In this document: positions 1 to 64,000 of the stretch, in pieces
How positions within the stretch are numbered: the stretch's first letter is position 1
Layout of the letters: each line of letters starts with the position of its first letter
Assembly (NCBI GenBank): GCA_934778215.1
Contig: CAKVOE010000003.1
Coordinates: forward strand, 6,758 to 70,757
From: an uncultured Clostridia bacterium
GTDB taxonomy: Bacteria > Bacillota > Clostridia > Christensenellales > UBA1242
Direction of reading: 5' to 3'
DNA: 64,000 nt
Program-made: the position numbers and the translations under genes
The notes under the pieces: model-generated
Databases searched by the model: none
What the model was told of the DNA's origin: nothing
What the model saw: the letters and a program-made list of their open reading frames with translations, nothing else

Positions 1-316
1 GCGGACAAGCTTTTGTAGGAGTATATTTTTTGGTTTCGAAGGCTTTTTCTATGGTAATACCCGCCATGGTTTGGTTTTTTGCCTCAACTAGCCTTCTTAC
101 TTCCTTCATTTTATCCGAAATATCAGGCAAAACGCCTACCGAACCCAGCCACGAAGACCTACTGTCGGTAAGCATAATTTTTTCATAGCGAACACCGCCT
201 TGTATAAGAGCACCTACTTTGCCATTTCCTATTGGAAGACTACCCTCCCAAGCGCAAGAAACATTCGCTGGGCGTGAGTATTTTAAAACCATTTTTGCAC
301 TATTTATCCTTTGCAT
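1..316 (-). CDS. Glycoside hydrolase family 95-like protein, N-terminal fragment (rest of gene lies beyond window start)
   Basis: Own translation of the minus strand from ATG at 316 (AGGAG 5 nt upstream) gives MQRINSAKMVLKYSRPANVSCAWEGSLPIGNGKVGALIQGG... The W-E-x-x-LPIGNG-x-x-GA pattern is typical of GH95 N-terminal domains. The frame stays open to position 1. Confidence 0.4.
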   Translation of the reverse strand, partial: MQRINSAKMVLKYSRPANVSCAWEGSLPIGNGKVGALIQGGVRYEKIMLTDSRSSWLGSVGVLPDISDKMKEVRRLVEAKNQTMAGITIEKAFETKKYTPTKACP

Positions 317-433
317 ACATACTCCTAACTTTGCTTATTACCTTATTATTATATAACAAACCAATTAAAAATACAAAGTAATTTTCAAAGCCTTTTAACT
401 AATTTTAACAATTGTGCAGATATTTTACTAAAT

Positions 434-1579
434 TTAAAATATTTTTGCAACAGGTGTGGTAAATTTTGCCATAAATATTTTTCGCCAATATTCTACGCTT
501 TCGGTTATAATATTTTCCAAAAAATCTTCCCTATCAAAAAAATAATAACCAAGTGAACCGGGGATTGCGTTTGCCTCCCCAAAGTACAACGCACCGCTAT
601 CTTTGTCATACAAAAAATCTATCCTTACAACCGAATTTGCATTTATCAATTTATAAAAGGTTTTTGCTATATATGTTATCTTTCTTTCTAGTTTTTTATT
701 AATATCCGCTGGAAACTTTCTTTCGCTAGTTTCCATACCGCCAGCAACAGAAAATTTACCAAGTTTAGACACCCCTTTAATTTTTGTAGACCCGCTCAAA
801 TATTTATCCTCAAACGAAATTACCGTGCTTTTTGCAATAGGCTCTTCTATTAGCGATGTAACAATTTCGCCATTTTGAGTTTTTACCGCAACATTAAACT
901 CCCTTTTGTTTACAATTGCCCGCTCCACAATTACTCTTTGACCAAAATCAAAACACAAGTTTACCGCCGTTTCAAAGTCTGCAAACCTTTCTATTAAACA
1001 AACCCCAACACTGCTTCCTTGTGAACACGGTTTGCAAACCACAGGCAAGCCAAACTGAGTTAGTTGTGTTATTACTTTATCTCTATTATGCAACCAATCT
1101 TTTTTTTCGATGGCAAAAAAATCTACCGTTGGTAATTCGTTTGCTATCAAAAGTTGTTTCGTCAAAAATTTATCCATCATTATTTCCATACTTGCACAAC
1201 TTCCGGTGCTGGTTGCAATTCCACACATCTGAAAAAGTGCCGTTAGTTTTCCACTTTCTCCATCGCCACCATGACAGCAATTTAAAGCAAAGTCAATTTT
1301 AAATAAAGGCTTAAACTTATTGTTTTTAATTTTATACAAATAGTTATCATTTGGTTTTAGCCCCACTTTTTGTAGTTTAGAACAATTCATTGTGCCGGCA
1401 TAGTTTTTAAACTCCGCAAGTTTTTCTCCAATATACCAATCACCAAGCGGGTCTATATACACCAGCTTTATATCATAATTTTTTGCCTTAAATCTTTTAT
1501 AAATTTGAAGTGCCGTAATTATAGACACATCTTTTTCGGTAGACTTTCCACCGTAACAAATTATCAAATTTTTATTCAT
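434..1579 (-). CDS. ddl: D-alanine--D-alanine ligase
   Basis: 381 aa ATP-grasp protein. N-terminal YGGKSTEKDVS and C-terminal EANAIPGS motifs are typical of Ddl. GGGGGT SD upstream. Adjacent to murF-like gene as in Bacillus ddl-murF. Confidence 0.9.
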   Translation of the reverse strand: MNKNLIICYGGKSTEKDVSIITALQIYKRFKAKNYDIKLVYIDPLGDWYIGEKLAEFKNYAGTMNCSKLQKVGLKPNDNYLYKIKNNKFKPLFKIDFALNCCHGGDGESGKLTALFQMCGIATSTGSCASMEIMMDKFLTKQLLIANELPTVDFFAIEKKDWLHNRDKVITQLTQFGLPVVCKPCSQGSSVGVCLIERFADFETAVNLCFDFGQRVIVERAIVNKREFNVAVKTQNGEIVTSLIEEPIAKSTVISFEDKYLSGSTKIKGVSKLGKFSVAGGMETSERKFPADINKKLERKITYIAKTFYKLINANSVVRIDFLYDKDSGALYFGEANAIPGSLGYYFFDREDFLENIITESVEYWRKIFMAKFTTPVAKIF

Positions 1580-1640
1580 TTTTTACCCCCGAAAATTTTT
1601 ATTAAATCAAATCGTTTTTACTACTAAAATTTGGCAATTT

Positions 1641-1684
1641 TAAAAAATAACAAAACAAAAGAATAGCAAAACAGCCATTCTTTT
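1641..1684 (-). terminator. Intrinsic terminator after murF-like gene
   Basis: Minus strand AAAAGAATGGC/TGTTTT/GCTATTCTTTT forms an 11-bp stem with one G-U pair, followed by GTTTTGTTATTTTTT. Confidence 0.55.
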
Positions 1685-1771
1685 GTACCTTTTTGACAGT
1701 TTGTACTTCTGTCAACTTTCTATTCAATGCAAACTTTCACGCCTGTAATAGGCGTAATGCAATTTTTAAAA

Positions 1772-3439
1772 TTAGGTGTAATTGTCCGGTAAATCATTTT
1801 CAAACAACACTACATCGCCCGCCGTTGCAAACTGTTGCATAACTTCAATTGCCTGCTTTATGCTTCCTGCTCTAAGAATTTTAGACTTATCAAAACCGCC
1901 AAATTCTAGCCCTGCACTTAGCGCATCATAATTTACCACGCCATTAATTATTACATAGTCGCACACACTCGCCATCTGTCTACCAAACTCAAAGTTGCAA
2001 TTAAACTCTTCCTTTCCTAACTCTACAAGCCCCGGAGTAATAACTATCTTTTTTGAATTAAATTGCTTAATGGTATCAAGGGCAGCCTTTGCTCCCTCCA
2101 CACAACCATTGTAAGCATCGTCAATAACAATAATAGAATTGCCCGAAGGAACAAGTGCAAGCCTATGCGCTGACGGCACGAGTTTGCCTATTGCCGATTG
2201 AAGTTCATATAAACTAACTCCCATATCAAGAGCGACACTGGCACAAAGCAAAATATTAGATATGTTATGCACTCCAAGTAGCGAAGTTTTACAGTCTACA
2301 CTTTTGCCGTCTGCATGCAAAGTAAAGGAACTGCCCCTTTCGGTAGACTTGATGTCGGTTACATAAATTTTGCCCTTTTCGTTTTTTATGCTAACCCCAA
2401 CCTTATCGCATTGCGCCCTAAAATACAACTCATTATTTGGTTCAGAGTCTAAATTAAAATACGCTTTACCGTCTTTTTTAAGACCTTCTATCAATTCATA
2501 TTTGGTGTTTTTTAAGTTTTCAATACTTCCAAAGGTTAATAAGTGCTGGTTTCCTATACCGGTAATTATGCCAATGGTTGGGTGTACCATATCCGCCAAA
2601 TATTTAATGTCGCCAACGTGTTTTGCACCCATTTCGGCAATAAGAATTTCATCATCTTGTTTTAAGTTGTTTAAAATGGTTTTACTAAGCCCTAGTGGAG
2701 TGTTGTAACTATGCGGAGTGGCACAAACTTTATATTTTTCTGATAGTAACACCGTTAAAATATTTTTTACCGATGTTTTGCCAAAACTACCCGTTATACC
2801 AACAACAACTATCCCCTCATGTTTTGCTAGTTCCTTTTTTGCAAGGGTTATATACCTATAAGAATTCCACGCCTCAAATGGAGTTATTACATAGTGTGCC
2901 AACTGAATAATTAATGGCAACAACATAGGAGTTAACCCAACTGCACCAAATTCAAAATATGGCACATATAGTTGAGATGCCGTCATAATGGCAAAGGTAA
3001 ACAAAAATACCAAAATATTCATTACAACGCACAATCTTGTCATTCGGTGAGTATATTTTAAAGGCGTTTTTTGCGGAACATTGTAAACGTTAAGAATATA
3101 TACAAAGCAAAACAAAAAGTAAAACAACAGCCCTGCATAGGTCATAATTTTGTAAATGATAATTTGTTCCAACAATACATTTGTAACAAGCAATGCCGCC
3201 GAACTCAAAAAGGACAACACAATCAATCTGCCCCAATCTTTGTATTTGTTAGACTTCATCCACGCCCAATAGTCTTTTGTTTTGTATCCAGACAACTGAA
3301 GCACTTGCAAAAATTTATATCCTACAAAGTTCATAAGCCCCGCATTTAAAATGCTTATAACCAATATAAGCCAAAAAGTTAACCAGTTGTCAAATCCAAA
3401 CGGAGTAGGAACTTCGTTATATAATAATAAACTTAACAT
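1772..3439 (-). CDS. murF: Mur ligase family protein, MurF-like (UDP-MurNAc-tripeptide--D-Ala-D-Ala ligase) with N-terminal polytopic membrane domain
   Basis: 555 aa. P-loop GITGSFGKTS sits near residue 214. GNQHLLTFGS, DDAYN and C-terminal Mur-ligase domain motifs are present. It lies next to ddl. Residues 1-190 contain about 5 hydrophobic helices in place of the usual soluble MurF domain 1. Confidence 0.7.
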   Translation of the reverse strand: MLSLLLYNEVPTPFGFDNWLTFWLILVISILNAGLMNFVGYKFLQVLQLSGYKTKDYWAWMKSNKYKDWGRLIVLSFLSSAALLVTNVLLEQIIIYKIMTYAGLLFYFLFCFVYILNVYNVPQKTPLKYTHRMTRLCVVMNILVFLFTFAIMTASQLYVPYFEFGAVGLTPMLLPLIIQLAHYVITPFEAWNSYRYITLAKKELAKHEGIVVVGITGSFGKTSVKNILTVLLSEKYKVCATPHSYNTPLGLSKTILNNLKQDDEILIAEMGAKHVGDIKYLADMVHPTIGIITGIGNQHLLTFGSIENLKNTKYELIEGLKKDGKAYFNLDSEPNNELYFRAQCDKVGVSIKNEKGKIYVTDIKSTERGSSFTLHADGKSVDCKTSLLGVHNISNILLCASVALDMGVSLYELQSAIGKLVPSAHRLALVPSGNSIIVIDDAYNGCVEGAKAALDTIKQFNSKKIVITPGLVELGKEEFNCNFEFGRQMASVCDYVIINGVVNYDALSAGLEFGGFDKSKILRAGSIKQAIEVMQQFATAGDVVLFENDLPDNYT

Positions 3440-3451
3440 AATTATTTTTCC

Positions 3452-4162
3452 TTATAAAAAAATACTTTCATATAAAATATAAACAAATTCTTTCGGTTTG
3501 TCAAGAAAACAAAAGTGTCCCGCATCTTCAATTACAACCAAACTAGAACCCTTTATTGCCTTATTTAGTTTTTTACCCGCTTTAAGAGTGGTTTCTTTAT
3601 CCAACTCACCCCAAATAAGTTCTGTAGGCAGTCTTATCTCTTTTGCCACCGGCAAAAGGTCTTCGTTTACAACCCTTTTAAAAGTTTTTCGCATCACATC
3701 GGTTTTTAATGCTTTATAGTCGCTAGAACCTAAGTTTAAGTCCTTGCTAGACCCCCTTAGTTTTACCCGAAGTTTATACCAAAAAACCTTTAATTTGTAT
3801 ACTAAACCCCTACCCTCAATAACACCTGCACTGTCTACCAAAATAAGTTTTTTTACAACTTCTTTAAATTTGCTTGCCATCATTATGCCAACACGCCCGC
3901 CAAACGAATGCCCCACAACAATAACTTCTTTAATCTCTAAACTTTTTAAAAGTTTTACTACTTCGCTCGCATAATCGTATACATTATAAGGCACCGCTGG
4001 TTCTTCACTTTTTCCAAACCCCAAAAAATCGACCAACAAATAGGACACATTGTTTTGTGGTAAGCAAGAAACGACCCCGCAAAAAGAGTTGCTGTCTGCA
4101 CCCCAACCGTGCAAAAATAGTACAACTTTTTCTTTGGTGTCGCCTAAAAACTTATAATACAT
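3452..4162 (-). CDS. Alpha/beta-fold hydrolase
   Basis: HGWG oxyanion motif, GHSFGG nucleophile elbow, C-terminal DAGHF. I prefer ATG at 4162 (GGGGGA SD 5 nt upstream) over the TTG at 4174 used by the ORF track. Confidence 0.7.
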   Translation of the reverse strand: MYYKFLGDTKEKVVLFLHGWGADSNSFCGVVSCLPQNNVSYLLVDFLGFGKSEEPAVPYNVYDYASEVVKLLKSLEIKEVIVVGHSFGGRVGIMMASKFKEVVKKLILVDSAGVIEGRGLVYKLKVFWYKLRVKLRGSSKDLNLGSSDYKALKTDVMRKTFKRVVNEDLLPVAKEIRLPTELIWGELDKETTLKAGKKLNKAIKGSSLVVIEDAGHFCFLDKPKEFVYILYESIFL

Positions 4163-4176
4163 TAATTCCCCCAAAA

Positions 4177-4605
4177 TTAAAGTGCCCTTTCCATAATTAT
4201 GGCGTCATACTGCCCCATATAATATTTTTTTCTTATTGAAATTTGCAAAAAACCTAGTTTTTTATATAGTTTTATTGCACTTATATTGCCCTCTTTAACT
4301 TCTAGCATCAATTTTTTTACGCCCTGTTTTTTTAAAATTTCCATAGCATCTATAAGTAGCCTTTCTGCAACGCCCCTTCGTCTAAAATTAATATCTGTTG
4401 CAATCATCATAACATCTGCACAGTCATAATTTTTTATGATGCTCAAAAAGCCAACTATTGTACCCTTGTCAACCGAAACCAGCACCAAATAATTTGGATT
4501 AATTATTTCGCTTTTTATTAGATCCTTTTCTAAAATATCGTCCGTTTGCATTCGTATATCAAAAATTGACTTGAAGTCATCTTCTTTTGCAACCCTAATT
4601 TCCAT
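4177..4605 (-). CDS. rimI: Ribosomal-protein-alanine N-acetyltransferase (GNAT)
   Basis: GNAT acetyl-CoA motif RRRGVAERLL. Positioned after tsaE-tsaB as in ydiB-ydiC-ydiD. ATG at 4605 with AAGGGGA SD is preferred over upstream TTG. Confidence 0.7.
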   Translation of the reverse strand: MEIRVAKEDDFKSIFDIRMQTDDILEKDLIKSEIINPNYLVLVSVDKGTIVGFLSIIKNYDCADVMMIATDINFRRRGVAERLLIDAMEILKKQGVKKLMLEVKEGNISAIKLYKKLGFLQISIRKKYYMGQYDAIIMERAL

Positions 4606-5194
4606 TTGTTCCCCTTTTGTTTGCAAGTTGAATTTCGGCTTGGCTAAGTCTTAAATACATTGGTTCAAGGTCATCAATAGAAGAAAAATCTGCTTCTGCA
4701 ATTTTTTTATCCATCACTTTTTCAATGCTTCTTTCAACAATGGTTGTGCCACCAACAATATCTTCAAATCCAATTATTTTTTTATCCTTAACCGAATTTC
4801 TCTCAACACAATTATAGTTTTCGTCCTTTTTTGTATATACAAAGTTAGCGTATGCACCAATTACAGCCACCGCATCACTTTCTATTTCATTATATGAAAA
4901 TAAGTCAAATGCGTTAAACGCAACAAGTTTAATCTCCTTTTTTATGCCTTCCAAAATGCCAAGTGCTGTAACAACGCCTACCCTAGAACCCGTCCAAGAC
5001 CCAGGCCCTACACAAACTCCCAAGCATTCAATATCCAAAATTTGCATTTTTGCTAATTTTAGACACTCATCAATTGCTTCCATTAGGTGTTCCGTTCCGC
5101 TTGTTTTTGTTTTTATAACATTAAACTTTTTTTCGCCATTAAAAACACATACCAATATGTCACTGCTCGAACAATCAAACGCTAAATATTTCAT
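4595..5194 (-). CDS. tsaB: tRNA t6A37 biosynthesis protein TsaB
   Basis: 199 aa with N-terminal LAFDCSS ASKHA-fold signature. Its start overlaps the tsaE stop (ATGA). Confidence 0.8.
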   Translation of the reverse strand: MKYLAFDCSSSDILVCVFNGEKKFNVIKTKTSGTEHLMEAIDECLKLAKMQILDIECLGVCVGPGSWTGSRVGVVTALGILEGIKKEIKLVAFNAFDLFSYNEIESDAVAVIGAYANFVYTKKDENYNCVERNSVKDKKIIGFEDIVGGTTIVERSIEKVMDKKIAEADFSSIDDLEPMYLRLSQAEIQLANKRGTNGN

Positions 5195-5610
5195 TTTCCT
5201 CTCCTAATAGTAATTTCCCTTTTGTTTTCGTCAAGTTTTTTTATGTTTACAATTATAGCATAGTTTGGAAAATTTTCAATACCAACACACTCCGGCCACT
5301 CTACAAGGCTTTTACCACCCGAATATAAATACTCTTCTGCCCCAACCGCCATCAACTCATCGTAACTTTTTAGCCTATAAAGGTCAAAATGAAACAATGT
5401 GTCATCATAACTATTCATAATAGTAAAAGTAGGACTTGGCACTTCATTTTTTATTCCAAGCCCCTTTGCAACACCCTTTGCAAACTGCGTTTTACCCGCA
5501 CCCAAGTCGCCACTAAGCAAAACTATATCTCCCGCAACCAAACTTTTTGCAAACTTAATTGCAATGTTTTCAGTGTCTTCTAATCCGTTACTTATATATT
5601 TCTCTTCCAT
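5191..5610 (-). CDS. tsaE: tRNA t6A37 biosynthesis ATPase TsaE
   Basis: 139 aa, Walker A GDLGAGKTQF, conserved SPTF motif. Confidence 0.85.
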   Translation of the reverse strand: MEEKYISNGLEDTENIAIKFAKSLVAGDIVLLSGDLGAGKTQFAKGVAKGLGIKNEVPSPTFTIMNSYDDTLFHFDLYRLKSYDELMAVGAEEYLYSGGKSLVEWPECVGIENFPNYAIIVNIKKLDENKREITIRRGK

Positions 5611-5613
5611 ATT

Positions 5614-6300
5614 TTATATCTCTCTACTTGTTCCAATTCGGCTAGCACCAATTCTTATTAAATTAACGGCTTGTGCTTTGGTTTCAACTCCACCAGAGGC
5701 TTTTATGCCACATTTGTCTTTTATAGCAGACCTAATTATATCTACAACCTCCGGACTCGCCCCGCCATCTGCAAACCCCGTGCAAGTCATAATGTAATCA
5801 ACCCTTGCTCTTGCACAAAGAATACTAATTTTTTCTATCTCCTGTTTTGTTAAAACCGCCGTTTCTATTACCACTTTCAAAACCTTTTTTCTGCACGCCT
5901 TTCTTAGTCTAGAAAGTTCAATTTTTAAATAAGACCAATCATTCATCTTTATTTTTGAAAGTGTAATAACCGCATCTATTTCATCAGCGCCGTCTTTTAT
6001 AGCCCGCTTAATTTGTAAAATTTTAGATTCTATGGTGTCCGCACCCAAAGGAAAACTTACAACGCTTGCAACCTTTATAGAACTTTTAAACTTGTAGTCT
6101 ATAAACTGTTTGCAAAACTCCACATCTACCGGATTTACCACAACACACGCATATTTGTTTTTGTATGCCGTACACAAAAACCGCTCCAAGTCTTTATGTG
6201 TTGCAACGGGATTTAAATTTGTAAAATCTACCAGTTTGTTTATATTTTTTTCGTCTAAGCTTACGCCATAATCGTTTTTTAATTTTTTAGCAAAAAGCAC
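5614..6300 (-). CDS. deoC: Deoxyribose-phosphate aldolase
   Basis: 228 aa DeoC-type aldolase with catalytic Lys context GIKASGGV. GTG start. Next to pdp. Confidence 0.8.
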   Translation of the reverse strand: MLFAKKLKNDYGVSLDEKNINKLVDFTNLNPVATHKDLERFLCTAYKNKYACVVVNPVDVEFCKQFIDYKFKSSIKVASVVSFPLGADTIESKILQIKRAIKDGADEIDAVITLSKIKMNDWSYLKIELSRLRKACRKKVLKVVIETAVLTKQEIEKISILCARARVDYIMTCTGFADGGASPEVVDIIRSAIKDKCGIKASGGVETKAQAVNLIRIGASRIGTSREI

Positions 6301-6319
6301 AGAACAATTTCACCCTACC

Positions 6320-7627
6320 TTAAAAAATAATTTTCTTTATTAATGGATTCAATTCTGGTCTTGTCTTGCCAATATTAAAACATTTTCTAATGCAAGTTAC
6401 GGCAGATGCAAAGTTTGGATCGGTAATAGAATAATAAATTTTTGCGAGTTTGTCGCCCTCTTTAATTCTGTCGCCCTCCCTTACCAAAATGTCAAGACCA
6501 ACATATCTATTAATTTCGCCACTTTCGGTGGCTCCAATTACATTAATTGCTTGATACAGTCCCAATGTATCTACATTTGTTACAAAGCCCGTTTTGTCAG
6601 CAATAACAAAAATTGTATTAACTGGCGGAATCAACGAATCTAAATCGTCAAAAGCAAAGGTGTCACCGCCGTGTGCTTTTACCATTTCTCTTAGTTTTTT
6701 GTATGCAGACTTGTTTGCAATTACTTCATCAAACATTTCCCCCGCCGTTTGACGAGATTTTACCCTTTTTGTGCTTAACAAAATGTGTGTTACCATTTCT
6801 TTGCACATATTATATAAATCGCTGTCAAAAAGTTCGACATCGCCATTTAAAAGTTTTAATGCCTCTCGTGTTTCTAACATCGGGCCAATACTTCTGCCAA
6901 GTGGCTGGTCTAAGTTAGACAAAATTGCCGTGGTGTTAATACCCGCCATCTTTCCTATATTAACCATAAGTGTTGCAAGTTTTTCTGCTTGCACCTCATC
7001 TTTTAACAGCGACCCCTCTCCACACTTAACATCAATAACTACCGTTTTTGTTCCCATAACAATTTTCTTCGCCATTATAGAACTTGCAATAAGAGGAACA
7101 CTAGGAACGGTACCCGTTTCTTCTCTAAACTTATAAATTATCTTATCTGCTGGCATAAGTTTTTCGTTTTCGCCAATAACCGAAACCCCAACATTTTTTA
7201 AAATATCAAAAAATCTTTCAAAACTAATAGATGGCGTATACCCATCAAAAACACTTAGTCGGTCAAGGGTGCCAAAAGACGCCCCAATATTTTTGGTGCT
7301 AAACTTAGCCACCTTGTATCCTAGTGTTGCAAGTACAGGCAAAACAACCAATGTGCAAGCATCACTAACACCACCAGTGCTGTGCTTATCTACGGCGTTA
7401 TCTACAACTTCCGAAACATTTAATCTAACCCCGCTATCTGCCAAACACTCAGCATAGTTATATGCCTCACTAACGCTAAACCCACGATTGGTTATAGCCA
7501 TAAGCAAAGCCCCAATTTGACTGCCCTTAAACTTTTCTTTCATAACGCCATTTACAAAAAATTGAAGCTCTTCAAAACTAAGTTCTCCACCATCTCGTTT
7601 TTTTTCAATAAGTTCCAAAATATTCAT
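6320..7627 (-). CDS. pdp: Pyrimidine-nucleoside (thymidine) phosphorylase
   Basis: 435 aa with DKHSTGGVSD phosphate-binding motif and glycosyltransferase family 3 architecture. Confidence 0.9.
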   Translation of the reverse strand: MNILELIEKKRDGGELSFEELQFFVNGVMKEKFKGSQIGALLMAITNRGFSVSEAYNYAECLADSGVRLNVSEVVDNAVDKHSTGGVSDACTLVVLPVLATLGYKVAKFSTKNIGASFGTLDRLSVFDGYTPSISFERFFDILKNVGVSVIGENEKLMPADKIIYKFREETGTVPSVPLIASSIMAKKIVMGTKTVVIDVKCGEGSLLKDEVQAEKLATLMVNIGKMAGINTTAILSNLDQPLGRSIGPMLETREALKLLNGDVELFDSDLYNMCKEMVTHILLSTKRVKSRQTAGEMFDEVIANKSAYKKLREMVKAHGGDTFAFDDLDSLIPPVNTIFVIADKTGFVTNVDTLGLYQAINVIGATESGEINRYVGLDILVREGDRIKEGDKLAKIYYSITDPNFASAVTCIRKCFNIGKTRPELNPLIKKIIF

Positions 7628-7778
7628 AATTTTTCTCCGAATAATTTTCTACAATAAGTATAGCAAAATCGTTTGCAAAAATCAAAGAAAATAAACACCT
7701 TTAAAAAAGCACTAAATAATTTTTACCGACTAATTTTTGTGGCTTTGTCTATAATTTGGTAAGGAGATATATTAATTT

Positions 7779-8609
7779 ATGCAAAAAACCAAACTATCAA
7801 AAATAATAGACCTGTTTTTTTGCTTTGTAGCCACAATAATTTTAACCATTTTAATAGTAAATAGTATTTTTAAAGCAAAAACATTCAGTTTAATAATTGG
7901 GAGTATATTAGGGTCGCTAATCTTTTTACTAGAAGTGAAACTATTACACATTCAATCAGAACGCAAAAGTATAAAAGGAACCGAAGAAGCCTTGCTAAAA
8001 TTAACCTTTGAAAGCCTTTCGGTATTAAACCCACAAGCCATGCAAAAACTACTAATTAACGCATTATCAAACAATCCCATCTTTTGCGTAAAAAAGGTAG
8101 AAGATTTTATTTTAGTTACAAACACTACTTCCGCTAGCACCTTTGCTATCGGCTTTGATTTTTTGCAAGAAGTTGTAAACTCCCCCACGCTTTTTAAATT
8201 TTTAAACAACACCAAAATTAAAAATGCCTCAAAATATATTTTTTTAGCAAAAGACTACACAAAAAACGCCAGCCTTCTAAATTCGTCCCAACCCGCCCTT
8301 GTTTTATTTGACAGCGAAGACACCTACAACTTGTTTAAACTTATTAATCTTTCGGTTCCATCAAATAGCACCCTTAAAAAAAGGAACAGAAAAGAAGAAT
8401 TAAAACTGGTCTTTTCTAAAATAAATATTAGAAAATTTTTATTAGTTTCAATTCTTCTTTTAATAATTAGTTTTTTTACGCCACTAAAAATTTATTATAG
8501 AATTTTTTCTGCTATAAGTTTTTTATTGTTTTTAATTTGCGCCTTATTAAAACCCGCTAAGTCAAAAGCCAAAAACTCGCTATCGCCCGAAAATCTATTA
8601 AATTTATAA
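7779..8609 (+). CDS. Hypothetical membrane protein
   Basis: 276 aa with two N-terminal and two C-terminal hydrophobic helices. AGGAG upstream. No recognisable motif. Confidence 0.5.
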   Translation: MQKTKLSKIIDLFFCFVATIILTILIVNSIFKAKTFSLIIGSILGSLIFLLEVKLLHIQSERKSIKGTEEALLKLTFESLSVLNPQAMQKLLINALSNNPIFCVKKVEDFILVTNTTSASTFAIGFDFLQEVVNSPTLFKFLNNTKIKNASKYIFLAKDYTKNASLLNSSQPALVLFDSEDTYNLFKLINLSVPSNSTLKKRNRKEELKLVFSKINIRKFLLVSILLLIISFFTPLKIYYRIFSAISFLLFLICALLKPAKSKAKNSLSPENLLNL

Positions 8610-9821
8610 TTATTCTTCAAAGCGTTTCATATCGGCCTTTTTTAGTAATTTTTGAACCAAATCATCGTCATCTACTTCGGCATCTACAAAGGTTCTTTTT
8701 GCTTTAACCGATAGCGTTACCGCATCTAAGTCATTCATAGCACCAAGCACGCAAATGGTAACAATGTCTTTGTCTTTTTTAATTTTGTCGTAAATTTTAT
8801 CTCTTTCGGTCGATAATTCAGCGTCTACTGCACCCATAAGTTTGCTTTTTAGATAGTCATAAAAAATATTTAATGATTGAACTTGTTCCTTTCTTAATTT
8901 TGCTGGCAAGGTGTCTATAATGTATGATATACCAAACCTGCCATTTAGGTATTGCCCAAAAGAATTTATAACAGTTAAATATCTTTTGGCAACCTTAGTA
9001 TCAAAGATACTTAACTCCATCTCATTGTCAACCAAAAACTTTTTCATATATTCTATCAACTCATAAACCGTTTTATAAAAACTTGCAAGCACTTCTAATA
9101 TGAATTTGTTTTTTTCAAGCACCATGGTAGAATCTAGTTTGCCACCAAATCTTTCTGCAAGGTTGGTGTTTACCGCCATAACCCCGTTTTCAATAATTTG
9201 TGCGTACACACCCTCATCTAAACCAATAAAGCCTTTAAATGCAGTTAAATCCTTTACGGCAAGCGTTTGAATTTGCTCGGTAAAATCTTGTACGCTAGAA
9301 TCAAATGTAGACTTATAGTTATTATAACTATCGCTAGCATCATTAAACAATTTGGTGTATTTATCTAATTCCTTTAAAATAGACTCGCACTCAATAGAAT
9401 CATTTAGCGTATCGGTATGCTTTGCAACCAACAATTTAGAACAAACTTGCATACCATCACTATCCAATGCGTCCAAACTCTTTTTAAACTCCGCCTCAAT
9501 TTCTGCAATTTCTTCCATACGGTTTTTGATAACTTCTTTTTTTCGTGACAAAAGTTCATCTACTGCTACCCTATCACTTTCACGCTGTTCGAGATTTGCC
9601 CTAAAATATTCTATATTGGTGCAAACAGGTATAATTTGCGTAATGTCATCTAGTAGTTCTTTTACTGCCAAAAGAACATCTTCGCCCAAACAAATTTGCA
9701 TACCAGAAAATATTGCCATAATTTCGGGGCTAGATAAAGTTCGTTTAGAAAACTCATAAATAGAACTTGGTAGAATTCGGCTACCTATTTTATCTTGAAA
9801 ATAAATATTTGTGTAATCCAT
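8610..9821 (-). CDS. Hypothetical acidic, helix-rich protein
   Basis: Long ORF. I prefer ATG at 9821 (GGAG 9 nt upstream), giving 403 aa. No motif recognised. Confidence 0.5.
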   Translation of the reverse strand: MDYTNIYFQDKIGSRILPSSIYEFSKRTLSSPEIMAIFSGMQICLGEDVLLAVKELLDDITQIIPVCTNIEYFRANLEQRESDRVAVDELLSRKKEVIKNRMEEIAEIEAEFKKSLDALDSDGMQVCSKLLVAKHTDTLNDSIECESILKELDKYTKLFNDASDSYNNYKSTFDSSVQDFTEQIQTLAVKDLTAFKGFIGLDEGVYAQIIENGVMAVNTNLAERFGGKLDSTMVLEKNKFILEVLASFYKTVYELIEYMKKFLVDNEMELSIFDTKVAKRYLTVINSFGQYLNGRFGISYIIDTLPAKLRKEQVQSLNIFYDYLKSKLMGAVDAELSTERDKIYDKIKKDKDIVTICVLGAMNDLDAVTLSVKAKRTFVDAEVDDDDLVQKLLKKADMKRFEE

Positions 9822-9943
9822 TGCGGTATCTCCAAAAATACTAACTATATTATACAATAATTTTCTGTATTCACAAAGTAAGTTTGTGGCAATATTGAAA
9901 CAAAATTAAAATTTTAAAATTTATGAAAAATTTTAAAAAATCA

Positions 9944-9972
9944 TTGACATTAATTCTTTTTTAGTGTATAAT
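9944..9972 (+). promoter_or_regulatory. Sigma-A-type promoter for tRNA-Met/tRNA-Glu
   Basis: TTGACA (9944-9949), 17 nt spacer, TATAAT (9967-9972), about 20 nt upstream of the tRNA. Confidence 0.6.
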
Positions 9973-9991
9973 TTTTTTCGTTACTGGTTTT

Positions 9992-10068
9992 GGCGGTGTA
10001 GCTCAGTTGGCTAGAGCGTCCGGTTCATACCCGGCAGGTCAATGGTTCGAATCCGTTCACCGCTACCA
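9992..10068 (+). tRNA. tRNA-Met (CAT), elongator type
   Basis: GGCGGTGTAGCTCAGTTGGCTAGAGC...CCGGTTCATACCCGG...GGTTCGAATCC...CCGCTACCA. The cloverleaf was read by eye. The sequence closely resembles Bacillus elongator tRNA-Met. CCA is encoded. Confidence 0.9.
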
Positions 10069-10082
10069 CACAATTTTACCAC

Positions 10083-10157
10083 GGCCCCGTGGTCAAGAGG
10101 TTAAGACATCGCCCTTTCACGGCGGTATCATGGGTTCGATTCCCGTCGGGGTCACCA
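10083..10157 (+). tRNA. tRNA-Glu (TTC)
   Basis: GGCCCCGTGGTCAAGAGGTTAAGACATCGCCCTTTCACGGCGGTATCATGGGTTCGATTCCCGTCGGGGTCACCA. Anticodon loop is CTTTCAC. CCA is encoded. Confidence 0.9.
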
Positions 10158-10160
10158 AAA

Positions 10161-10193
10161 AATTCCTAACTACTTAGTAGTTAGGAATTTTTT
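10161..10193 (+). terminator. Intrinsic terminator after tRNA pair
   Basis: AATTCCTAACTA/CTTAG/TAGTTAGGAATT forms a perfect 12-bp stem followed by TTTT. Confidence 0.8.
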
Positions 10194-10320
10194 ATGAAAT
10201 AAAAACCACCAGCCGTGCTGTTGAGAAACAAAGAGCTTAAGCTATGCATAAATAAAAAATCCCTCCTAAGTTAAAATAGTGTTGCGGACACAAATAATTA
10301 ACAGGAGAAATTTTTTGTTC

Positions 10321-10506
10321 ATGAACAAAAGTAGTATAACACATACAAACCGGAATTGCAAATATCATATAGTATTTGTGCCAAAGTATAGAAGAAAAGC
10401 AATATATGGGGAATTAAAAAAGTTGTCGTTTTTCCACCACTCGGAGAAGACATTAAGTTTATCAAAAATCATTCCATTTAAACTCGCAGACACAATCGAA
10501 AAATAA
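10321..10506 (+). pseudogene. IS200/IS605-family TnpA (Y1/HUH transposase) N-terminal remnant
   Basis: MNKSSITHTNRNCKYHIVFVPKYRRKAIYGELKK matches the conserved TnpA_IS200 N-terminus (SLxHTxWNCKYHIVFxPKYRR). After about residue 34 (about nt 10422) the similarity is lost. The HUH motif and catalytic Tyr are absent. Confidence 0.6.
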
Positions 10507-10521
10507 CATCTTAAATTTTGC

Positions 10522-10565
10522 AAAAAAAGATAGAAGCCAAGTAACACCGCTCTTCACTTCTATCT
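10522..10565 (-). terminator. Intrinsic terminator after gatB (hairpin is bidirectional)
   Basis: AGATAGAAG...CTTCTATCT stem flanked by an A-run and a T-run, 6 nt downstream of the gatB stop. Confidence 0.6.
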
Positions 10566-10570
10566 TTTTT

Positions 10571-11977
10571 TTAAAACATTTTTTGTATCAATTCTTTAAC
10601 TGTTTGACCATCAGCTTTGCCTTGTGTGTTTTTCATTACATAGCCAATGATAAACGATTGAACTTTGGGGTCGGTTTTGAAATCTTCAACCGCCTTTGGA
10701 TTTTCTTGCTTAAATCTATTCAAAAACTCAATAATCTGTGCTTCGGTTATTGTTGAAATCAAATTGAGCTCTTTTGCCAAAATTTCTGCAGAATTGTGTG
10801 TTTTTTCAATTTCATCAATCAAGATTATTCCATTTGCTTTGGTAATTTTTTTATCTTCAACCATTTTCACAATGTCGGCAAGATCTTGCTCTGAAATTGA
10901 AAATTTTGAACTTCCTGTTTCTTTAATTCTTCTCAAAAATTCAGTTAGAATCCAGTTTGAAATCTTTTTTGGATTGTTGTAAATTTTAACACAAGTTTCA
11001 AAATAATCTGAAATATATCTATCTGTGGTAAGAAGTTCCGCTTCGGATTGAGACAACATAAACTCTTGCATATATTTTTTGCGTCTTTCATTTGGAAGCA
11101 CTGGAATTTGCTTTTTTAATTCTTCAACATCAGCCATGGAAATTTTTATTGGCAAAATATCTGGGTCTGGAAAATAGCGGTAATCTTGTGTTTCTTCTTT
11201 TGAGCGAAGTGCAAAGTTTTCACCCAAGTCGTCATTCCATTTTCTTGTTTCTTGAAAAACCACACCGCCATTAGAAAGGATTTCTTTTTGTCTTTGAATT
11301 TCAAAAGCAATTGCGGATGAAATACTTTTAAATGAGTTAAGGTTTTTCATTTCAGTTCTTGTACCAAACTTTGTTGAACCCTTTGGTTTCAACGAAAGGT
11401 TGACATCGCAACGCATTCCGCCTTCTTCCATTTTGCAGTTTGCAATATCGGCAAACACCAACGCTTCCCTAATTTTTCTCAAAAACTCGCAAACTTCTTC
11501 AGCATTTGAGAACACTGGTTCAGTTACAATTTCAATAAGCGGAGTTCCGCCACGATTATAATCAACCAAAGTCCCAACCATTTTTGAAATATGATTTAAT
11601 TTTCCAGCATCTTCTTCCAAGTGAATTCTGTTAAGCGCCTTAAATTCGCCATTATCAAGAGTGATACCGCCACCCAAACAAATTGGGTGAGCAAGTTGAG
11701 AAATCTGATATGCTTTTGATAGGTCAGGATAGAAATAGTTTTTTCTTTCCATAACAGCATAGTCATTTATTTTGCAACCAAAGCACAGACCTGCTTTTAT
11801 GCAAAGTTCAACGGCTTTTTTGTTTATAATTGGAAGCGCCCCCGGCATACCTGTGCAAACAGGACAAGTGTTTGAGTTTGGCTCTGCACCAAACTCATTC
11901 TTGCACGAGCAAAAAACTTTTGTCTTGGTTTTGAGTTCTGCATGAATTTCGAGACCAATAACAACATCAAAATCCAT
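10571..11977 (-). CDS. gatB: Asp/Glu-tRNA(Asn/Gln) amidotransferase subunit B
   Basis: 468 aa with CPVCTGMPGALP motif and a C-terminal YqeY-like tail. Follows gatA directly. Confidence 0.95.
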   Translation of the reverse strand: MDFDVVIGLEIHAELKTKTKVFCSCKNEFGAEPNSNTCPVCTGMPGALPIINKKAVELCIKAGLCFGCKINDYAVMERKNYFYPDLSKAYQISQLAHPICLGGGITLDNGEFKALNRIHLEEDAGKLNHISKMVGTLVDYNRGGTPLIEIVTEPVFSNAEEVCEFLRKIREALVFADIANCKMEEGGMRCDVNLSLKPKGSTKFGTRTEMKNLNSFKSISSAIAFEIQRQKEILSNGGVVFQETRKWNDDLGENFALRSKEETQDYRYFPDPDILPIKISMADVEELKKQIPVLPNERRKKYMQEFMLSQSEAELLTTDRYISDYFETCVKIYNNPKKISNWILTEFLRRIKETGSSKFSISEQDLADIVKMVEDKKITKANGIILIDEIEKTHNSAEILAKELNLISTITEAQIIEFLNRFKQENPKAVEDFKTDPKVQSFIIGYVMKNTQGKADGQTVKELIQKMF

Positions 11978-13393
11978 TTACTTGTCCCCCTTTAAAATAA
12001 TCTTTGAAACATCATAAAGCACCTTTTCGCTTTTTTCTCTGCCAATAATCTGAAGTCCCAATGGTAATCCCGACTCGCTTGTTGCATAAGGTATACTGAT
12101 TGCAGGCATACCAGCAATTGAAGCAGGAACCGTGAACAAATCTTCAAGATACATACTGATTGGGTCTTGCGATTTTTCGCCAATCTTGAAAGCAACATCT
12201 GGTGTTGTTGGCAAAACAATTGCGTCACAGTCGTCAAAAGTTTGCATAAATTCATTTTTTAAAAGTCTTTGAAGTTTCTTTGCTTTTGTGTAGTAAGCAT
12301 CAAAATATCCGCTTGAAAGCACAAAGTTGCCAAGCATTATCCTGCGCTTAACTTCATCACCAAAACCTTCACTTCTGCTCTTTACATAAATTTCATCAAT
12401 TGTTTTTGCATCTTCACTTCTTGTTGCATATTTAACACTGTCAAACCTTGAAAGATTGCTTGCGGCTTCTGCCGGCGTCAATATGTAATAACAAGCTAAA
12501 CTATTTAAAATGTGTGGCACACTAACTTCAACAATTTTGTGTCCTTTGATTTTTAAATCTTTCAGCATTGCCTCATACTTTGGAAACTGTTCAAGTGTTT
12601 TCAATTTTTCAATAATCTCTTTGCAAACACCAATCTTATATGTTTGTTTTAGCATTTTTTCGCCAAGATCACTTTTGATTGATGTTTGATCTTTTTCATC
12701 TTTTCCTGCCAAAATTTCAAGAGCATATTCATTATCTTCAACAGTTCTTGTAATTGGCCCAGCTTGATCGGTTGATGAAGCAAAGGCAACAATGCCATAT
12801 CTTGAAACAGTGCCATAAGTTGGTTTGATTCCAACCACACCATTAAACGAACTTGGCTGTCTGATTGACCCACCAGTGTCCGTGCCGAGTGCCATAGGAC
12901 AAAGTCCCAATGCTACTGCAACAGCACTGCCACCAGACGAACCACCGGCAACGCACGATTCGTCATAAGCGTTTAAAGTTGCGCCATAAACACTTTTTTC
13001 GCAACTGCCACCCATTGCAAACTCGTCCATATTGCTTCTAGCTAAAATAACTGCGCCTTCATTTTTGAGTTTTGTGATGATTGTTGCATCATAAGGAGAC
13101 ACAAAATCTTTCAAAAATTTGCTAGCACAACTCATGTGTTTGCCCTTGCACAAAATGTTATCCTTTATAACAACAGGAACTCCTGCAAGCTTGCCCAATT
13201 TTTCGCCAGCCTTTGCTTTTGCGTCAATGGCTTTCGCTTGCTCTATCGCATCATCAAAAACCTCAATAATTGCATTATATTCTTTGTATTCTTCTATTCT
13301 TTTAACAAAGAACCGAACGAGCTCTTCACTTGAAAACTTACCAGTCTTAACCCCGTCTGATAATTCTTTTAAACTTAGCTTTAAATAATCCAT
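11978..13393 (-). CDS. gatA: Asp/Glu-tRNA(Asn/Gln) amidotransferase subunit A
   Basis: Amidase signature GGSSGGSA. I prefer ATG at 13393, which overlaps the gatC stop as TAATG, over the longer ORF-track start at 13423. Confidence 0.95.
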   Translation of the reverse strand: MDYLKLSLKELSDGVKTGKFSSEELVRFFVKRIEEYKEYNAIIEVFDDAIEQAKAIDAKAKAGEKLGKLAGVPVVIKDNILCKGKHMSCASKFLKDFVSPYDATIITKLKNEGAVILARSNMDEFAMGGSCEKSVYGATLNAYDESCVAGGSSGGSAVAVALGLCPMALGTDTGGSIRQPSSFNGVVGIKPTYGTVSRYGIVAFASSTDQAGPITRTVEDNEYALEILAGKDEKDQTSIKSDLGEKMLKQTYKIGVCKEIIEKLKTLEQFPKYEAMLKDLKIKGHKIVEVSVPHILNSLACYYILTPAEAASNLSRFDSVKYATRSEDAKTIDEIYVKSRSEGFGDEVKRRIMLGNFVLSSGYFDAYYTKAKKLQRLLKNEFMQTFDDCDAIVLPTTPDVAFKIGEKSQDPISMYLEDLFTVPASIAGMPAISIPYATSESGLPLGLQIIGREKSEKVLYDVSKIILKGDK

Positions 13394-13662
13394 TAGTCCA
13401 CCACCAATGGCACTTGATAGCACCCGTCTTTTTGTTTTGGGGCGTTTGATAAAGCATCAAAGTCGGTTTTGAATTGTTGCTCATCTTCTCGAAGGCTCGA
13501 AATCTTCACACCTTCGACCTTGATGTCTTCTGGAAGCTCAAGTTTTGTGATTTCATCAACAAAGTTTAAAATGTTCATAAAATCTTTTTTGAACGCATCT
13601 TTTTTGCTTTCAGCAATCTCAATCTTGCTTAAGTCTTGCAAATGTTCGAAATCTATTTCCAT
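13393..13662 (-). CDS. gatC: Asp/Glu-tRNA(Asn/Gln) amidotransferase subunit C
   Basis: 89 aa acidic GatC-like protein, 12 nt downstream of aspS, with GGTGG SD. Confidence 0.85.
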   Translation of the reverse strand: MEIDFEHLQDLSKIEIAESKKDAFKKDFMNILNFVDEITKLELPEDIKVEGVKISSLREDEQQFKTDFDALSNAPKQKDGCYQVPLVVD

Positions 13663-13674
13663 AATACCACCTAA

Positions 13675-15408
13675 CTATCTTAATTTTATATGAACTTCAC
13701 GAAGTTGTTCTTCTGTGACATCACCAGGTGCACCCATCATCAAGTCTTGAGCTTTGCTATTCATTGGGAAAGCAATAACTTCACGAATGTTTGACTCGTC
13801 TAAAAGAAGCATCAAAATTCTATCAATACCTGGCGCAACGCCTGCATGTGGTGGCGCACCATATTGAAACGCTGTGTAAAGCGCACCGAATTTCTTTTCA
13901 ACATCTTCTTCTGAATATCCAGCAATTTCAAAAGCTTTAATCATTGTTTCAACTTCTGCGTTTCTAACCGCACCACTCGAAAGTTCAACACCGTTCAAAA
14001 CGATATCATATTGATAAGCCAAAATATCAAGCGGATCTTTTTCTTGAAGTGCTTTCAAACCACCTTGTGGAAGGCTGAATGGGTTGTGACAAAAATCAAT
14101 CTTGCCAGTTTCTTCGTTGATTTCATACATTGGGAAATCAACAATCCAACAGAATTTGTATTGATCTTTTTCAATAAGCCCCAAAGCTTCGCCAACCTCT
14201 GCTCTTAAAATTGAAGCAAGTTTATAGCAAAGTTTTGAGCTTTCGTCAGCAACAACAAAAATGTCATCACCAACTCTTGCACCTGTCTTTTGTTTTAATG
14301 CTTCACATTCTTCATCAGAAATAAACTTGACGATTGGTCCTTTGAGTGAGCCGTCTTCCAAAACTCTAACCCACGCCAAACCTTTTCCGCCAGCAGATAT
14401 AATTTCATCTGAAAGCTTATCAAAAAAGCTTCTTGGCTGACTTTCAGCACAAACAGCAAACCCTTCAATTGTTTTACCCCTAAATGCTTCAAATTCGGTT
14501 GATTTAAACACATCGGATAGATCAACCATTTCAATCTTGTTTCTTAAATCTGGCTTATCTGTTCCGTATTTAATCAATGCTTCTTTGTAAGGGATTTTCA
14601 CAAAATGTCTGTCTGGCATTTCGTATTTTCCAAACTTTTTAAAAATTCTATACAGCAAGTCTTCGCAAACGGCAAACACATCTTCTTGCGTTGCAAAAGC
14701 CATTTCCATGTCAAGCTGATAAAACTCGCCAGGTGAACGGTCTGCTCTTGCATCTTCGTCTCTAAAGCATGGAGCGATTTGAAAATATTTATCCACGCCC
14801 GAACACATCAAAAGTTGTTTAAATTGTTGTGGAGCTTGTGGAAGTGCATAAAACTTGCCCTTATAAACCCTGCTTGGAACAAGATAATCTCTTGCACCTT
14901 CTGGGCTTGAAACTGTCAAGATTGGCGTTTGAATTTCTTCAAAACCAAATTCACGCATAATACATCTCATTTCAAACAAAACATCACTGCGAAGTTTGAG
15001 TTTTGCCTGCATCTCTGGATTTCTTAGGTCAAGATAACGAAACTTAAGCCTTGTTTCTTCGCTTGTTTTCTTGCTTTCGTCAATTTCAAAAGGCAAAATA
15101 TGTTTTGCTCTTGACAAAACTTCAAGTTTGTCAATTGCAATTTCAATTTTTCCTGATTTAATTTTTGGGTTAATGTTTTCATTACCACGAAATACAACCT
15201 CCCCGATGACTGATATTACACTTTCTCTTGAAAGTGATGTCAATAAACTATCATCATGAGTGGTGAGCTGAACCAAACCATACATATCTCTTAATTCTAT
15301 AAAAACGATGCCGCCATGGTCTCTAATTGCGCTAACCCAGCCGGCAACTTGAACTTGTTTTCCGATTAAACTTTCATCAATCTCTTTGCTTGTAATTGTT
15401 CTATACAT
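13675..15408 (-). CDS. aspS: Aspartate--tRNA ligase (bacterial type; probably non-discriminating given linkage to gatCAB)
   Basis: Class II aaRS with FRDEDARADR (motif 2) and GVAPGIDRILML (motif 3). The true start is MYRTITSKEI at 15408 with AGGAG SD. The ORF-track extension to 15615 runs through the leader region. Confidence 0.95.
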   Translation of the reverse strand: MYRTITSKEIDESLIGKQVQVAGWVSAIRDHGGIVFIELRDMYGLVQLTTHDDSLLTSLSRESVISVIGEVVFRGNENINPKIKSGKIEIAIDKLEVLSRAKHILPFEIDESKKTSEETRLKFRYLDLRNPEMQAKLKLRSDVLFEMRCIMREFGFEEIQTPILTVSSPEGARDYLVPSRVYKGKFYALPQAPQQFKQLLMCSGVDKYFQIAPCFRDEDARADRSPGEFYQLDMEMAFATQEDVFAVCEDLLYRIFKKFGKYEMPDRHFVKIPYKEALIKYGTDKPDLRNKIEMVDLSDVFKSTEFEAFRGKTIEGFAVCAESQPRSFFDKLSDEIISAGGKGLAWVRVLEDGSLKGPIVKFISDEECEALKQKTGARVGDDIFVVADESSKLCYKLASILRAEVGEALGLIEKDQYKFCWIVDFPMYEINEETGKIDFCHNPFSLPQGGLKALQEKDPLDILAYQYDIVLNGVELSSGAVRNAEVETMIKAFEIAGYSEEDVEKKFGALYTAFQYGAPPHAGVAPGIDRILMLLLDESNIREVIAFPMNSKAQDLMMGAPGDVTEEQLREVHIKLR

Positions 15409-15449
15409 AATAACTCCTAACTTACTAATAACATTAGTAATACATCTAT

Positions 15450-15478
15450 AATATAAATTTTTACTGGATCTTTTGCAA
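15450..15478 (-). promoter_or_regulatory. Possible internal promoter proximal to aspS
   Basis: TTGCAA (15478-15473), 17 nt spacer, TATATT (15455-15450). AT-rich context makes this weak evidence. Confidence 0.3.
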
Positions 15479-15582
15479 ACCTTTCCAGCAAGGTCTTGAT
15501 TATTTAATAAAACTCTCGCCCAACTGGGCGTCAGTTTTAAGTTTTTGTGTGATTTCCATGATAGACTCCTAAAAATGGTAAT

Positions 15583-15616
15583 AAAAAAAATGGAATAGGT
15601 TTTTCCCTCTTCCATT
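15583..15616 (-). terminator. Intrinsic terminator of the aspS leader (attenuator segments 3:4)
   Basis: AATGGAAGAGG/GAAAAA/CCTATTCCATT pairs at 10 of 11 positions, followed by T-run to 15583. Confidence 0.65.
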
Positions 15617-15640
15617 AGTATTTCTAATTTCCTTGATTAT

Positions 15641-15727
15641 TTAACAAACAATAGAAAAGGGACGCATTAAATATAATGTGTTATCATCATTATTGTTGTC
15701 ATTATTGATCAAACAAACTCTAATCAT
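15641..15727 (-). CDS. Leader peptide, 28 aa, Asn/Asp-rich (MIRVCLINNDNNNDDNTLYLMRPFSIVC)
   Basis: ATG at 15727 with AAGGGGA SD 6 nt upstream. Codons 8-16 are AAT AAT GAC AAC AAT AAT GAT GAT AAC. TAA at 15643-15641. The ORF is too short for the ORF track and was found by reading the minus strand. Confidence 0.6.
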   Translation of the reverse strand: MIRVCLINNDNNNDDNTLYLMRPFSIVC

Positions 15728-15756
15728 AATATTTCCCCTTTCAAAATTATGTTGCC

Positions 15757-15785
15757 ATTTTATCATAAATTTATGCACTTGTCAA
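15757..15785 (-). promoter_or_regulatory. Sigma-A-type promoter of the aspS-gatCAB leader
   Basis: TTGACA (15785-15780), 17 nt spacer, TAAAAT (15762-15757). Confidence 0.65.
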
Positions 15786-15836
15786 GTCCATTCGCCCGAA
15801 TTTAAACCTTTTGTTTTTCCCGTTTCATATTTTCTC

Positions 15837-15889
15837 ATTATTTGAATTTTAGATTTCCCCACTCCATGTCTTTAAATTATTTGAATTTT
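15837..15889. repeat. Two perfect 14-bp direct repeats ATTATTTGAATTTT (39-bp period)
   Basis: Copies at 15837-15850 and 15876-15889, 50-105 bp upstream of the leader promoter -35. A partial third copy, TTATTTGAATT, lies near 16207-16220. Confidence 0.8.
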
Positions 15890-15981
15890 CTGCTCTCACT
15901 GCTCCACTTCTTTTCATTAACCTTTTAAACATTTTGCATAAAAACAAGCCCATTTTCTTTAGTCAAAATATACAAAGCATC

Positions 15982-16010
15982 TTAACTTTTTCTCTAAATC
16001 GTGATATAAT
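15982..16010 (+). promoter_or_regulatory. Candidate promoter with extended -10
   Basis: TTAACT (15982-15987), 17 nt spacer, TATAAT (16005-16010), preceded by TGa to give TGnTATAAT. Confidence 0.45.
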
Positions 16011-16016
16011 ATTATT

Positions 16017-16195
16017 ACAAATATTCGTCCATTCCGTTTGTTTGAGTTGGAAGATTAAGTTTTTAAAAATGACAAAACTAATACACCGATGATTTAGCTA
16101 TATGTTATTAAAGTGACACTTTAAGGTTTCCGCAAGTATCACAACTTTGTCCGCACCTAAAAAACCCCACCTTTTAGGTGGGGATATTTATTTTT
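16017..16195 (+). ncRNA. Candidate ~180-nt small RNA (unknown family)
   Basis: Bounded by the promoter above and by hairpin CCCCACC/TTTTA/GGTGGGG (16165-16183) plus a T-rich tail. It holds no ORF longer than 7 codons. Internal hairpin TAAAGT/GAC/ACTTTA. The terminal hairpin also serves the convergent GH13 gene, so the call is tentative. Confidence 0.3.
16159..16183 (-). terminator. Intrinsic terminator downstream of GH13 gene (bidirectional hairpin)
   Basis: Minus strand CCCCACC/TAAAA/GGTGGGG is followed directly by TTTTTT. Confidence 0.7.
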
Positions 16196-16366
16196 ATCTA
16201 AAATTGTTTTATTTGAATTATTTACAAAAACTTTTAATGGCTTTTTGGTTTTTAATAAAAATTTATACAATATTTAGTACTTGCTTTTTGTAAAATTTTT
16301 AATATTTTTATTAAAATTTTGATAGCGTTAAAAAACAAAAGAATATATAATAATTTATTTTTACCT

Positions 16367-17995
16367 TTAAATTAATATTTGTCTTTTTAGCACAACCGCT
16401 TCAAAAGGACTTAACTCGCCCCTAACCACTTCGCCGTAATTTGTATAAACTATTTCACCCACAGGCAAAAGATATTTTTTTACCTCATCGGTTAAATTTA
16501 CAGTTACATCATATTCCGTTTTGCCCGACCTTCTTAAAAACCTACAAACACCCTTTGGTGCTCGTTTAAAAATGCAATCGCCAAAGCAGAAAACATCAGC
16601 ATTTTCCTTTCTTAGTGACAAAATTTTTCTGTATTCATTTAACGCAGAATGCTCCTCCACTTGCTCCACCGCAACATTTAAAGAGTGGTAGTTTGGGTTA
16701 ACAACAAACCACGGCTTGTGTTCGCTAAACCCCGCAAACGCCGAACCATTCCACTGCATCATTGTTCTTGCGTTGTCCCTACTGGTCTTTTTTAACTTTT
16801 CTAAGACATCATTTTTCTCTTGCTCAGATTTTGCAAGTTCTATTAAAATTTTGGCATTAACATCTTCAAAGTCTGCCCGACTTTTAAACGGATACCCCGT
16901 CATTGCCAGCTCTTCGCCCTGATAAATTATTGGCGTACCTTTTAATAAATACATTGCACAAGCAAATGCCGAAGCACTTTTGCTAAGGGCTTTGGTGTTT
17001 CCATACATACTAACTAATCTTTGATAGTCGTGATTTGTCCAAAAAAGTGTAGACCAGCCACCAAGGTTAATAAGTTTTTCTTTGTTTTTTAACGAATTAA
17101 TAATGGCTTTATAGTCAGGCTTACCCGTTTTGTCAAACCGGTTAAGATGCGAAAACTCAAAAACCATATCAAGTTCGCCTCTATTATTTCCCGAAAATTT
17201 TAATTGGTCCAAAAGGTTAGGATTTCCCCCAAGTTCGCCCATGGTAACCACATTTTTTGTTTTAACACCCGACAAAATTTTTGTTAAAAACTTATGTGCC
17301 TCGTCTGTGTTTGAAAACATTTTGTATGTTTTGTTTACCTTTCCATTTTTAAAGGACAAATTTTTGCCAATGTGCGATATTGCGTCCATTCTAAACCCAT
17401 CAACCGATAAATCCGCCCAAAACTCTAAAACATCACGAATTTGTTTTATGGCAAACTCCGAATTGAAATTTATATCTGGCATTGTTTTAGAAAACAATTT
17501 TAAAAAGTACTGACCCCTAGCCGAATTATATTCCCACGCGCTTCCACCAAAAAAGGACTCCCAATTATTTGGGGGTAACATTTTGCCTTCATCGTTATAT
17601 TTAGGATTTTTCCAATAATAAAAATCTTCATAATCGGTTGCACGGGCAACACTTTTTATAAACCAGTTATGCTCGCTAGATGTATGATTTATAACCATAT
17701 CTATAATTACTTTTAGTCCCAAAGAGTGCGCTCTTGACACCAAATTTTTAAAGTCTTCAATGGTTCCATACTGGCTATAAATTTTTCTATAATCTTTAAC
17801 ATCATAGCCGTTGTCGTCCATTGGCGAATCAAAAAATGGACTTATCCAAATAAAATCTGCTCCTAAATTTTTTATGTAATCTAATTTATTTGTAACGCCC
17901 GCAATATCTCCAACGCCGTCATTATTTGAGTCAAAAAAACTCTTTAAATATATTTGATAACCAACGGCGCTTTTCCACCATTCATTTTTTTCCAT
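16367..17995 (-). CDS. GH13 alpha-glucosidase / oligo-1,6-glucosidase
   Basis: GH13 motifs DGFRMDA, GELGG and NHD, plus N-terminal WWKSAVGYQIY. ATG at 17995 (8 nt from GGAG) is preferred over 18001 (2 nt from it). Confidence 0.85.
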   Translation of the reverse strand: MEKNEWWKSAVGYQIYLKSFFDSNNDGVGDIAGVTNKLDYIKNLGADFIWISPFFDSPMDDNGYDVKDYRKIYSQYGTIEDFKNLVSRAHSLGLKVIIDMVINHTSSEHNWFIKSVARATDYEDFYYWKNPKYNDEGKMLPPNNWESFFGGSAWEYNSARGQYFLKLFSKTMPDINFNSEFAIKQIRDVLEFWADLSVDGFRMDAISHIGKNLSFKNGKVNKTYKMFSNTDEAHKFLTKILSGVKTKNVVTMGELGGNPNLLDQLKFSGNNRGELDMVFEFSHLNRFDKTGKPDYKAIINSLKNKEKLINLGGWSTLFWTNHDYQRLVSMYGNTKALSKSASAFACAMYLLKGTPIIYQGEELAMTGYPFKSRADFEDVNAKILIELAKSEQEKNDVLEKLKKTSRDNARTMMQWNGSAFAGFSEHKPWFVVNPNYHSLNVAVEQVEEHSALNEYRKILSLRKENADVFCFGDCIFKRAPKGVCRFLRRSGKTEYDVTVNLTDEVKKYLLPVGEIVYTNYGEVVRGELSPFEAVVLKRQILI

Positions 17996-18054
17996 AGTCA
18001 TTTCTCCGTAAAATATTACGGATATATTATAACAAAATTTATTTAGATAACAAA

Positions 18055-18088
18055 ATAAAAAGCGGATAGTAAATAAATTACTACCCGC
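18055..18088 (-). terminator. Intrinsic terminator after pheT
   Basis: GCGGGTAGTAA/TTTA/TTTACTATCCGC followed by TTTTTATTTT. Confidence 0.7.
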
Positions 18089-18095
18089 AAAAATA

Positions 18096-20474
18096 TTATC
18101 TTAAATTTATTGACGCATTTTTAAAGTGGTCGGTTAATCTTTTTATAAAGCCATCAATTTCGCCATTGCTTAGCGTATGCTCATTAGAGCAAATGTTAAA
18201 CCTAAAAGTCATTGAGCGGTATGCTCCAAAGTCTTCACTTTCGTAAACATCAATAAGTTTATACTTAACTACAAATTTACATCTAAATTCGCTAATTAGT
18301 TTTTCTATATCTTCAAACTTCATAGTTTTTGGAACCATAAAGTTAAAGTCTAAATCTACCGTTTGAAATTTTGAAACAGGCTTATATGTTTTAACCTTGT
18401 CTGATACCACCATAAATTTGTTAAAGTCAAATTCTAGCAAACAAACGCTCGCACGCTTATCTAACTTTGACTTAATTTCGGGGTGAATAACACCAAAACT
18501 TCCCACAGTTTCGCCATTTATTATACAATCGGTACTCATATTAGGGTGCATCAAACTATTTGTTGTAACACATGTGTAACTTGGCTTTTGCTTGCAAAGC
18601 GATTCGCACAAATTTTCTACTATACGCTTCATTTCAAAATATAAATCTTTTTCGCTTGCTTTATAACTGCCAATAACCAACGCCAAATGTTTTTCTTCTA
18701 TTGCTAAATTCTGGTCATCTGTGCCACTTACAACTCTTCCAATTTCTTCTATTCGTACTTCTTCAAAACTATTTTTGTTTTCATCATACATTTTAATTAG
18801 TGTAGGAAGCAAGGTACTTCTAATACCACTCTGTCCGCTATTAGAACTATCTAACAATTCAACAAAACTCTTGCACTCTATTCCTAAATTTTGGTTGTAG
18901 TCGGCATAATTCCAAATATAACTATGAACCTCACTAAACCCATACTTTTCGGCAAGCAATCTTTTGGTTTTATATTCTAAAATATGTTTTTCATCTTGCA
19001 AAACTGGTTCAACAGACATTTTTAGCGTTTCTGGAACAATGTTGTCATAGCCAAAAAGTCTTGCAACTTCTTCTACCAAATCTTCTTTTATAGATATATC
19101 TTTGGTTGCTCTAAATGACGGAACAACAACCACCAACTTGCCATTTTCGTTCTTTTCTATGGTAAAGCCAAGTTTTTTTAGCGTGTCTACAATAAACTCA
19201 TCGGTAATTTTGTTTGACCCAATTCTCTTACGAATAAAATCGCATTCAACTTCAATTTTTATAGATTTTGGTTCTACCGTTCTTTTATCTCCAACGCTTG
19301 ATGCAATAATAATACCACTATCTATATTAGACAACAATTTTACTAGCCTTGCAATTGCGAGAGTTGTTAGTTCTGGGTCTAATGATTTCTCGTATCTTAG
19401 CGAAGCATCGGTCGAAAGACCAATTGTTTTAGATGCTTTTCTTATAGAAGACGACTCAAACACCGCACTTTCTAGCAAAAAGCCCGTGGTGTCACCGGCT
19501 ATCCCTGAAAGTTTACCACCCTTAATACCCGCAATAGCAACAGGAGTATTGTTTTTGTCACAAATAAGAACGGTACCCTGCTTAACTTTATGAACCTCGC
19601 CTTCTAGCGTCAATAACTCTTCATTTTCTTTTGCTTCACGAACAATAACGCCGTTTACCACTTTGCTATCAAAAGCGTGCATAGGAGTTCCAAGTTCTAG
19701 CATTGTGTAGTTTGTTAAATCTGCCAAAAGGTTAATATCTCTTAACCCGCAATAATTAAGCCTAATCTTCATTATTCTAGGAGATTTTTTAACTGTTACA
19801 TTTTCTATATCTAATGCCGAATAGCGTAAACATTTGTTGGTTTCAACGCTAATAGATGGTGCTTCAATCCCTTTAAGTTTTGAAAGGTCAAGTGTTTCAT
19901 AAGGTTTCATTGGTCTATTAAAAATAGCAGACAATTCTCTTGCAAAACCCACATGACCCCACAAGTCAGGACGGTTTGTTAGTGATTTGTTATCAATTTC
20001 TATCAAGCAGTCGTCTATTGGTAGTACATCTTTAATGTTTGTACCAAGTGGGGCTGTAATATCCTTAAAATCTACAATTCCTTCGTCATCGCTACCAATG
20101 CCAAGTTCGGCTTCGCTACAACACATTCCAAAACTATCCACGCCTGCAAGTTTTGCCTTTTTAATTTTATGACCTGCAACCATACCGCCAATTCTTACAA
20201 GTGCCGTAATCATACCAGCATAAACATTTGGAGCGCCTGTTGCAATTTGCAAATTTTCACCACTGCCATCATTTACCGACAACAAATTTAGGTGTGTCCC
20301 CTCTATCTTTTCGCAACTTTCAACCTTTGCAATTACAACATCTTCCATATCGCTACCAGCGTGCTTAGCCTCTTCAACTTCGGCGGTAGAAAGCGTAATT
20401 CTTTTTACTATTTCATCTTCGGTTAATCCATCTAAATCAACCAAATCTTTTAACCAATTTAATGATATAATCAT
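18096..20474 (-). CDS. pheT: Phenylalanine--tRNA ligase beta subunit
   Basis: 792 aa with N-terminal tRNA-binding domain, B3/4 and B5 domains and a C-terminal FDX-ACB-like domain. Follows pheS. Confidence 0.95.
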   Translation of the reverse strand: MIISLNWLKDLVDLDGLTEDEIVKRITLSTAEVEEAKHAGSDMEDVVIAKVESCEKIEGTHLNLLSVNDGSGENLQIATGAPNVYAGMITALVRIGGMVAGHKIKKAKLAGVDSFGMCCSEAELGIGSDDEGIVDFKDITAPLGTNIKDVLPIDDCLIEIDNKSLTNRPDLWGHVGFARELSAIFNRPMKPYETLDLSKLKGIEAPSISVETNKCLRYSALDIENVTVKKSPRIMKIRLNYCGLRDINLLADLTNYTMLELGTPMHAFDSKVVNGVIVREAKENEELLTLEGEVHKVKQGTVLICDKNNTPVAIAGIKGGKLSGIAGDTTGFLLESAVFESSSIRKASKTIGLSTDASLRYEKSLDPELTTLAIARLVKLLSNIDSGIIIASSVGDKRTVEPKSIKIEVECDFIRKRIGSNKITDEFIVDTLKKLGFTIEKNENGKLVVVVPSFRATKDISIKEDLVEEVARLFGYDNIVPETLKMSVEPVLQDEKHILEYKTKRLLAEKYGFSEVHSYIWNYADYNQNLGIECKSFVELLDSSNSGQSGIRSTLLPTLIKMYDENKNSFEEVRIEEIGRVVSGTDDQNLAIEEKHLALVIGSYKASEKDLYFEMKRIVENLCESLCKQKPSYTCVTTNSLMHPNMSTDCIINGETVGSFGVIHPEIKSKLDKRASVCLLEFDFNKFMVVSDKVKTYKPVSKFQTVDLDFNFMVPKTMKFEDIEKLISEFRCKFVVKYKLIDVYESEDFGAYRSMTFRFNICSNEHTLSNGEIDGFIKRLTDHFKNASINLR

Positions 20475-20486
20475 AGCTTTTCTCCT

Positions 20487-21527
20487 TTACATATCCAAAC
20501 CAAACTGCTTTAAAACCTTTAAATTTCCGCTGTTTAGCCACCTAATATCGTCCATTTCAGACTTTATCATAACAAGTCTATCAAGCCCTAAGCCAAAGGC
20601 AAAACCGCTATATTTAGTACTATCAACACCCGCCTCTTTTAAAACCTTTGGGTGAATCATTCCACAAGGACAAAGTTCTATCCACGAACCGTGTTTGCAA
20701 ACCGAACAGCCACTACCACCGCAGAATGGGCATAGCACATCTAGTTCAAAACTTGGTTCTGTAAAAGGGAAAAACCCCGGACGCAACCTAACTTCTACCT
20801 CTTTACCAAACACCTTACCTAGCATTTGCTTCATAAAATAAATTAAGTTTGCAACCGAAACATCTTCGTCTACAACAACGCCTTCCATCTGAAAGAAGGT
20901 CGTTTCGTGAGAGTGGTCTATTGCTTCATTTCTATAACATCTTCCTGGGAAGATTGCCTTAACATGACCACCATATTTTCTCAAAATTGTATTTTGCAAG
21001 GCCGATGTATGCGTTTTTAGAAGTTCGCCGTTGTTTAGCCAAAAGGTATCTTGCATATCACGAGCAGGGTGAGTTGCTGGCACATTTACCGAATCAAAAC
21101 ACTCATATTCGGTCACAACTTCCTTTCCATCTTCAACCACAAACCCCATAGATTTAAACACATCTTCTAGTTGTTGTTGAATAATGGTTCTTGGGTGCAA
21201 CGACCCAACACCAGTTTCCACCGGCATTGTAATATCAATCTTTTCGCCCGAGGTTAATTCCTTTTGCAATTTTTCCTCTTCAATTTTTTCTTTCTTTTTG
21301 TTTAGGGCGTCTTCTATTTTTTGCTTTAAAGCGTTAATTTTCATTCCCGCTTCTCTTTTCTTTTCTACTGCAACATCTCTAAGCATAGACATAATTTCGG
21401 TAAGTTTGCCCTTTTTCCCCGAAAACTCAACTCTTAGCGACTCCAATTCGTCTGCATTGCCACAGTTATTATATTTTTCATCGAACTCACGACTAATCTT
21501 TTCTACCGATTCGTTAATTTTTTCCAT
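20487..21527 (-). CDS. pheS: Phenylalanine--tRNA ligase alpha subunit
   Basis: 346 aa class II core with FPFTEPS and GFAFGLGLDRL motifs. AGGAG SD. Confidence 0.95.
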   Translation of the reverse strand: MEKINESVEKISREFDEKYNNCGNADELESLRVEFSGKKGKLTEIMSMLRDVAVEKKREAGMKINALKQKIEDALNKKKEKIEEEKLQKELTSGEKIDITMPVETGVGSLHPRTIIQQQLEDVFKSMGFVVEDGKEVVTEYECFDSVNVPATHPARDMQDTFWLNNGELLKTHTSALQNTILRKYGGHVKAIFPGRCYRNEAIDHSHETTFFQMEGVVVDEDVSVANLIYFMKQMLGKVFGKEVEVRLRPGFFPFTEPSFELDVLCPFCGGSGCSVCKHGSWIELCPCGMIHPKVLKEAGVDSTKYSGFAFGLGLDRLVMIKSEMDDIRWLNSGNLKVLKQFGLDM

Positions 21528-21537
21528 TATTTTTCTC

Positions 21538-21834
21538 CTAACAAATTTCTATATGCTTAACGCCCTTTTTGGTGCTTTTTCTATAAAGAACAATCTTTCT
21601 TCCTATCACCGCAACAACATCTGCTTTTAATACATTTGCAACTTCGTCTGCTACAACCCTTGCATCTAAATCTGAGTTTTGTAAAATTGATATTTTTATA
21701 AGTTCTCTTGTATCCAAAACTCCATTTATAGAAAACAACACATCTTCATCTATTTCGCCCTTGCCAAGAGTTACAACTGGGTCAAGCGACTGTGCTTTTG
21801 CACGCAACACACTTCTTTGTTTGCTATTTAACAT
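21538..21834 (-). CDS. yhbY: YhbY-like CRM-domain RNA-binding protein
   Basis: 98 aa with LNSKQRSVLRAKAQSLDPVVTLGKGE, typical of the YhbY/CRS1 family. Confidence 0.8.
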   Translation of the reverse strand: MLNSKQRSVLRAKAQSLDPVVTLGKGEIDEDVLFSINGVLDTRELIKISILQNSDLDARVVADEVANVLKADVVAVIGRKIVLYRKSTKKGVKHIEIC

Positions 21835-21845
21835 AAATTTTTCTC

Positions 21846-23123
21846 CTAATCATCATAAAATTCAAAGTCAAAATCGGCAATTCTTACAGTATCGCCATCT
21901 TTTGCACCCATTTTTCTTAATTTTTTAATAACGCCTTTTTCTTTTAATATCTTTTGAAAATAAGCAAAACTTTGCGTATCACTAAGCACTACATTTCTAA
22001 TCAAACTATCTACAAACCCGCCAATTAATAAAAAGGCTCCGTCTTCATCTCGCACAATATCATATTGAGTTGGGTCGGCTTTTTTGTATTCAAACTTTTC
22101 AAACTTAATTGGCTCAGGCTTTGGCAATTTTTCTATCATTTTTGCCGTTTCGGTTAAAAGTTCTTCTAGTCCTTTATGCTCGTGTGCCGAAACTTTAATT
22201 ACCTTAGGCGGATTTTTTGTTCTGTTTAGTTTTGTTATAAAACTTTTTGCATTTTTTTCCGCATCAACACTATCCATTTTATTTAAAACAATAATACGAG
22301 GTGTTTTATCTAACGCTTTGTCATGCTTTTTTAATTCTTCGGTAACTACCCTATAATCTTTGTATGGGTCACGCCCCTCGCTACCAGATATATCTACCAC
22401 CATCAAAAACAATCTCGTTCTTTCTATGTGTCGCAAAAAATAATGTCCTAAACCTGCTCCATCACTTGCTCCCTCAATAAGTCCGGGAATATCTGCAATG
22501 GTAAATGATTTACCATAAACCCTTGCCACTCCTAGATTTGGAGAAAGCGTTGTAAATTGATAATTTGCAATTTTTGGTCTTGCAGAAGTTAAAACAGAAA
22601 GCAAGGTAGACTTTCCAGCATTTGGGTAACCCACAAGTCCAACATCGGCAATTGTTTTTAATTCCAAAATAAGGCATTCTTCATGTGTAACTTCGCCCGA
22701 TTGGGCGAATGTTGGAGATTTTCTTCTGCTAGACTTAAAGGTTGCATTTCCTTTACCACCCTCGCCTCCGTGCATGGCAACTACCTCATCTCCATCATAA
22801 AATAAATCAGCCAAAACGCCACCCGTTTCGTTGTCTTTAACAATAGTTCCACAAGGAACCTTTATTAAAACGCTTTCGCCCGTTTTACCCGTTGCAACGT
22901 TTGGTCCACCCGACCAACCGTTTTCTGCTTTAAAGCATTTGGTATATCTAAATTCTCCTAGGTCGGTTACATTTTTGTCGGCACGAATAATAATGTCGCC
23001 ACCCCTACCGCCATTTCCGCCGTCAGGAGCGCCAACTCTTACGCATTTTGCCGTATGGAAAGAAACCTTACCAGTTCCACCATTGCCAGATTTTATAAAT
23101 ATTTTTACTCTATCGTCGTACAT
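21846..23123 (-). CDS. obg: GTPase Obg/CgtA
   Basis: Glycine-rich Obg fold (GGNGGRGGDI), G1 motif GYPNAGKST and a C-terminal OCT domain. Confidence 0.95.
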   Translation of the reverse strand: MYDDRVKIFIKSGNGGTGKVSFHTAKCVRVGAPDGGNGGRGGDIIIRADKNVTDLGEFRYTKCFKAENGWSGGPNVATGKTGESVLIKVPCGTIVKDNETGGVLADLFYDGDEVVAMHGGEGGKGNATFKSSRRKSPTFAQSGEVTHEECLILELKTIADVGLVGYPNAGKSTLLSVLTSARPKIANYQFTTLSPNLGVARVYGKSFTIADIPGLIEGASDGAGLGHYFLRHIERTRLFLMVVDISGSEGRDPYKDYRVVTEELKKHDKALDKTPRIIVLNKMDSVDAEKNAKSFITKLNRTKNPPKVIKVSAHEHKGLEELLTETAKMIEKLPKPEPIKFEKFEYKKADPTQYDIVRDEDGAFLLIGGFVDSLIRNVVLSDTQSFAYFQKILKEKGVIKKLRKMGAKDGDTVRIADFDFEFYDD

Positions 23124-23124
23124 T

Positions 23125-23766
23125 TTATTTTCCTTTACATTTTAAATTCAACTTAGGACAAATTTCCCTCACAATACATTCATTGCAATTAGGATTAATT
23201 GCCTTGCAAAAATTCCTGCCATGCAAAACCAACGCGAAATGTGCATCTCTCCACATATCTTTTGGCAATATGCCCTCTAACTTATGCATGGTAGCAGTGG
23301 GAGTTTTTTCGTTGCAAAGTCCAAGTCTTTTGCTTAATCTAAAAACATGCGTATCTACTGCAATTGCCGGCACCTTGTACCAAACAGCAAGAACAACGCT
23401 CGCAACCTTTTCGCCAACCCCCGCCAAACTTACAAGTTCTTCCCTTGTATTTGGAACTTCGCCGTTGTACTTATTAATTATATCCCTAGATGCCGAAATT
23501 ATATTTTTTGCTTTTGCGTTATAAAACCCGCAAGATTTTATATAATCTTTTAACCTTTCTTCCCCTAGTTCAAGCATTTGTTTTGCTGACGATGCCACCA
23601 AAAACAAGTCTTTGGTTACCATATTAACTCGCTTATCGGTACACTGAGCCGACAAAATAACCGCAACCAACAACTCAAAGCAATTGTTAAAATTTAGGGC
23701 GCAGGCATCTTTGGGATAATAATCTATAAGACGTTGAACAATTTCTATCTTTTTTTGCTTTTGCAT
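23125..23766 (-). CDS. nth: Endonuclease III
   Basis: HhH-GPD motif LAGVGEKVASVVL and a 4Fe-4S cluster loop CKAINPNCNECIVREIC. Confidence 0.9.
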   Translation of the reverse strand: MQKQKKIEIVQRLIDYYPKDACALNFNNCFELLVAVILSAQCTDKRVNMVTKDLFLVASSAKQMLELGEERLKDYIKSCGFYNAKAKNIISASRDIINKYNGEVPNTREELVSLAGVGEKVASVVLAVWYKVPAIAVDTHVFRLSKRLGLCNEKTPTATMHKLEGILPKDMWRDAHFALVLHGRNFCKAINPNCNECIVREICPKLNLKCKGK

Positions 23767-23776
23767 AATTTACCAC

Positions 23777-24148
23777 TTATTTTGTAAGATTGTAAATCAT
23801 CATCAAAATTTTAAAGGTAACAGCATCGTCAAAATGGCGAATGTTTAACCCTGTTAAACTTTGAATTCTGTCTAGTCTATAAAGCAAAGTGTTTCGGTGC
23901 AAAAATGACTTTCTTGAAGTTTCGGCAACATTTAAGTCGCACTCAAAAAAGTATTCTACACATCTTGCCATCTCTTCGTTTTCCATAATTCCTCTAAACT
24001 TATCATCAATAAGTTCGTTAGAAAACGCAAGTACATCTTTTAGCGGAACGAAGTCTGCGATAATGTTTAAAAGCCCATTTTTGTCTACACAGTTAATAGA
24101 CTTAGCCTTTTGATGAAACAACTTTTCTACATTTTCTTTGCAAGCCAT
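23777..24148 (-). CDS. Small PucR/CdaR-type HTH domain protein
   Basis: C-terminal SFLHRNTLLYRLDRIQSLTGLN resembles the PucR C-terminal HTH. ATG at 24148 with GGGGGAG SD is preferred over TTG at 24166. Confidence 0.5.
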   Translation of the reverse strand: MACKENVEKLFHQKAKSINCVDKNGLLNIIADFVPLKDVLAFSNELIDDKFRGIMENEEMARCVEYFFECDLNVAETSRKSFLHRNTLLYRLDRIQSLTGLNIRHFDDAVTFKILMMIYNLTK

Positions 24149-24217
24149 ATTTTTCTCCCCCTGCAAAATTTAATACGCATATAATATAACAAATATTTGA
24201 AAATTTTTCAAGTAATT

Positions 24218-25144
24218 TTATAAATTATTCTTTTCGGATATTCTACACAAAAAGCGACCACCAACCGAATCAAAAAAACAGTCATCTATTTGAGAAATTT
24301 TTATTTCTTCTCCCCGCTCCATTTTGTCACACTTTTCATAAATTATGTCTAGGTCGGCTTGCGTTAAATTTATATCCGAAGTGCAAGTTAGAGAAAACCC
24401 ACCTTGCAATTTTTGCAAACTAAATTTTTTAATAAGCGCAACTTCTCCCGCAAGTTTTTTTGCAAGTAAAAAAGCAAAAATTTGCTTAGGAAATTTTAAT
24501 TCTTTTTCTATCGCAAAATCATCATTTAAAACGCCAAAATTCAAATTTAAAATTCTTGCCTTGTAAAATGGGGGCAAATTTTGCCCATTTTCGCCGACTA
24601 TTAGCGTTCCCGAAAAATTATTCAACCACGAAATCAGCTCGCAAAACGCCTGTGATGAAGGTGGAAAATTTTGCAAAATTTTTCCAAAATCTATTAGCAC
24701 AATATCACTATTTTTTACATCAATTCTTGCAAAATTTAAAAATATTTTTTCTACGTCACTCAACTTTTTTACCGAACTTTTTAAAGATAAATGATATTTT
24801 TCCGCCAAGTTTTTGTAGTCGTTTTCAGATAAATTTTTACCATAAATTTTTGCAACAAAAACAATATTTTTTTTAACGCTTCCACGCATAAATGTAAATG
24901 GGTTTGTAATGTAACTCATTTTTATATTTTCGTTTTTTATAACACGTCTTTCATCAGCCCCAATTTTTATGCTACCGCTATAATCGGTAAGCCCGCTTAT
25001 GCAATCAAGCATTGTGCTAATGCCCGCCCCCTCTTCGCCACATATATAAATATGTTCGCCGTTTTGCACTGACATCGAAACATTATGCAATGCTTCAATG
25101 TCGCCATATTTTTTAGATAAATTATTAATAACTATTTTTTCCAT
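24218..25144 (-). CDS. ABC-ATPase-like protein with degenerate catalytic motifs
   Basis: N-terminus VINNLSKKYGDIEALHNVSMSV...GEEGAGISTML is an ABC NBD fold whose Walker A Lys is replaced by Ile. The signature-like motif is LSDVEK and the Walker B-like motif is VLIDFG. The start is uncertain: ATG 25144 fits the domain boundary but has no clear SD. Confidence 0.5.
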   Translation of the reverse strand: MEKIVINNLSKKYGDIEALHNVSMSVQNGEHIYICGEEGAGISTMLDCISGLTDYSGSIKIGADERRVIKNENIKMSYITNPFTFMRGSVKKNIVFVAKIYGKNLSENDYKNLAEKYHLSLKSSVKKLSDVEKIFLNFARIDVKNSDIVLIDFGKILQNFPPSSQAFCELISWLNNFSGTLIVGENGQNLPPFYKARILNLNFGVLNDDFAIEKELKFPKQIFAFLLAKKLAGEVALIKKFSLQKLQGGFSLTCTSDINLTQADLDIIYEKCDKMERGEEIKISQIDDCFFDSVGGRFLCRISEKNNL

Positions 25145-25202
25145 ACTTTTATTATACAACAATTTTAACTCATACAAAAATAATTTTGCCATAAAATAAA
25201 TT

Positions 25203-25754
25203 ATGAAACCTTTTGTTTTAAAATATTTGCTTATTGTGCTTTTATCTAGTTCAATTATTTTGCTATTTTTGTATTCTCCAAAAGCGATAACCACCAATCA
25301 AAAAACGCAATTTGCGTTTTTGCAACTAACCGTTTTAAATAATTTAGATGGTTCATTTATAAATAATGCAACTATTTGCATCACAAACTGCTACGACTAT
25401 TATGTTACAAACAAGTTTGGCAAAACACCCACAATAAAAATTCCACTATTTGCAAATTGCAAAAATGACGATTATTATTTAATAACCCTTCTTTGCTACA
25501 AGGCTGGATACAACGATTATATTTACTTCAATTTAAAATTAAAACCTAATCAAAAGCGAACCGATGTCGTAATAAAACTAGAAGAAATTATAAATGAGGT
25601 CAAAAATCCAACAATTTATTTTGAAGAACCCGCCCGCTGTCAAATAGAAAAAATTATTAATGAGTATAAAAAAATCGGTAAGAAGTTCTTACCGATTTAT
25701 TTTAATTTATTTGGTTTCAATAAATCCAATTGTTCCATCTGCCTTTTTGTATAA
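25203..25754 (+). CDS. Hypothetical secreted/membrane-anchored protein
   Basis: 183 aa with an N-terminal hydrophobic signal/anchor. No SD. Its 3' end overlaps the hpf 3' end by 48 nt. Confidence 0.4.
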   Translation: MKPFVLKYLLIVLLSSSIILLFLYSPKAITTNQKTQFAFLQLTVLNNLDGSFINNATICITNCYDYYVTNKFGKTPTIKIPLFANCKNDDYYLITLLCYKAGYNDYIYFNLKLKPNQKRTDVVIKLEEIINEVKNPTIYFEEPARCQIEKIINEYKKIGKKFLPIYFNLFGFNKSNCSICLFV

Positions 25755-26231
25755 AACACAAACGGCTTTTAGTTTGTCGTGCATAAAGATAAAGAAATCG
25801 TTGCCAATCAACTCCATTTGGTCAAGTGCTTCTTGCTCGCTCATAGGGGTAAGTTCGTAGGTTTTACGCTTAGTAATTTTTACACTTTCAAATGTTGGTT
25901 CATCTTCCACAAATTCAAATTCAGTAAAGTCTGCCTTTGCTCCACGTTTATTAACAAATTTTTCACTGTGCTTAACAATTTGACGCTCTACCTTTGCAAT
26001 ACAACTATCTAAGTTTTGGTACATATTGTCTGATTCAACCTCGCCTCTAACAAACACTGTTGGAGCAGAAAGGTTTAATTCCATTTTGTATCTGTTGCCG
26101 TGTGCAGTTGCAACCACTCTTGCGGTTGCTTCTTTATCAAAGAATTTGTCAAACCTTGAAAGTTTCTTTTCAATTAATGACTTTAATCTATCACTTACTT
26201 TGTAATTTCTTCCTACTATTTCAATTTTCAT
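25707..26231 (-). CDS. hpf: Ribosome hibernation promoting factor (long HPF)
   Basis: 174 aa with a YfiA/S30AE N-domain and a C-terminal dimerisation domain. AGGAG SD. Confidence 0.9.
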   Translation of the reverse strand: MKIEIVGRNYKVSDRLKSLIEKKLSRFDKFFDKEATARVVATAHGNRYKMELNLSAPTVFVRGEVESDNMYQNLDSCIAKVERQIVKHSEKFVNKRGAKADFTEFEFVEDEPTFESVKITKRKTYELTPMSEQEALDQMELIGNDFFIFMHDKLKAVCVLYKKADGTIGFIETK

Positions 26232-26285
26232 AATTATAATCTCCTTTAATTAAATTACATCTATATTATAATATATTTCAAAAAT

Positions 26286-28775
26286 TTAGTCTAATGATTT
26301 AAAAGAAAATTCGCCATTTTTATAATCCACTTCAAGTTTTTTGCCCGCACTAACTTCGCCACTTAGCAAGCATTCCGCAAGTTTATCTTCTACCTTTTGC
26401 TCTATAACACGCTTTAATGGTCTTGCACCATAAACCTCGCTATAACCTTCTGCAACAAGACCCTTAATAGCGTTTTCGTTAAATCCCACTTGAATATTCT
26501 GTGCTTTTAATTTCTTGTTTAAGTTTGCAATCATAATTGTGGCAATTTTGCGAATATCCTCTTCTTTTAATGAGTTAAACACAACAACCACATCAACCCT
26601 ATTAATAAACTCTGGTTTAAACTTTGCCTTCAATGCGTCCATCAACTTCTCTTTTATAGACTGTGAAGCGTCTTCGCTTGTGCCAAAGCCAAGTTTGTTT
26701 GTGTTTTTAGGAAGTTCTGCAACACCGGCATTGCTGGTCATAATAATTACACAGTTTTTAAAACTAACCGTTCGTCCCTGACTATCGGTAAGTCTGCCCT
26801 CGTCCAAAATTTGAAGCATCAAATTAAATATATCTGGGTGTGCCTTTTCTATTTCATCGAACAATACCACCGAATAAGGTTTTCTTCTTACCGCTTCGGT
26901 TAGTTGACCGCCCTCATCAAACCCAACATATCCCGGTGGCGAACCTATCATTTTGCTAACCGAATGCGACTCCATATACTCACTCATATCCAATCTAATA
27001 ATGGCGTTTTCGTCATCAAACATTGCTTCTGCTAACGCTTTGGTTAACTCCGTTTTGCCAACACCGGTTGGCCCCAAGAATATAAATGAACCAATAGGTC
27101 TTTTTGGGTCTTTTAGCCCTGCTCTTGCACGCCTAATTGCCTTACTAACAGCAACAACCGCTTCATCTTGACCAATTACTCTACTTTTTAAAACATCTTC
27201 TAATTTTAGCAATTTTTGCTTTTCGCTTTCCGTTAATTTGGTAACAGGTATACCCGTCCAACTGCTAACAATGTCGGCTATGTCCTCTTTGTTTACCACA
27301 CCCGTTTGGTTACCCTTGCTCGCATTCCACGCATTCATTCTTACAAGATAATCGCCCCTAACGGTGTTAATTTTTGCGGTACACTGCTCTATCCACGCCC
27401 ACTCATTGCTCTTTTCGGCTTCCTTTTTTTGCATTTCTAGTTCTTTAAGTTCTTTTGATAGTGCCTTTATATCATCGGGAACAATACTACCCTTTACTCT
27501 TGCTCTGCTTGCCGCCTCATCAATTAAATCTATTGCTTTATCAGGCAAACTTCTGTCCATAATGTATCTAATAGACAAATTAACGGCCGCTTCAATAGCA
27601 TCATCGGTTATTTTTACCTTATGAAAGGCTTCGTAACTATCTCTAATGCCCTTTAATATCAAAACGGTGTCTTCTGGAGTAGGTTCTTCGACAATAATTG
27701 GTTGAAAACGCCTCTCTAAAGCCTTGTCTTTTTCTATAAATTTTCGGTATTCATCTGTAGTTGTAGCACCTATGGTCTGCATTTCTCCACGGGCAAGATA
27801 GGGCTTTAAAATATCTGCGGGACTTAACTCGTCTTGATGCGACCCTGCTTGAGCAAGGGTATGAATTTCATCAATAAACACAATAATGTTCTTTCTGGAC
27901 GTTATTTCGTTTATTGCATTTTTTAGCCTTTCTTCCATAGACCCACGATATTTTGTGCCTGCCATTAGTGAACCTATTTCTAAACTAAAAATTGTTTTGT
28001 CTTTTAATAGTTCGGGAACTTCGCCCTTAACAATCGCTTGAGCCAAACCCTCTACCACAGCAGATTTACCAACCCCCGCTTCACCAATTAAAACGGGATT
28101 GTTTTTTGTTTTTCGGCACAAAATTTCTATAATTCGGTTAGTTTCTTTATTTCTGCCAATTATCGGATCCATTTTGCCACGCCTTGCACGCTCAGTCATA
28201 TCAATGCCAAGGTCTTTTAAAACATCGGGCAAATTTGAGTTTATATCTTCTTGCTCTTCCGACTTTGTGGTTTTGCTTTTGTGTGCCTTTGCCTCATCAT
28301 CGTCATCGACTAAATCACCATCGCCCTTTAACCTACCATTGTTTAACAAATAAATTACATCAGAAGTAATAGTCTGCAAATTGATATTCTGTGACCTCAA
28401 AATATCACAAGCCATGTTAGTTTGCTCTGCCAAAATGCAATACAAAAGATGTTCGGAATAAATATAGCCTGCATTTAGTTGATATGCCAACTGCTCGCTA
28501 CTTTTAATTATTGCCTTTGCTTTTGGCGAAAAATCAATAGCCATACCCTTAGGCAATGGCTTTGCATCAGGATATTTATCTCGCACAAGCCTTTCTAACT
28601 TTTTTAAGTTTATATTATATTTTTCAAGAATTTTAGATGCCATACTTTTTTCTACGCTACAAAGCCCCAACAATAGGTGCTCTGTTGCAACACACGCCGA
28701 ACCCATACTAATGGCGTATCTTTTAGAATTTTGAATGGCCGTTCTAACATTTTCTGCCGGACTTAAATCAAACAT
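26286..28775 (-). CDS. clpC: ATP-dependent Clp protease ATP-binding subunit ClpC
   Basis: 829 aa with Clp_N repeats and two AAA+ modules ([18 protein letters not shown]). Last gene of the ctsR-mcsA-mcsB-clpC operon. Confidence 0.95.
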
Positions 28776-28787
28776 ACATTCTCCTCC

Positions 28788-29801
28788 CTATTTAATTCTA
28801 TTATTTTTTAGTTGTTTATATAAATTTTCTGCTCTAAACTTTGCCGTTTCTTCTACCGTCATCATTTTGCCTTTAATTTTCATAAGGGCCAAGTCAGACC
28901 CATACTCAATTAATCGGTCAATAATTTTATTGTCGTTTAGCACTATTATTCCAAGACTTATTCCAAGTTTTACCTCTCCCGCTAACTTCATAAATTCGGT
29001 GTAGTCTATTGTGTAACAATTAGTTAATATTCCAAACGCACGCCAAACAATATCCGTTGTTGCAACATATTGAAATTTATCAATCATCTTTTTTCTTTCG
29101 TTTATTTCCATCTCAACAATTTTTAAAACGGCAGTTTTTACATTTGCAATTATTTCTCTTTCGCTAACTCCTATTGTTACCGCATTAGATATTTGATACA
29201 TATACCCTAGCGGAAAACTTCCTTCTCCCAAAACGCCCCTAACGGTTAAACCTTTTTCTTTAACAGCAGAAATTATGCTATCAATCTTAGAATTTATAGT
29301 TAGCGCCGGCAAAAACAGCATAACGCTAGCCCTAAGCCCCGTACCGGCATTGGTTAAGCAACTGGTTAAATATCCAAATTTTTCGTCATAGGCAAACTCC
29401 AAATTATCGTCTAACTCATCATCTATCTCGCTAACTAGTCTAAAAGCCAAATCTAAATTAAACCCCTTTAAAATGCATTGCTCTCTTATGTGGTCTTCTT
29501 CGTTTACCATAATAGAAACCGTTTCATCGTCACGAATTATGCTAGCACCTGTTTCTTTATTCTTTATTAATTCTTTACTAATTAAATGCTTTGCACACAT
29601 CAAATCGCTATCAAAATCACTAATAGCACCCATTCGGTAAACCTTGTATTTGCCTAGTGGCATAACAATATCTGCAACTTTATTTACTAAATTTTTTGAA
29701 AATTCACTGTCAAAATTTTGCGTAAAATTATTACCCGCAATATTTCTTGCTATTCGCACTCTGCTCGAAATAACTACGCTTTCTAAACTATTGTCAAACA
29801 C
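28788..29801 (-). CDS. mcsB: Protein arginine kinase McsB
   Basis: Guanido phosphotransferase domain with NEEDHIR motif. GTG start with GGGGGT SD. Confidence 0.9.
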   Translation of the reverse strand: MFDNSLESVVISSRVRIARNIAGNNFTQNFDSEFSKNLVNKVADIVMPLGKYKVYRMGAISDFDSDLMCAKHLISKELIKNKETGASIIRDDETVSIMVNEEDHIREQCILKGFNLDLAFRLVSEIDDELDDNLEFAYDEKFGYLTSCLTNAGTGLRASVMLFLPALTINSKIDSIISAVKEKGLTVRGVLGEGSFPLGYMYQISNAVTIGVSEREIIANVKTAVLKIVEMEINERKKMIDKFQYVATTDIVWRAFGILTNCYTIDYTEFMKLAGEVKLGISLGIIVLNDNKIIDRLIEYGSDLALMKIKGKMMTVEETAKFRAENLYKQLKNNRIK

Positions 29802-29803
29802 TT

Positions 29804-30256
29804 TTATTTACCCCCAAAAAATCTTTTATTAAAGTCGTTTGGGTCAAACGAATTTTTCTTTTTGCCAAGCCCACCACTCTTTAAGTGCTGGTTATTAGCG
29901 TCACTTGTAGTTTTTTCGTAGGACATAAACTTTTTTGGAGATTTACCCACGTGCGTACATTTCCCCTGAATTATGGTAAGAATTCTCTCTATTTCTGGCT
30001 CAAAAATCTGATAACATTTATCGCAACCTACATAATTGGTTTTTTCTATATCTTGAACGGTTGCTTTGCATTTTGGACAAGTTAAAACCCCTTCATCTTG
30101 CGTCCAAAAATCTAGTACTTCTACCGTTGGCTCGGGCTGATTTTGCTGAACCTTACTTGCACAACTCTCGCACAAAAACACATGCACTTTACCGAAGCCC
30201 AAATCAACCTCTCTATCCATAACCGCTTCTTTTTGGTTACACATCGAACAAAGCAC
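29804..30256 (-). CDS. mcsA: McsA (zinc-finger activator of McsB)
   Basis: Several CxxC pairs (CSMC, CESC, CPKC, CDKC). GTG start overlaps the ctsR stop. Confidence 0.8.
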   Translation of the reverse strand: MLCSMCNQKEAVMDREVDLGFGKVHVFLCESCASKVQQNQPEPTVEVLDFWTQDEGVLTCPKCKATVQDIEKTNYVGCDKCYQIFEPEIERILTIIQGKCTHVGKSPKKFMSYEKTTSDANNQHLKSGGLGKKKNSFDPNDFNKRFFGGK

Positions 30257-30726
30257 TAATTTTCACCTCCTCTTTCTTTTAAAAGAACAAGTAAAACATT
30301 TTTAAAAATTTGTGCCCGCAATTTATCTTTAAACGAATAGGGCATATTTAGAGCGTTTTCAGATAATCCTGCAAATATTAACTGCCTTTCTTTTGCCGAT
30401 AGTACGCTATCTGCTTCTAGTTTGTCCAAAATTTGACTAGCTCTTTTTTCGGTTAACTCTTCGCCTATACTTTCCATAATTAAACTGTTTACATAGTTAT
30501 CGTCAGTCATAGGAACTTTGGTAATTCTAATAAAACCGCCACCACCTCGCCGACTTTCTTTAATAAACCCCCTATCCATTGTAAATCGTGTTTCTAAAAC
30601 ATAGTTAATTTGACTAGGAACGCACGAAAAAAAGTTTGCCAAATCGTTTCTACTTATTTCTACCGTACCGTCCTCTTTTAAAGATTTTAATATAAATTGT
30701 TCTATGCAATCGCTAATGTTTGCCAT
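30256..30726 (-). CDS. ctsR: Class III stress gene repressor CtsR
   Basis: 156 aa with an N-terminal wHTH and the glycine loop RRGGGGFIRI. First gene of the clpC operon. Confidence 0.9.
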   Translation of the reverse strand: MANISDCIEQFILKSLKEDGTVEISRNDLANFFSCVPSQINYVLETRFTMDRGFIKESRRGGGGFIRITKVPMTDDNYVNSLIMESIGEELTEKRASQILDKLEADSVLSAKERQLIFAGLSENALNMPYSFKDKLRAQIFKNVLLVLLKERGGEN

Positions 30727-30742
30727 ACCACCCTCCTTTAAA

Positions 30743-30759
30743 GGTCAAAATTAGTCAAA
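30743..30759. promoter_or_regulatory. CtsR operator (heptad direct repeat)
   Basis: GGTCAAA-ATT-AGTCAAA matches the published consensus A/GGTCAAANANA/GGTCAAA. It lies between the -10 element and the SD of ctsR. Confidence 0.75.
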
Positions 30760-30771
30760 GATTATAATTAA

Positions 30772-30800
30772 ATTATAAACGGTCGACTTTTAGTAGTCAA
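30772..30800 (-). promoter_or_regulatory. Sigma-A-type promoter of ctsR operon
   Basis: TTGACT (30800-30795), 17 nt spacer, TATAAT (30777-30772). Confidence 0.6.
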
Positions 30801-30837
30801 CCGTTTTTAGCCCAAATTAAATTATTACACAATATTT

Positions 30838-31449
30838 TTATATTTTGTCTAACTCTTTAAAGTTGTTTTCGTTTACAAGTTGCCATTTTATAACTTTTGT
30901 ATAATATTTTTTTGCCGATTTTACTCTTTTTATATATTGCACTGTTTCTGGAAAATCTAGTGCTTTTATATCAAAACTCCCTCCGTTTGATTTAAGGTAA
31001 TTTGCCAGTGTTCCCTCTCCTGCATTGTAAGCAAACAAAACCTTATCTTCATCGTCAAACTTATCAAATAAATAAGATAAATAAAAACAACCGAACTCAA
31101 TATTTAGTTTTGGGTTATACAAATCTTCTTCCGAAAAATTTATATATTTTAATTCATTTGCTATGGCTTTTGCTGAGCGTGGCATTATCTGCATTAAACC
31201 CATTGCTCCTTTTACACTTTTTGCATTTTTCATAAACCCGCTTTCGGAATTAATTATTGCAAGCACCAAACTGGGGTCTAGCGAATACTCTGCCGAATAG
31301 TGTAAAACCCATTCAAAATAGCAAACGGGATATTTTAATTTTTTGTACATTATAAGACCAACCGCCAACCCGCTCCCAATAGCAATCGCTAACATAAAAA
31401 AAACAACCATTCTTTTTGCACAATTCTCCATTTGTATAATTTTTTGCAA
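30838..31449 (-). CDS. Lytic transglycosylase (SLT domain), membrane anchored
   Basis: ESGFMKNAKSVKGAMGLMQIM catalytic motif and an N-terminal TM helix. The start codon is uncertain (TTG 31449 or ATG 31431/31410). Confidence 0.75.
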   Translation of the reverse strand: MQKIIQMENCAKRMVVFFMLAIAIGSGLAVGLIMYKKLKYPVCYFEWVLHYSAEYSLDPSLVLAIINSESGFMKNAKSVKGAMGLMQIMPRSAKAIANELKYINFSEEDLYNPKLNIEFGCFYLSYLFDKFDDEDKVLFAYNAGEGTLANYLKSNGGSFDIKALDFPETVQYIKRVKSAKKYYTKVIKWQLVNENNFKELDKI

Positions 31450-31474
31450 AATGAATGGTTTTTAAACTTAAAAT

Positions 31475-32056
31475 TTATTTTTCGTAACTATAATCTTCTT
31501 TTTCTTTTTCGTCTTGTACGTCTTTGCCCTTGTTCTCTTTTTTCCTTTGCTTAATTCTGCCGTTTACCCTGTTTATATAAACCTGCAATGTATATCTATA
31601 TTTTGCATCAGATAAAAGTTCTTCTAGTCTATCTTTTAAAATGAGTTCACCCGCTTTTGAAACCTTTGTACCCTTTTTATCATCAATCGAATTTATAATA
31701 TCCCTTCGATTGTTTTCTATTTCGTTTCTGCCAATGTACAGTGTTTCAGCAAAGGCCAGCGCACAACCCATACCAATAAACCCAGTAAACATAGCGGGTT
31801 TTGTGTGATAGTTATTAATCATAATTGAATTTATAATCGCATTAGAAATAGTCGGCAAAAAATACGCAATAACCGGCAATGGAGAACAGCTTAAATACTC
31901 TTGACGATTGCATTGCTTTATTAACTTTCCAACAGCCTTTCTCAACTTTTCATCATGCTCTATATAATACATTAAAAGTTTTGCAATTTCATCACTTTTG
32001 GCAAGATAAAACATATCCGCCGTTCTGTCAAAAAACCAATTGTTCTGTTCTTCCAT
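31475..32056 (-). CDS. Hypothetical membrane protein
   Basis: 193 aa with two central hydrophobic helices and a lysine/glutamate-rich tail. SD AAGGGG. Confidence 0.5.
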   Translation of the reverse strand: MEEQNNWFFDRTADMFYLAKSDEIAKLLMYYIEHDEKLRKAVGKLIKQCNRQEYLSCSPLPVIAYFLPTISNAIINSIMINNYHTKPAMFTGFIGMGCALAFAETLYIGRNEIENNRRDIINSIDDKKGTKVSKAGELILKDRLEELLSDAKYRYTLQVYINRVNGRIKQRKKENKGKDVQDEKEKEDYSYEK

Positions 32057-32110
32057 AAAACACCGCCCCTTTTAGTTTAATCATTATATCACTTTAAAAG
32101 GGCACTTTCA

Positions 32111-32153
32111 ATAGGTTAACAAAAAAACAACCAGTTTTTGAAAAAGTATTCAA
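32111..32153 (-). terminator. Intrinsic terminator after polA
   Basis: CAACCGGTTTTTGAA / TTCAAAAACTGGTTG form a 15-bp stem with one G-U pair, followed by T7. Confidence 0.85.
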
Positions 32154-32171
32154 AAACCGGTTGTAAAATTA

Positions 32172-34730
32172 TTAATGACCTTCGCTCCATCTATATGCAA
32201 TACTACTATCTACCACTAGCGGAACCGTCATTTGCGGAAAAGCCTCGCTCATACATTTTTGAACCAAACACTTAACCTGTTCCGCTTCATCTGCCCTGCA
32301 ATCTACAATCAACTCATCATGCACTTGCATAATAAGTTTTGCATCTAGTTTTGCCACTTTTAATTCTTTATCTAATTTTAGCATAGCTAGTTTTATAATA
32401 TCGGCAGCACTCCCCTGCACAGGCATATTTTGTGAAGCACGCTCCGCTGACTGTCGCACCATATAGTTAGGGCTGTTAATTTCCGTCATTTTTCTTGTTC
32501 TTCCCAAAATAGTTACCGCACGCCCCGTTTCCTTTGCCTCACTGATTCTTTTTTCCATAAACTCTTTAATTTTTGGGTGAAGTGCAAAATAAGCATTTAT
32601 ATATTCTCTTGCTTCCCAAACAGGAATTTTTAAATCTCTGCTTAAACCATATTCACTAATACCATAATTTACACCAAAGTTAACCACTTTTGCAAGACGC
32701 CTCATTTCGGGAGTAATATTTTCTTCGGTTACGCCAAACACCGCCATAGCCGTTTGGTTATGAATATCTATATTTTCTTTAAAGGCCTTTAATAGCATCT
32801 CATCGCCCGATAAATATGCCAAAACCCTTAACTCAATTTGTGAGTAATCAGAATCTACCAAAACTCTGTTTTCGTCGCTCGCAACAAAAATGCCCCTAAT
32901 ATCTCTGGCTTCATCGCCACGAACAGGAATGTTTTGCAAATTTGGTTCGGTAGAAGACAATCTTCCTGTGGTGGTAAGAGTTTGATTAAATGTTGTATGA
33001 ATAAAGCCTTCGCTATCAATTTTTTCGTACATATTTTTAATAAAACTGCTTAAATATTTTGCCACCTTTCTGTATCTAATAATAAGTGGGATAATTTCGT
33101 GTTTGTCTTCTAGTTCTTCCAAAACTTCCATGGCAGTAGAGCGTTTTTTAGATTTGGATAATTTTAATTCGTCATACAGTAGTTCGGCAAGTTGTTTTGG
33201 CGAATTAATATTAATTTCGCTACCAGCAAGCAAATGAATTTGCTTTGTAAGACTTATTAACTCGGTATTGTATTTTTCCTTTAACTCATCTAGTTTTGCT
33301 CTATCTACCTTAAACCCTGTTTTTTCCATTTCGTACAAAACAAAACTTAAAGGCAATTCTATTTCGTAATACAGTTTTGTCATCTGATTTTGTTCAAGGT
33401 CTTCAATTAGCACCGCTTTTGCCTCAGTTAAAAATAGTGCCGGCAACTTTTCAATCCGCTCATAATCATCAGTTAAAAGCATTAAGTTGGTTACGCTTTC
33501 GCCCGTTTGCAAGTGTCTTGCAATCATACAGTCAAAAATATTTTTTGCAAGCACCACTCCAAAGTTATCCAAAAAGTGCCTTACCGACTTACTATCAAAC
33601 AACACCTTGGTAATTTTTTCACTTTCAAAAACAGGTTTTAGTGCCATTATAATAGAACTAGTGGTTAAACCTTCTCCCAACAAGTTTTCAATTGGCTCCA
33701 CAAAAAAGTCATTAACGCCATCTGATAAATGAAATCCATTTTCAACTTCCACAAAGCCAACTTCACTTTTTTGCATAAGTGCATCTACAAGTTTTAAAAG
33801 TGCATCTAGTGAGTCTATTTTTTGACTTTCTTTTGTAAGCGGAATTTTTGTAAGCGAATTTGTATTTTCTTCACTTTCAAAAAACTCCGTTTTGTTTATA
33901 AGCGAACGAAAGGCATTTTCCTTCATAAACTTCATAACTTCATTGCTAAAAGGTAGTTTGTACAAAAAGTCGTCTAGCGTGCAATTAAGTTCAACTTCGG
34001 TATTTATTTTTGCCAGTTTGTAACTTAAATAGGCATCTTCTTTATGTTCTTTTAATTTTGTTTGGGTTGCTCCCTTAATGTTTTCAATATTTGCATAAAT
34101 GTTGTCTAAATTTTTGTAAGTTTTTACAAGTTCTAGTGCGGTTTTTTCGCCCACACCCTTTACGCCGGGAATATTATCCGAACTATCCCCAGCCAAACTT
34201 TTTACATACACAAACTCATCAGGCGTTACTCCGTAGTCTTTAAGCATTACATCGTTATCCATAACCCTAACATCGGTTAAACCCTTTTTGTTTAAATATA
34301 CAACCGTGGTATCATCAATTAGTTGAAAGGTATCTCTATCTCCCGTAATTATTATTGTTGGAACCTTAAACTTTTTAGCAATTGTTCCCACAATATCATC
34401 GCCTTCTAACCCTTCCTTTTGCACATATTTAATTCCCATTAGCGTCAAAAGTTGTTTTAACGGCTCAAACTGAACCCTAAGTTCTTCGGGCATAGGCTTG
34501 CGGGTGGCTTTGTATCCATCATATAAATCATTTCTAAAAGTGTGCCTCGAAACATCAAAACTTATTGCAATATGAGTGGGTTTGTACTCTTTAATTATTT
34601 TAAACAATTGGTTGCAAAAACCATAAATTGCATTGGTGGGCATTCCCTTGCCATTTTTCATGGTTATAGGCAACGCATAAAATTCCCTATAAAACACACT
34701 GTTTCCATCAATAATAATTAACTTTTCCAT
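32172..34730 (-). CDS. polA: DNA polymerase I
   Basis: 852 aa with a 5'-3' exonuclease N-domain and polymerase motifs DYSQIELRVLA and QVHDE. Confidence 0.95.
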   Translation of the reverse strand: MEKLIIIDGNSVFYREFYALPITMKNGKGMPTNAIYGFCNQLFKIIKEYKPTHIAISFDVSRHTFRNDLYDGYKATRKPMPEELRVQFEPLKQLLTLMGIKYVQKEGLEGDDIVGTIAKKFKVPTIIITGDRDTFQLIDDTTVVYLNKKGLTDVRVMDNDVMLKDYGVTPDEFVYVKSLAGDSSDNIPGVKGVGEKTALELVKTYKNLDNIYANIENIKGATQTKLKEHKEDAYLSYKLAKINTEVELNCTLDDFLYKLPFSNEVMKFMKENAFRSLINKTEFFESEENTNSLTKIPLTKESQKIDSLDALLKLVDALMQKSEVGFVEVENGFHLSDGVNDFFVEPIENLLGEGLTTSSIIMALKPVFESEKITKVLFDSKSVRHFLDNFGVVLAKNIFDCMIARHLQTGESVTNLMLLTDDYERIEKLPALFLTEAKAVLIEDLEQNQMTKLYYEIELPLSFVLYEMEKTGFKVDRAKLDELKEKYNTELISLTKQIHLLAGSEININSPKQLAELLYDELKLSKSKKRSTAMEVLEELEDKHEIIPLIIRYRKVAKYLSSFIKNMYEKIDSEGFIHTTFNQTLTTTGRLSSTEPNLQNIPVRGDEARDIRGIFVASDENRVLVDSDYSQIELRVLAYLSGDEMLLKAFKENIDIHNQTAMAVFGVTEENITPEMRRLAKVVNFGVNYGISEYGLSRDLKIPVWEAREYINAYFALHPKIKEFMEKRISEAKETGRAVTILGRTRKMTEINSPNYMVRQSAERASQNMPVQGSAADIIKLAMLKLDKELKVAKLDAKLIMQVHDELIVDCRADEAEQVKCLVQKCMSEAFPQMTVPLVVDSSIAYRWSEGH

Positions 34731-34805
34731 ATTCCTTTCTTCCTACAATTTATGTAATAATTATACCATATTTTCTTTATTAAATTCAATTAAACTATAT
34801 CAAAA

Positions 34806-34839
34806 ATTAAAAAACACCTCCTAAATAATTAAGAGGTGT
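34806..34839 (-). terminator. Intrinsic terminator after large surface protein gene
   Basis: ACACCTC/12-nt loop/GAGGTGT followed by TTTTTAATTTTT. Confidence 0.75.
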
Positions 34840-34847
34840 AATTTTTG

Positions 34848-37800
34848 TTATGGTTCAACAGGCTCTGGTGTAGGCTCTGTTGGTTTTGGCTGAATACCAA
34901 CCACACTAATAGATATGCTATAATTTTGAGTAAAGGCTTCTTTTAACTTATCCTTTATAAGCGTTACAGTGTTTTCGCCATTAACTAAGTTAACTACAAC
35001 CAATTCCTCGCCATTCATTTTTACACTAACAACACCCGTTGCCCCATCTGGCACGATGTAGTCTTCGTTTAGCACAACCTTTAATTTGACATCTTCGTTA
35101 AAGTTAGCTAACTTAATAAGTCCGTCAGCGTCTAGTCCTACAATGGTAAAGCCCTCATTTGCTTTTGTAACAGAAATTTTGGTTGTAACGTTGCTTGCTA
35201 CCAAATTAAAGTTTTTCAAATCTTTTTCTACAATAGAATACTTATATGCACCACTCGTTTCATCTACTTCTACAAAGGTTAGTCCATTAAAGATTGGGTG
35301 GTCTACTTCGCCATTAATTTTGATATTTTCTTTCATTGTAATTAAACAATAATATATATCAGCATGGCTCTCATAATTTGTAGTAATTGTGTTTGCAGGA
35401 ACATTTTCTGCATCTAACAATGTTTCGCCGTCTTTGTTTTGTAGAGTTATAGAATCTATAAAGTCGGTACCCGAAACTATTTTGTATTTGGTTGAAATAT
35501 GCAAATCTGTTATTTTGTTTGTTGTTCCGTCAATGGTTATGGTATATTTACCATTTATTTTATTTGCTTCATATACACGCCACTGACCATTATCTAGTCT
35601 TCCGGCAACCTTTTCAACTTTTAGAGTGCTATCATTTTTGCCAATTGTAAATATAAATGAATCGCCTTCTAAGAAGGTATAACTTGTAGTTGTGTCAAAA
35701 TTAATATTTACATTTTCTTCGGTTCGGTCGCTGTGTCTTATTGTTCCATTTAAAGTAAAGCCTTTGCCTAACAAGTTTACGGTATATTTATTTAAGTCAT
35801 ACTGAGCATAAAAATATCTTACCTTATACTTGCCATTTACCGCACCAAAAGATTCTCCACTAGCAAACGACTTAACATTTTCGCTAACATATTTTACATT
35901 TTGTGGATTGGTTTCATAATTACTTGCCTCTCTCCAACCCGCAAAGGTATGCCCGCTGTAATCTTTTGCGTCATCAATTATAGCGGTTTTTGCTTCGCCG
36001 TATGTAACAAGCACAGGAACAGGATTAAGTGCATCACTCTTTTTGTATTCAACATATTTGCCATCGGTGTTTAAATACATAAACCTTACAGGATATACAT
36101 TAGTAACGCCAACTACGCAAATTTTAATATCATCGGTTATTTCTTCTCGTGGCACGCTATAAAAAATCTCGCTCTCGCCATTTTGGTCTACCACTTCAAA
36201 GGTATTATTTTCGCCTACTTCATAATATTTTCCATTACCAATACTATATGTAACTTTTAATCCGTCAAAATAATAACCATTGTCTGTATCTAGTTGAATT
36301 TTAAATTTAAACGAATCATTTAACGAAACTTTAACACCATCTGCCGAATTTAGGTCTACTCCAGTGTTCCACTCAACTACCTTAAACCCAACAGGCTCTA
36401 CCTTAACACCCTCAACATCGGTGTATGCTATGGTAGAAAATTGTTTGTATATATCACTTGAAATGCTTTTGTTTACCGTAGAAGCAACTACAATTTTTGA
36501 AAAGTTTTCAAATTGTGAATCGGTTAGTTGATATTTATCTATGTTTAGCGAGTTTTCACTTTCGCTAGTAACCAATTTTGGAGAACCCAATGTGCTACCG
36601 CTATCGCTATAAATTTCTAACTTATATTCGTCTGCTGTAAGTCTTCTAGGTTGCAAAGTAATTCCCTTTCTTTCAACCAATTCGTTGGTGTAGTTACCCC
36701 AAATAATAACGCTAATTTGTTTGGTTGCAGGGTCTGCCACAATTGCACCTTGACTAGATAAACTCTGCAAACGGTTTCTGTAAATGGTTACCGGAATGTA
36801 ACCTACTTCGTTGCCATACTTAAACTCTACATTAACCTCTCTTTTGGTTGCGTTTTGGTAGGCTCCGTCCCACCTTGCACTAATGTATCCGTCTTTTAAT
36901 GTGTAGCCCATGGTAGGTTGAGAGTTTGCACGAGTGGTTAGGTTAATTTTGCTCATATCTACATTTTTGACATTGTCGTTGCCATAATTGTAGGTCATCA
37001 TCAATTCAAAAAAGTTAAACCTTTCGCCATCGTAATATTCTGTTTTGCTGTTTGTACCAACATTTAAATAATATTCGCCAACTTGCACCGATTTGTCACC
37101 AAAGTTATAATTTTTAATAAAGTATACTCCGCAACAAATTACATAAAGAGAGGCTATTACTAGTGCTGGAATCCATAAATTGATAGGCTTTTTTACCTTT
37201 TTCTTTTTTGGTTTTGCAAGCGGTGTGGTTGTTATTTTTTTAGGAGTTGCAAGCGAATACGACCCCGCAAGCCCACGAGCCAAGTCGTTATCTGCGTTAG
37301 ATAGCGGATTGTTTAAAACGCTACCCATAGGGTTAGATGCTTTGCCACTAACAGTGCTAGACCTTGCTCCTGCACTTTGCCCATTTTTGCCAAGGCTTTC
37401 GTTAAAGTTTTCGTCCATTACCGCTTGTTCTAATTCCGAAACGCTTTTGTCAGTAACAATTTCTTCTTCCTGATTTTTGTTTTTGTTTTTACCCTTGCCA
37501 GAGCGAGGTGCGGAAGCCGAAGAACTTTGAGCAATCTGGCTTCTTTCTGCGCCCGAAAGTTTCACTCCGCCAACCATTGGAGTAGATATATTTTGCCCAC
37601 TTTCCATTCGTGCCAAAAATGAGTGTCTGGCACCAATTCGTGTTCTAAAATCAGCATCTTCTGCGGGACTTATAATTTGACTAGCCGAAGGTTCTTCTAC
37701 CACCGGCTCGCTAATATTTGTATTGCTATTAGTTTTGTTATCTTCAACAGGTTCTCTACTTGCTTCTTCCGCTTCTGGGCTTGCAGAAATTGTAGTTTCG

Positions 37801-38000
37801 GGTTTTGTTGCACTAAGAACCGATCCACCACTTTCTGTGGTAGACCTTACAACCTTTTTTATAACTTTTCTTACCTTTTTGCCCTGTGCATTAATGTAAA
37901 TTTCGCCATTTTTTATAGACTTTTTATTTACAATTCTTCCATCTAGGGTTTGCACCATTTCATCGGCAGTGCTAGGCGTACTTCCTTTTACTTCATCCAT
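34848..38000 (-). CDS. Large single-pass membrane/surface protein with InlB B-repeat-like segment
   Basis: 1050 aa. Low-complexity, probably cytoplasmic N-terminal region of about 270 aa. TM helix WIPALVIASLYVICCGVYFI. Long beta-rich ectodomain that includes a GHTFAGW motif typical of Listeria-Bacteroides repeats. Confidence 0.6.
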   Translation of the reverse strand: MDEVKGSTPSTADEMVQTLDGRIVNKKSIKNGEIYINAQGKKVRKVIKKVVRSTTESGGSVLSATKPETTISASPEAEEASREPVEDNKTNSNTNISEPVVEEPSASQIISPAEDADFRTRIGARHSFLARMESGQNISTPMVGGVKLSGAERSQIAQSSSASAPRSGKGKNKNKNQEEEIVTDKSVSELEQAVMDENFNESLGKNGQSAGARSSTVSGKASNPMGSVLNNPLSNADNDLARGLAGSYSLATPKKITTTPLAKPKKKKVKKPINLWIPALVIASLYVICCGVYFIKNYNFGDKSVQVGEYYLNVGTNSKTEYYDGERFNFFELMMTYNYGNDNVKNVDMSKINLTTRANSQPTMGYTLKDGYISARWDGAYQNATKREVNVEFKYGNEVGYIPVTIYRNRLQSLSSQGAIVADPATKQISVIIWGNYTNELVERKGITLQPRRLTADEYKLEIYSDSGSTLGSPKLVTSESENSLNIDKYQLTDSQFENFSKIVVASTVNKSISSDIYKQFSTIAYTDVEGVKVEPVGFKVVEWNTGVDLNSADGVKVSLNDSFKFKIQLDTDNGYYFDGLKVTYSIGNGKYYEVGENNTFEVVDQNGESEIFYSVPREEITDDIKICVVGVTNVYPVRFMYLNTDGKYVEYKKSDALNPVPVLVTYGEAKTAIIDDAKDYSGHTFAGWREASNYETNPQNVKYVSENVKSFASGESFGAVNGKYKVRYFYAQYDLNKYTVNLLGKGFTLNGTIRHSDRTEENVNINFDTTTSYTFLEGDSFIFTIGKNDSTLKVEKVAGRLDNGQWRVYEANKINGKYTITIDGTTNKITDLHISTKYKIVSGTDFIDSITLQNKDGETLLDAENVPANTITTNYESHADIYYCLITMKENIKINGEVDHPIFNGLTFVEVDETSGAYKYSIVEKDLKNFNLVASNVTTKISVTKANEGFTIVGLDADGLIKLANFNEDVKLKVVLNEDYIVPDGATGVVSVKMNGEELVVVNLVNGENTVTLIKDKLKEAFTQNYSISISVVGIQPKPTEPTPEPVEP

Positions 38001-38130
38001 AATCGTATCTTTCCTGATATTAATTAAATGATATTTTTAGTCATAAATAGTATATACTATATTAAAATATTTAGTCAAATAAAAACAACGCAAGTTGTGT
38101 AAAAATCAATAACTTTTTGTTTTCGCCAGC

Positions 38131-38165
38131 AAAAAAGTTACCCTAGCAAATTATCTGCTAGGGTA
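38131..38165 (-). terminator. Intrinsic terminator after sbcC
   Basis: TACCCTAGCA/GATAATT/TGCTAGGGTA followed by ACTTTTTT. Confidence 0.75.
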
Positions 38166-38170
38166 AAATT

Positions 38171-41100
38171 TTAAACTTCACGCACCAGTTTTACAACCGA
38201 ACCCGAATCGCTTGTTGGCTTTGTAATTAAAAATTTCTTTTGTATGCGTTCTTGCAATTCTGGAATGTGAGAAATTAGCCCTATGGTCATATTTTTATTC
38301 GCAAGTTTGTTAAGCGAACTAATAATATACTCGCAATATTCCTTATCAAGCGTTCCAAACCCTTCGTCCAAGAAGAAGAAATCAAGACGCTTGTCAGACT
38401 TGGTCATAAGTGCATCAGATATAGATAGCGCCAGTGCCAAACTCACAACAAAAAGTTCCCCACCAGACAGCGTTCTTGCACTACGCTCTTCGCCATTATT
38501 AAAGTTATCTACTACAACAAAGTCTTTATTTATATATTTTAAAATATATCTGCCGTCCATTAAATCTACAAGTTTTTCACTTGCCATATAGGTAATATCG
38601 TCCATAAATTCTTCGGCAACAAATTCTACCAAGGCCTTTCCTCTTAATGTATCGCAAAGTTCGCTTTGAATGTTATAGTTTGCAGTTAGAGTGTTTTCAA
38701 TCTCTTTAAACTCTTTTAGTTGTTTTAGTTGTTCGCTCAAAACATCAATTTCTGACCTTAGTTTACCACTTTCTGCAATTCGTTGATTCATAACCTGCGT
38801 GGTGTTTTCTAGCGTGGTTTCTATGTTTGCAATAAGCGTTGGATCTACCACCTTTCCGCCCAAAATCTTTTCCAGGTCTTCTTTTCGTTTTAACAACACC
38901 GAAACATTGCCGTCATAGTTTGTGGTAAAGTTTTCAAGTGCTTTTATATCTTCGCTGGCAAGTTTAAAGTTATCTATATCTTCAAATTTTTCAACTCCAA
39001 CCGCATTTAACGCCGTCATCAAACTGTCTAGCGTTCCATTTCTTAAACTCTTATGCTCACTTAGTAGCATATTTGTATTTGCAATTTTTGCCTGAATTTC
39101 GGCAAGAGCCTGTTTCTGCTTATCAATATTTATAGTGTTAAGATTAATCTCTTTTTCGTTTACCGCCATTTTAACTTCGGCTTTATTAATCTCTTTATCA
39201 AACGACTTTATATCTTTATACTCTACAACCAAACTACTTTTAAATTTAATTTCTTTATTTAGTTTTTTAAGAGTTTCTTGCTTTAAATCAGCCTCGGCAG
39301 TTACCGCAGAATAGGTTTCTGCAAGTTTTTTAATAACCTCGTTTACCTCAACAATGCTGTTATGCAATTTGTTGGCACTAATTTCGCTATCCTTTTTTTG
39401 CTTTTGAAGATTATTAAGTTCTTTAATTCGTTCTTCAATGTTTCCACCCTGTGTTACGAAATTAATTTCTGCATCAATTTTGGTTTTAAATTCTTCAATA
39501 GATTTTTTTAACTCATTGTAACTGTCTAACTTGTCGGTGCTTGCAATAAATATACTACTATATTTATTTTTTTCTGATTCTAATTCGGCAATTTTGTCTA
39601 ACTTTTCGTTTTCTAGTTTGCGTTGTTCTTCTAGTTTTACTATGTCATCTTTTAGGTTTAGTTGAACAATGCTAATATCTGCTGGCTTTGCGTTCTTTTT
39701 GTTTAACAAGTTTGCACATTTAGACGAAATTTCTAATTCAATTGCTGTAATAGATTCATTATTATAAGAAATCTCTTGTGTTTGGTCTTCTATTTCTTTT
39801 ATAAGTTGAGCAATAATTTCGGCACTCAACTCCGCCTGTTTTGTTTGCTTTAAAAGTTCATTTTTAATTTTTTCTAGTTCTTTTTCTATAACAATAACAT
39901 CTAGTTTTGCCAACACGTTTTTAGTTAAAATTTCGTTGTTACAAATAGGACAGTTGTCCCCAACCTTATATTTTGCCGAAAATTCTGCAACACTGTTGTT
40001 GCAAATAGCGTCTATTCTCTGCTTTTCAAGTTGCTCTATCTGCTTTTGCAAACTTTCAAATTTTTGCAAAGCGTCCGACTTAATTAGTTTTTCTTTATTT
40101 AAGGCGGTATTGGCAAGTTCTATCTTTTTGTTTCTAATTAAGTTTTCTCGATTGTATTCATCTTCTCTATCAAGCAGATTTTTAATATATTCTTCGGTTA
40201 TGTTTAACTTACTTAATAGCACAACCAAATTATTTATGGCATCAACCAAAATTGGAGATTTAGAGTTTATGTCAAGTTTACTATTGTTGCCAAGAGCCTC
40301 TTTTCGTAGTTTTTTTAGTTCGGCAACAACCTTATTTATCTCCTTTGTGCAATCGTTAACCTTGCCGTTTGCGTTAGCCTTTAAGTTGATAGCCCCTTTT
40401 ACTAATAGGTCTACATATTTTATGTAGTTATTAACAGCATCTCGTTCTTTTACATAAAAGGTATAACTCGAAACATCATAATATCCCACCAAACGCTCTT
40501 CTAGTTCCTGAATTCGGTTACGCTCCTGATTATACTCCGTTTTTAAAAGGTCTAGTCTTTTTTCGTTCTCTTCCTTTTCTTGAACGGCGTCTGTTTTTGC
40601 AATGTCTAATTCTGAAAGTTTACTAATTAGAGTTGACTCTTGTTCGCTAAGCGACTTTAATTCGGTACATATTGCACTAGCATTAACCAAAGCATTTCGC
40701 CTTTCGGTAAGATTTCCATTTTCATTTTTTAAATTTTCTATATTAATTTGGTTTTGCGAAATCTCTTTTTTTGCACTTTCGCTTTTTGAATCTAATTCGG
40801 CATTCAGTTTATCTAAACTGCTCTCTTCATCTGCTATTGTTTTATTTAGGGTGTTAACAGTATCTATTAGCACTCCGCCGTCTTGAATTGCCCTTGCTTT
40901 TGCAATTTGTTGTTTTTTGTCCGAAATATCCGCACCGCTTTGTGCCAAATTTCTTAACATACTTTCAACTTCTTCTAGTTCTTTGCTTGCTTTTGCCAAA
41001 TCTCTTTCTTTGCCTAGCGTTACAGTGCTTTTTTCTATCATTTCCTTATTTTCTGCAATGTTCTTTTCTAGTTGTTTAAATTCGGAAATTTTATTATCTC

Positions 41101-41743
41101 TTTTTGCATCGCTTATATCGCCTAACATCTCTATTTTTGTTTTTATGTTAGATAACTCCGCCTGTGTTTTTGACACCTTTGCCCTTGCTTTCTCCCAAAG
41201 AGGCTCGCCAAATTTATTTAGGTCAAAAATGCCACCAATTATATTGATTCTTTCATTTGGCTTCGCCTTCAAAAAGCCCGCAAATTCGCCTTGTGGCAAC
41301 GCAACACACTTAGAAAATTCATTTTGTGTTAGCCCAATTAATTCTTTTAGGTAGGCATCTACTTTGGTAGGACCTTCCATAAGCATGGTTTCGCTAGATT
41401 TATCTATTTCAAAAACCTGCGCCTTTTGTGTTACATCTAAGACTCTTGATAATCTGTATTCTCTTATTACCTTAATTTGTTTGGTTTTGTTCTTTTCGGT
41501 ATATTCAAAAAAGAATTCTACCCTAGTAAACTTAGTTTTTAGGTTAATAAAATCTGCATTAGATTTGCTTCGCTCAATGTTGCCAAAAAGAGCCAAACAA
41601 ATTGCATCTAAAACGGTAGACTTACCCGAACCCGTTTGTCCGAATATTCCAAAAATTGCAGAATCTCCAAGTTTCGAAAAATCAAGTTCTTGCTTATCTA
41701 CAAAACTATTTAAACCTTCTATGGTTAATTTAATTGGCTTCAC
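38171..41743 (-). CDS. sbcC: SbcC/Rad50-family ATPase
   Basis: 1190 aa with Walker A GQTGSGKST, long coiled coils, zinc hook CPICN, signature LSGGE and Walker B FFLDEGFG. Confidence 0.85.
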   Translation of the reverse strand: MKPIKLTIEGLNSFVDKQELDFSKLGDSAIFGIFGQTGSGKSTVLDAICLALFGNIERSKSNADFINLKTKFTRVEFFFEYTEKNKTKQIKVIREYRLSRVLDVTQKAQVFEIDKSSETMLMEGPTKVDAYLKELIGLTQNEFSKCVALPQGEFAGFLKAKPNERINIIGGIFDLNKFGEPLWEKARAKVSKTQAELSNIKTKIEMLGDISDAKRDNKISEFKQLEKNIAENKEMIEKSTVTLGKERDLAKASKELEEVESMLRNLAQSGADISDKKQQIAKARAIQDGGVLIDTVNTLNKTIADEESSLDKLNAELDSKSESAKKEISQNQINIENLKNENGNLTERRNALVNASAICTELKSLSEQESTLISKLSELDIAKTDAVQEKEENEKRLDLLKTEYNQERNRIQELEERLVGYYDVSSYTFYVKERDAVNNYIKYVDLLVKGAINLKANANGKVNDCTKEINKVVAELKKLRKEALGNNSKLDINSKSPILVDAINNLVVLLSKLNITEEYIKNLLDREDEYNRENLIRNKKIELANTALNKEKLIKSDALQKFESLQKQIEQLEKQRIDAICNNSVAEFSAKYKVGDNCPICNNEILTKNVLAKLDVIVIEKELEKIKNELLKQTKQAELSAEIIAQLIKEIEDQTQEISYNNESITAIELEISSKCANLLNKKNAKPADISIVQLNLKDDIVKLEEQRKLENEKLDKIAELESEKNKYSSIFIASTDKLDSYNELKKSIEEFKTKIDAEINFVTQGGNIEERIKELNNLQKQKKDSEISANKLHNSIVEVNEVIKKLAETYSAVTAEADLKQETLKKLNKEIKFKSSLVVEYKDIKSFDKEINKAEVKMAVNEKEINLNTINIDKQKQALAEIQAKIANTNMLLSEHKSLRNGTLDSLMTALNAVGVEKFEDIDNFKLASEDIKALENFTTNYDGNVSVLLKRKEDLEKILGGKVVDPTLIANIETTLENTTQVMNQRIAESGKLRSEIDVLSEQLKQLKEFKEIENTLTANYNIQSELCDTLRGKALVEFVAEEFMDDITYMASEKLVDLMDGRYILKYINKDFVVVDNFNNGEERSARTLSGGELFVVSLALALSISDALMTKSDKRLDFFFLDEGFGTLDKEYCEYIISSLNKLANKNMTIGLISHIPELQERIQKKFLITKPTSDSGSVVKLVREV

Positions 41744-42920
41744 TATTTGTTTCCTCCATAAGTTCTACAAACAAACTAACAATTTTATCGCTAGGCGCAA
41801 CACCTTTAACTCGTTTATAAAAGTTTTCAAACAATTCTTTTGGTTCTAATTTATCACGATTATTAATATAAATCTCGCTATCCTTAGTCATATTAGTAAG
41901 CATTAGTTTAATTTGTTGCACGCAAGGATACCTCTCTTTTATGCCCTTAATTTCGGTAGACAAAAGCGGTTTATCTTGAACAATAGTAAGTTCAACAATA
42001 TCTTCGGTAGAAAAATATTGTAGTTCATCTGCCACCGCATCTAAGCCTACTGCACACACCTTTTGCATCTTGTTAGGAGATACAAGATTAATTTGTTCCA
42101 CGCTTTTTAACTTACCATTTTCTACATCTAGTAAGTTTACGCTAGTGGTTTTTTGAATGTAAGAAAGTTTTAATGGGGCACCCGAATAATATGCGTGAGA
42201 GCCTAGTCTCTGTGCAGAATGCAAATGCCCAAGGGCATAATAATCTGCCTTTGGTAAATCGGATAAATTTACAACTCCCGACTCATTTATAGATATTCTT
42301 CTAAATTTGCCACTCTCTTCGTATTCAGAACCAACTGCCGTGAAGTGAGAAACCACGCAACAAAAATCTTTTTTATTAAAATCGGAACATACTAAGTTTG
42401 CCCACTCGCCAACCTTTTTTGAATAATTTTCCGCATTGCTTTTTTCGGTAATTCTGTACTCAGTTGGGTATGGCAAAAGACCAAACCATGCCGTTTCGGT
42501 TTGTGTTCTTCCTTCTACTTCAACCTTAACTGTGCCATGTTCGGTACAAGTAATTTTTGCCTTAGAGCCACGACAAACATCGGCTACTGGGTGCAAGTCA
42601 CCCGCAAGCACAATATTATGCTTTTTTGCAAAATATTTGTTAGCCATTATACGCTTTGGGTCGTCATGATTTCCGGCGGACACAATAACTACTCTGTCGC
42701 CATTATCTGCCAACTTTTCTAGCGTGTCAAAAAACAAATCTTCGGCTTCGCTAGTTGGAACAGCCTGATCATAAACATCGCCCGCAATTAAGACAATGTC
42801 TACCGCTTCTCTATCACAAACAGATAAAATTTCATTTAAAACCTTCCTTTGTTCGGCAAGCCTACTACGGCGGTCGGTCTTTGCACCTAGGTGCCAATCA
42901 GATGTGTGTAAGATTTTCAA
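41730..42920 (-). CDS. sbcD: SbcD/Mre11-family nuclease
   Basis: Phosphoesterase motifs HTSDWHLG, GDVYD and GNHD. Overlaps the sbcC start by 14 nt. Confidence 0.9.
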   Translation of the reverse strand: MKILHTSDWHLGAKTDRRSRLAEQRKVLNEILSVCDREAVDIVLIAGDVYDQAVPTSEAEDLFFDTLEKLADNGDRVVIVSAGNHDDPKRIMANKYFAKKHNIVLAGDLHPVADVCRGSKAKITCTEHGTVKVEVEGRTQTETAWFGLLPYPTEYRITEKSNAENYSKKVGEWANLVCSDFNKKDFCCVVSHFTAVGSEYEESGKFRRISINESGVVNLSDLPKADYYALGHLHSAQRLGSHAYYSGAPLKLSYIQKTTSVNLLDVENGKLKSVEQINLVSPNKMQKVCAVGLDAVADELQYFSTEDIVELTIVQDKPLLSTEIKGIKERYPCVQQIKLMLTNMTKDSEIYINNRDKLEPKELFENFYKRVKGVAPSDKIVSLFVELMEETNSEAN

Positions 42921-43028
42921 TTTCCTAATTCTCCTAAAATTTTTAAAATTAACTTGAATATTCCCCCAATTAATGATATTATTATATTAAATTTTAAAAA
43001 ATATTGCAAACAAATTTGGGGTATTATT

Positions 43029-44504
43029 ATGTCTTTCTGTTCTTACTCGTCTTCTACACACTCTGGGTCCTTTCTTGTAATAGAAAATACTTTTATAAAA
43101 GAGTATCTTCCCTACGCTCCCGATATGTGTGTAAAGGTGTATTTGTATGGTTTAAGTATGTGCAATAATCAAGGTTCAGTCGAAAATTCGGTTGAAAACT
43201 TTTGTCATGTCTTAAACATTACAGTAAAAGAACTAAAAGACATTTTTGAATATTGGCAAGGCGAAGGCTTAGTACAAATTTTGGAAAACGGTAGCGGAAA
43301 CAATCTTGATGTCAAATATCTTCCTGTAATAAAGCGTGTAGGTTCTAGCAAAATAAGAAAAGACAAATATACCGACTTTAACAGCAAACTACAAGCCGTT
43401 ATAAACGAAAGAATGATAACCCCTACCGAATACAACGAATATTACACCCTAATTGAGAGTATGCATCTAGACCAAAACGCCCTAATAGAAATTGCCTCCT
43501 ATTGTGTGCAACTAAAAGGCGGAAAGGTTGGGTATCCATATATTATTACCGTGTGCAAAAGTTTTATAGATGAAGGCCTTTTTACATTAGAACAGGTTAA
43601 AGAAAAACTATCTGAGCATCAAGAAATAACGCCCGAATTACTAGATATAACAAAGGCTTTTGGCAAAAAGACTGCCCTAACCCTAGACGACCGCAACAAT
43701 TACATTAAGTGGACAAAGGAGTTTGGCTTTACCCACGGCACCATAAAAGATGTTGCAAAATCTATTAAGGGCAAAAACCCAACAATTGCCTTACTAAACA
43801 CAATTTTAACTAATTATTATGACCACAAATTGCTAAGCACAAAAGAAATTAATGAATACAATGAAAACCGTGAAAAATATATTGCTCTTGCAAAGGATAT
43901 TACTCACACCATTGGGCTAAGATATGACAACTATGACACCATTGTAGAAAACTATATTTTAGACTGGATTGCAAAGGGTTTTGACGCCGAAACGCTAAAA
44001 ACCATTGCCATGTATTGTTTAAAATCATCTACCCGCACCATAGAGGGTATGAACACAACTATTTTAAAATTTTACAAACTTGGTCTTATATCTGCCTCTT
44101 CTATAAATCAATATATAGAAGGACTAATTTCAACCGATAACCTAATAAAAGAAATATTAGAAACCTTAAAGTTAGACAGATTGGTAAACACTTGGGACAG
44201 AGAAAGTTACAAAACATGGACAGAAGTTTGGGGCTTTTCTCACGAAATTGTTATGATGGTTGCAAAAAATTGTAGCGACAAACTTCAACCAATGCAACAG
44301 ATGAATAAACTTCTATCCCTATTGCACGAAAACAAAATAGAGCCCTATCAAGATGCCGAAACCTTTATAAAAAATAACAGCAAAAAAACCACTTCGGCTA
44401 CAAAATCAAAACAAAAAGATAGTTATATTCCATCAACCACCAGAGATTACAAAAACAAAGACCTTAATGCATTATTTGATAACCTAGACAACATCGAAAT
44501 ATAG
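43029..44504 (+). CDS. Replication initiation/helicase-loading protein, DnaB(Bsu)/DnaD-domain family
   Basis: Repeated DnaD/DnaB_2-like modules, directly upstream of a dnaI-like gene as in the Bacillus dnaB-dnaI pair. ATG at 43029 with GGGGT SD is preferred over TTG at 42954. Confidence 0.65.
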   Translation: MSFCSYSSSTHSGSFLVIENTFIKEYLPYAPDMCVKVYLYGLSMCNNQGSVENSVENFCHVLNITVKELKDIFEYWQGEGLVQILENGSGNNLDVKYLPVIKRVGSSKIRKDKYTDFNSKLQAVINERMITPTEYNEYYTLIESMHLDQNALIEIASYCVQLKGGKVGYPYIITVCKSFIDEGLFTLEQVKEKLSEHQEITPELLDITKAFGKKTALTLDDRNNYIKWTKEFGFTHGTIKDVAKSIKGKNPTIALLNTILTNYYDHKLLSTKEINEYNENREKYIALAKDITHTIGLRYDNYDTIVENYILDWIAKGFDAETLKTIAMYCLKSSTRTIEGMNTTILKFYKLGLISASSINQYIEGLISTDNLIKEILETLKLDRLVNTWDRESYKTWTEVWGFSHEIVMMVAKNCSDKLQPMQQMNKLLSLLHENKIEPYQDAETFIKNNSKKTTSATKSKQKDSYIPSTTRDYKNKDLNALFDNLDNIEI

Positions 44505-44516
44505 GAGTGTAAAAAT

Positions 44517-45467
44517 ATGCAAAGTTTACAAGAAATAAAATTGGAGTTAAAATCTCTCTATATTAATAGAGTTCTAAAAGCAAAACAAACCGCCGAACAA
44601 AATTTGGCAATTGCCAGAACAGACAAAAAGTTTAATTCCAATTACTTAAAAATTAATGAATTAAATTATCAAATTGCAAAGAAAAAAAGTGAAAACATAA
44701 GCACCACAAAAGAGGAAGAAGAACTTCAAAAATTAAAGCAAGCACAAATTCCTATACTAAAAAAACTAAACCTTACCCCCTCTTCGTTGCAAGTAAATTA
44801 TCACTGTCCGAGATGTCAAGATTCGGGCTTTGTAAATGGTTTTCCTTGCAATTGCTATAAAGCCGAACTTACCAAAAGACTTTTACATTCTAACGGCATA
44901 AATTATAGCAAACTAAAAACCTTTGACGACTTTGACCCGTCTGTTGCCCAAACAAAAAAGCAACAACAAGAACTTTCAAAACTAAAAAAAATTGGCGTTC
45001 AATATGTAGAAAAATTCCGTGATACTAAATATGAAAACATTTATATATATGGCGAAGTTGGCACTGGCAAAACATTTTTTACCCAATGTATTGCAAGCGG
45101 ACTAATAAAAAAATATGTATATGTAAATATGGTGTCTGCCTTTCAGATGAACAATATTTTTTTAAACTACCACGGCTCCTTTGATAAAGACACATCAAAT
45201 ATTTTATCTGCCCTATTAGACCCCGACCTGCTAATAATAGACGACCTCGGAACGGAACCGATGTTTAAAAATGTAACACGAGAATATTTGGGTGTTATAA
45301 TTACCGAAAGAAGTTTGCATAAAAAACGCACAATTATAACAACAAATTTAACCCCTAATGATTTATTAGATAGATATGGGGAAAGAATTTATAGCAGAAT
45401 TTTTAACAAGATTAATTCTTTGCAAATTGCACTGCACGGTGACGATTTGCGTCTGCAAACAAATTAG
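44517..45467 (+). CDS. dnaI: Helicase loader DnaI (AAA+, IstB-like)
   Basis: N-terminal Zn motif HCPRCQDSG...CNC, Walker A GEVGTGKTF, Walker B LLIIDDLG. Confidence 0.75.
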   Translation: MQSLQEIKLELKSLYINRVLKAKQTAEQNLAIARTDKKFNSNYLKINELNYQIAKKKSENISTTKEEEELQKLKQAQIPILKKLNLTPSSLQVNYHCPRCQDSGFVNGFPCNCYKAELTKRLLHSNGINYSKLKTFDDFDPSVAQTKKQQQELSKLKKIGVQYVEKFRDTKYENIYIYGEVGTGKTFFTQCIASGLIKKYVYVNMVSAFQMNNIFLNYHGSFDKDTSNILSALLDPDLLIIDDLGTEPMFKNVTREYLGVIITERSLHKKRTIITTNLTPNDLLDRYGERIYSRIFNKINSLQIALHGDDLRLQTN

Positions 45468-45480
45468 CAAGTTTTAAGAT

Positions 45481-45506
45481 ACGGGACTTTTGCTCCCGTT
45501 ATTTTT
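45481..45506 (+). terminator. Weak intrinsic terminator between dnaI and typA
   Basis: ACGGGA/CTTTTGC/TCCCGT followed by TATTTTT. The stem is only 6 bp. Confidence 0.45.
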
Positions 45507-45517
45507 AAGGAGAAATT

Positions 45518-47350
45518 ATGAACGATATAAAAATAAGAAATATAGCAATTATAGCCCATGTAGACCATGGCAAAACCAGTTTGGTTAACGAAATGTTAAA
45601 GCAAGGCGGAGTATTTAGAGAAAACAAAGAAGTAGAAGACCGAGTAATGGATAGCAACGACCTTGAAAAAGAAAGAGGCATTACAATTTTAAGTAAAAAC
45701 GCAAGTTTTATGTATAAAGATACCAAAATAAATGTTGTTGACACCCCCGGTCACGCCGACTTTGGTGGCGAAGTTGAGCGTGTGTTAAAAATGGTAGATG
45801 GCGTTTTGCTTGTAGTTGATGCCTTTGAAGGACCAATGCCTCAAACAAGATTTGTTTTGCAAAAGGCACTAGCCCTAAACCTAAAAGTTATAGTAGTTGT
45901 AAACAAAATTGATAAAAGCGATGCAAGAGTTTTAGAAGTAAAAGATGAAGTTTTGGAACTTTTGATGGATTTAGACGCAACCGATGAGCAACTAGATAGC
46001 CCTTTTGTTTACGCTTCTGCAAAAAGCGGTATATCTTCTACCGACCCAAACGTTTTGGGAGTAGACTTTATTCCTCTATTTGAAACCATTCTTTCACATA
46101 TCCCTGCCCCAAGCGGAGATAAAGATGCAAAGTTAAATATGTTAATAAGTTCGGTTGAACATAGCGATTTTTTGGGAAAACTTGCCGTTGGTAAAATAGA
46201 AAATGGTACCATTAATGTAAACGATAACCTAGTAATTACCAATTATTTTGATGAAAACAAAAACTTACAATTTAAGGTACAAAGCCTATTTGTATATAGC
46301 GGACTAAAAAGAGTTCCCGTAAAAAGCGTGTCTGCGGGCGACATTGTCTGCATTGCCGGAACCGACCTTGTAACAATAGGAGATTCGCTTTCTAATGTAG
46401 GAAGCGTAAACACCATTCCTTTTGTAAAAATTAGTGAACCTAGCGTAGAGATGATTTTTTCGGTTAACACCAGCCCATTTGCCGGCAGAGAGGGTAAATA
46501 CTGCACCTCTCGCCACCTACGTGAAAGATTGTACAAAGAAGCGGTTAAAGATTTAAGTTTAAAAGTTTTAGACACCGATTCGGCAGATAGTTTTAAGGTT
46601 TTGGGTCGTGGCGAAATGCATATTTCTATTTTAATTGAAAATATGCGAAGAGCGGGCTACGAATTGCAAGTTGGTATGCCACGAGTACTAATTAAAGAAA
46701 TAGACGGTGTTAAATGCGAACCAATTGAAGAAGTTGTTGTAGATGTACCCGAAAATTGTTCGGGAACAATTATTAACTCGCTTTCTAACCGCAAAGGCGA
46801 ATTGGTTGAAATAAAAACACGAAACAGCCGTTCTATATTAAAATTTATTATGCCAGCCCGAGGTTTATTTGGTTACAGGTCACAATTTCTTACCGAAACC
46901 CGTGGTGAAGGTATTATAAATAGCACCTTTAAAGAATATCAACCATACAAAGGCACACTATCCCGCCGTAATTCTGGCGCACTTATTGCGTTTGAAGAAG
47001 GCGAAGCCGTTCAATATGGCTTATACTATATTCAAGAGCGTGGCAGACTTATTGTTGTTCCGGGCGATAAAGTTTATGGTGGTATGGTTGTTGGATTTAA
47101 CCCAAAGGGTGACGATATTATTGTAAACGTTTGCAAAAAGAAGCACCTTGCCAACCTTCGTGCAAGTGGTAGCGAAGAAACACTAAGATTAGAGCCTGTT
47201 AAAAAACCTACACTAGAAGAATTTTTGGAATACCTTGACGAAGACGAATTGCTAGAAGTTACACCAACAAGTTTAAGAATGCGAAAGACCATTTTGGATC
47301 ATACCCAGCGTGGACGAATGGACTTTAAACGCAAACAACAAGAACAATAA
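45518..47350 (+). CDS. typA: Translational GTPase TypA/BipA
   Basis: 610 aa with G motifs AHVDHGKTS, DTPGHADF and NKID, and EF-G-like domains. Confidence 0.95.
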   Translation: MNDIKIRNIAIIAHVDHGKTSLVNEMLKQGGVFRENKEVEDRVMDSNDLEKERGITILSKNASFMYKDTKINVVDTPGHADFGGEVERVLKMVDGVLLVVDAFEGPMPQTRFVLQKALALNLKVIVVVNKIDKSDARVLEVKDEVLELLMDLDATDEQLDSPFVYASAKSGISSTDPNVLGVDFIPLFETILSHIPAPSGDKDAKLNMLISSVEHSDFLGKLAVGKIENGTINVNDNLVITNYFDENKNLQFKVQSLFVYSGLKRVPVKSVSAGDIVCIAGTDLVTIGDSLSNVGSVNTIPFVKISEPSVEMIFSVNTSPFAGREGKYCTSRHLRERLYKEAVKDLSLKVLDTDSADSFKVLGRGEMHISILIENMRRAGYELQVGMPRVLIKEIDGVKCEPIEEVVVDVPENCSGTIINSLSNRKGELVEIKTRNSRSILKFIMPARGLFGYRSQFLTETRGEGIINSTFKEYQPYKGTLSRRNSGALIAFEEGEAVQYGLYYIQERGRLIVVPGDKVYGGMVVGFNPKGDDIIVNVCKKKHLANLRASGSEETLRLEPVKKPTLEEFLEYLDEDELLEVTPTSLRMRKTILDHTQRGRMDFKRKQQEQ

Positions 47351-47363
47351 TTTTTTAATCACA

Positions 47364-47398
47364 AAAAAAGTCTATTGAATAATTCAATAGACTTTTTG
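47364..47398. terminator. Bidirectional intrinsic terminator
   Basis: AAAAAGTCTATTGAAT-A-ATTCAATAGACTTTTT is a perfect palindrome between convergent typA and the 47401 gene. Confidence 0.8.
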
Positions 47399-47400
47399 TT

Positions 47401-48597
47401 TTACTCCTTTTCGTTGCAACTATCTTTTAAATAATCTCTTTGCATTTTGCTACGAGCGCTAATAATTTCTTCAAACTTTTCTTGCATAGTTGAACCATCT
47501 TCAAAATATAGTCGCTCTCCTAAATTTTGTGCCGAAACTATTCTTGTCATATCTCTGCCCATTTCGGTAAAACTTCTAATAAACTTGTGTTTTTTGTTGA
47601 TGGTTTCTTTTAGGTTTTCATTTGCCCAAGCCTTTCGGTTGGCATCGGCAAAACCTCTTTCTGCAAACTTTTCTGCAGCGTATGTCATATCCGCAACAAA
47701 GTCTTGCTCTTTGTACTCGCCATTTCTTAATGAGTCGGTGTAGTCATACAAACCTGCCGGAATATTTGCAACAGGCAACTGCTTTACCGCCAAATCATTT
47801 GCCAAAACAACCGAATCTTTGCAAAATTCCAAGAACCCTCTTTTAATTTCTTCTTTCTTTTTTTGGTCAATCCAGTGGTCGGCATCATCTACATTTTTAC
47901 CATAAAAATATAAAGTTTTTCTTGCTGGCGGGTCAAAGGTTTTTGCACTGTCAAGATTAATATATTTGTCATTGCTTTTTCTTATATCAATTGTTTCAAA
48001 TGCCTCTTCGTTGGTGTAGCCCTTTTCGTCATGAAAGGTTCTGCCCGACTTCATTAAATAATCTCTTAGTTCTGCATTTAAAGGAATTTTTGGATCTATA
48101 TCCATTTTGTCTTTGTAATCCAAATTTTCATATTTTTTGTGATCTAATGCCTGTAATTTTTCACACCACTGAGCATCTTTCATTCCAAGAGATGCAAACA
48201 GCAATTCCGAAACCTGACTATATACCCTTTTGTTGTCTTCATCATAGGTTTTTCGTTTTGATCGTGGCAAATCTTCTCTTGGCGGATATATTCTAGAATC
48301 CATACTCCAACCAAAGTTTATACCTGTTTTTGTTTGATAGGTGCGATATCCAATATCGTACATTATTGGGTAAATGTATATAGGGTTAGCATTGGTCTTT
48401 GCCGTTCTTGCACAATAACTAATTTGCATTTGCTCAGTCAAAAAGCAAATATCTTGCAAGGTCAAAAAGGGTGACCTTTTACCCTCATCGGCACACGCCC
48501 AATAAAGTGATGCAAGCATACCGGCATTCATCAATAGCGCCCTTGTGCTAAACTGAGAAGGGTTAAAATCGGTTTTGTCGTTATTTGAGATACCCAT
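47401..48597 (-). CDS. Hypothetical protein (398 aa)
   Basis: Long ORF. ATG at 48597 with AAGGGGG SD is preferred. No motif recognised. Confidence 0.55.
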   Translation of the reverse strand: MGISNNDKTDFNPSQFSTRALLMNAGMLASLYWACADEGKRSPFLTLQDICFLTEQMQISYCARTAKTNANPIYIYPIMYDIGYRTYQTKTGINFGWSMDSRIYPPREDLPRSKRKTYDEDNKRVYSQVSELLFASLGMKDAQWCEKLQALDHKKYENLDYKDKMDIDPKIPLNAELRDYLMKSGRTFHDEKGYTNEEAFETIDIRKSNDKYINLDSAKTFDPPARKTLYFYGKNVDDADHWIDQKKKEEIKRGFLEFCKDSVVLANDLAVKQLPVANIPAGLYDYTDSLRNGEYKEQDFVADMTYAAEKFAERGFADANRKAWANENLKETINKKHKFIRSFTEMGRDMTRIVSAQNLGERLYFEDGSTMQEKFEEIISARSKMQRDYLKDSCNEKE

Positions 48598-48664
48598 ATA
48601 AAACCCCCTTTTTCTTAATTTCACCCGCATTATACCATACAAAATTTATATTTTCAATAATTAT

Positions 48665-48778
48665 TTAAAACTTTTTCAAAAGTCTTTTTTTCTCAATATA
48701 TTCGTCTAATCTTTCATCAAGTTCTGCAAGCGTTGCCTGATCCAATTTTTTCTGACTAAACTTTAACTCATCTTCCAT
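48665..48778 (-). CDS. Possible 37-aa helical small protein
   Basis: MEDELKFSQKKLDQATLAELDERLDEYIEKKRLLKKF with AAGGGA about 8 nt upstream of the ATG. Below the ORF-track size cut-off. Weak evidence. Confidence 0.25.
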   Translation of the reverse strand: MEDELKFSQKKLDQATLAELDERLDEYIEKKRLLKKF

Positions 48779-48918
48779 ATCCACATCCCTTTATATTTTT
48801 TAAACCTTATTTTTTTGCGTTTTACACATTATACAATTAATTTATGACACCAGTCACCCACTTTACCACATTTCACAAAAATTTCTGCACAAAATTTTAT
48901 GCGTTTTGTCTTTTTTAT

Positions 48919-48946
48919 TTGCACTACAATTATTGTATGATATAAT
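48919..48946 (+). promoter_or_regulatory. Promoter of desulfoferrodoxin gene (extended -10)
   Basis: TTGCAC (48919-48924), 16 nt spacer, TGaTATAAT (-10 at 48941-48946). Confidence 0.5.
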
Positions 48947-49020
48947 TTTATCGAGGTTGCAACAAATCCAACCCCAACCACATTTAACTTTTGCAACCAA
49001 AATTTTAAAGGAGAAAAATT

Positions 49021-49395
49021 ATGGAACAAAATTTTTATTATTGCCGACATTGCGGAAACATAATTGCAAAGGTAAATGACAGCGGAGTAAAAGTAACTTG
49101 TTGCGGAGAACCTATGGAAATACTTACACCAAACACAAACGATGGTGCAAAAGAAAAGCATGTACCAGTTTATTCGGTAAGATGTGGCAAGGTTAGCGTA
49201 AAAATTGGAGAGATTCCACACCCTATGACCAATGAACACAGAATAGAATGGGTAAAACTACAAACAAACAAAGGAAATCAATTTAAGCGCCTACTGCCTA
49301 ATACCGAACCTACTTTAACCTTTTGCATAGAAAAAGACGAAAAGGTAGAAGCCGTTTTTGCTTACTGCAACCTTCATAGTTTATGGAAGGGCTAA
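49021..49395 (+). CDS. dfx: Desulfoferrodoxin (2Fe superoxide reductase)
   Basis: 124 aa. N-terminal desulforedoxin-like CRHC...CC motif. SOR centre motifs EKHVP, HPMTNEHRIEW and YCNLHSLW. Confidence 0.9.
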   Translation: MEQNFYYCRHCGNIIAKVNDSGVKVTCCGEPMEILTPNTNDGAKEKHVPVYSVRCGKVSVKIGEIPHPMTNEHRIEWVKLQTNKGNQFKRLLPNTEPTLTFCIEKDEKVEAVFAYCNLHSLWKG

Positions 49396-49461
49396 ACCCT
49401 TACCCCGCATCAAACATTTTATGTTTTGCATATTTTTAACTTCAACAAAATAATAATGGCC

Positions 49462-49493
49462 AAAGAGCGTCAACTATATTTGACGCTCTTTTT
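49462..49493 (+). terminator. Intrinsic terminator after dfx
   Basis: AAAGAGCGTCAA/CTATAT/TTGACGCTCTTT followed by TT. Confidence 0.8.
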
Positions 49494-49499
49494 GAAACA

Positions 49500-49575
49500 A
49501 AAAGCCAAAAATCAGACCCATGACCCCGCTTGTACCAAGCCGAACGCTTTACCGACTGAGCCTTGGCGAAGGCGG
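49500..49575 (-). pseudogene. Degenerate tRNA-like copy C (most diverged)
   Basis: Shares CCGCCTTCGCCAAGGCTCAGTCGG...CAAGCGGGGTCA(T/C)GGGTC(T/C)GATTTT with copies A and B. The 3' acceptor/CCA part is eroded. Confidence 0.45.
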
Positions 49576-49608
49576 TAAAAAAAACACCACTTATATGATG
49601 TTTTTGCT

Positions 49609-49690
49609 TGGAGCCCAAAGACGAAAATCGGACCCGTGACCCCGCTTGTACCTTGGCGGTGATCTACCGACTGAGCCTTGGCGAAGGCGG
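49609..49690 (-). pseudogene. Degenerate tRNA-Thr-like copy B
   Basis: 82 nt. The D-arm, T-arm and ...GGGCTCCA 3' end resemble the tRNA-Thr at 49857-49932. There is no 5' acceptor strand complementary to the 3' end, and the anticodon arm is disrupted (CCGCCAAGGTACAAGCGG). Confidence 0.5.
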
Positions 49691-49732
49691 AACAATAAAA
49701 GCACCAACCCTTTAGTCTAGTGCTTTTAATTC

Positions 49733-49814
49733 TGGAGCTCAAAGACGAAAATCAGACCCGTGACCCCGCTTGTACCTTGGCGGTACTCTCCCGACTGAGC
49801 CTTGGCGAAGGCGG
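49733..49814 (-). pseudogene. Degenerate tRNA-Thr-like copy A
   Basis: 82 nt and about 6 mismatches from copy B, with the same defects. It is preceded (in the transcription direction) by hairpin AAAGCACCAA/TTGGTGCTTT. Confidence 0.5.
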
Positions 49815-49856
49815 AATAACAAAAGCACCAATCTTTTGTTTTGGTGCTTTCAATTC

Positions 49857-49932
49857 TGGAGCTGATGACGGGAATCGGACCCGTGACCTCCGCCTTACCA
49901 AGGCGGTGCTCTACCGACTGAGCCACATCAGC
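49857..49932 (-). tRNA. tRNA-Thr (GGT)
   Basis: GCTGATGTGGCTCAGTCGGTAGAGCACCGCCTTGGTAAGGCGGAGGTCACGGGTCCGATTCCCGTCATCAGCTCCA forms a canonical cloverleaf with CCA encoded. Confidence 0.9.
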
Positions 49933-50029
49933 ATATCGCACGATTACTCGTGCTACAATATAATGACATTTAATTTGCTTAATGCAAACTCAAAACCTTA
50001 CCAAGACTTTGATTAATATCACTTTACTA

Positions 50030-50058
50030 AGTATATAATAATTTATTTATTTTGTCAA
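50030..50058 (-). promoter_or_regulatory. Candidate promoter upstream of tRNA-Thr
   Basis: TTGACA (50058-50053), 17 nt spacer, TATACT (50035-50030), about 100 nt upstream of the tRNA. Confidence 0.45.
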
Positions 50059-50078
50059 TCACTTTATTAAAACTATTT

Positions 50079-50864
50079 TTATTTTTGGCAAAGAATATGA
50101 ACCCTTTCAACATCATCATCTTCATTACGCTTATCAAAATTTATGTCTATAAAATCTATTTTAGAAAAGCCAACCTCTTCTAATGCCTTTTTTACTGCGC
50201 TGGTAGGAAATCCCGTTTCTATCATTTTGTCGGCAGTTTTTCGGTAAAGCGACTCATTCTCTCTAATGTAATAAACCTCGTCCATTATACATACGCCGTC
50301 TTCATTTGCAACCTTCTGCACATAGTCTAGCGTATAATCTTGCTCAAAGATAACCTTTTCCCAAGTGTTCATAGTCTTTTCGCTATAAAAGTCAAAAAGC
50401 AATCTTCCGCCTTCGTTTAAATGGTTAAAGCAGACCTTAAAAAATTCTACCCATTCTTCAAATTTTAAAAACATATTAATAACATCGTGGTTGCAGGTAA
50501 TTAAATCAAACTTTCTTTTTAGGTCAAAGGTATATAACTTATTTACCTTTTTGAAGGTAATTTTTGGATACTTTGCTCTAACATAATCCAAATACCCTTC
50601 TGCATTATCTACGCCAACGCAATCTTTAATAAAGGTGTTGCAAACATTTAAAAACTCACCCGAACCTGAGCACACATCTAAAACGCTATCTATTTTGACA
50701 CCATTATCAAAGAACTTCTTTTTTAGATTGTTGGCAACCTTAAAAGAAAAATACCCTTGCCTTCTGCTCCACGCCTCAGCATACCAAACATCAAACTTAA
50801 ATTGGTTGCCACTTTTAATTTCTGCAGAGTTTAAATTTTTTTCAAAATTGTTTTTTATTTCCAT
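50079..50864 (-). CDS. Class I SAM-dependent methyltransferase
   Basis: Motif I VLDVCSGSGEF. 261 aa. AGGAG SD. Confidence 0.8.
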   Translation of the reverse strand: MEIKNNFEKNLNSAEIKSGNQFKFDVWYAEAWSRRQGYFSFKVANNLKKKFFDNGVKIDSVLDVCSGSGEFLNVCNTFIKDCVGVDNAEGYLDYVRAKYPKITFKKVNKLYTFDLKRKFDLITCNHDVINMFLKFEEWVEFFKVCFNHLNEGGRLLFDFYSEKTMNTWEKVIFEQDYTLDYVQKVANEDGVCIMDEVYYIRENESLYRKTADKMIETGFPTSAVKKALEEVGFSKIDFIDINFDKRNEDDDVERVHILCQK

Positions 50865-50890
50865 TTTCTCACTCCTAATTATCTAGTTAT

Positions 50891-50919
50891 AGTATAGTAA
50901 AATTTTGCAAAACTGTCAA
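50891..50919 (-). promoter_or_regulatory. Promoter of methyltransferase gene
   Basis: TTGACA (50919-50914), 17 nt spacer, TATACT (50896-50891). Confidence 0.6.
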
Positions 50920-51135
50920 ATATAATTTGCGTTAAATTAATTAAAATTATTGCGAATTTTTTTTAGCAAAACAAACTCAAAAAATACATTAATTTTTAAA
51001 AATTTTTAAGTTTTTATAATATTGTAAGACAAAATTAGGCAAAAATTACACCCTTTTTGACACCATTTGGCTTGCTCGAAAAATTGCTCGACCGTTAAAA
51101 CAGCCTCGCTGATGGGGTTATAAAAATTTTTATTT

Positions 51136-51170
51136 TAAACAAAAAACTCTGTCTTTAAAACAGAGTTTTT
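51136..51170 (-). terminator. Intrinsic terminator after ABC exporter operon (bidirectional hairpin)
   Basis: AAAAACTCTG/9-nt loop/CAGAGTTTTT flanked by A and T runs. Confidence 0.75.
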
Positions 51171-51175
51171 ATAAA

Positions 51176-53104
51176 TTATTCAAGTTCAAATGCTCCGGTA
51201 TACAACTGGTAATATCTACCTTTTTTGTTTATTAATTCTTCGTGACTACCCATTTCCAAAATCTCTCCATTATCTAGTACAATAATTTTATCACTGTTTT
51301 GAATGGTGCTAAGTCTGTGTGCAATTACAAAAACCGTTCGTCCTTTCATTAATGCGTCCATACCCGCTTGCACAATCGCTTCCGTTCTAGTATCAATACT
51401 AGATGTTGCTTCGTCCAAAATCATAACAGGGGCATTTGCAACAGCAGCCCTTGCAATGCTAATAAGTTGGCGTTGTCCTTGCGAAAGGTTTGCTCCGTCA
51501 TTAACCAATTGGGTATTATATCCATTTGGTAGTTTTGTAATAAAGTCATGTGCATTTGCAAGTTTTGATGCTTCTATACACATTTCATCTGTTGCAGACA
51601 AATTACCATATCTAATGTTATCCATTATACTACCACTAAACAAGTTGGTGTCTTGCAAAACCATACCAAGAGATTTTCTTAAATCTTCCTTTTTAATTTT
51701 TGTGATATTAATGCCGTCATATCTAATTTTTCCACCTTGAATATCATAAAACCTATTAAGCAAATTTGCGATTGTCGTTTTTCCGGCACCTGTTGCACCA
51801 ACTAATGCAACCTTTTCGCCCGCTTCTGCAATTACGCTAATATTTTTTAGAACCATCTTGTTTGATGTATATCCAAAGGTTACATTTTCTAGCTCAATTC
51901 TGCCATTTAAGTCGGTATAGGTAAGCCTTCCATCTTTGTGCAAATGTTTCCACGCCCACTTGTTGGAGTTATAGTCAACTTCTCTAATTTTACCTACTTC
52001 GTCCCTTTCAATATTTACCAAAGTTACATAGCCAGCGTCTTTTTCTTCTCCTTCATCTAAAAGAGTAAAAATTCTATCTGCCCCCGCAAGAGCCATTACA
52101 ACATTGTTCATTTGCTGTGAAACCTGCGAAACATTCATTGTAAAATTTTTGCTCATAGTTAAAAATGAAACTAATGTACCCGTAGAGATTACCGCTGTAA
52201 CCCCAACAATTGTTATATTTGGCACTTTTAGAGCAATTAACGCCCCACCTATAAAGGCTATTAAAACATATACAATGTTACCAATGTTTCCCACAATCGG
52301 CATTAAAATATTGGCAAATTTATTAGCACTTCTACTATCTTCAAAAAGTTGTTGATTTAGTTTATTAAAATCTTCAATTGCCTCATCTTCGTGGTTAAAC
52401 ACCTTTACTACCTTTTGACCATTCATCATCTCTTCAATAAAGCCTTCACATGTTGCAATTGACTTTTGTTGTTTTACAAAATATTTTGCACTGTTTCCGC
52501 CAATTTTTTTGACTATCAAAAGCATAAAAATTACAGATAAAAAAACTACCAAGGTAAGCCACAAACTAAATGTACACATAATTGATACCAGCACAACTAT
52601 GGTTATTGCAGAACTTATTAGGTTTGGTAACGACTGTCCAATTGCCTGCCTTAAATTATCTACATCGTTTGTATAATAACTCATAATGTCGCCATGAGCG
52701 TGTGTGTCAAAATAACTTATTGGCAACTTTTCCATTTTGTCAAAGCATTTTTTTCGAATACTTGCCAAAAAGCCTTGTGTAATTTTTGCACCCAATTGCG
52801 TATAAATCGCCATTGACACAATAGCCAATGCATATATACTGCCAAGCGTTATAATAATTTTAATAAATTCAGCCTTAACCGAATCTAGCCCGCCCGTAAG
52901 TGCGGGAGTTATTACATTATCTATAATCCTTCTTAAAAAGATACTAGACACCGACCCCGCTATTGCAGAAATTATTAAGCATACCACAACTACTAGCATC
53001 TGCCACTTATATTCGCTAAAAAGCATTTTTAGAAGCCTTTTTAGAGTCCCTTTTTTTACTTTTGGTTTTGCGCCAAAATTTCGGCGATGACCCATTCCTG
53101 CCAT
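51176..53104 (-). CDS. ABC exporter permease/ATPase half-transporter (consensus NBD)
   Basis: 642 aa with an N-terminal 6-TM domain. Walker A GATGAGKTT, signature LSQGQRQ, Walker B ILDEATS, H-loop AHRLST. Its start overlaps the upstream stop as TAATG. Confidence 0.9.
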   Translation of the reverse strand: MAGMGHRRNFGAKPKVKKGTLKRLLKMLFSEYKWQMLVVVVCLIISAIAGSVSSIFLRRIIDNVITPALTGGLDSVKAEFIKIIITLGSIYALAIVSMAIYTQLGAKITQGFLASIRKKCFDKMEKLPISYFDTHAHGDIMSYYTNDVDNLRQAIGQSLPNLISSAITIVVLVSIMCTFSLWLTLVVFLSVIFMLLIVKKIGGNSAKYFVKQQKSIATCEGFIEEMMNGQKVVKVFNHEDEAIEDFNKLNQQLFEDSRSANKFANILMPIVGNIGNIVYVLIAFIGGALIALKVPNITIVGVTAVISTGTLVSFLTMSKNFTMNVSQVSQQMNNVVMALAGADRIFTLLDEGEEKDAGYVTLVNIERDEVGKIREVDYNSNKWAWKHLHKDGRLTYTDLNGRIELENVTFGYTSNKMVLKNISVIAEAGEKVALVGATGAGKTTIANLLNRFYDIQGGKIRYDGINITKIKKEDLRKSLGMVLQDTNLFSGSIMDNIRYGNLSATDEMCIEASKLANAHDFITKLPNGYNTQLVNDGANLSQGQRQLISIARAAVANAPVMILDEATSSIDTRTEAIVQAGMDALMKGRTVFVIAHRLSTIQNSDKIIVLDNGEILEMGSHEELINKKGRYYQLYTGAFELE

Positions 53105-54843
53105 TAGTTGTCACCCCCTATTTTATTTTGTATATTATAAATTTCACGATAAATATCATTTGACTTTTTTAATTCTTCGCTTGTACCCACACCAACAATC
53201 TTACCGCCATTTAAAACCACAATTTTATCAGCGTCTTCAATGGACGATATTCTTTGTGCAATAATAATTTTTGTTACATCTGGTGCTTCGGTTTTTAGCC
53301 CCGCCCTAATTAGTGCGTCCGTTTTTGTATCTACGGCACTGGTACTGTCATCAAAAATTAATACTTTTGGATTTTTTAGCAACGCTCTTGCTATGCAAAG
53401 CCTTTGTTTTTGACCGCCCGAAAGGTTAGCTCCACCCTGCTCAATAAAGGTGTCATACCCCTTTTCAAACTTTGAAATATATTCGTCTGCCTGCGAAATT
53501 TTGCAAACTCTCTTCATCTCTTCGTCACTAGCATCGCCTTTGCCCCAACGCAAGTTTTCTTTTATGGTACCGCTAAAAAGTATGTTTTTTTGAAGCACAA
53601 CCGATACATTATCTCTAAGGGTAACGAGGTCATAATTTTTAACATTGTTGCCCCCAACCAAAAGTTCTCCGCAAGACACATCATAAAGCCTAGAAATTAA
53701 ATTTACTAGCGTAGTTTTGCTACTACCAGTTTCGCCAATTATTCCTACCGTTTCGCCCGAGTTAATTTTTAAATTTATATCACTTAGCACATTGTTTTCG
53801 CCTGATGATTTATACTTAAATGATACATTTTTAAATTCTATATCGCCGTTTTTTACTTCGTATATTGGATTTTTAGGATTTTCAATATCGGGAACCTCAT
53901 CTAGCACTTCTACAATTCTCTTTGCACTGGCAATACTCATTGTAACCATTACAAATATCATAGACAGCATCATAAGGTTTGAAAGGATTTGCCCACTATA
54001 AACAAACAAACTAGAAAGTTGCCCTACATTTAACGCTGTGGCACCGCTCTCAACAATAATTTTTGCACCCAAGTAGCAAATAGCAAGCATTACACCAAAC
54101 ATTGCAAAATCCATAACCGGCCAGTTAAGAGCAACGATTTTTTCGGCTTTGGTAAAATCACTTTTTAGTTCATCTGTTTTGCTGTTAAACTTATCTATTT
54201 CGTAGTCTTCACAAACATAAGACTTTACACACCTTATACCCTTAACGTTTTCTTGAATGCTGGCATTTAACTTATCATATTTTTTGAACACCTTATTAAA
54301 TATCGGCATAGCAAAAAAGATAATTAATGCCATAGCAACCATCATAATAGGCACAACAATTGCAAACAGCAACGCAATTTTTGGACTAATAAATATTACC
54401 ATTGCAATCGAAAATATAAACATAAATGGCACTCTAACAGCAATTCTTATAATCATCATAAAGGCTTGCTGAACATTGTTTACATCGGTAGTTAGTCTTG
54501 TTACCAAACTACTAGACGAAAATTTATCTATATTAGAAAAAGAAAATGTTTGAACCTTTGCATACAAATTTTCTCTCAAATTTTTGGCAAATCCGCAAGA
54601 CGCCGTAGCACAAAACTTGCCACTCAAAACTCCAAAAAATAGCGATAGCATTGCCATACCAATCAAAATTCCGCCATATAGCAATATTTGACCCAAATCT
54701 GCGCCCATCTCTATTACACTAATAAGTTTACTCATTATAAATGGTATCAAACATTCAACCACAACTTCTAGTGCAACTGTAATGGGTGTTAATATTGTCT
54801 CCTTTTTATACTGACCTATATTTTTAGCCAATTTTTTAATCAT
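53104..54843 (-). CDS. ABC exporter permease/ATPase half-transporter (degenerate NBD)
   Basis: 579 aa. Walker A GETGSSKTT and signature LSGGQKQ. Walker B is LIFDDSTS, with the catalytic Glu replaced by Asp. The H-loop is AQRISS, with His replaced by Gln. Confidence 0.9.
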   Translation of the reverse strand: MIKKLAKNIGQYKKETILTPITVALEVVVECLIPFIMSKLISVIEMGADLGQILLYGGILIGMAMLSLFFGVLSGKFCATASCGFAKNLRENLYAKVQTFSFSNIDKFSSSSLVTRLTTDVNNVQQAFMMIIRIAVRVPFMFIFSIAMVIFISPKIALLFAIVVPIMMVAMALIIFFAMPIFNKVFKKYDKLNASIQENVKGIRCVKSYVCEDYEIDKFNSKTDELKSDFTKAEKIVALNWPVMDFAMFGVMLAICYLGAKIIVESGATALNVGQLSSLFVYSGQILSNLMMLSMIFVMVTMSIASAKRIVEVLDEVPDIENPKNPIYEVKNGDIEFKNVSFKYKSSGENNVLSDINLKINSGETVGIIGETGSSKTTLVNLISRLYDVSCGELLVGGNNVKNYDLVTLRDNVSVVLQKNILFSGTIKENLRWGKGDASDEEMKRVCKISQADEYISKFEKGYDTFIEQGGANLSGGQKQRLCIARALLKNPKVLIFDDSTSAVDTKTDALIRAGLKTEAPDVTKIIIAQRISSIEDADKIVVLNGGKIVGVGTSEELKKSNDIYREIYNIQNKIGGDN

Positions 54844-54879
54844 TTTTCACTTCCAAAAGAATTTTTTATCAACTTATAC

Positions 54880-54908
54880 ATTATATGATTTTATAATTTT
54901 AATGTCAA
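54880..54908 (-). promoter_or_regulatory. Promoter of ABC exporter operon
   Basis: TTGACA (54908-54903), 17 nt spacer, TATAAT (54885-54880). Confidence 0.65.
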
Positions 54909-55077
54909 GTGGCGTAAAAAAGCTTTTGTTAAATTTTTATCACATTTGCAGAGGTTTTAAAGCCTATTGTAATTTAATTAAGTTTACAAAATTATAGAGT
55001 TTAGGTAGTTTTTATGTTTGTAGTTTTTGCCTCTAATAATTTTTTGTGTAAAACCTTTACAAAAAAAATAGTTTGCA

Positions 55078-55107
55078 TAAAAAAAGTATAACAATTTGTG
55101 TTATACT
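55078..55107 (-). terminator. Intrinsic terminator after recR
   Basis: AGTATAACA/CAAAT/TGTTATACT followed by T7. Confidence 0.75.
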
Positions 55108-55114
55108 CCTTATT

Positions 55115-55708
55115 TTACATATCTTTACGGTCATCTAATGCCTTAGATAGCGTTACCTCGTCAGCATACTCCAAATCTGACCCAATAGAAATTCCCTGTG
55201 CAAGCCTTGTAACCTTTATGCCCAACGGTTTTAAAAGCCTTGCTATATACATGGCGGTTGCTTCACCCTCTACATCGGTATTGGTAGCCATTATAACCTC
55301 AGCAATATTATTTTCATTAATGCGTTTTAGCAACTCATTAATTCTTATATCATCTGGCCCTCTGCCCGACAACGGACTAATGGTGCCGTGCAAAACATGA
55401 TACCCAATAGAATATCCCTTTACCTTAGAAATAACTGCAACATCTTTTGGTTCTGCAACCACACAAATAATATCGCTAGTAGTATTTTTGCAATGAGGGC
55501 AAATATCTTCATCGGCGTAATCGCCACATATTTCACAAAACTTAACCTTAGATTTTACATCTAAAATACTCTCTGCAAACTCCCGAGCATCAGCCTCACT
55601 CATATCTATAACCGAATAAGCGTAACGCTGTGCCGTTTTGTTGCCCACTCCCGGCAACTTAGAAAAACTATTAATAAGTTTTCCAATAGGTTCTAGTGTG
55701 TATGCCAC
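55115..55708 (-). CDS. recR: Recombination protein RecR
   Basis: 197 aa with HhH N-terminus, Cys4 finger CEICGDYADEDICPHC and a Toprim domain. GTG start. Confidence 0.9.
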   Translation of the reverse strand: MAYTLEPIGKLINSFSKLPGVGNKTAQRYAYSVIDMSEADAREFAESILDVKSKVKFCEICGDYADEDICPHCKNTTSDIICVVAEPKDVAVISKVKGYSIGYHVLHGTISPLSGRGPDDIRINELLKRINENNIAEVIMATNTDVEGEATAMYIARLLKPLGIKVTRLAQGISIGSDLEYADEVTLSKALDDRKDM

Positions 55709-55710
55709 AA

Positions 55711-56034
55711 TTACATTAAACCCCCAAATTTACCCATTTTATTTTGCTTAATATCTTTAATTTTGTCACTTGCGTCTTTAAGAGCAACAATAATCATATC
55801 TTCTAGCAATTCTACATCATCTGGGTCTACAATTTGCTTGTCTATAGAAATACTTGTTACTTCATTTGCTCCATTCATACTAACCTTAATTAAGCCATTT
55901 TGAGCAACGCCCTCAACTTCGGTTTCTTCAACCTCTTGCTGAGCCTTTAATGCTTCTTCTTGCATCTTTTGTGCTTGACGCAAAAGTGCTTGCATATTAG
56001 GTTGTCCACCACCAAATTTTCCAAAATTTCCCAT
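55711..56034 (-). CDS. ybaB: Nucleoid-associated protein YbaB/EbfC
   Basis: 107 aa. Lies in the conserved dnaX-ybaB-recR order. Confidence 0.9.
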   Translation of the reverse strand: MGNFGKFGGGQPNMQALLRQAQKMQEEALKAQQEVEETEVEGVAQNGLIKVSMNGANEVTSISIDKQIVDPDDVELLEDMIIVALKDASDKIKDIKQNKMGKFGGLM

Positions 56035-56044
56035 AATTTATCTC

Positions 56045-57538
56045 CTATTTAATAATTAATTTATTCCCAAAAAGCTCTCTTAGTTTTTTGGATATACTAT
56101 CTATGTCGCTTTTTTTTATTTCTATAACCAACTTAATGCCAATTTTTTCGCCAACTTTTTCTATCTTTGTTACAACGGCATTATCTTTTAAGCATTCGGT
56201 CATTGCACCTTCGGGTACGGTTATCAAAAGTTTGCCATCTTCCATTTTTACTTCTATGGTTTCGGCAAGTGCAGAGTATATCATCATTTCTGAATTAATT
56301 CTTAACTCTTTTAGCAGTTCACCATAATACCACATAGCATTTTTAATTGCCATTGCTGGTGCAACACTATTATAATTTTGCCTTATTTTTTTTTTATCTT
56401 CAAGCGGAACTTGAAGTTTTTTCTCTAATATTTCAATTCTTTCTTCTAGGCTAATAGCACACATTGTTTTTACCATAGTTGTTTCTAAAACAACTTTTGG
56501 TTGTACGCTATATCTAAGCTCTTGCTCTACGGTACTAAGTTGTTCAATTGCCCTAACAATTATCCCATAATTTTCTTTTGTTGCCTGCTTTTGCATTTTT
56601 TCAAAAACATCTTTTGGGACTATAACCATTTGATTGGCTTTTTCTGGAATGGTTAAAATTACAAGCAAATCTCTAAAATAAGAAATCAAATCTTTGCTCA
56701 AAACCAGCGGAGGCTTGCCCTCGTCCAAAATTTTATCTAACTCGTAAAGAACCTTTCCAATGTCGTTATTTAACACACTTTCAACAATTTCAAAAAGTTT
56801 GTCTTTTTCTATGGCTCCAATAATTTTAACCACATTGCCATAAGTTAAATTACCGTTTGCATAAGATATTACCATATCAGCAATAGACAACGCATCTCTT
56901 ACGCTTCCTTCTCCCGCTCTTGCAATTAATTGCACAGCCTTCTCTTCATACTTAATTTTGGAGTCGTTTAAAATTTTGCATATAAGATTAGTTAACTTAT
57001 CTAGCGATACCAGTTTAAAATCAAAACGCATACATCTAGACAGTATGGTTGCAGGAAGTTTATGAACCTCTGTGGTTGCCAAAATAAATACTACATATTG
57101 AGGCGGTTCTTCAAGTGTTTTTAACAGCGCATTAAACGCACTGCTACTAAGCATATGAACTTCATCAATAATAAAAACTTTATATTTGCCGTTAACTGGT
57201 GGATATTTGACCGACTCTCTTAACTCTCTAATCTCGTCTACACCATTATTGCTTGCAGCATCAATTTCTAAAATGTCTAAATTTTGTTCATTTTTGCCTA
57301 GGCAGTTTTCGCACTTTCCGCAAGCACAGCCATTAACTGGATTTAAACAATTTATGCTTTTGGCAAAAATTTTTGCCGTTGTGGTTTTTCCCGTTCCACG
57401 GCTACCAGTAAACAAATATGCGTGTCCAACTTTGCCCGTTTTTATTTGGTTTGCAAGAGTATCGGTAATATGCTCTTGGTCTATAACATCTTCAAACTTT
57501 TGTGGTCTATATTTTCTGTAAAGCGCTAAATAAGCCAT
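56045..57538 (-). CDS. dnaX: DNA polymerase III subunit tau (gamma/tau)
   Basis: 497 aa with Walker A GSRGTGKTT, Zn module CLNPVNGCACGKCENC, DEVHML and SRC motif ILSRC. It contains an A10 run at 56395-56386 (codons 382-385). Confidence 0.95.
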   Translation of the reverse strand: MAYLALYRKYRPQKFEDVIDQEHITDTLANQIKTGKVGHAYLFTGSRGTGKTTTAKIFAKSINCLNPVNGCACGKCENCLGKNEQNLDILEIDAASNNGVDEIRELRESVKYPPVNGKYKVFIIDEVHMLSSSAFNALLKTLEEPPQYVVFILATTEVHKLPATILSRCMRFDFKLVSLDKLTNLICKILNDSKIKYEEKAVQLIARAGEGSVRDALSIADMVISYANGNLTYGNVVKIIGAIEKDKLFEIVESVLNNDIGKVLYELDKILDEGKPPLVLSKDLISYFRDLLVILTIPEKANQMVIVPKDVFEKMQKQATKENYGIIVRAIEQLSTVEQELRYSVQPKVVLETTMVKTMCAISLEERIEILEKKLQVPLEDKKKIRQNYNSVAPAMAIKNAMWYYGELLKELRINSEMMIYSALAETIEVKMEDGKLLITVPEGAMTECLKDNAVVTKIEKVGEKIGIKLVIEIKKSDIDSISKKLRELFGNKLIIK

Positions 57539-57543
57539 TTGTT

Positions 57544-58095
57544 TTAACCTTTCCCCTTTATTTTATTTTTTATGCGTTGAAGCGTATTGTCTACACTTTT
57601 TATTGATTTATTTAATTGTAACGCAATTTCCGATTGTTTGCAACCTTCTAGATATAAGTTTAGTACAGTTTTTTCAAATTTGGACAACATTATAGAAATT
57701 GAGTTTTCTCTTTCTTCTTGCGACAGCCTGTTTATAACAATATCTTCGGGGGTATCAACTCTTACTACCTCTTTACCCGTTTCTTGCCCCTTTTCAAAGC
57801 CATCATTTAGCGAAATTGAGTTGTTTAAAACTCTATTTTTCTGGCTGTTATCTTTTTTTATTGCATCTAAAATTTGGCGTTTAGCACACATCAAAATAAA
57901 ACTATCAAAGTTTTTTGAGCCTAGTTCGCCATGAGATGGGTCGTATGAACGAATACCGTCAATTAAGCCAATCATTCCCTCTTGCACCAAATCGTCCAAA
58001 CTTCCGCCCGTTATAAAATATTTATTAGCAATTCTTTTTATATCGGGCAACTTATCTGCAATAATTTTTTCTAATTCTTCAACCTGAATTTCCAC
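57544..58095 (-). CDS. sigH: RNA polymerase sigma factor, SigH-like
   Basis: 183 aa. Region 2 is DLVQEGMIGLIDGIRSY and region 4 is KQSEIALQLNKSIKSVDNTLQRIKNKI. Both closely parallel Bacillus SigH, as does the location after mrnC-rlmB. GTG start. Confidence 0.7.
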   Translation of the reverse strand: MEIQVEELEKIIADKLPDIKRIANKYFITGGSLDDLVQEGMIGLIDGIRSYDPSHGELGSKNFDSFILMCAKRQILDAIKKDNSQKNRVLNNSISLNDGFEKGQETGKEVVRVDTPEDIVINRLSQEERENSISIMLSKFEKTVLNLYLEGCKQSEIALQLNKSIKSVDNTLQRIKNKIKGKG

Positions 58096-58100
58096 AATTA

Positions 58101-58820
58101 CTAAAATCCTTTTCTTTGTCTTATCGCTTCATAGGTTACAATGCCCGCACTAACCGAAGCATTTAACGAATTAATTTTACCAAACATAGGAATGCTAATA
58201 ATGCCATCAGCCAACTTTCGAGTAAGTTCAGATACGCCAAAGCCCTCTGAGCCAACAACCAACGCTATATCGCCAGTTAAATTGGTTTTGTACATACTAT
58301 CGCCGTCCATATCGGCAACAAACACAAACACTCCCATCTCTTTTAAACGCTTAATTTCATCGTTAATGTTAGTAACCCTTGCAACTTTAACTCTTGTAAC
58401 CGCTCCAGCACTAACCTTTGCAACAGTTTCGTTTACCGAAACCGCTCTGTGCTTTGGAATAATTACGCCCGAAACCCCAGCACACTCTGCAACTCTTAAA
58501 ATACTTCCAAGGTTATGCGGGTCTTCAATCCCGTCTAAAATTAGCAAAAGTAACTCGCTATTTTTTGACCTTGCTTCATCTACAATTTGTTCTACGGTAG
58601 AATAAACAAAATCTGAGGTAAACAAAATCATTCCTTGATGCTTTTTTGTGGTAGACTGCTCATCTAGCACCTGCTTATTACAAAATTGAATTTTTACCCC
58701 ACGCTTTTTTGCAAGGTCTACAATTTCTCGGTCTTCTATACCATTTTGAACCAAAAGTTTATCTATTGTCTTTTCTGTTTTTAACGCCTCTCTGCAAGCG
58801 TTTTTACCTTCATATTTCAT
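58101..58820 (-). CDS. rlmB: 23S rRNA 2'-O-methyltransferase RlmB (SpoU/TrmH family)
   Basis: 239 aa with SpoU substrate-binding N-domain and SPOUT motifs DPHNLGSILR, VVGSEGFG and SLNASV. Confidence 0.85.
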   Translation of the reverse strand: MKYEGKNACREALKTEKTIDKLLVQNGIEDREIVDLAKKRGVKIQFCNKQVLDEQSTTKKHQGMILFTSDFVYSTVEQIVDEARSKNSELLLLILDGIEDPHNLGSILRVAECAGVSGVIIPKHRAVSVNETVAKVSAGAVTRVKVARVTNINDEIKRLKEMGVFVFVADMDGDSMYKTNLTGDIALVVGSEGFGVSELTRKLADGIISIPMFGKINSLNASVSAGIVTYEAIRQRKGF

Positions 58821-58821
58821 A

Positions 58822-59238
58822 TTAATTCTCCCTAAAACAACTATTCAAAATTTCATTTAATCGTGTAAGATTGTTGGTTAAATACAAATAACCAATAAGA
58901 GCCTCAAATGCGGTAGCGTGTCTATATTCCTCTATCGAAAAATTTTTTGCTCGGCTATGAATATTTGTATTTCTTGCCCGCATTACAATATCCTTTTCGT
59001 CTTCGGTTAGGGTATCTGCAATTTTAAACAACAAATCTCTTTGCGAGCGTGCGTTAACCAACTTGCAAGAATTAGCATTTAGTGCATTTACCTTGTTTTT
59101 AAAAAGGTCTAACCTTTTTGTTTTTATATAAAACGAAAAAAATGTATCGCCCACGAACGCTAAAACCAACGGATTTAGCATTTTTATTTCACTTGTTTTA
59201 TATTCTGTCAAAAACAAATTTTTAATTATTTCTTCCAT
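58822..59238 (-). CDS. mrnC: Mini-ribonuclease 3
   Basis: 138 aa with LAFVGDT catalytic motif and ATAFEALIGYLYL. Conserved position before rlmB. Confidence 0.8.
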   Translation of the reverse strand: MEEIIKNLFLTEYKTSEIKMLNPLVLAFVGDTFFSFYIKTKRLDLFKNKVNALNANSCKLVNARSQRDLLFKIADTLTEDEKDIVMRARNTNIHSRAKNFSIEEYRHATAFEALIGYLYLTNNLTRLNEILNSCFREN

Positions 59239-59314
59239 AGCATAAATTATATCAAATTATTTTTGATAAATCAAGAATTAATATTTGTTTAGCCCTATCT
59301 AAAAACATATTTAA

Positions 59315-59347
59315 GGACACTTTTTTAGTGCGGACACTTTTTAGTGC
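59315..59347. repeat. Tandem direct repeat GGACACTTTTT(T)AGTGC x2
   Basis: Units at 59315-59331 and 59332-59347, in the divergent mrnC/cwlD intergenic region. Each unit contains the small inverted repeat CACT-N5/6-AGTG. Confidence 0.8.
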
Positions 59348-59403
59348 GATAAAATTATAAATTATATATACATAACAAATCCACTTTTTGCATAATTTTA
59401 AAT

Positions 59404-60111
59404 ATGAAACTAAAAGCCGAACTAAAATATGTATCCCTTGTTTTGGTAAGTGTGGCACTAATTTTTTCTATGTGTATATACAAAAATTCCTCATTTTTTA
59501 CCGTAAAAGCCAGCCCCAATGTGGGTTTAACCATAGTAATAGACCCCGGCCACGGCGGAGTTGACCCCGGAAGCGTAGGTAGAAAAACCAAAGTTACCGA
59601 AAGTGAACTAAACCTAAAAATTAGTAATAAACTAATGAAACTTTTAAAATGTGGAGAGTTTAATGTAATATTAACTCGCACCACCAGTGACGGGCTTTAT
59701 GGAACCTATTCATCTGGCTACAAAAAAAGGGATATGCTTGCCCGACAAGAAATAATTGAAAAATCCGGGGCTTCTATTGCCATTTCTATACACATGAACA
59801 GTTTTACAACTTCTGCAAACCGTGGCGCACAAGTTTTTTATAACACCCTAAACAAAAATAGCGAAATCTTAGCAAAAAATATTCAAGAATGTTTTGCAAA
59901 AGAACTCCCCGAAAGCAACAAAGGTACAGCCATTGGCGACTACTTCATTTTAAAATGCACCGACATTCCAATAGTTTTATGCGAATGTGGATACCTATCA
60001 AACGCCACCGATGAAACACTTTTGACAACAGATAGTTATCAAGAAAAGGTTGCCTATTGCATATATAAAGGTGTTGTTAGTTTTTTAAATGCTGGAAGTT
60101 CGGCAATCTAA
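59404..60111 (+). CDS. cwlD: N-acetylmuramoyl-L-alanine amidase, CwlD-like (Amidase_3)
   Basis: 235 aa with an N-terminal anchor, IDPGHGGVDPGSVG and ISIHMNSF zinc-ligand motifs, and ECGYLSN. Confidence 0.75.
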   Translation: MKLKAELKYVSLVLVSVALIFSMCIYKNSSFFTVKASPNVGLTIVIDPGHGGVDPGSVGRKTKVTESELNLKISNKLMKLLKCGEFNVILTRTTSDGLYGTYSSGYKKRDMLARQEIIEKSGASIAISIHMNSFTTSANRGAQVFYNTLNKNSEILAKNIQECFAKELPESNKGTAIGDYFILKCTDIPIVLCECGYLSNATDETLLTTDSYQEKVAYCIYKGVVSFLNAGSSAI

Positions 60112-60354
60112 AAAAGCAAGGCTTCCTCTGCCCTGCAAAAACATTTGGTACAACTTGTTTTAATAATTTTAACTTAAAACAACCCAAGTGAAAATTTCTT
60201 TATGTTTTAAACTTTTTGCATATTAAAGCACAAATTATAATTACGAACTTGCTCTTGCTTAACTATTTTTATATAAATCGTTTTGTTACAAAATCATCAA
60301 ATATTTGACTTTATATAAATATTTCTATATATTTAAATAAAAGGAAAGATTTAT

Positions 60355-61506
60355 ATGAATACCATAAATATTTTTTATTTTGATAACGAAATGGGAAAAT
60401 TTGATGAGTTTAATCCACGGTTTGTAATGGAACAAAAGTATGTGAAAAATATAATAAAAATTTTGGCAGACAACGAACAATACTCTATTTCCGCAAAAAA
60501 AATTGCTGACTATTTACAAATCTCCGAAAAAGATATTTTAGACGCAATAAATTTATTAAAAAATGTATCAGCAATAAAAGAAGACAACTCTGGTCTTGCC
60601 CTAAACTTTCCATTTTTTACGACTACCGATTGTAAATTAATTAAAAAAATTGTTATAAAAAGTTTAGATGAATCTAAAAACTTTTGGTGCACAACTATAC
60701 AATTATTTAGTCAAAAACTTAGGTGTTTATATCCTAATATTGATGAAAAAACATCTCTATATCACATTTTGTGCGGAAAAGTTTTTGATGGCTCAATATT
60801 TAATTATCTAGAAAAAAGAAACCTTTTAAAACAATCTTATCCCAAAAATAATGGAAGAGATTTTATAATTATAGGATATGAAAATAGTAATTATTGCAAC
60901 AAGTTTAATTCAGAACTATTTTGCAGTTTTAATCATGCAAGGAGCGAAAGCAACTCTCTATCAAGTTTTGGCAATGCCCATGGTAACAGGTTTGACTTTT
61001 TTAGATATTTTAAACTTAAAGAAAAAAATGGTCTCTTCGGGAAATTTCGGAATATAGACAAATATTTAAAAAATTATTCGAACCTCAAAATTACATTAGG
61101 CTCATTAGAAGTCATAAAACAAATAAAGCACTCCTTACCCCTTTCTAAAAATGAGTTTTATTTGACCTTAAAAAATTTTGATTATATTAATGACAATGAC
61201 GAAATTATTGTCCCTGTTTTTGACGACTATATAGAAAAATGCTCAGAGTTTAGCGAATTTGTTTTTGAAAAAATTGGAGATTTTTTATCCAAATCTTTAT
61301 CGGAAATTAGAGATGCTGTTGTAAATTCAAAAATTTCTTGTGTAAAACATGGTGTAAATATTGACGAACTCTGCAATGAACTTTGGCACATTTATTTTGG
61401 ACTATTGAACAAATTTTTAATTGATAAAAAAATTGTTGCATCACCACAACATTTTTTTTATCAAGGAAAGTATCTAAAATGCATTTATCTTTCTAGCAAA
61501 GACTAG
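60355..61506 (+). CDS. Hypothetical protein (383 aa), possible N-terminal winged-helix
   Basis: Long ORF with AAGGAAAG SD and an upstream TTGACT-17-TATATT promoter. The segment ISAKKIADYLQISEKDILDAINLLKN resembles a wHTH. The rest is unrecognised. Confidence 0.5.
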   Translation: MNTINIFYFDNEMGKFDEFNPRFVMEQKYVKNIIKILADNEQYSISAKKIADYLQISEKDILDAINLLKNVSAIKEDNSGLALNFPFFTTTDCKLIKKIVIKSLDESKNFWCTTIQLFSQKLRCLYPNIDEKTSLYHILCGKVFDGSIFNYLEKRNLLKQSYPKNNGRDFIIIGYENSNYCNKFNSELFCSFNHARSESNSLSSFGNAHGNRFDFFRYFKLKEKNGLFGKFRNIDKYLKNYSNLKITLGSLEVIKQIKHSLPLSKNEFYLTLKNFDYINDNDEIIVPVFDDYIEKCSEFSEFVFEKIGDFLSKSLSEIRDAVVNSKISCVKHGVNIDELCNELWHIYFGLLNKFLIDKKIVASPQHFFYQGKYLKCIYLSSKD

Positions 61507-61759
61507 TTGCTTCATACTTGTTTTTTTGGGGGTGCTTTATACCCTGTTTTTGTAAATGACTAGCAAAATATATATTAAGATATAATTTTACTTTTGCTTG
61601 TTTTAATTGTCTGTGGGGACTTAAACTGTTTTTGGGGTTATTTGTATTTTTGCCGATTGGTGGCAAAATTGCTAATTTTATAATTTAAAAATTTTATTAA
61701 GCAATTACCTTTCTTTAAAAATAAATTTGGTAGCATTTTTTGAATTAGATTATATTATC

Positions 61760-61880
61760 GGAAGTTGAGTCGGAGAGTTTACTCTCCAGCGAGACTGATG
61801 GTTATTCAAATTGGAAGTACAAAGCATTGCTTTGCGAGTGCGTTAGCACAAATTTTGAACTTGTTTCAAAATTTACTTCC
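61760..61880. ncRNA. Candidate structured RNA element (unknown family, strand unresolved)
   Basis: GGAAGTA (61813-61819) and TACTTCC (61874-61880) close three perfect hairpins: CAAAGC/ATT/GCTTTG, GTGC/GTTA/GCAC and ATTTTGAA/CTTGT/TTCAAAAT. An upstream hairpin AGTC-GGAGAG/TTTA/CTCTCC-GACT is present. A second GGAAGT (61760-61765) could compete for the same ACTTCC. Confidence 0.25.
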
Positions 61881-61920
61881 TATAATTTATATTACACACC
61901 CCACCTTGTGTTTTGCTAGG

Positions 61921-62481
61921 TTATTTTTCTTCTTTGTTTGTTGAAAGCGCTGTGTCCTTCGCTCTCTTTTTTGTCACAAGCCAAATTATGCTACCAACAA
62001 CAGAAAGCGTTATTGTAAAGCAATCAAAGCAAATGGCAATTATAGAAAGGAAAATGCAATCATATATTAGCCACAAAACATTCACAAATGCAGATAACGA
62101 CCTATATACAAATATATCCTTTTGCCAAAGCGCATACGAATAAATTAGTCCTGCAACAATCGCAATTATTCCCGTCAAGTTTTTTATACTGATAGCTCCA
62201 GCAAAAAGCATCAGCATTAAAATTATGCATAGCGACAAAACATTTTTTGCTTTGTTGCGTTTTTCGTCTACAAAAAGAATTGTGGCACGAATAATATTAA
62301 CCACATTAACGGCAACACCAGCCCACGCGCCAAGAAAACCATAGTGTATCAAAAAGCAGGCTGAACCAACAGTCGAAAAAATTAATATCCAATTTCTATT
62401 TTTTATTAAATAGGTTATTCCTATAAACATAAAAGCAATTGCACCCAGCAATTGAGCAATTATGTATTCGGTAGTCCACAT
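61921..62481 (-). CDS. YgjV-like inner membrane protein
   Basis: 186 aa with about 6 TM helices. The pattern resembles the Imp-YgjV family. Recognition by eye only. Confidence 0.5.
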   Translation of the reverse strand: MWTTEYIIAQLLGAIAFMFIGITYLIKNRNWILIFSTVGSACFLIHYGFLGAWAGVAVNVVNIIRATILFVDEKRNKAKNVLSLCIILMLMLFAGAISIKNLTGIIAIVAGLIYSYALWQKDIFVYRSLSAFVNVLWLIYDCIFLSIIAICFDCFTITLSVVGSIIWLVTKKRAKDTALSTNKEEK

Positions 62482-62493
62482 AACATTTTTCCT

Positions 62494-63504
62494 TTATAAA
62501 TTTATAGTAGATTTTGGGGCAAGGTCTAAGCCGGCGGGCTTTACACCTTCTATTAAATTAAAGTAACCCTGACTTGCAATCATGGCGGCATTATCTGTGC
62601 AAAGAATAATTGGCGGATAAATGACTTCTACCCCAATAGGGTTTAGCCTCTCCTCTAATTTTTTTCGAAGATGTAAGTTTGCACTAACTCCACCTGCAAG
62701 CACAATTCTTTTTAGTCCAGTTTTTTTAATCTCTTCATCTACACTTTCAACCAGTTGCATAACCGCCTCTTCTTGAAAAGAAGCACAAATATCTGGAACC
62801 GAATAATTTACTTTTCGTTGATTTGCGTTATGAATATAATTAATAACCGCCGTTTTTAAACCGCTATACGAAAAATTTTCGGTGTTTTTATAATCGTTTT
62901 TAGTAAATTTTATGCAAGGCGTACCCTTTTGTGCCTCACGCTGAATGCTAGGCCCACCCGGATAGGTTAACCCGCACTCTCTCGCCACTTTATCAAACGC
63001 TTCGCCTATTGCATCATCTGCCGTTGTTTTAATAAGCGTCTTTTTTGTATGCGACTCCATTTTAAATAACGCCGTATGCCCCCCGCTAACAACCAAACAC
63101 AAAAATGGTGGTTCTAAATTTTTGTGTGCCAAAAAGTTGGCACTAATATGACCCTCTATATGATTAACTGCAAAAAGTGGCTTACCAGTAGTGTAACTAA
63201 GCGCCTTTGCAAAACTAACACCTACAATTAACGCACCCAAAAGCCCCGCTCCATAAGTAACCGCAATAGCAGAAATATCGTCCATTTTTACACCCGCACG
63301 GCTAAGTGCTTCATCTAAACAATATTTAATATTTTTTGTATGGTTTCTAGAAGCAATCTCTGGCACAACTCCACCATAAATTTTATGAATGTCAATTTGT
63401 GACGAAATTACATTAGACAATACCTCTCTGCCATTTTTTACAACGGCAACCGATGTATCATCGCACGAACTTTCGATGCCTAAAATCAAAATATCCTTTT
63501 TCAC
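62494..63504 (-). CDS. tsaD: tRNA N6-adenosine threonylcarbamoyltransferase TsaD
   Basis: 336 aa with GIESSCDDTS and NHIEGH metal-binding motifs. Kae1/TsaD family. Confidence 0.95.
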   Translation of the reverse strand: MKKDILILGIESSCDDTSVAVVKNGREVLSNVISSQIDIHKIYGGVVPEIASRNHTKNIKYCLDEALSRAGVKMDDISAIAVTYGAGLLGALIVGVSFAKALSYTTGKPLFAVNHIEGHISANFLAHKNLEPPFLCLVVSGGHTALFKMESHTKKTLIKTTADDAIGEAFDKVARECGLTYPGGPSIQREAQKGTPCIKFTKNDYKNTENFSYSGLKTAVINYIHNANQRKVNYSVPDICASFQEEAVMQLVESVDEEIKKTGLKRIVLAGGVSANLHLRKKLEERLNPIGVEVIYPPIILCTDNAAMIASQGYFNLIEGVKPAGLDLAPKSTINL

Positions 63505-63505
63505 T

Positions 63506-64000
63506 TTATATATCCACCTTTAAAAATGCGTTTATAAAATCTTGAATGTTACCATCTAAAACCGCCGTTGTGTTGCTGTCTTCTAGGTTGGTTCTATGGT
63601 CTTTTACAAGGTTATAGGGTTGCAAAATGTACGACCTAATTTGACTGCCCCACTCAATCTTTTTGTTTTCGCCAAGTCTTGCTTGTTTTTCTTGCTCTTT
63701 TTTTGCCATATCCCTTTCTAACAATTTAGAATACAACATTTTCATAGCCATTTCTTTGTTTTTAATTTGGCTACGCTCATTTTGACACTGCACAACAATT
63801 CCTGTTGGCAAATGCGTAATTCTTACGGCGCTTTCGGTTTTGTTTACATGCTGACCGCCCGCCCCGCAACTTTTGTATGTATCAAACTTTAAATCTTTAT
63901 CTAATATTTCTATATCTTGCGAATCTTCTACAAAAGGCGAAACTTCTACCGATGCAAAAGATGTGTGCCGTCTAGACTGTGCATCAAAAGGCGAAATTCT
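63506..64000 (-). CDS. prfB: Peptide chain release factor 2, C-terminal part (5' end beyond window)
   Basis: The frame stays open upstream of the ORF-track Met. My translation of 63800-63880 gives ...[26 protein letters not shown] (GGQ motif). C-terminal [20 protein letters not shown] is RF2-type. Confidence 0.85.

Follow-up and report, generated by a model that had tools for sequence, protein, structure and literature searches.

The minus strand of the window (the whole 64-kb stretch of DNA that was analysed) carries an aspS-gatCAB operon headed by a short transcription unit with its own ORF and terminator, which raises the question of how the one may govern the other. A preliminary description of this DNA had proposed that the position of a ribosome within an ORF rich in Asn and Asp codons selects either an antiterminator or a terminator, and this core claim is supported by conservation in relatives, by folding of the leader with masked ribosomes and by the lack of a T-box. 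The best explanation, and in our view a very likely one, is ribosome-mediated transcription attenuation through a leader peptide: the device would report how much Asn-tRNA(Asn), and to a lesser degree Asp-tRNA(Asp), is available and would gate transcription from promoter P1 into aspS-gatCAB.

Leader ORF and competing helices in the window

The features on which the argument rests are the following.
15757-15785, minus strand: promoter P1, with TTGACA (15785-15780), a 17-nt spacer with a TG extension, and TAAAAT (15762-15757)
15734-15742, minus strand: segment 1, the leader SD region GAAAGGGGA, a putative anti-antiterminator pairing with segment 2 when the ribosome is absent
15740-15734, minus strand: leader SD AAGGGGA, 6 nt ahead of ATG 15727
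15641-15727, minus strand: leader ORF of 28 codons plus UAA (15643-15641), peptide MIRVCLINNDNNNDDNTLYLMRPFSIVC
15680-15706, minus strand: regulatory run of nine Asn/Asp codons in series (6 Asn, 3 Asp), where ribosomes are proposed to stall
15665-15678, minus strand: small hairpin CAUUA-UAUU-UAAUG, codons 17-21 of the ORF, seen in MFE folds
15650-15661, minus strand: segment 2, CCCUUUUCUAUU, codons 23-26, antiterminator 5' strand
15605-15616, minus strand: segment 3, AAUGGAAGAGGG, terminator 5' arm plus first loop base, partner of segment 2 or 4
15583-15599, minus strand: segment 4, CCUAUUCCAUU (15599-15589) and the U tract to 15583, forming the terminator with segment 3
15500-15559, minus strand: second mini-ORF of the same leader, MEITQKLKTDAQLGESFIK, with SD AGGAG
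15530-15517, minus strand: GC hairpin CGCCC-AGUU-GGGCG, inside the second mini-ORF
13675-15408, minus strand: aspS, bacterial-type aspartyl-tRNA synthetase, 577 aa, first gene of the regulated operon
13662-13393, minus strand: gatC
about 13393-11978, minus strand: gatA
11977-10571, minus strand: gatB

The promoter, SD, 28-codon ORF and codon run all lie on the minus strand where the preliminary description had placed them. P1 matches 11 of 12 consensus positions and is the top promoter-like site within 15200-16500; transcription probably starts near 15750. Codons 8-16 of the leader ORF (AAT AAT GAC AAC AAT AAT GAT GAT AAC) form the only 9/9 Asn/Asp stretch of nine codons in the 64-kb window, all six frames counted, and none of 100 second-order Markov simulations got as far as 8/9. 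Downstream, Pfam matches (PF02686, PF01425, PF02934 and PF02637 for gatCAB) support the genes' earlier assignment to AspRS, GatC, GatA and GatB; gatCAB (10571-13662), which encodes Asp-tRNA(Asn)/Glu-tRNA(Gln) amidotransferase, is contiguous and co-oriented with aspS. The true start of aspS is ATG 15408 rather than ATG 15615, with which the longest ORF opens in the same frame, because its homologues are 576-578 aa long and begin with MYRT.

The terminator is built of arms 15616-15606 and 15599-15589 and of an 8-U tract behind them that ends at 15583 (-10.8 kcal/mol, RNAfold). It had been correctly located, but its stem has 10 bp over 11 positions, with a single internal G·A mismatch (15609/15596) that had gone unmentioned. 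The antiterminator proposed as exclusive with it also proved correctly placed: CCCUUUUCUAUU and AAUGGAAGAGGG form 12 consecutive pairs (10 Watson-Crick and 2 G-U; -17.8 kcal/mol, RNAduplex), and none of 500 dinucleotide shuffles gave an equal or better duplex. One pairing of the earlier scheme had to be dropped, namely the 1:2 helix between ACAACAAU and AUUGUUUGU, which reaches only -2.7 kcal/mol and occurs in no MFE fold. We replace it by the pairing of the SD region with segment 2 (-13.6 kcal/mol); the best reading is that the leader's own SD region would act as segment 1, with which segment 2 pairs in relatives as well when the RNA is free of ribosomes. The ribosome-free leader fold is stable (z = -2.7), and over the full leader the terminator fold (-34.0 kcal/mol) and the forced antiterminator fold (-31.8 kcal/mol) are nearly isoenergetic.

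Whether ribosome position can tip this balance was addressed in silico by masking the ribosome and folding the nascent RNA, for 12 leaders and six further cases. With an Asn codon of the window in the A site, the nascent RNA adopts the 2:3 helix and every base of the terminator 5' arm is paired; with the stop codon there, its free energy is about 0 and terminator pairs have a probability of 0.87. The same switch was reproduced in all seven type-A leaders tested (those homologous to the leader of the window, see below), in keeping with the geometry first claimed, in which a ribosome at the stop codon masks segment 2 and a stall on Asn/Asp codons frees it. It was also reproduced in several leaders of unrelated sequence (L085, L170, L221, L279 and the internal leader of L087 and L170); the stalled-state fold leaves the terminator arm unengaged in L087 and L172 and engages it weakly in L002. 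In the stalled state of the relatives, the terminator is still thermodynamically favoured (P about 0.9), so antitermination there must be kinetic. Behind a stalled ribosome, the freed SD region could compete for segment 2.

From these elements, we infer that the leader ORF is translated, that ribosomes stall in it, and that transcription actually terminates or reads through as follows. Polymerase would start at about 15750 and a ribosome would load on the SD and AUG (15740-15725). With plentiful charged tRNA(Asn), this ribosome would reach the UAA (15643-15641) and cover segment 2 (15661-15650), whereupon segment 3 (15616-15605) would pair with segment 4 (15599-15589) and transcription would stop in the U tract. 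With scarce charged tRNA(Asn), it would stall within 15706-15680, at least 19 nt upstream of segment 2, which would take up nascent segment 3 over 12 bp, block the terminator and permit readthrough into aspS-gatCAB. When no ribosome is present, segment 1 (15742-15734) would pair with segment 2, giving the terminator by default and blocking further initiation on the leader. AspRS and GatCAB make Asn-tRNA(Asn) by the indirect pathway, and the attenuator would thus be a product-sensing feedback loop. The AspRS is probably non-discriminating, and the genome probably devoid of AsnRS.

Conservation of the leader in relatives

Homologous leader ORFs (type A) were found ahead of aspS(-gatCAB) in nine cases (L001, L081/82, L083, L086, L088, L171, L304, L325 and L333), with AspRS 77-95% identical and four of the nine coming from GTDB species genomes; these leaders are phylogenetically close, and feature counts across them overstate independent support. 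All relatives are metagenome assemblies. A metagenome scan with AspRS gave one close relative among the matches listed, the leader-peptide alignment used as a query for genome loci retrieved L001 alone, and no leader was found in the DNA examined from L084 and L089, whose AspRS is about 80% identical.

Type-A leaders keep the promoter, SD, ATG, in-frame Asn run, a CCYUUUUCU segment and the terminator. The promoter (TTGAC(A/T)-17-TAnnnT) occupies the same position in all leader-bearing relatives, and in L001 conservation is far higher between the -35 element and the aspS ATG than in the DNA upstream of the promoter. The Asn run comprises 6-10 AAY codons and 0-3 Asp codons, with occasional Glu, Ala or Leu interruptions. 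Judging from these relatives, the sensed codon is essentially Asn, and the Asp-rich run of the window is an outlier. The codon run of the earlier proposal is real, and Asp would be a minor signal in it.

The RNA pairings are similarly retained, and the check for a conserved ORF, codon run, segment 2 and terminator, with compensatory changes, came out in favour of the attenuator. The SD:segment-2 duplex (9 bp, -11 to -13.5 kcal/mol) is present in 9/9 type-A leaders and covaries, GGGGA/UCCC being swapped for GGAGC/GGUUCC in one subgroup. Terminator hairpins of the relatives are perfect (-14 to -18 kcal/mol in type A, -21.1 kcal/mol in L002); in the seven sequences that align without gaps, to which pair counting was confined as MAFFT misaligned L088-type stems, pairing holds in 97.4% of cells, and compensatory changes occur at two pairs. 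The antiterminator helix was found in all type-A relatives of the mask-folded set, with duplex z values relative to shuffles of -2.3 to -3.6 in five of them and -1.3 in L171. Segment 2 is nearly invariant, so that the 2:3 helix shows little true covariation; in L001, the antiterminator is weakened by the very substitution that makes the terminator perfect.

These comparative data effectively refute the idea that, in a genome of 35% G+C, a short AT-rich ORF and a hairpin have come together by chance. AT-rich intergenic DNA does yield many short ORFs and promoter-like sites (12 in the region against 7.7 expected), but the window holds no second codon run of this kind and none arose in simulations, the 2:3 duplex beats all shuffles, and the element is conserved and covaries across relatives.

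Another possibility is that the RNA acts as an untranslated switch, in which a protein, tRNA or small ligand bound to the conserved CU-rich segment, the SD-like purine tracts and the AAY repeats decides between terminator and antiterminator, the ORF being incidental. Conservation at the nucleotide level fits this idea, since segment 2 shows no synonymous variation and the small hairpin keeps a constant stem across type-A leaders, with a UAUU or AAUA loop (the hairpin could also be an RNA polymerase pause element). The stability of the ribosome-free fold and the complementarity of AAY repeats to the tRNA(Asn) anticodon GUU fit it as well. Several marks of translation speak against it. Wherever the SD was examined, it is followed at 5-8 nt by a start codon (ATG, or GTG in L002); the run never leaves the Asn frame, in which AAT and AAC replace each other at the wobble position, it contains no Lys codons and it changes length in multiples of 3 nt; and in the leaders folded, the position of the stop codon is always such that a ribosome terminating there would mask the antiterminator strand. 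Moreover, the leader matches no Rfam family, and the convergent leaders described below have no RNA motif in common. We therefore regard an untranslated switch as quite improbable, and return to the leader-peptide attenuator.

Convergent asparagine leaders and the T-box alternative

Asn-codon leaders unrelated in sequence to type A, with the same stall-dependent antiterminator logic, precede gatCAB-aspS in L085, L087 and L170. Further ones lie at the gatB-aspS junction of L087 and L170, upstream of gatCAB in L221, and upstream of asnA in L279, a Bacteroidia MAG (AsnA Pfam E value 1.4e-101); the L221 and L279 leaders come from a generic (AAY)x7 scan of at least 120 loci, which is a sample and not a census. 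Two others precede aspS alone (L172 and L002), and their antiterminator complementarity is not above chance. Convergent leaders have the codon run and the logic in common, without a shared RNA motif, and the regulated gene is in every case aspS, gatCAB or asnA.

A related locus, L173 (73% identical), carries a T-box in place of the leader (RF00230, 130 bits), with a specifier loop GAAA-AAC-A and a bulge UGGC consistent with tRNA(Asn). In the window, the covariance model detects no T-box at the Rfam gathering score over the 64 kb and none at E<=10 within 15250-16400. T-box identity was rejected on this basis; the absence of a T-box had already been noted, and L173 now provides the positive control. 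Sub-threshold Phe_leader and Thr_leader matches at 16157-16219 correspond to the terminator of the upstream gene, outside the leader.

Drug-responsive leader-peptide attenuators are common in Gram-positive bacteria, and the antiterminator would be favoured whenever the pioneer ribosome slows down upstream of segment 2. The leader could accordingly be imagined as a general sensor of translation stress, in which antibiotic-stalled or slow ribosomes are read out as in erm or cat leaders instead of Asn-tRNA charging. We find this highly improbable, as the run of nine Asn/Asp codons (6-10 Asn in relatives) is the sole feature common to unrelated leaders, all regulated genes are aspS, gatCAB or asnA, and a sister lineage has an Asn-specifier T-box at the same place. 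The translational form of erm/cat attenuation, in which stalling in the leader ORF frees the SD of a resistance gene further downstream from a hairpin and no intrinsic terminator is needed, was rejected: the switchable hairpin here has a U tract behind it and is located 175 nt upstream of the aspS SD, which is not part of it.

Between the terminator and aspS lies the second mini-ORF, whose SD, ATG, ORF and hairpin ([U/C]GCCC-N4-5-GGGC[G/A]) are kept in six relatives (L001, L081, L083, L086, L088 and L171). The hairpin is preceded by an Asn codon in those six and by an Asp codon in the window. Hairpin 15530-15517 was considered as a candidate second intrinsic terminator; its U-rich stretch lies 3-8 nt off the stem and is absent or weak in L083 and L086. 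The same interval contains a second, weaker promoter-like site (15478-15450, 9/12 match), and gatC has TGnTATAAT elements in front of it in L221 and, clearly, in type-B loci. These motifs suggest a second promoter, in which case the attenuator may modulate expression rather than fully gate it.

A second promoter is also what would be expected if the leader were an independent small gene, encoding a secreted or modified peptide or a small RNA, with aspS-gatCAB transcribed from a separate promoter past the terminator and the Asn richness non-regulatory. The unit indeed has its own promoter, ORF and terminator, its peptides conserve an N-terminal MIRVCLI and a TLYLM motif, and gene callers annotated a 29-aa product in L081 and L082. 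However, a +1 frameshift in L083 rewrites the C-terminal peptide while the RNA string CCCUUUUCUAUUG is retained, and the Asn run varies freely in length and composition. A 45-aa, GTG-extended version of the leader ORF found a single match (53 aa) among 5.8 billion proteins, for which that search gave no name or domain. In addition, five sequence-unrelated Asn mini-ORFs all directly precede genes of Asn-tRNA or Asn supply, and the segment that a stalled ribosome would expose shows significant complementarity to the 5' arm of the terminator. Finally, in L002 the aspS ATG follows the U tract at a distance of only about 35 nt, which leaves no room for a second promoter, so that aspS can be transcribed only through the terminator there. 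A small gene of this kind is consequently improbable as an account of the leader, and the attenuator remains our preferred one.

A wider reading is conceivable, which we advance tentatively. Asn-codon leader peptides may be an unrecognised and recurrently invented class of attenuators, set over every route to Asn and Asn-tRNA(Asn) (ND-AspRS, GatCAB and AsnA) in uncultured gut Clostridia and Bacteroidia, where they would replace the Asn T-box. In the lineage of the window, control might then have two stages: a four-segment attenuator that sequesters its SD and admits one pioneer ribosome, followed by a mini-ORF that is translated and carries its Asn/Asp codon next to a conserved GC hairpin, as a second checkpoint before aspS.

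Known attenuators and the asparagine gap

Classical leader-peptide attenuators include trpL, hisL, pheL and pheST of Escherichia coli, the last controlling an aaRS operon. The leader described here resembles them in its short ORF with codons for the controlled amino acid, its four segments and intrinsic terminator, and its mutually exclusive 1:2/3:4 and 2:3 pairings, between which the position of the pioneer ribosome decides. It differs from these Proteobacteria attenuators in the codon (Asn), in the genes (AspRS and a tRNA-dependent amidotransferase) and in the host (low-G+C Clostridia). Segment 1 is here the leader's own SD, whereas theirs consists of the regulatory codons. Nor does the leader show sequence similarity to the Rfam His, Trp, Thr, Leu and Phe leader families or any covariance-model match to them. 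In the window, pheST itself has no Phe-rich leader upstream, pheS directly following a yhbY-like gene and obg.

Within Firmicutes, the closest parallels are His and Leu leaders. His leader peptides replace T-boxes upstream of a hisS paralogue and of hisZ in bacilli (Naville & Gautheret 2010, PMC2965389), for which reason the earlier statement that the T-box is the established mechanism for aaRS operons in Firmicutes was too strong. Other His leaders have been predicted in the B. cereus group, Peptostreptococcaceae and Erysipelotrichales (PMC9413887), and the S. aureus ilv-leu operon is reported to have a Leu-rich attenuator peptide (PMC5794164). Like these, the present leader would be a 'regular' leader-peptide attenuator where related organisms use T-boxes, and the His leaders include one ahead of an aaRS-family gene, as here. 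The amino acid (Asn instead of His or Leu) and the target genes are different, there is no sequence relationship, and the swap is visible within one narrow clade, between the T-box of L173 and the leader peptides of its relatives.

In terms of genes, the nearest counterpart is aspS2-gatCAB2-asnB of C. acetobutylicum, reportedly controlled by an Asn-responsive T-box (Saad et al. 2012, J Biol Chem 287:20382; cited in PMC4206432). The genes are nearly the same in the two systems, and so would be the logic: an increase of ND-AspRS and GatCAB when tRNA(Asn) is uncharged, with readthrough of an intrinsic terminator as output. They differ in how charging is sensed: the T-box reads uncharged tRNA directly through RNA-tRNA pairing, while here charging would be read indirectly, through the speed of the ribosome on Asn codons.

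A peptide-based Asn sensor had been presented as not known to have been described, and our full-text literature searches, with subscription-only papers outside their scope, likewise found no Asn leader peptide. To our knowledge, asparagine is among the few amino acids without a leader-peptide attenuator in textbooks or Rfam. A survey of aaRS attenuators was reportedly made by Lopatovskaya et al. (Molecular Biology, 2010). This leader and its convergent cousins would fill the asparagine gap among leader-peptide attenuators. As a small modular element, it is directly testable by reporters and could serve as a sensor of Asn-tRNA charging. It also provides a search rule, namely an (AAY)n mini-ORF and a terminator ahead of aspS, gatCAB or asnA, which could annotate many 'hypothetical 29-aa proteins' in MAGs. 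For the organisms concerned, one narrow clade shows T-box and leader peptide substituting for each other at the same operon, and we have a sequence-level hint that these uncultured gut Clostridia may rely on tRNA-dependent synthesis of Asn-tRNA(Asn), tuned to demand.

Leader elements upstream of aspS-gatCAB

The preliminary description had proposed a ribosome-mediated attenuator upstream of aspS-gatCAB, and its promoter, ribosome-binding site, leader ORF, Asn/Asp run and antiterminator were all recovered. They are listed here with the terminator and the features downstream.

Features of the leader region (all on the minus strand)
15785-15757: promoter TTGACA-17-TAAAAT, 11/12 positions matched, with TG extension
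15740-15734: Shine-Dalgarno (SD) sequence AAGGGGA, 6 nt before ATG 15727
From ATG 15727: 28-codon leader ORF, MIRVCLINNDNNNDDNTLYLMRPFSIVC, stop UAA 15643-15641
15706-15680: codons 8-16, nine Asn/Asp codons in a row
15661-15650: segment 2, CCCUUUUCUAUU, complementary at 12 consecutive positions to segment 3, AAUGGAAGAGGG (15616-15605), forming the antiterminator (2:3 helix)
15616-15589: terminator hairpin AAUGGAAGAGG/GAAAAA/CCUAUUCCAUU, then eight U to 15583
15559-15500: second mini-ORF, MEITQKLKTDAQLGESFIK, with SD AGGAG, immediately after the terminator
15478-15450: weak promoter-like site TTGCAA-17-TATATT
15419-15438: hairpin UUACUAAU-GU-AUUAGUAA before the aspS SD

The upstream promoter is the best promoter-like site of the region in a scan around the leader. 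The terminator hairpin exists as described, but its stem is imperfect, as one G·A mismatch (15609/15596) limits it to -10.8 kcal/mol. The 1:2 helix that had been proposed between the Asn/Asp run and 15652-15644 (ACAACAAU:AUUGUUUGU) had to be abandoned, reaching only -2.7 kcal/mol and being absent from all predicted folds. Downstream, aspS starts at ATG 15408 and its product has 577 aa, as in all homologues, with the GatC, GatA and GatB genes following directly; a 646-aa ORF from 15615 was rejected as an in-frame artefact, since homologue lengths fit ATG 15408.

Across all six frames, the window holds exactly one nine-codon stretch made up entirely of Asn/Asp codons, and when the window was simulated 100 times with a second-order Markov model, no run of 8/9 or better arose. 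The stretch exposed by stalling and covered at termination forms a duplex of -17.8 kcal/mol with the terminator 5' arm, equalled by 0/500 dinucleotide shuffles, and the whole-leader fold has z = -2.7 against shuffles. The fold with the terminator (-34.0) differs little in energy from the one in which the antiterminator was enforced (-31.8), as would be expected of a switch.

Covariance-model searches agreed with the earlier claim that the leader has no T-box; none was found anywhere in the 64 kb, and no other Rfam family in the leader (gathering threshold over the whole window; E<=10 over 15250-16400). Weak Phe_leader and SpF10 matches stem from a strong bidirectional terminator-like hairpin at 16165-16183 (CCCCACCU-AAA-AGGUGGGG, 8 bp), located after an alpha-amylase-family gene (16367-18001) and predicted to insulate the leader promoter from upstream transcription. 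Directly upstream of this promoter lies a 39-nt tandem duplication (15809-15886, plus-strand coordinates, 72% identity), one copy of which has GAAACGGGAAAAAC, similar to GAAGAGGGAAAAAC (15599-15612), the 5' arm and loop of the terminator; the duplication may derive from leader parts that have since decayed, or may be bound by a regulator. The window also carries pheS (20487-21527, directly after a yhbY-like gene and obg) and pheT (18096-20474) on the minus strand, without a T-box or Phe leader.

Conservation in relatives and predicted switching

AspRS homologues were gathered from genomes and a collection of 5.8 billion proteins, and the surrounding DNA was fetched for those 73-85% identical. 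We call the leader design of the window type A.

Type-A leaders in relatives (locus, AspRS identity where available, leader peptide)
L001, 95%: MIRVCLINNNNNNNDNNTLYLMRPFSIVC
L086, 84%: MIRVCLINNNNNNDNNTLYLMRPFSIVC
L081/L082, 85%: MLKVCLINNNNNNNNNNALYLMGPFSVAD
L083, 84%: MIKVCLINNNNNNENTLYLMGSLFYCLLK
L088 (79%) and L333: MFKIFANNNNNNNANTLNIMGSFSIVIK
L171, 77%: MFKVIFVNNNNNNNNNALNIMGSFSIAY
L325: MFKVILVNNNNNNNNNTLNIMGSFSIAY
L304: MFTFAVLANNNNNNNANTLNIMGSFSIVRN

All type-A loci share a TTGACA-type promoter, SD, ATG, in-frame Asn run, CCYUUUUCU segment and terminator, with the stop codon 6-15 nt past CCYUUUUCU and the terminator 105-114 nt from the ATG. Between the window and L001, hardly any changes are seen from the -35 element through to aspS, while many substitutions and indels have accumulated upstream of the promoter. 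Asn runs differ in length by multiples of 3 nt only, and vary by AAT/AAC wobble or by Asp, Glu or Ala substitution, never Lys. In L083, a +1 insertion has rewritten the C-terminal peptide and left CCCUUUUCUAUUG intact; the constraint here evidently acts on the RNA, not on the peptide. Terminator stems show compensatory changes by subgroup (AAUGGAAUAGG/CCUAUUCCAUU, AAUGAGAUAGG/CCUAUCUCAUU, AAGUGGAAAGG/CCUUUCCACUU). In the gap-free alignment subset, 97.4% of cells are paired, two pairs are altered on both sides, and the G·A of the window is the one internal cell left unpaired.

Folding with ribosome masks supports a switch. Placing the A site on an Asn codon leaves segment 2 exposed, and the 2:3 helix is then the nascent structure of minimum free energy (MFE) in 7/7 of the type-A leaders so modelled; moving the A site to the stop codon brings nascent dG to ~0 and lets the terminator form. 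At equilibrium the antiterminator prevails in the window (terminator pair probability 0.17-0.28); in relatives, according to these models, it has to win kinetically. Ribosome-free folds contain a pairing absent from the earlier account, between the SD region GAAAGGGGA (15742-15734) and segment 2. The helix spans 9 bp (-11 to -13.5 kcal/mol), occurs in 9/9 type-A leaders and covaries between subgroups (GGGGA/UCCC versus GGAGC/GGUUCC), which leads us to regard the SD as segment 1. Termination would then be the default when the leader is not translated, and synthesis of segment 2 would shut the leader SD to further ribosomes.

Several elements between terminator and aspS are kept as well. The second SD, ATG and open frame persist across the type-A relatives examined, as does a hairpin inside the second mini-ORF (15517-15530; 5-bp GC stem, [U/C]GCCC-N4-5-GGGC[G/A]), with an Asn codon ahead of it in six relatives and an Asp codon in the window; it may serve as a second checkpoint, or as a site of processing or pausing. 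An AAAAAUWUUAUAUUA string, within which the weak promoter-like site lies, follows in the type-A leaders examined, and the hairpin before the aspS SD covaries (CUUAUC/GAUAAG, CCUCAC/GUGAG). A 17-nt direct repeat, TTTRTTAAATAATCAAG (minus strand; 15495-15511 and 15632-15648), runs across the stop codons of both mini-ORFs and is found in L001 but not in more distant relatives. In L171 (1230-1700, 3500-3990), AAACAAACAAAAAATAAAAAC repeats are inserted after the terminator, and longer inserts, which look like GC-hairpin repeat elements of MITE type, separate the second mini-ORF from aspS and aspS from gatC; L089:1-327 is grouped with it as a site of such insertions. Judging by these loci, the leader can accommodate large insertions past the attenuator.

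Asparagine leaders of unrelated sequence

The sensing of Asn and Asp that had been proposed is supported with Asn as main signal: the window, with 6 Asn and 3 Asp, has the most Asp-rich run, and relatives carry 6-10 Asn and 0-3 Asp. Asn leaders unrelated in sequence also occur, two of which (L221, L279) were drawn from an arbitrary sample of at least 120 loci matching (AAY)x7.

Sequence-unrelated Asn leaders
L085, L087, L170, L172 (type B): upstream of gatCAB-aspS or aspS alone; MLRLINNNNNNNLNTF, MFRLINNNNNNDNLNAFNMGFIFVVEKN, MFRLFDNNNNDDNLNAFNMGFIFVVEK
L087:4846-4970 and L170:4846-4970: internal leader MKKMLLDNLNNNNNNT between gatB and aspS, own terminator
L002, a 61% relative: (M)VKVILVNNNNNNNFNVTQ, preceding aspS
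L221, SVIQ01000006.1, reverse strand 4232-4358, Clostridiales MAG: MLNIVLNNNNNNNLNHI, 14-bp terminator, upstream of gatCAB
L279, JBDTFR010000018.1, reverse strand 3817-3930, Bacteroidia MAG: MYLSFNNNNNNNFNHHR, 12-bp terminator, upstream of asnA

Every one has an intrinsic terminator (-14 to -21 kcal/mol). In most of them a stall mask at the last Asn codon yields a nascent fold (-10 to -19 kcal/mol) that ties up the 5' arm of the terminator, and a ribosome mask at the stop codon abolishes this fold; the signal is weak in L002, and the stalled-state MFE of L087 and L172 lacks terminator-arm contact. The internal leader of L087/L170 begins at the gatB stop codon (TAAATG), and its antiterminator and terminator (UGGAGCACA...UGUGCUCCA plus U5) precede aspS; these operons thus carry tandem attenuators. 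Only ~35 nt separate U tract and aspS ATG in L002, so that aspS transcription must pass the terminator. Finally, the gene downstream of the L279 leader encodes AsnA, aspartate-ammonia ligase (PF03590, E 1.4e-101), and an Asn leader attenuator is therefore also found in another phylum, on a biosynthetic gene. Small Asn/Gln/Lys-rich proteins, each with a good SD, form a family in three Clostridia MAGs (L179, L236, L245; e.g. MSKKNNKENKNNQNRNSQNNNNNNNERQNNNCR in L179, L245 likewise ending ...NCR) and appear unrelated to attenuation.

Classification and physiological role

The leader belongs to neither the T-box nor the Rfam leader families; it shares function and architecture with classical leader-peptide attenuators, including every feature that can be checked in silico. 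The attenuator interpretation is thus upheld, with Asn as main signal, and the element is very probably a functional ribosome-mediated attenuator. The premise that only T-boxes are known for such operons in Firmicutes was too strong, because leader peptides in their place were reported in 2010, one before a hisS paralogue (PMC2965389), and further ones predicted in 2022 (PMC9413887). In full-text literature open without subscription, neither a leader peptide with Asn codons nor any case of aspS, gatCAB or asnA under leader-peptide control was found. What appears to be new is the amino-acid specificity (Asn), the regulated genes and the SD as segment 1; the mechanism class was already known.

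One relative (L173, AspRS 73% identical) has a T-box (RF00230, 130 bits, L173:1579-1811) upstream of gatCAB-aspS, without leader peptide. In an alignment to the model, its specifier loop shows GAA-A-AAC-A on the 3' side, and its bulge reads UGGC. With moderate confidence, the specifier is the Asn codon AAC followed by the conserved purine; the bulge fits a G73 discriminator, consistent with tRNA(Asn). In C. acetobutylicum this operon is described as under Asn T-box control (Saad 2012, as cited in PMC4206432), so that one physiological signal would be read by two devices in close relatives.

AspRS and GatCAB together supply Asn-tRNA(Asn) through the indirect pathway (PMC4206432), which would make the circuit a feedback loop that senses its product; for this loop we infer leader translation, stalling and termination, a non-discriminating AspRS and the absence of AsnRS. 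The promoter-like site at 15478-15450 may be an internal promoter (P2) giving basal aspS-gatCAB expression. TGnTATAAT elements precede gatC in type B loci and in L221, where TGATATAAT, an extended -10 element, lies between terminator and gatC; together with the 15478-15450 site they point to a possible second promoter downstream of the attenuator. If this promoter is real, the attenuator would act as a booster over basal expression.
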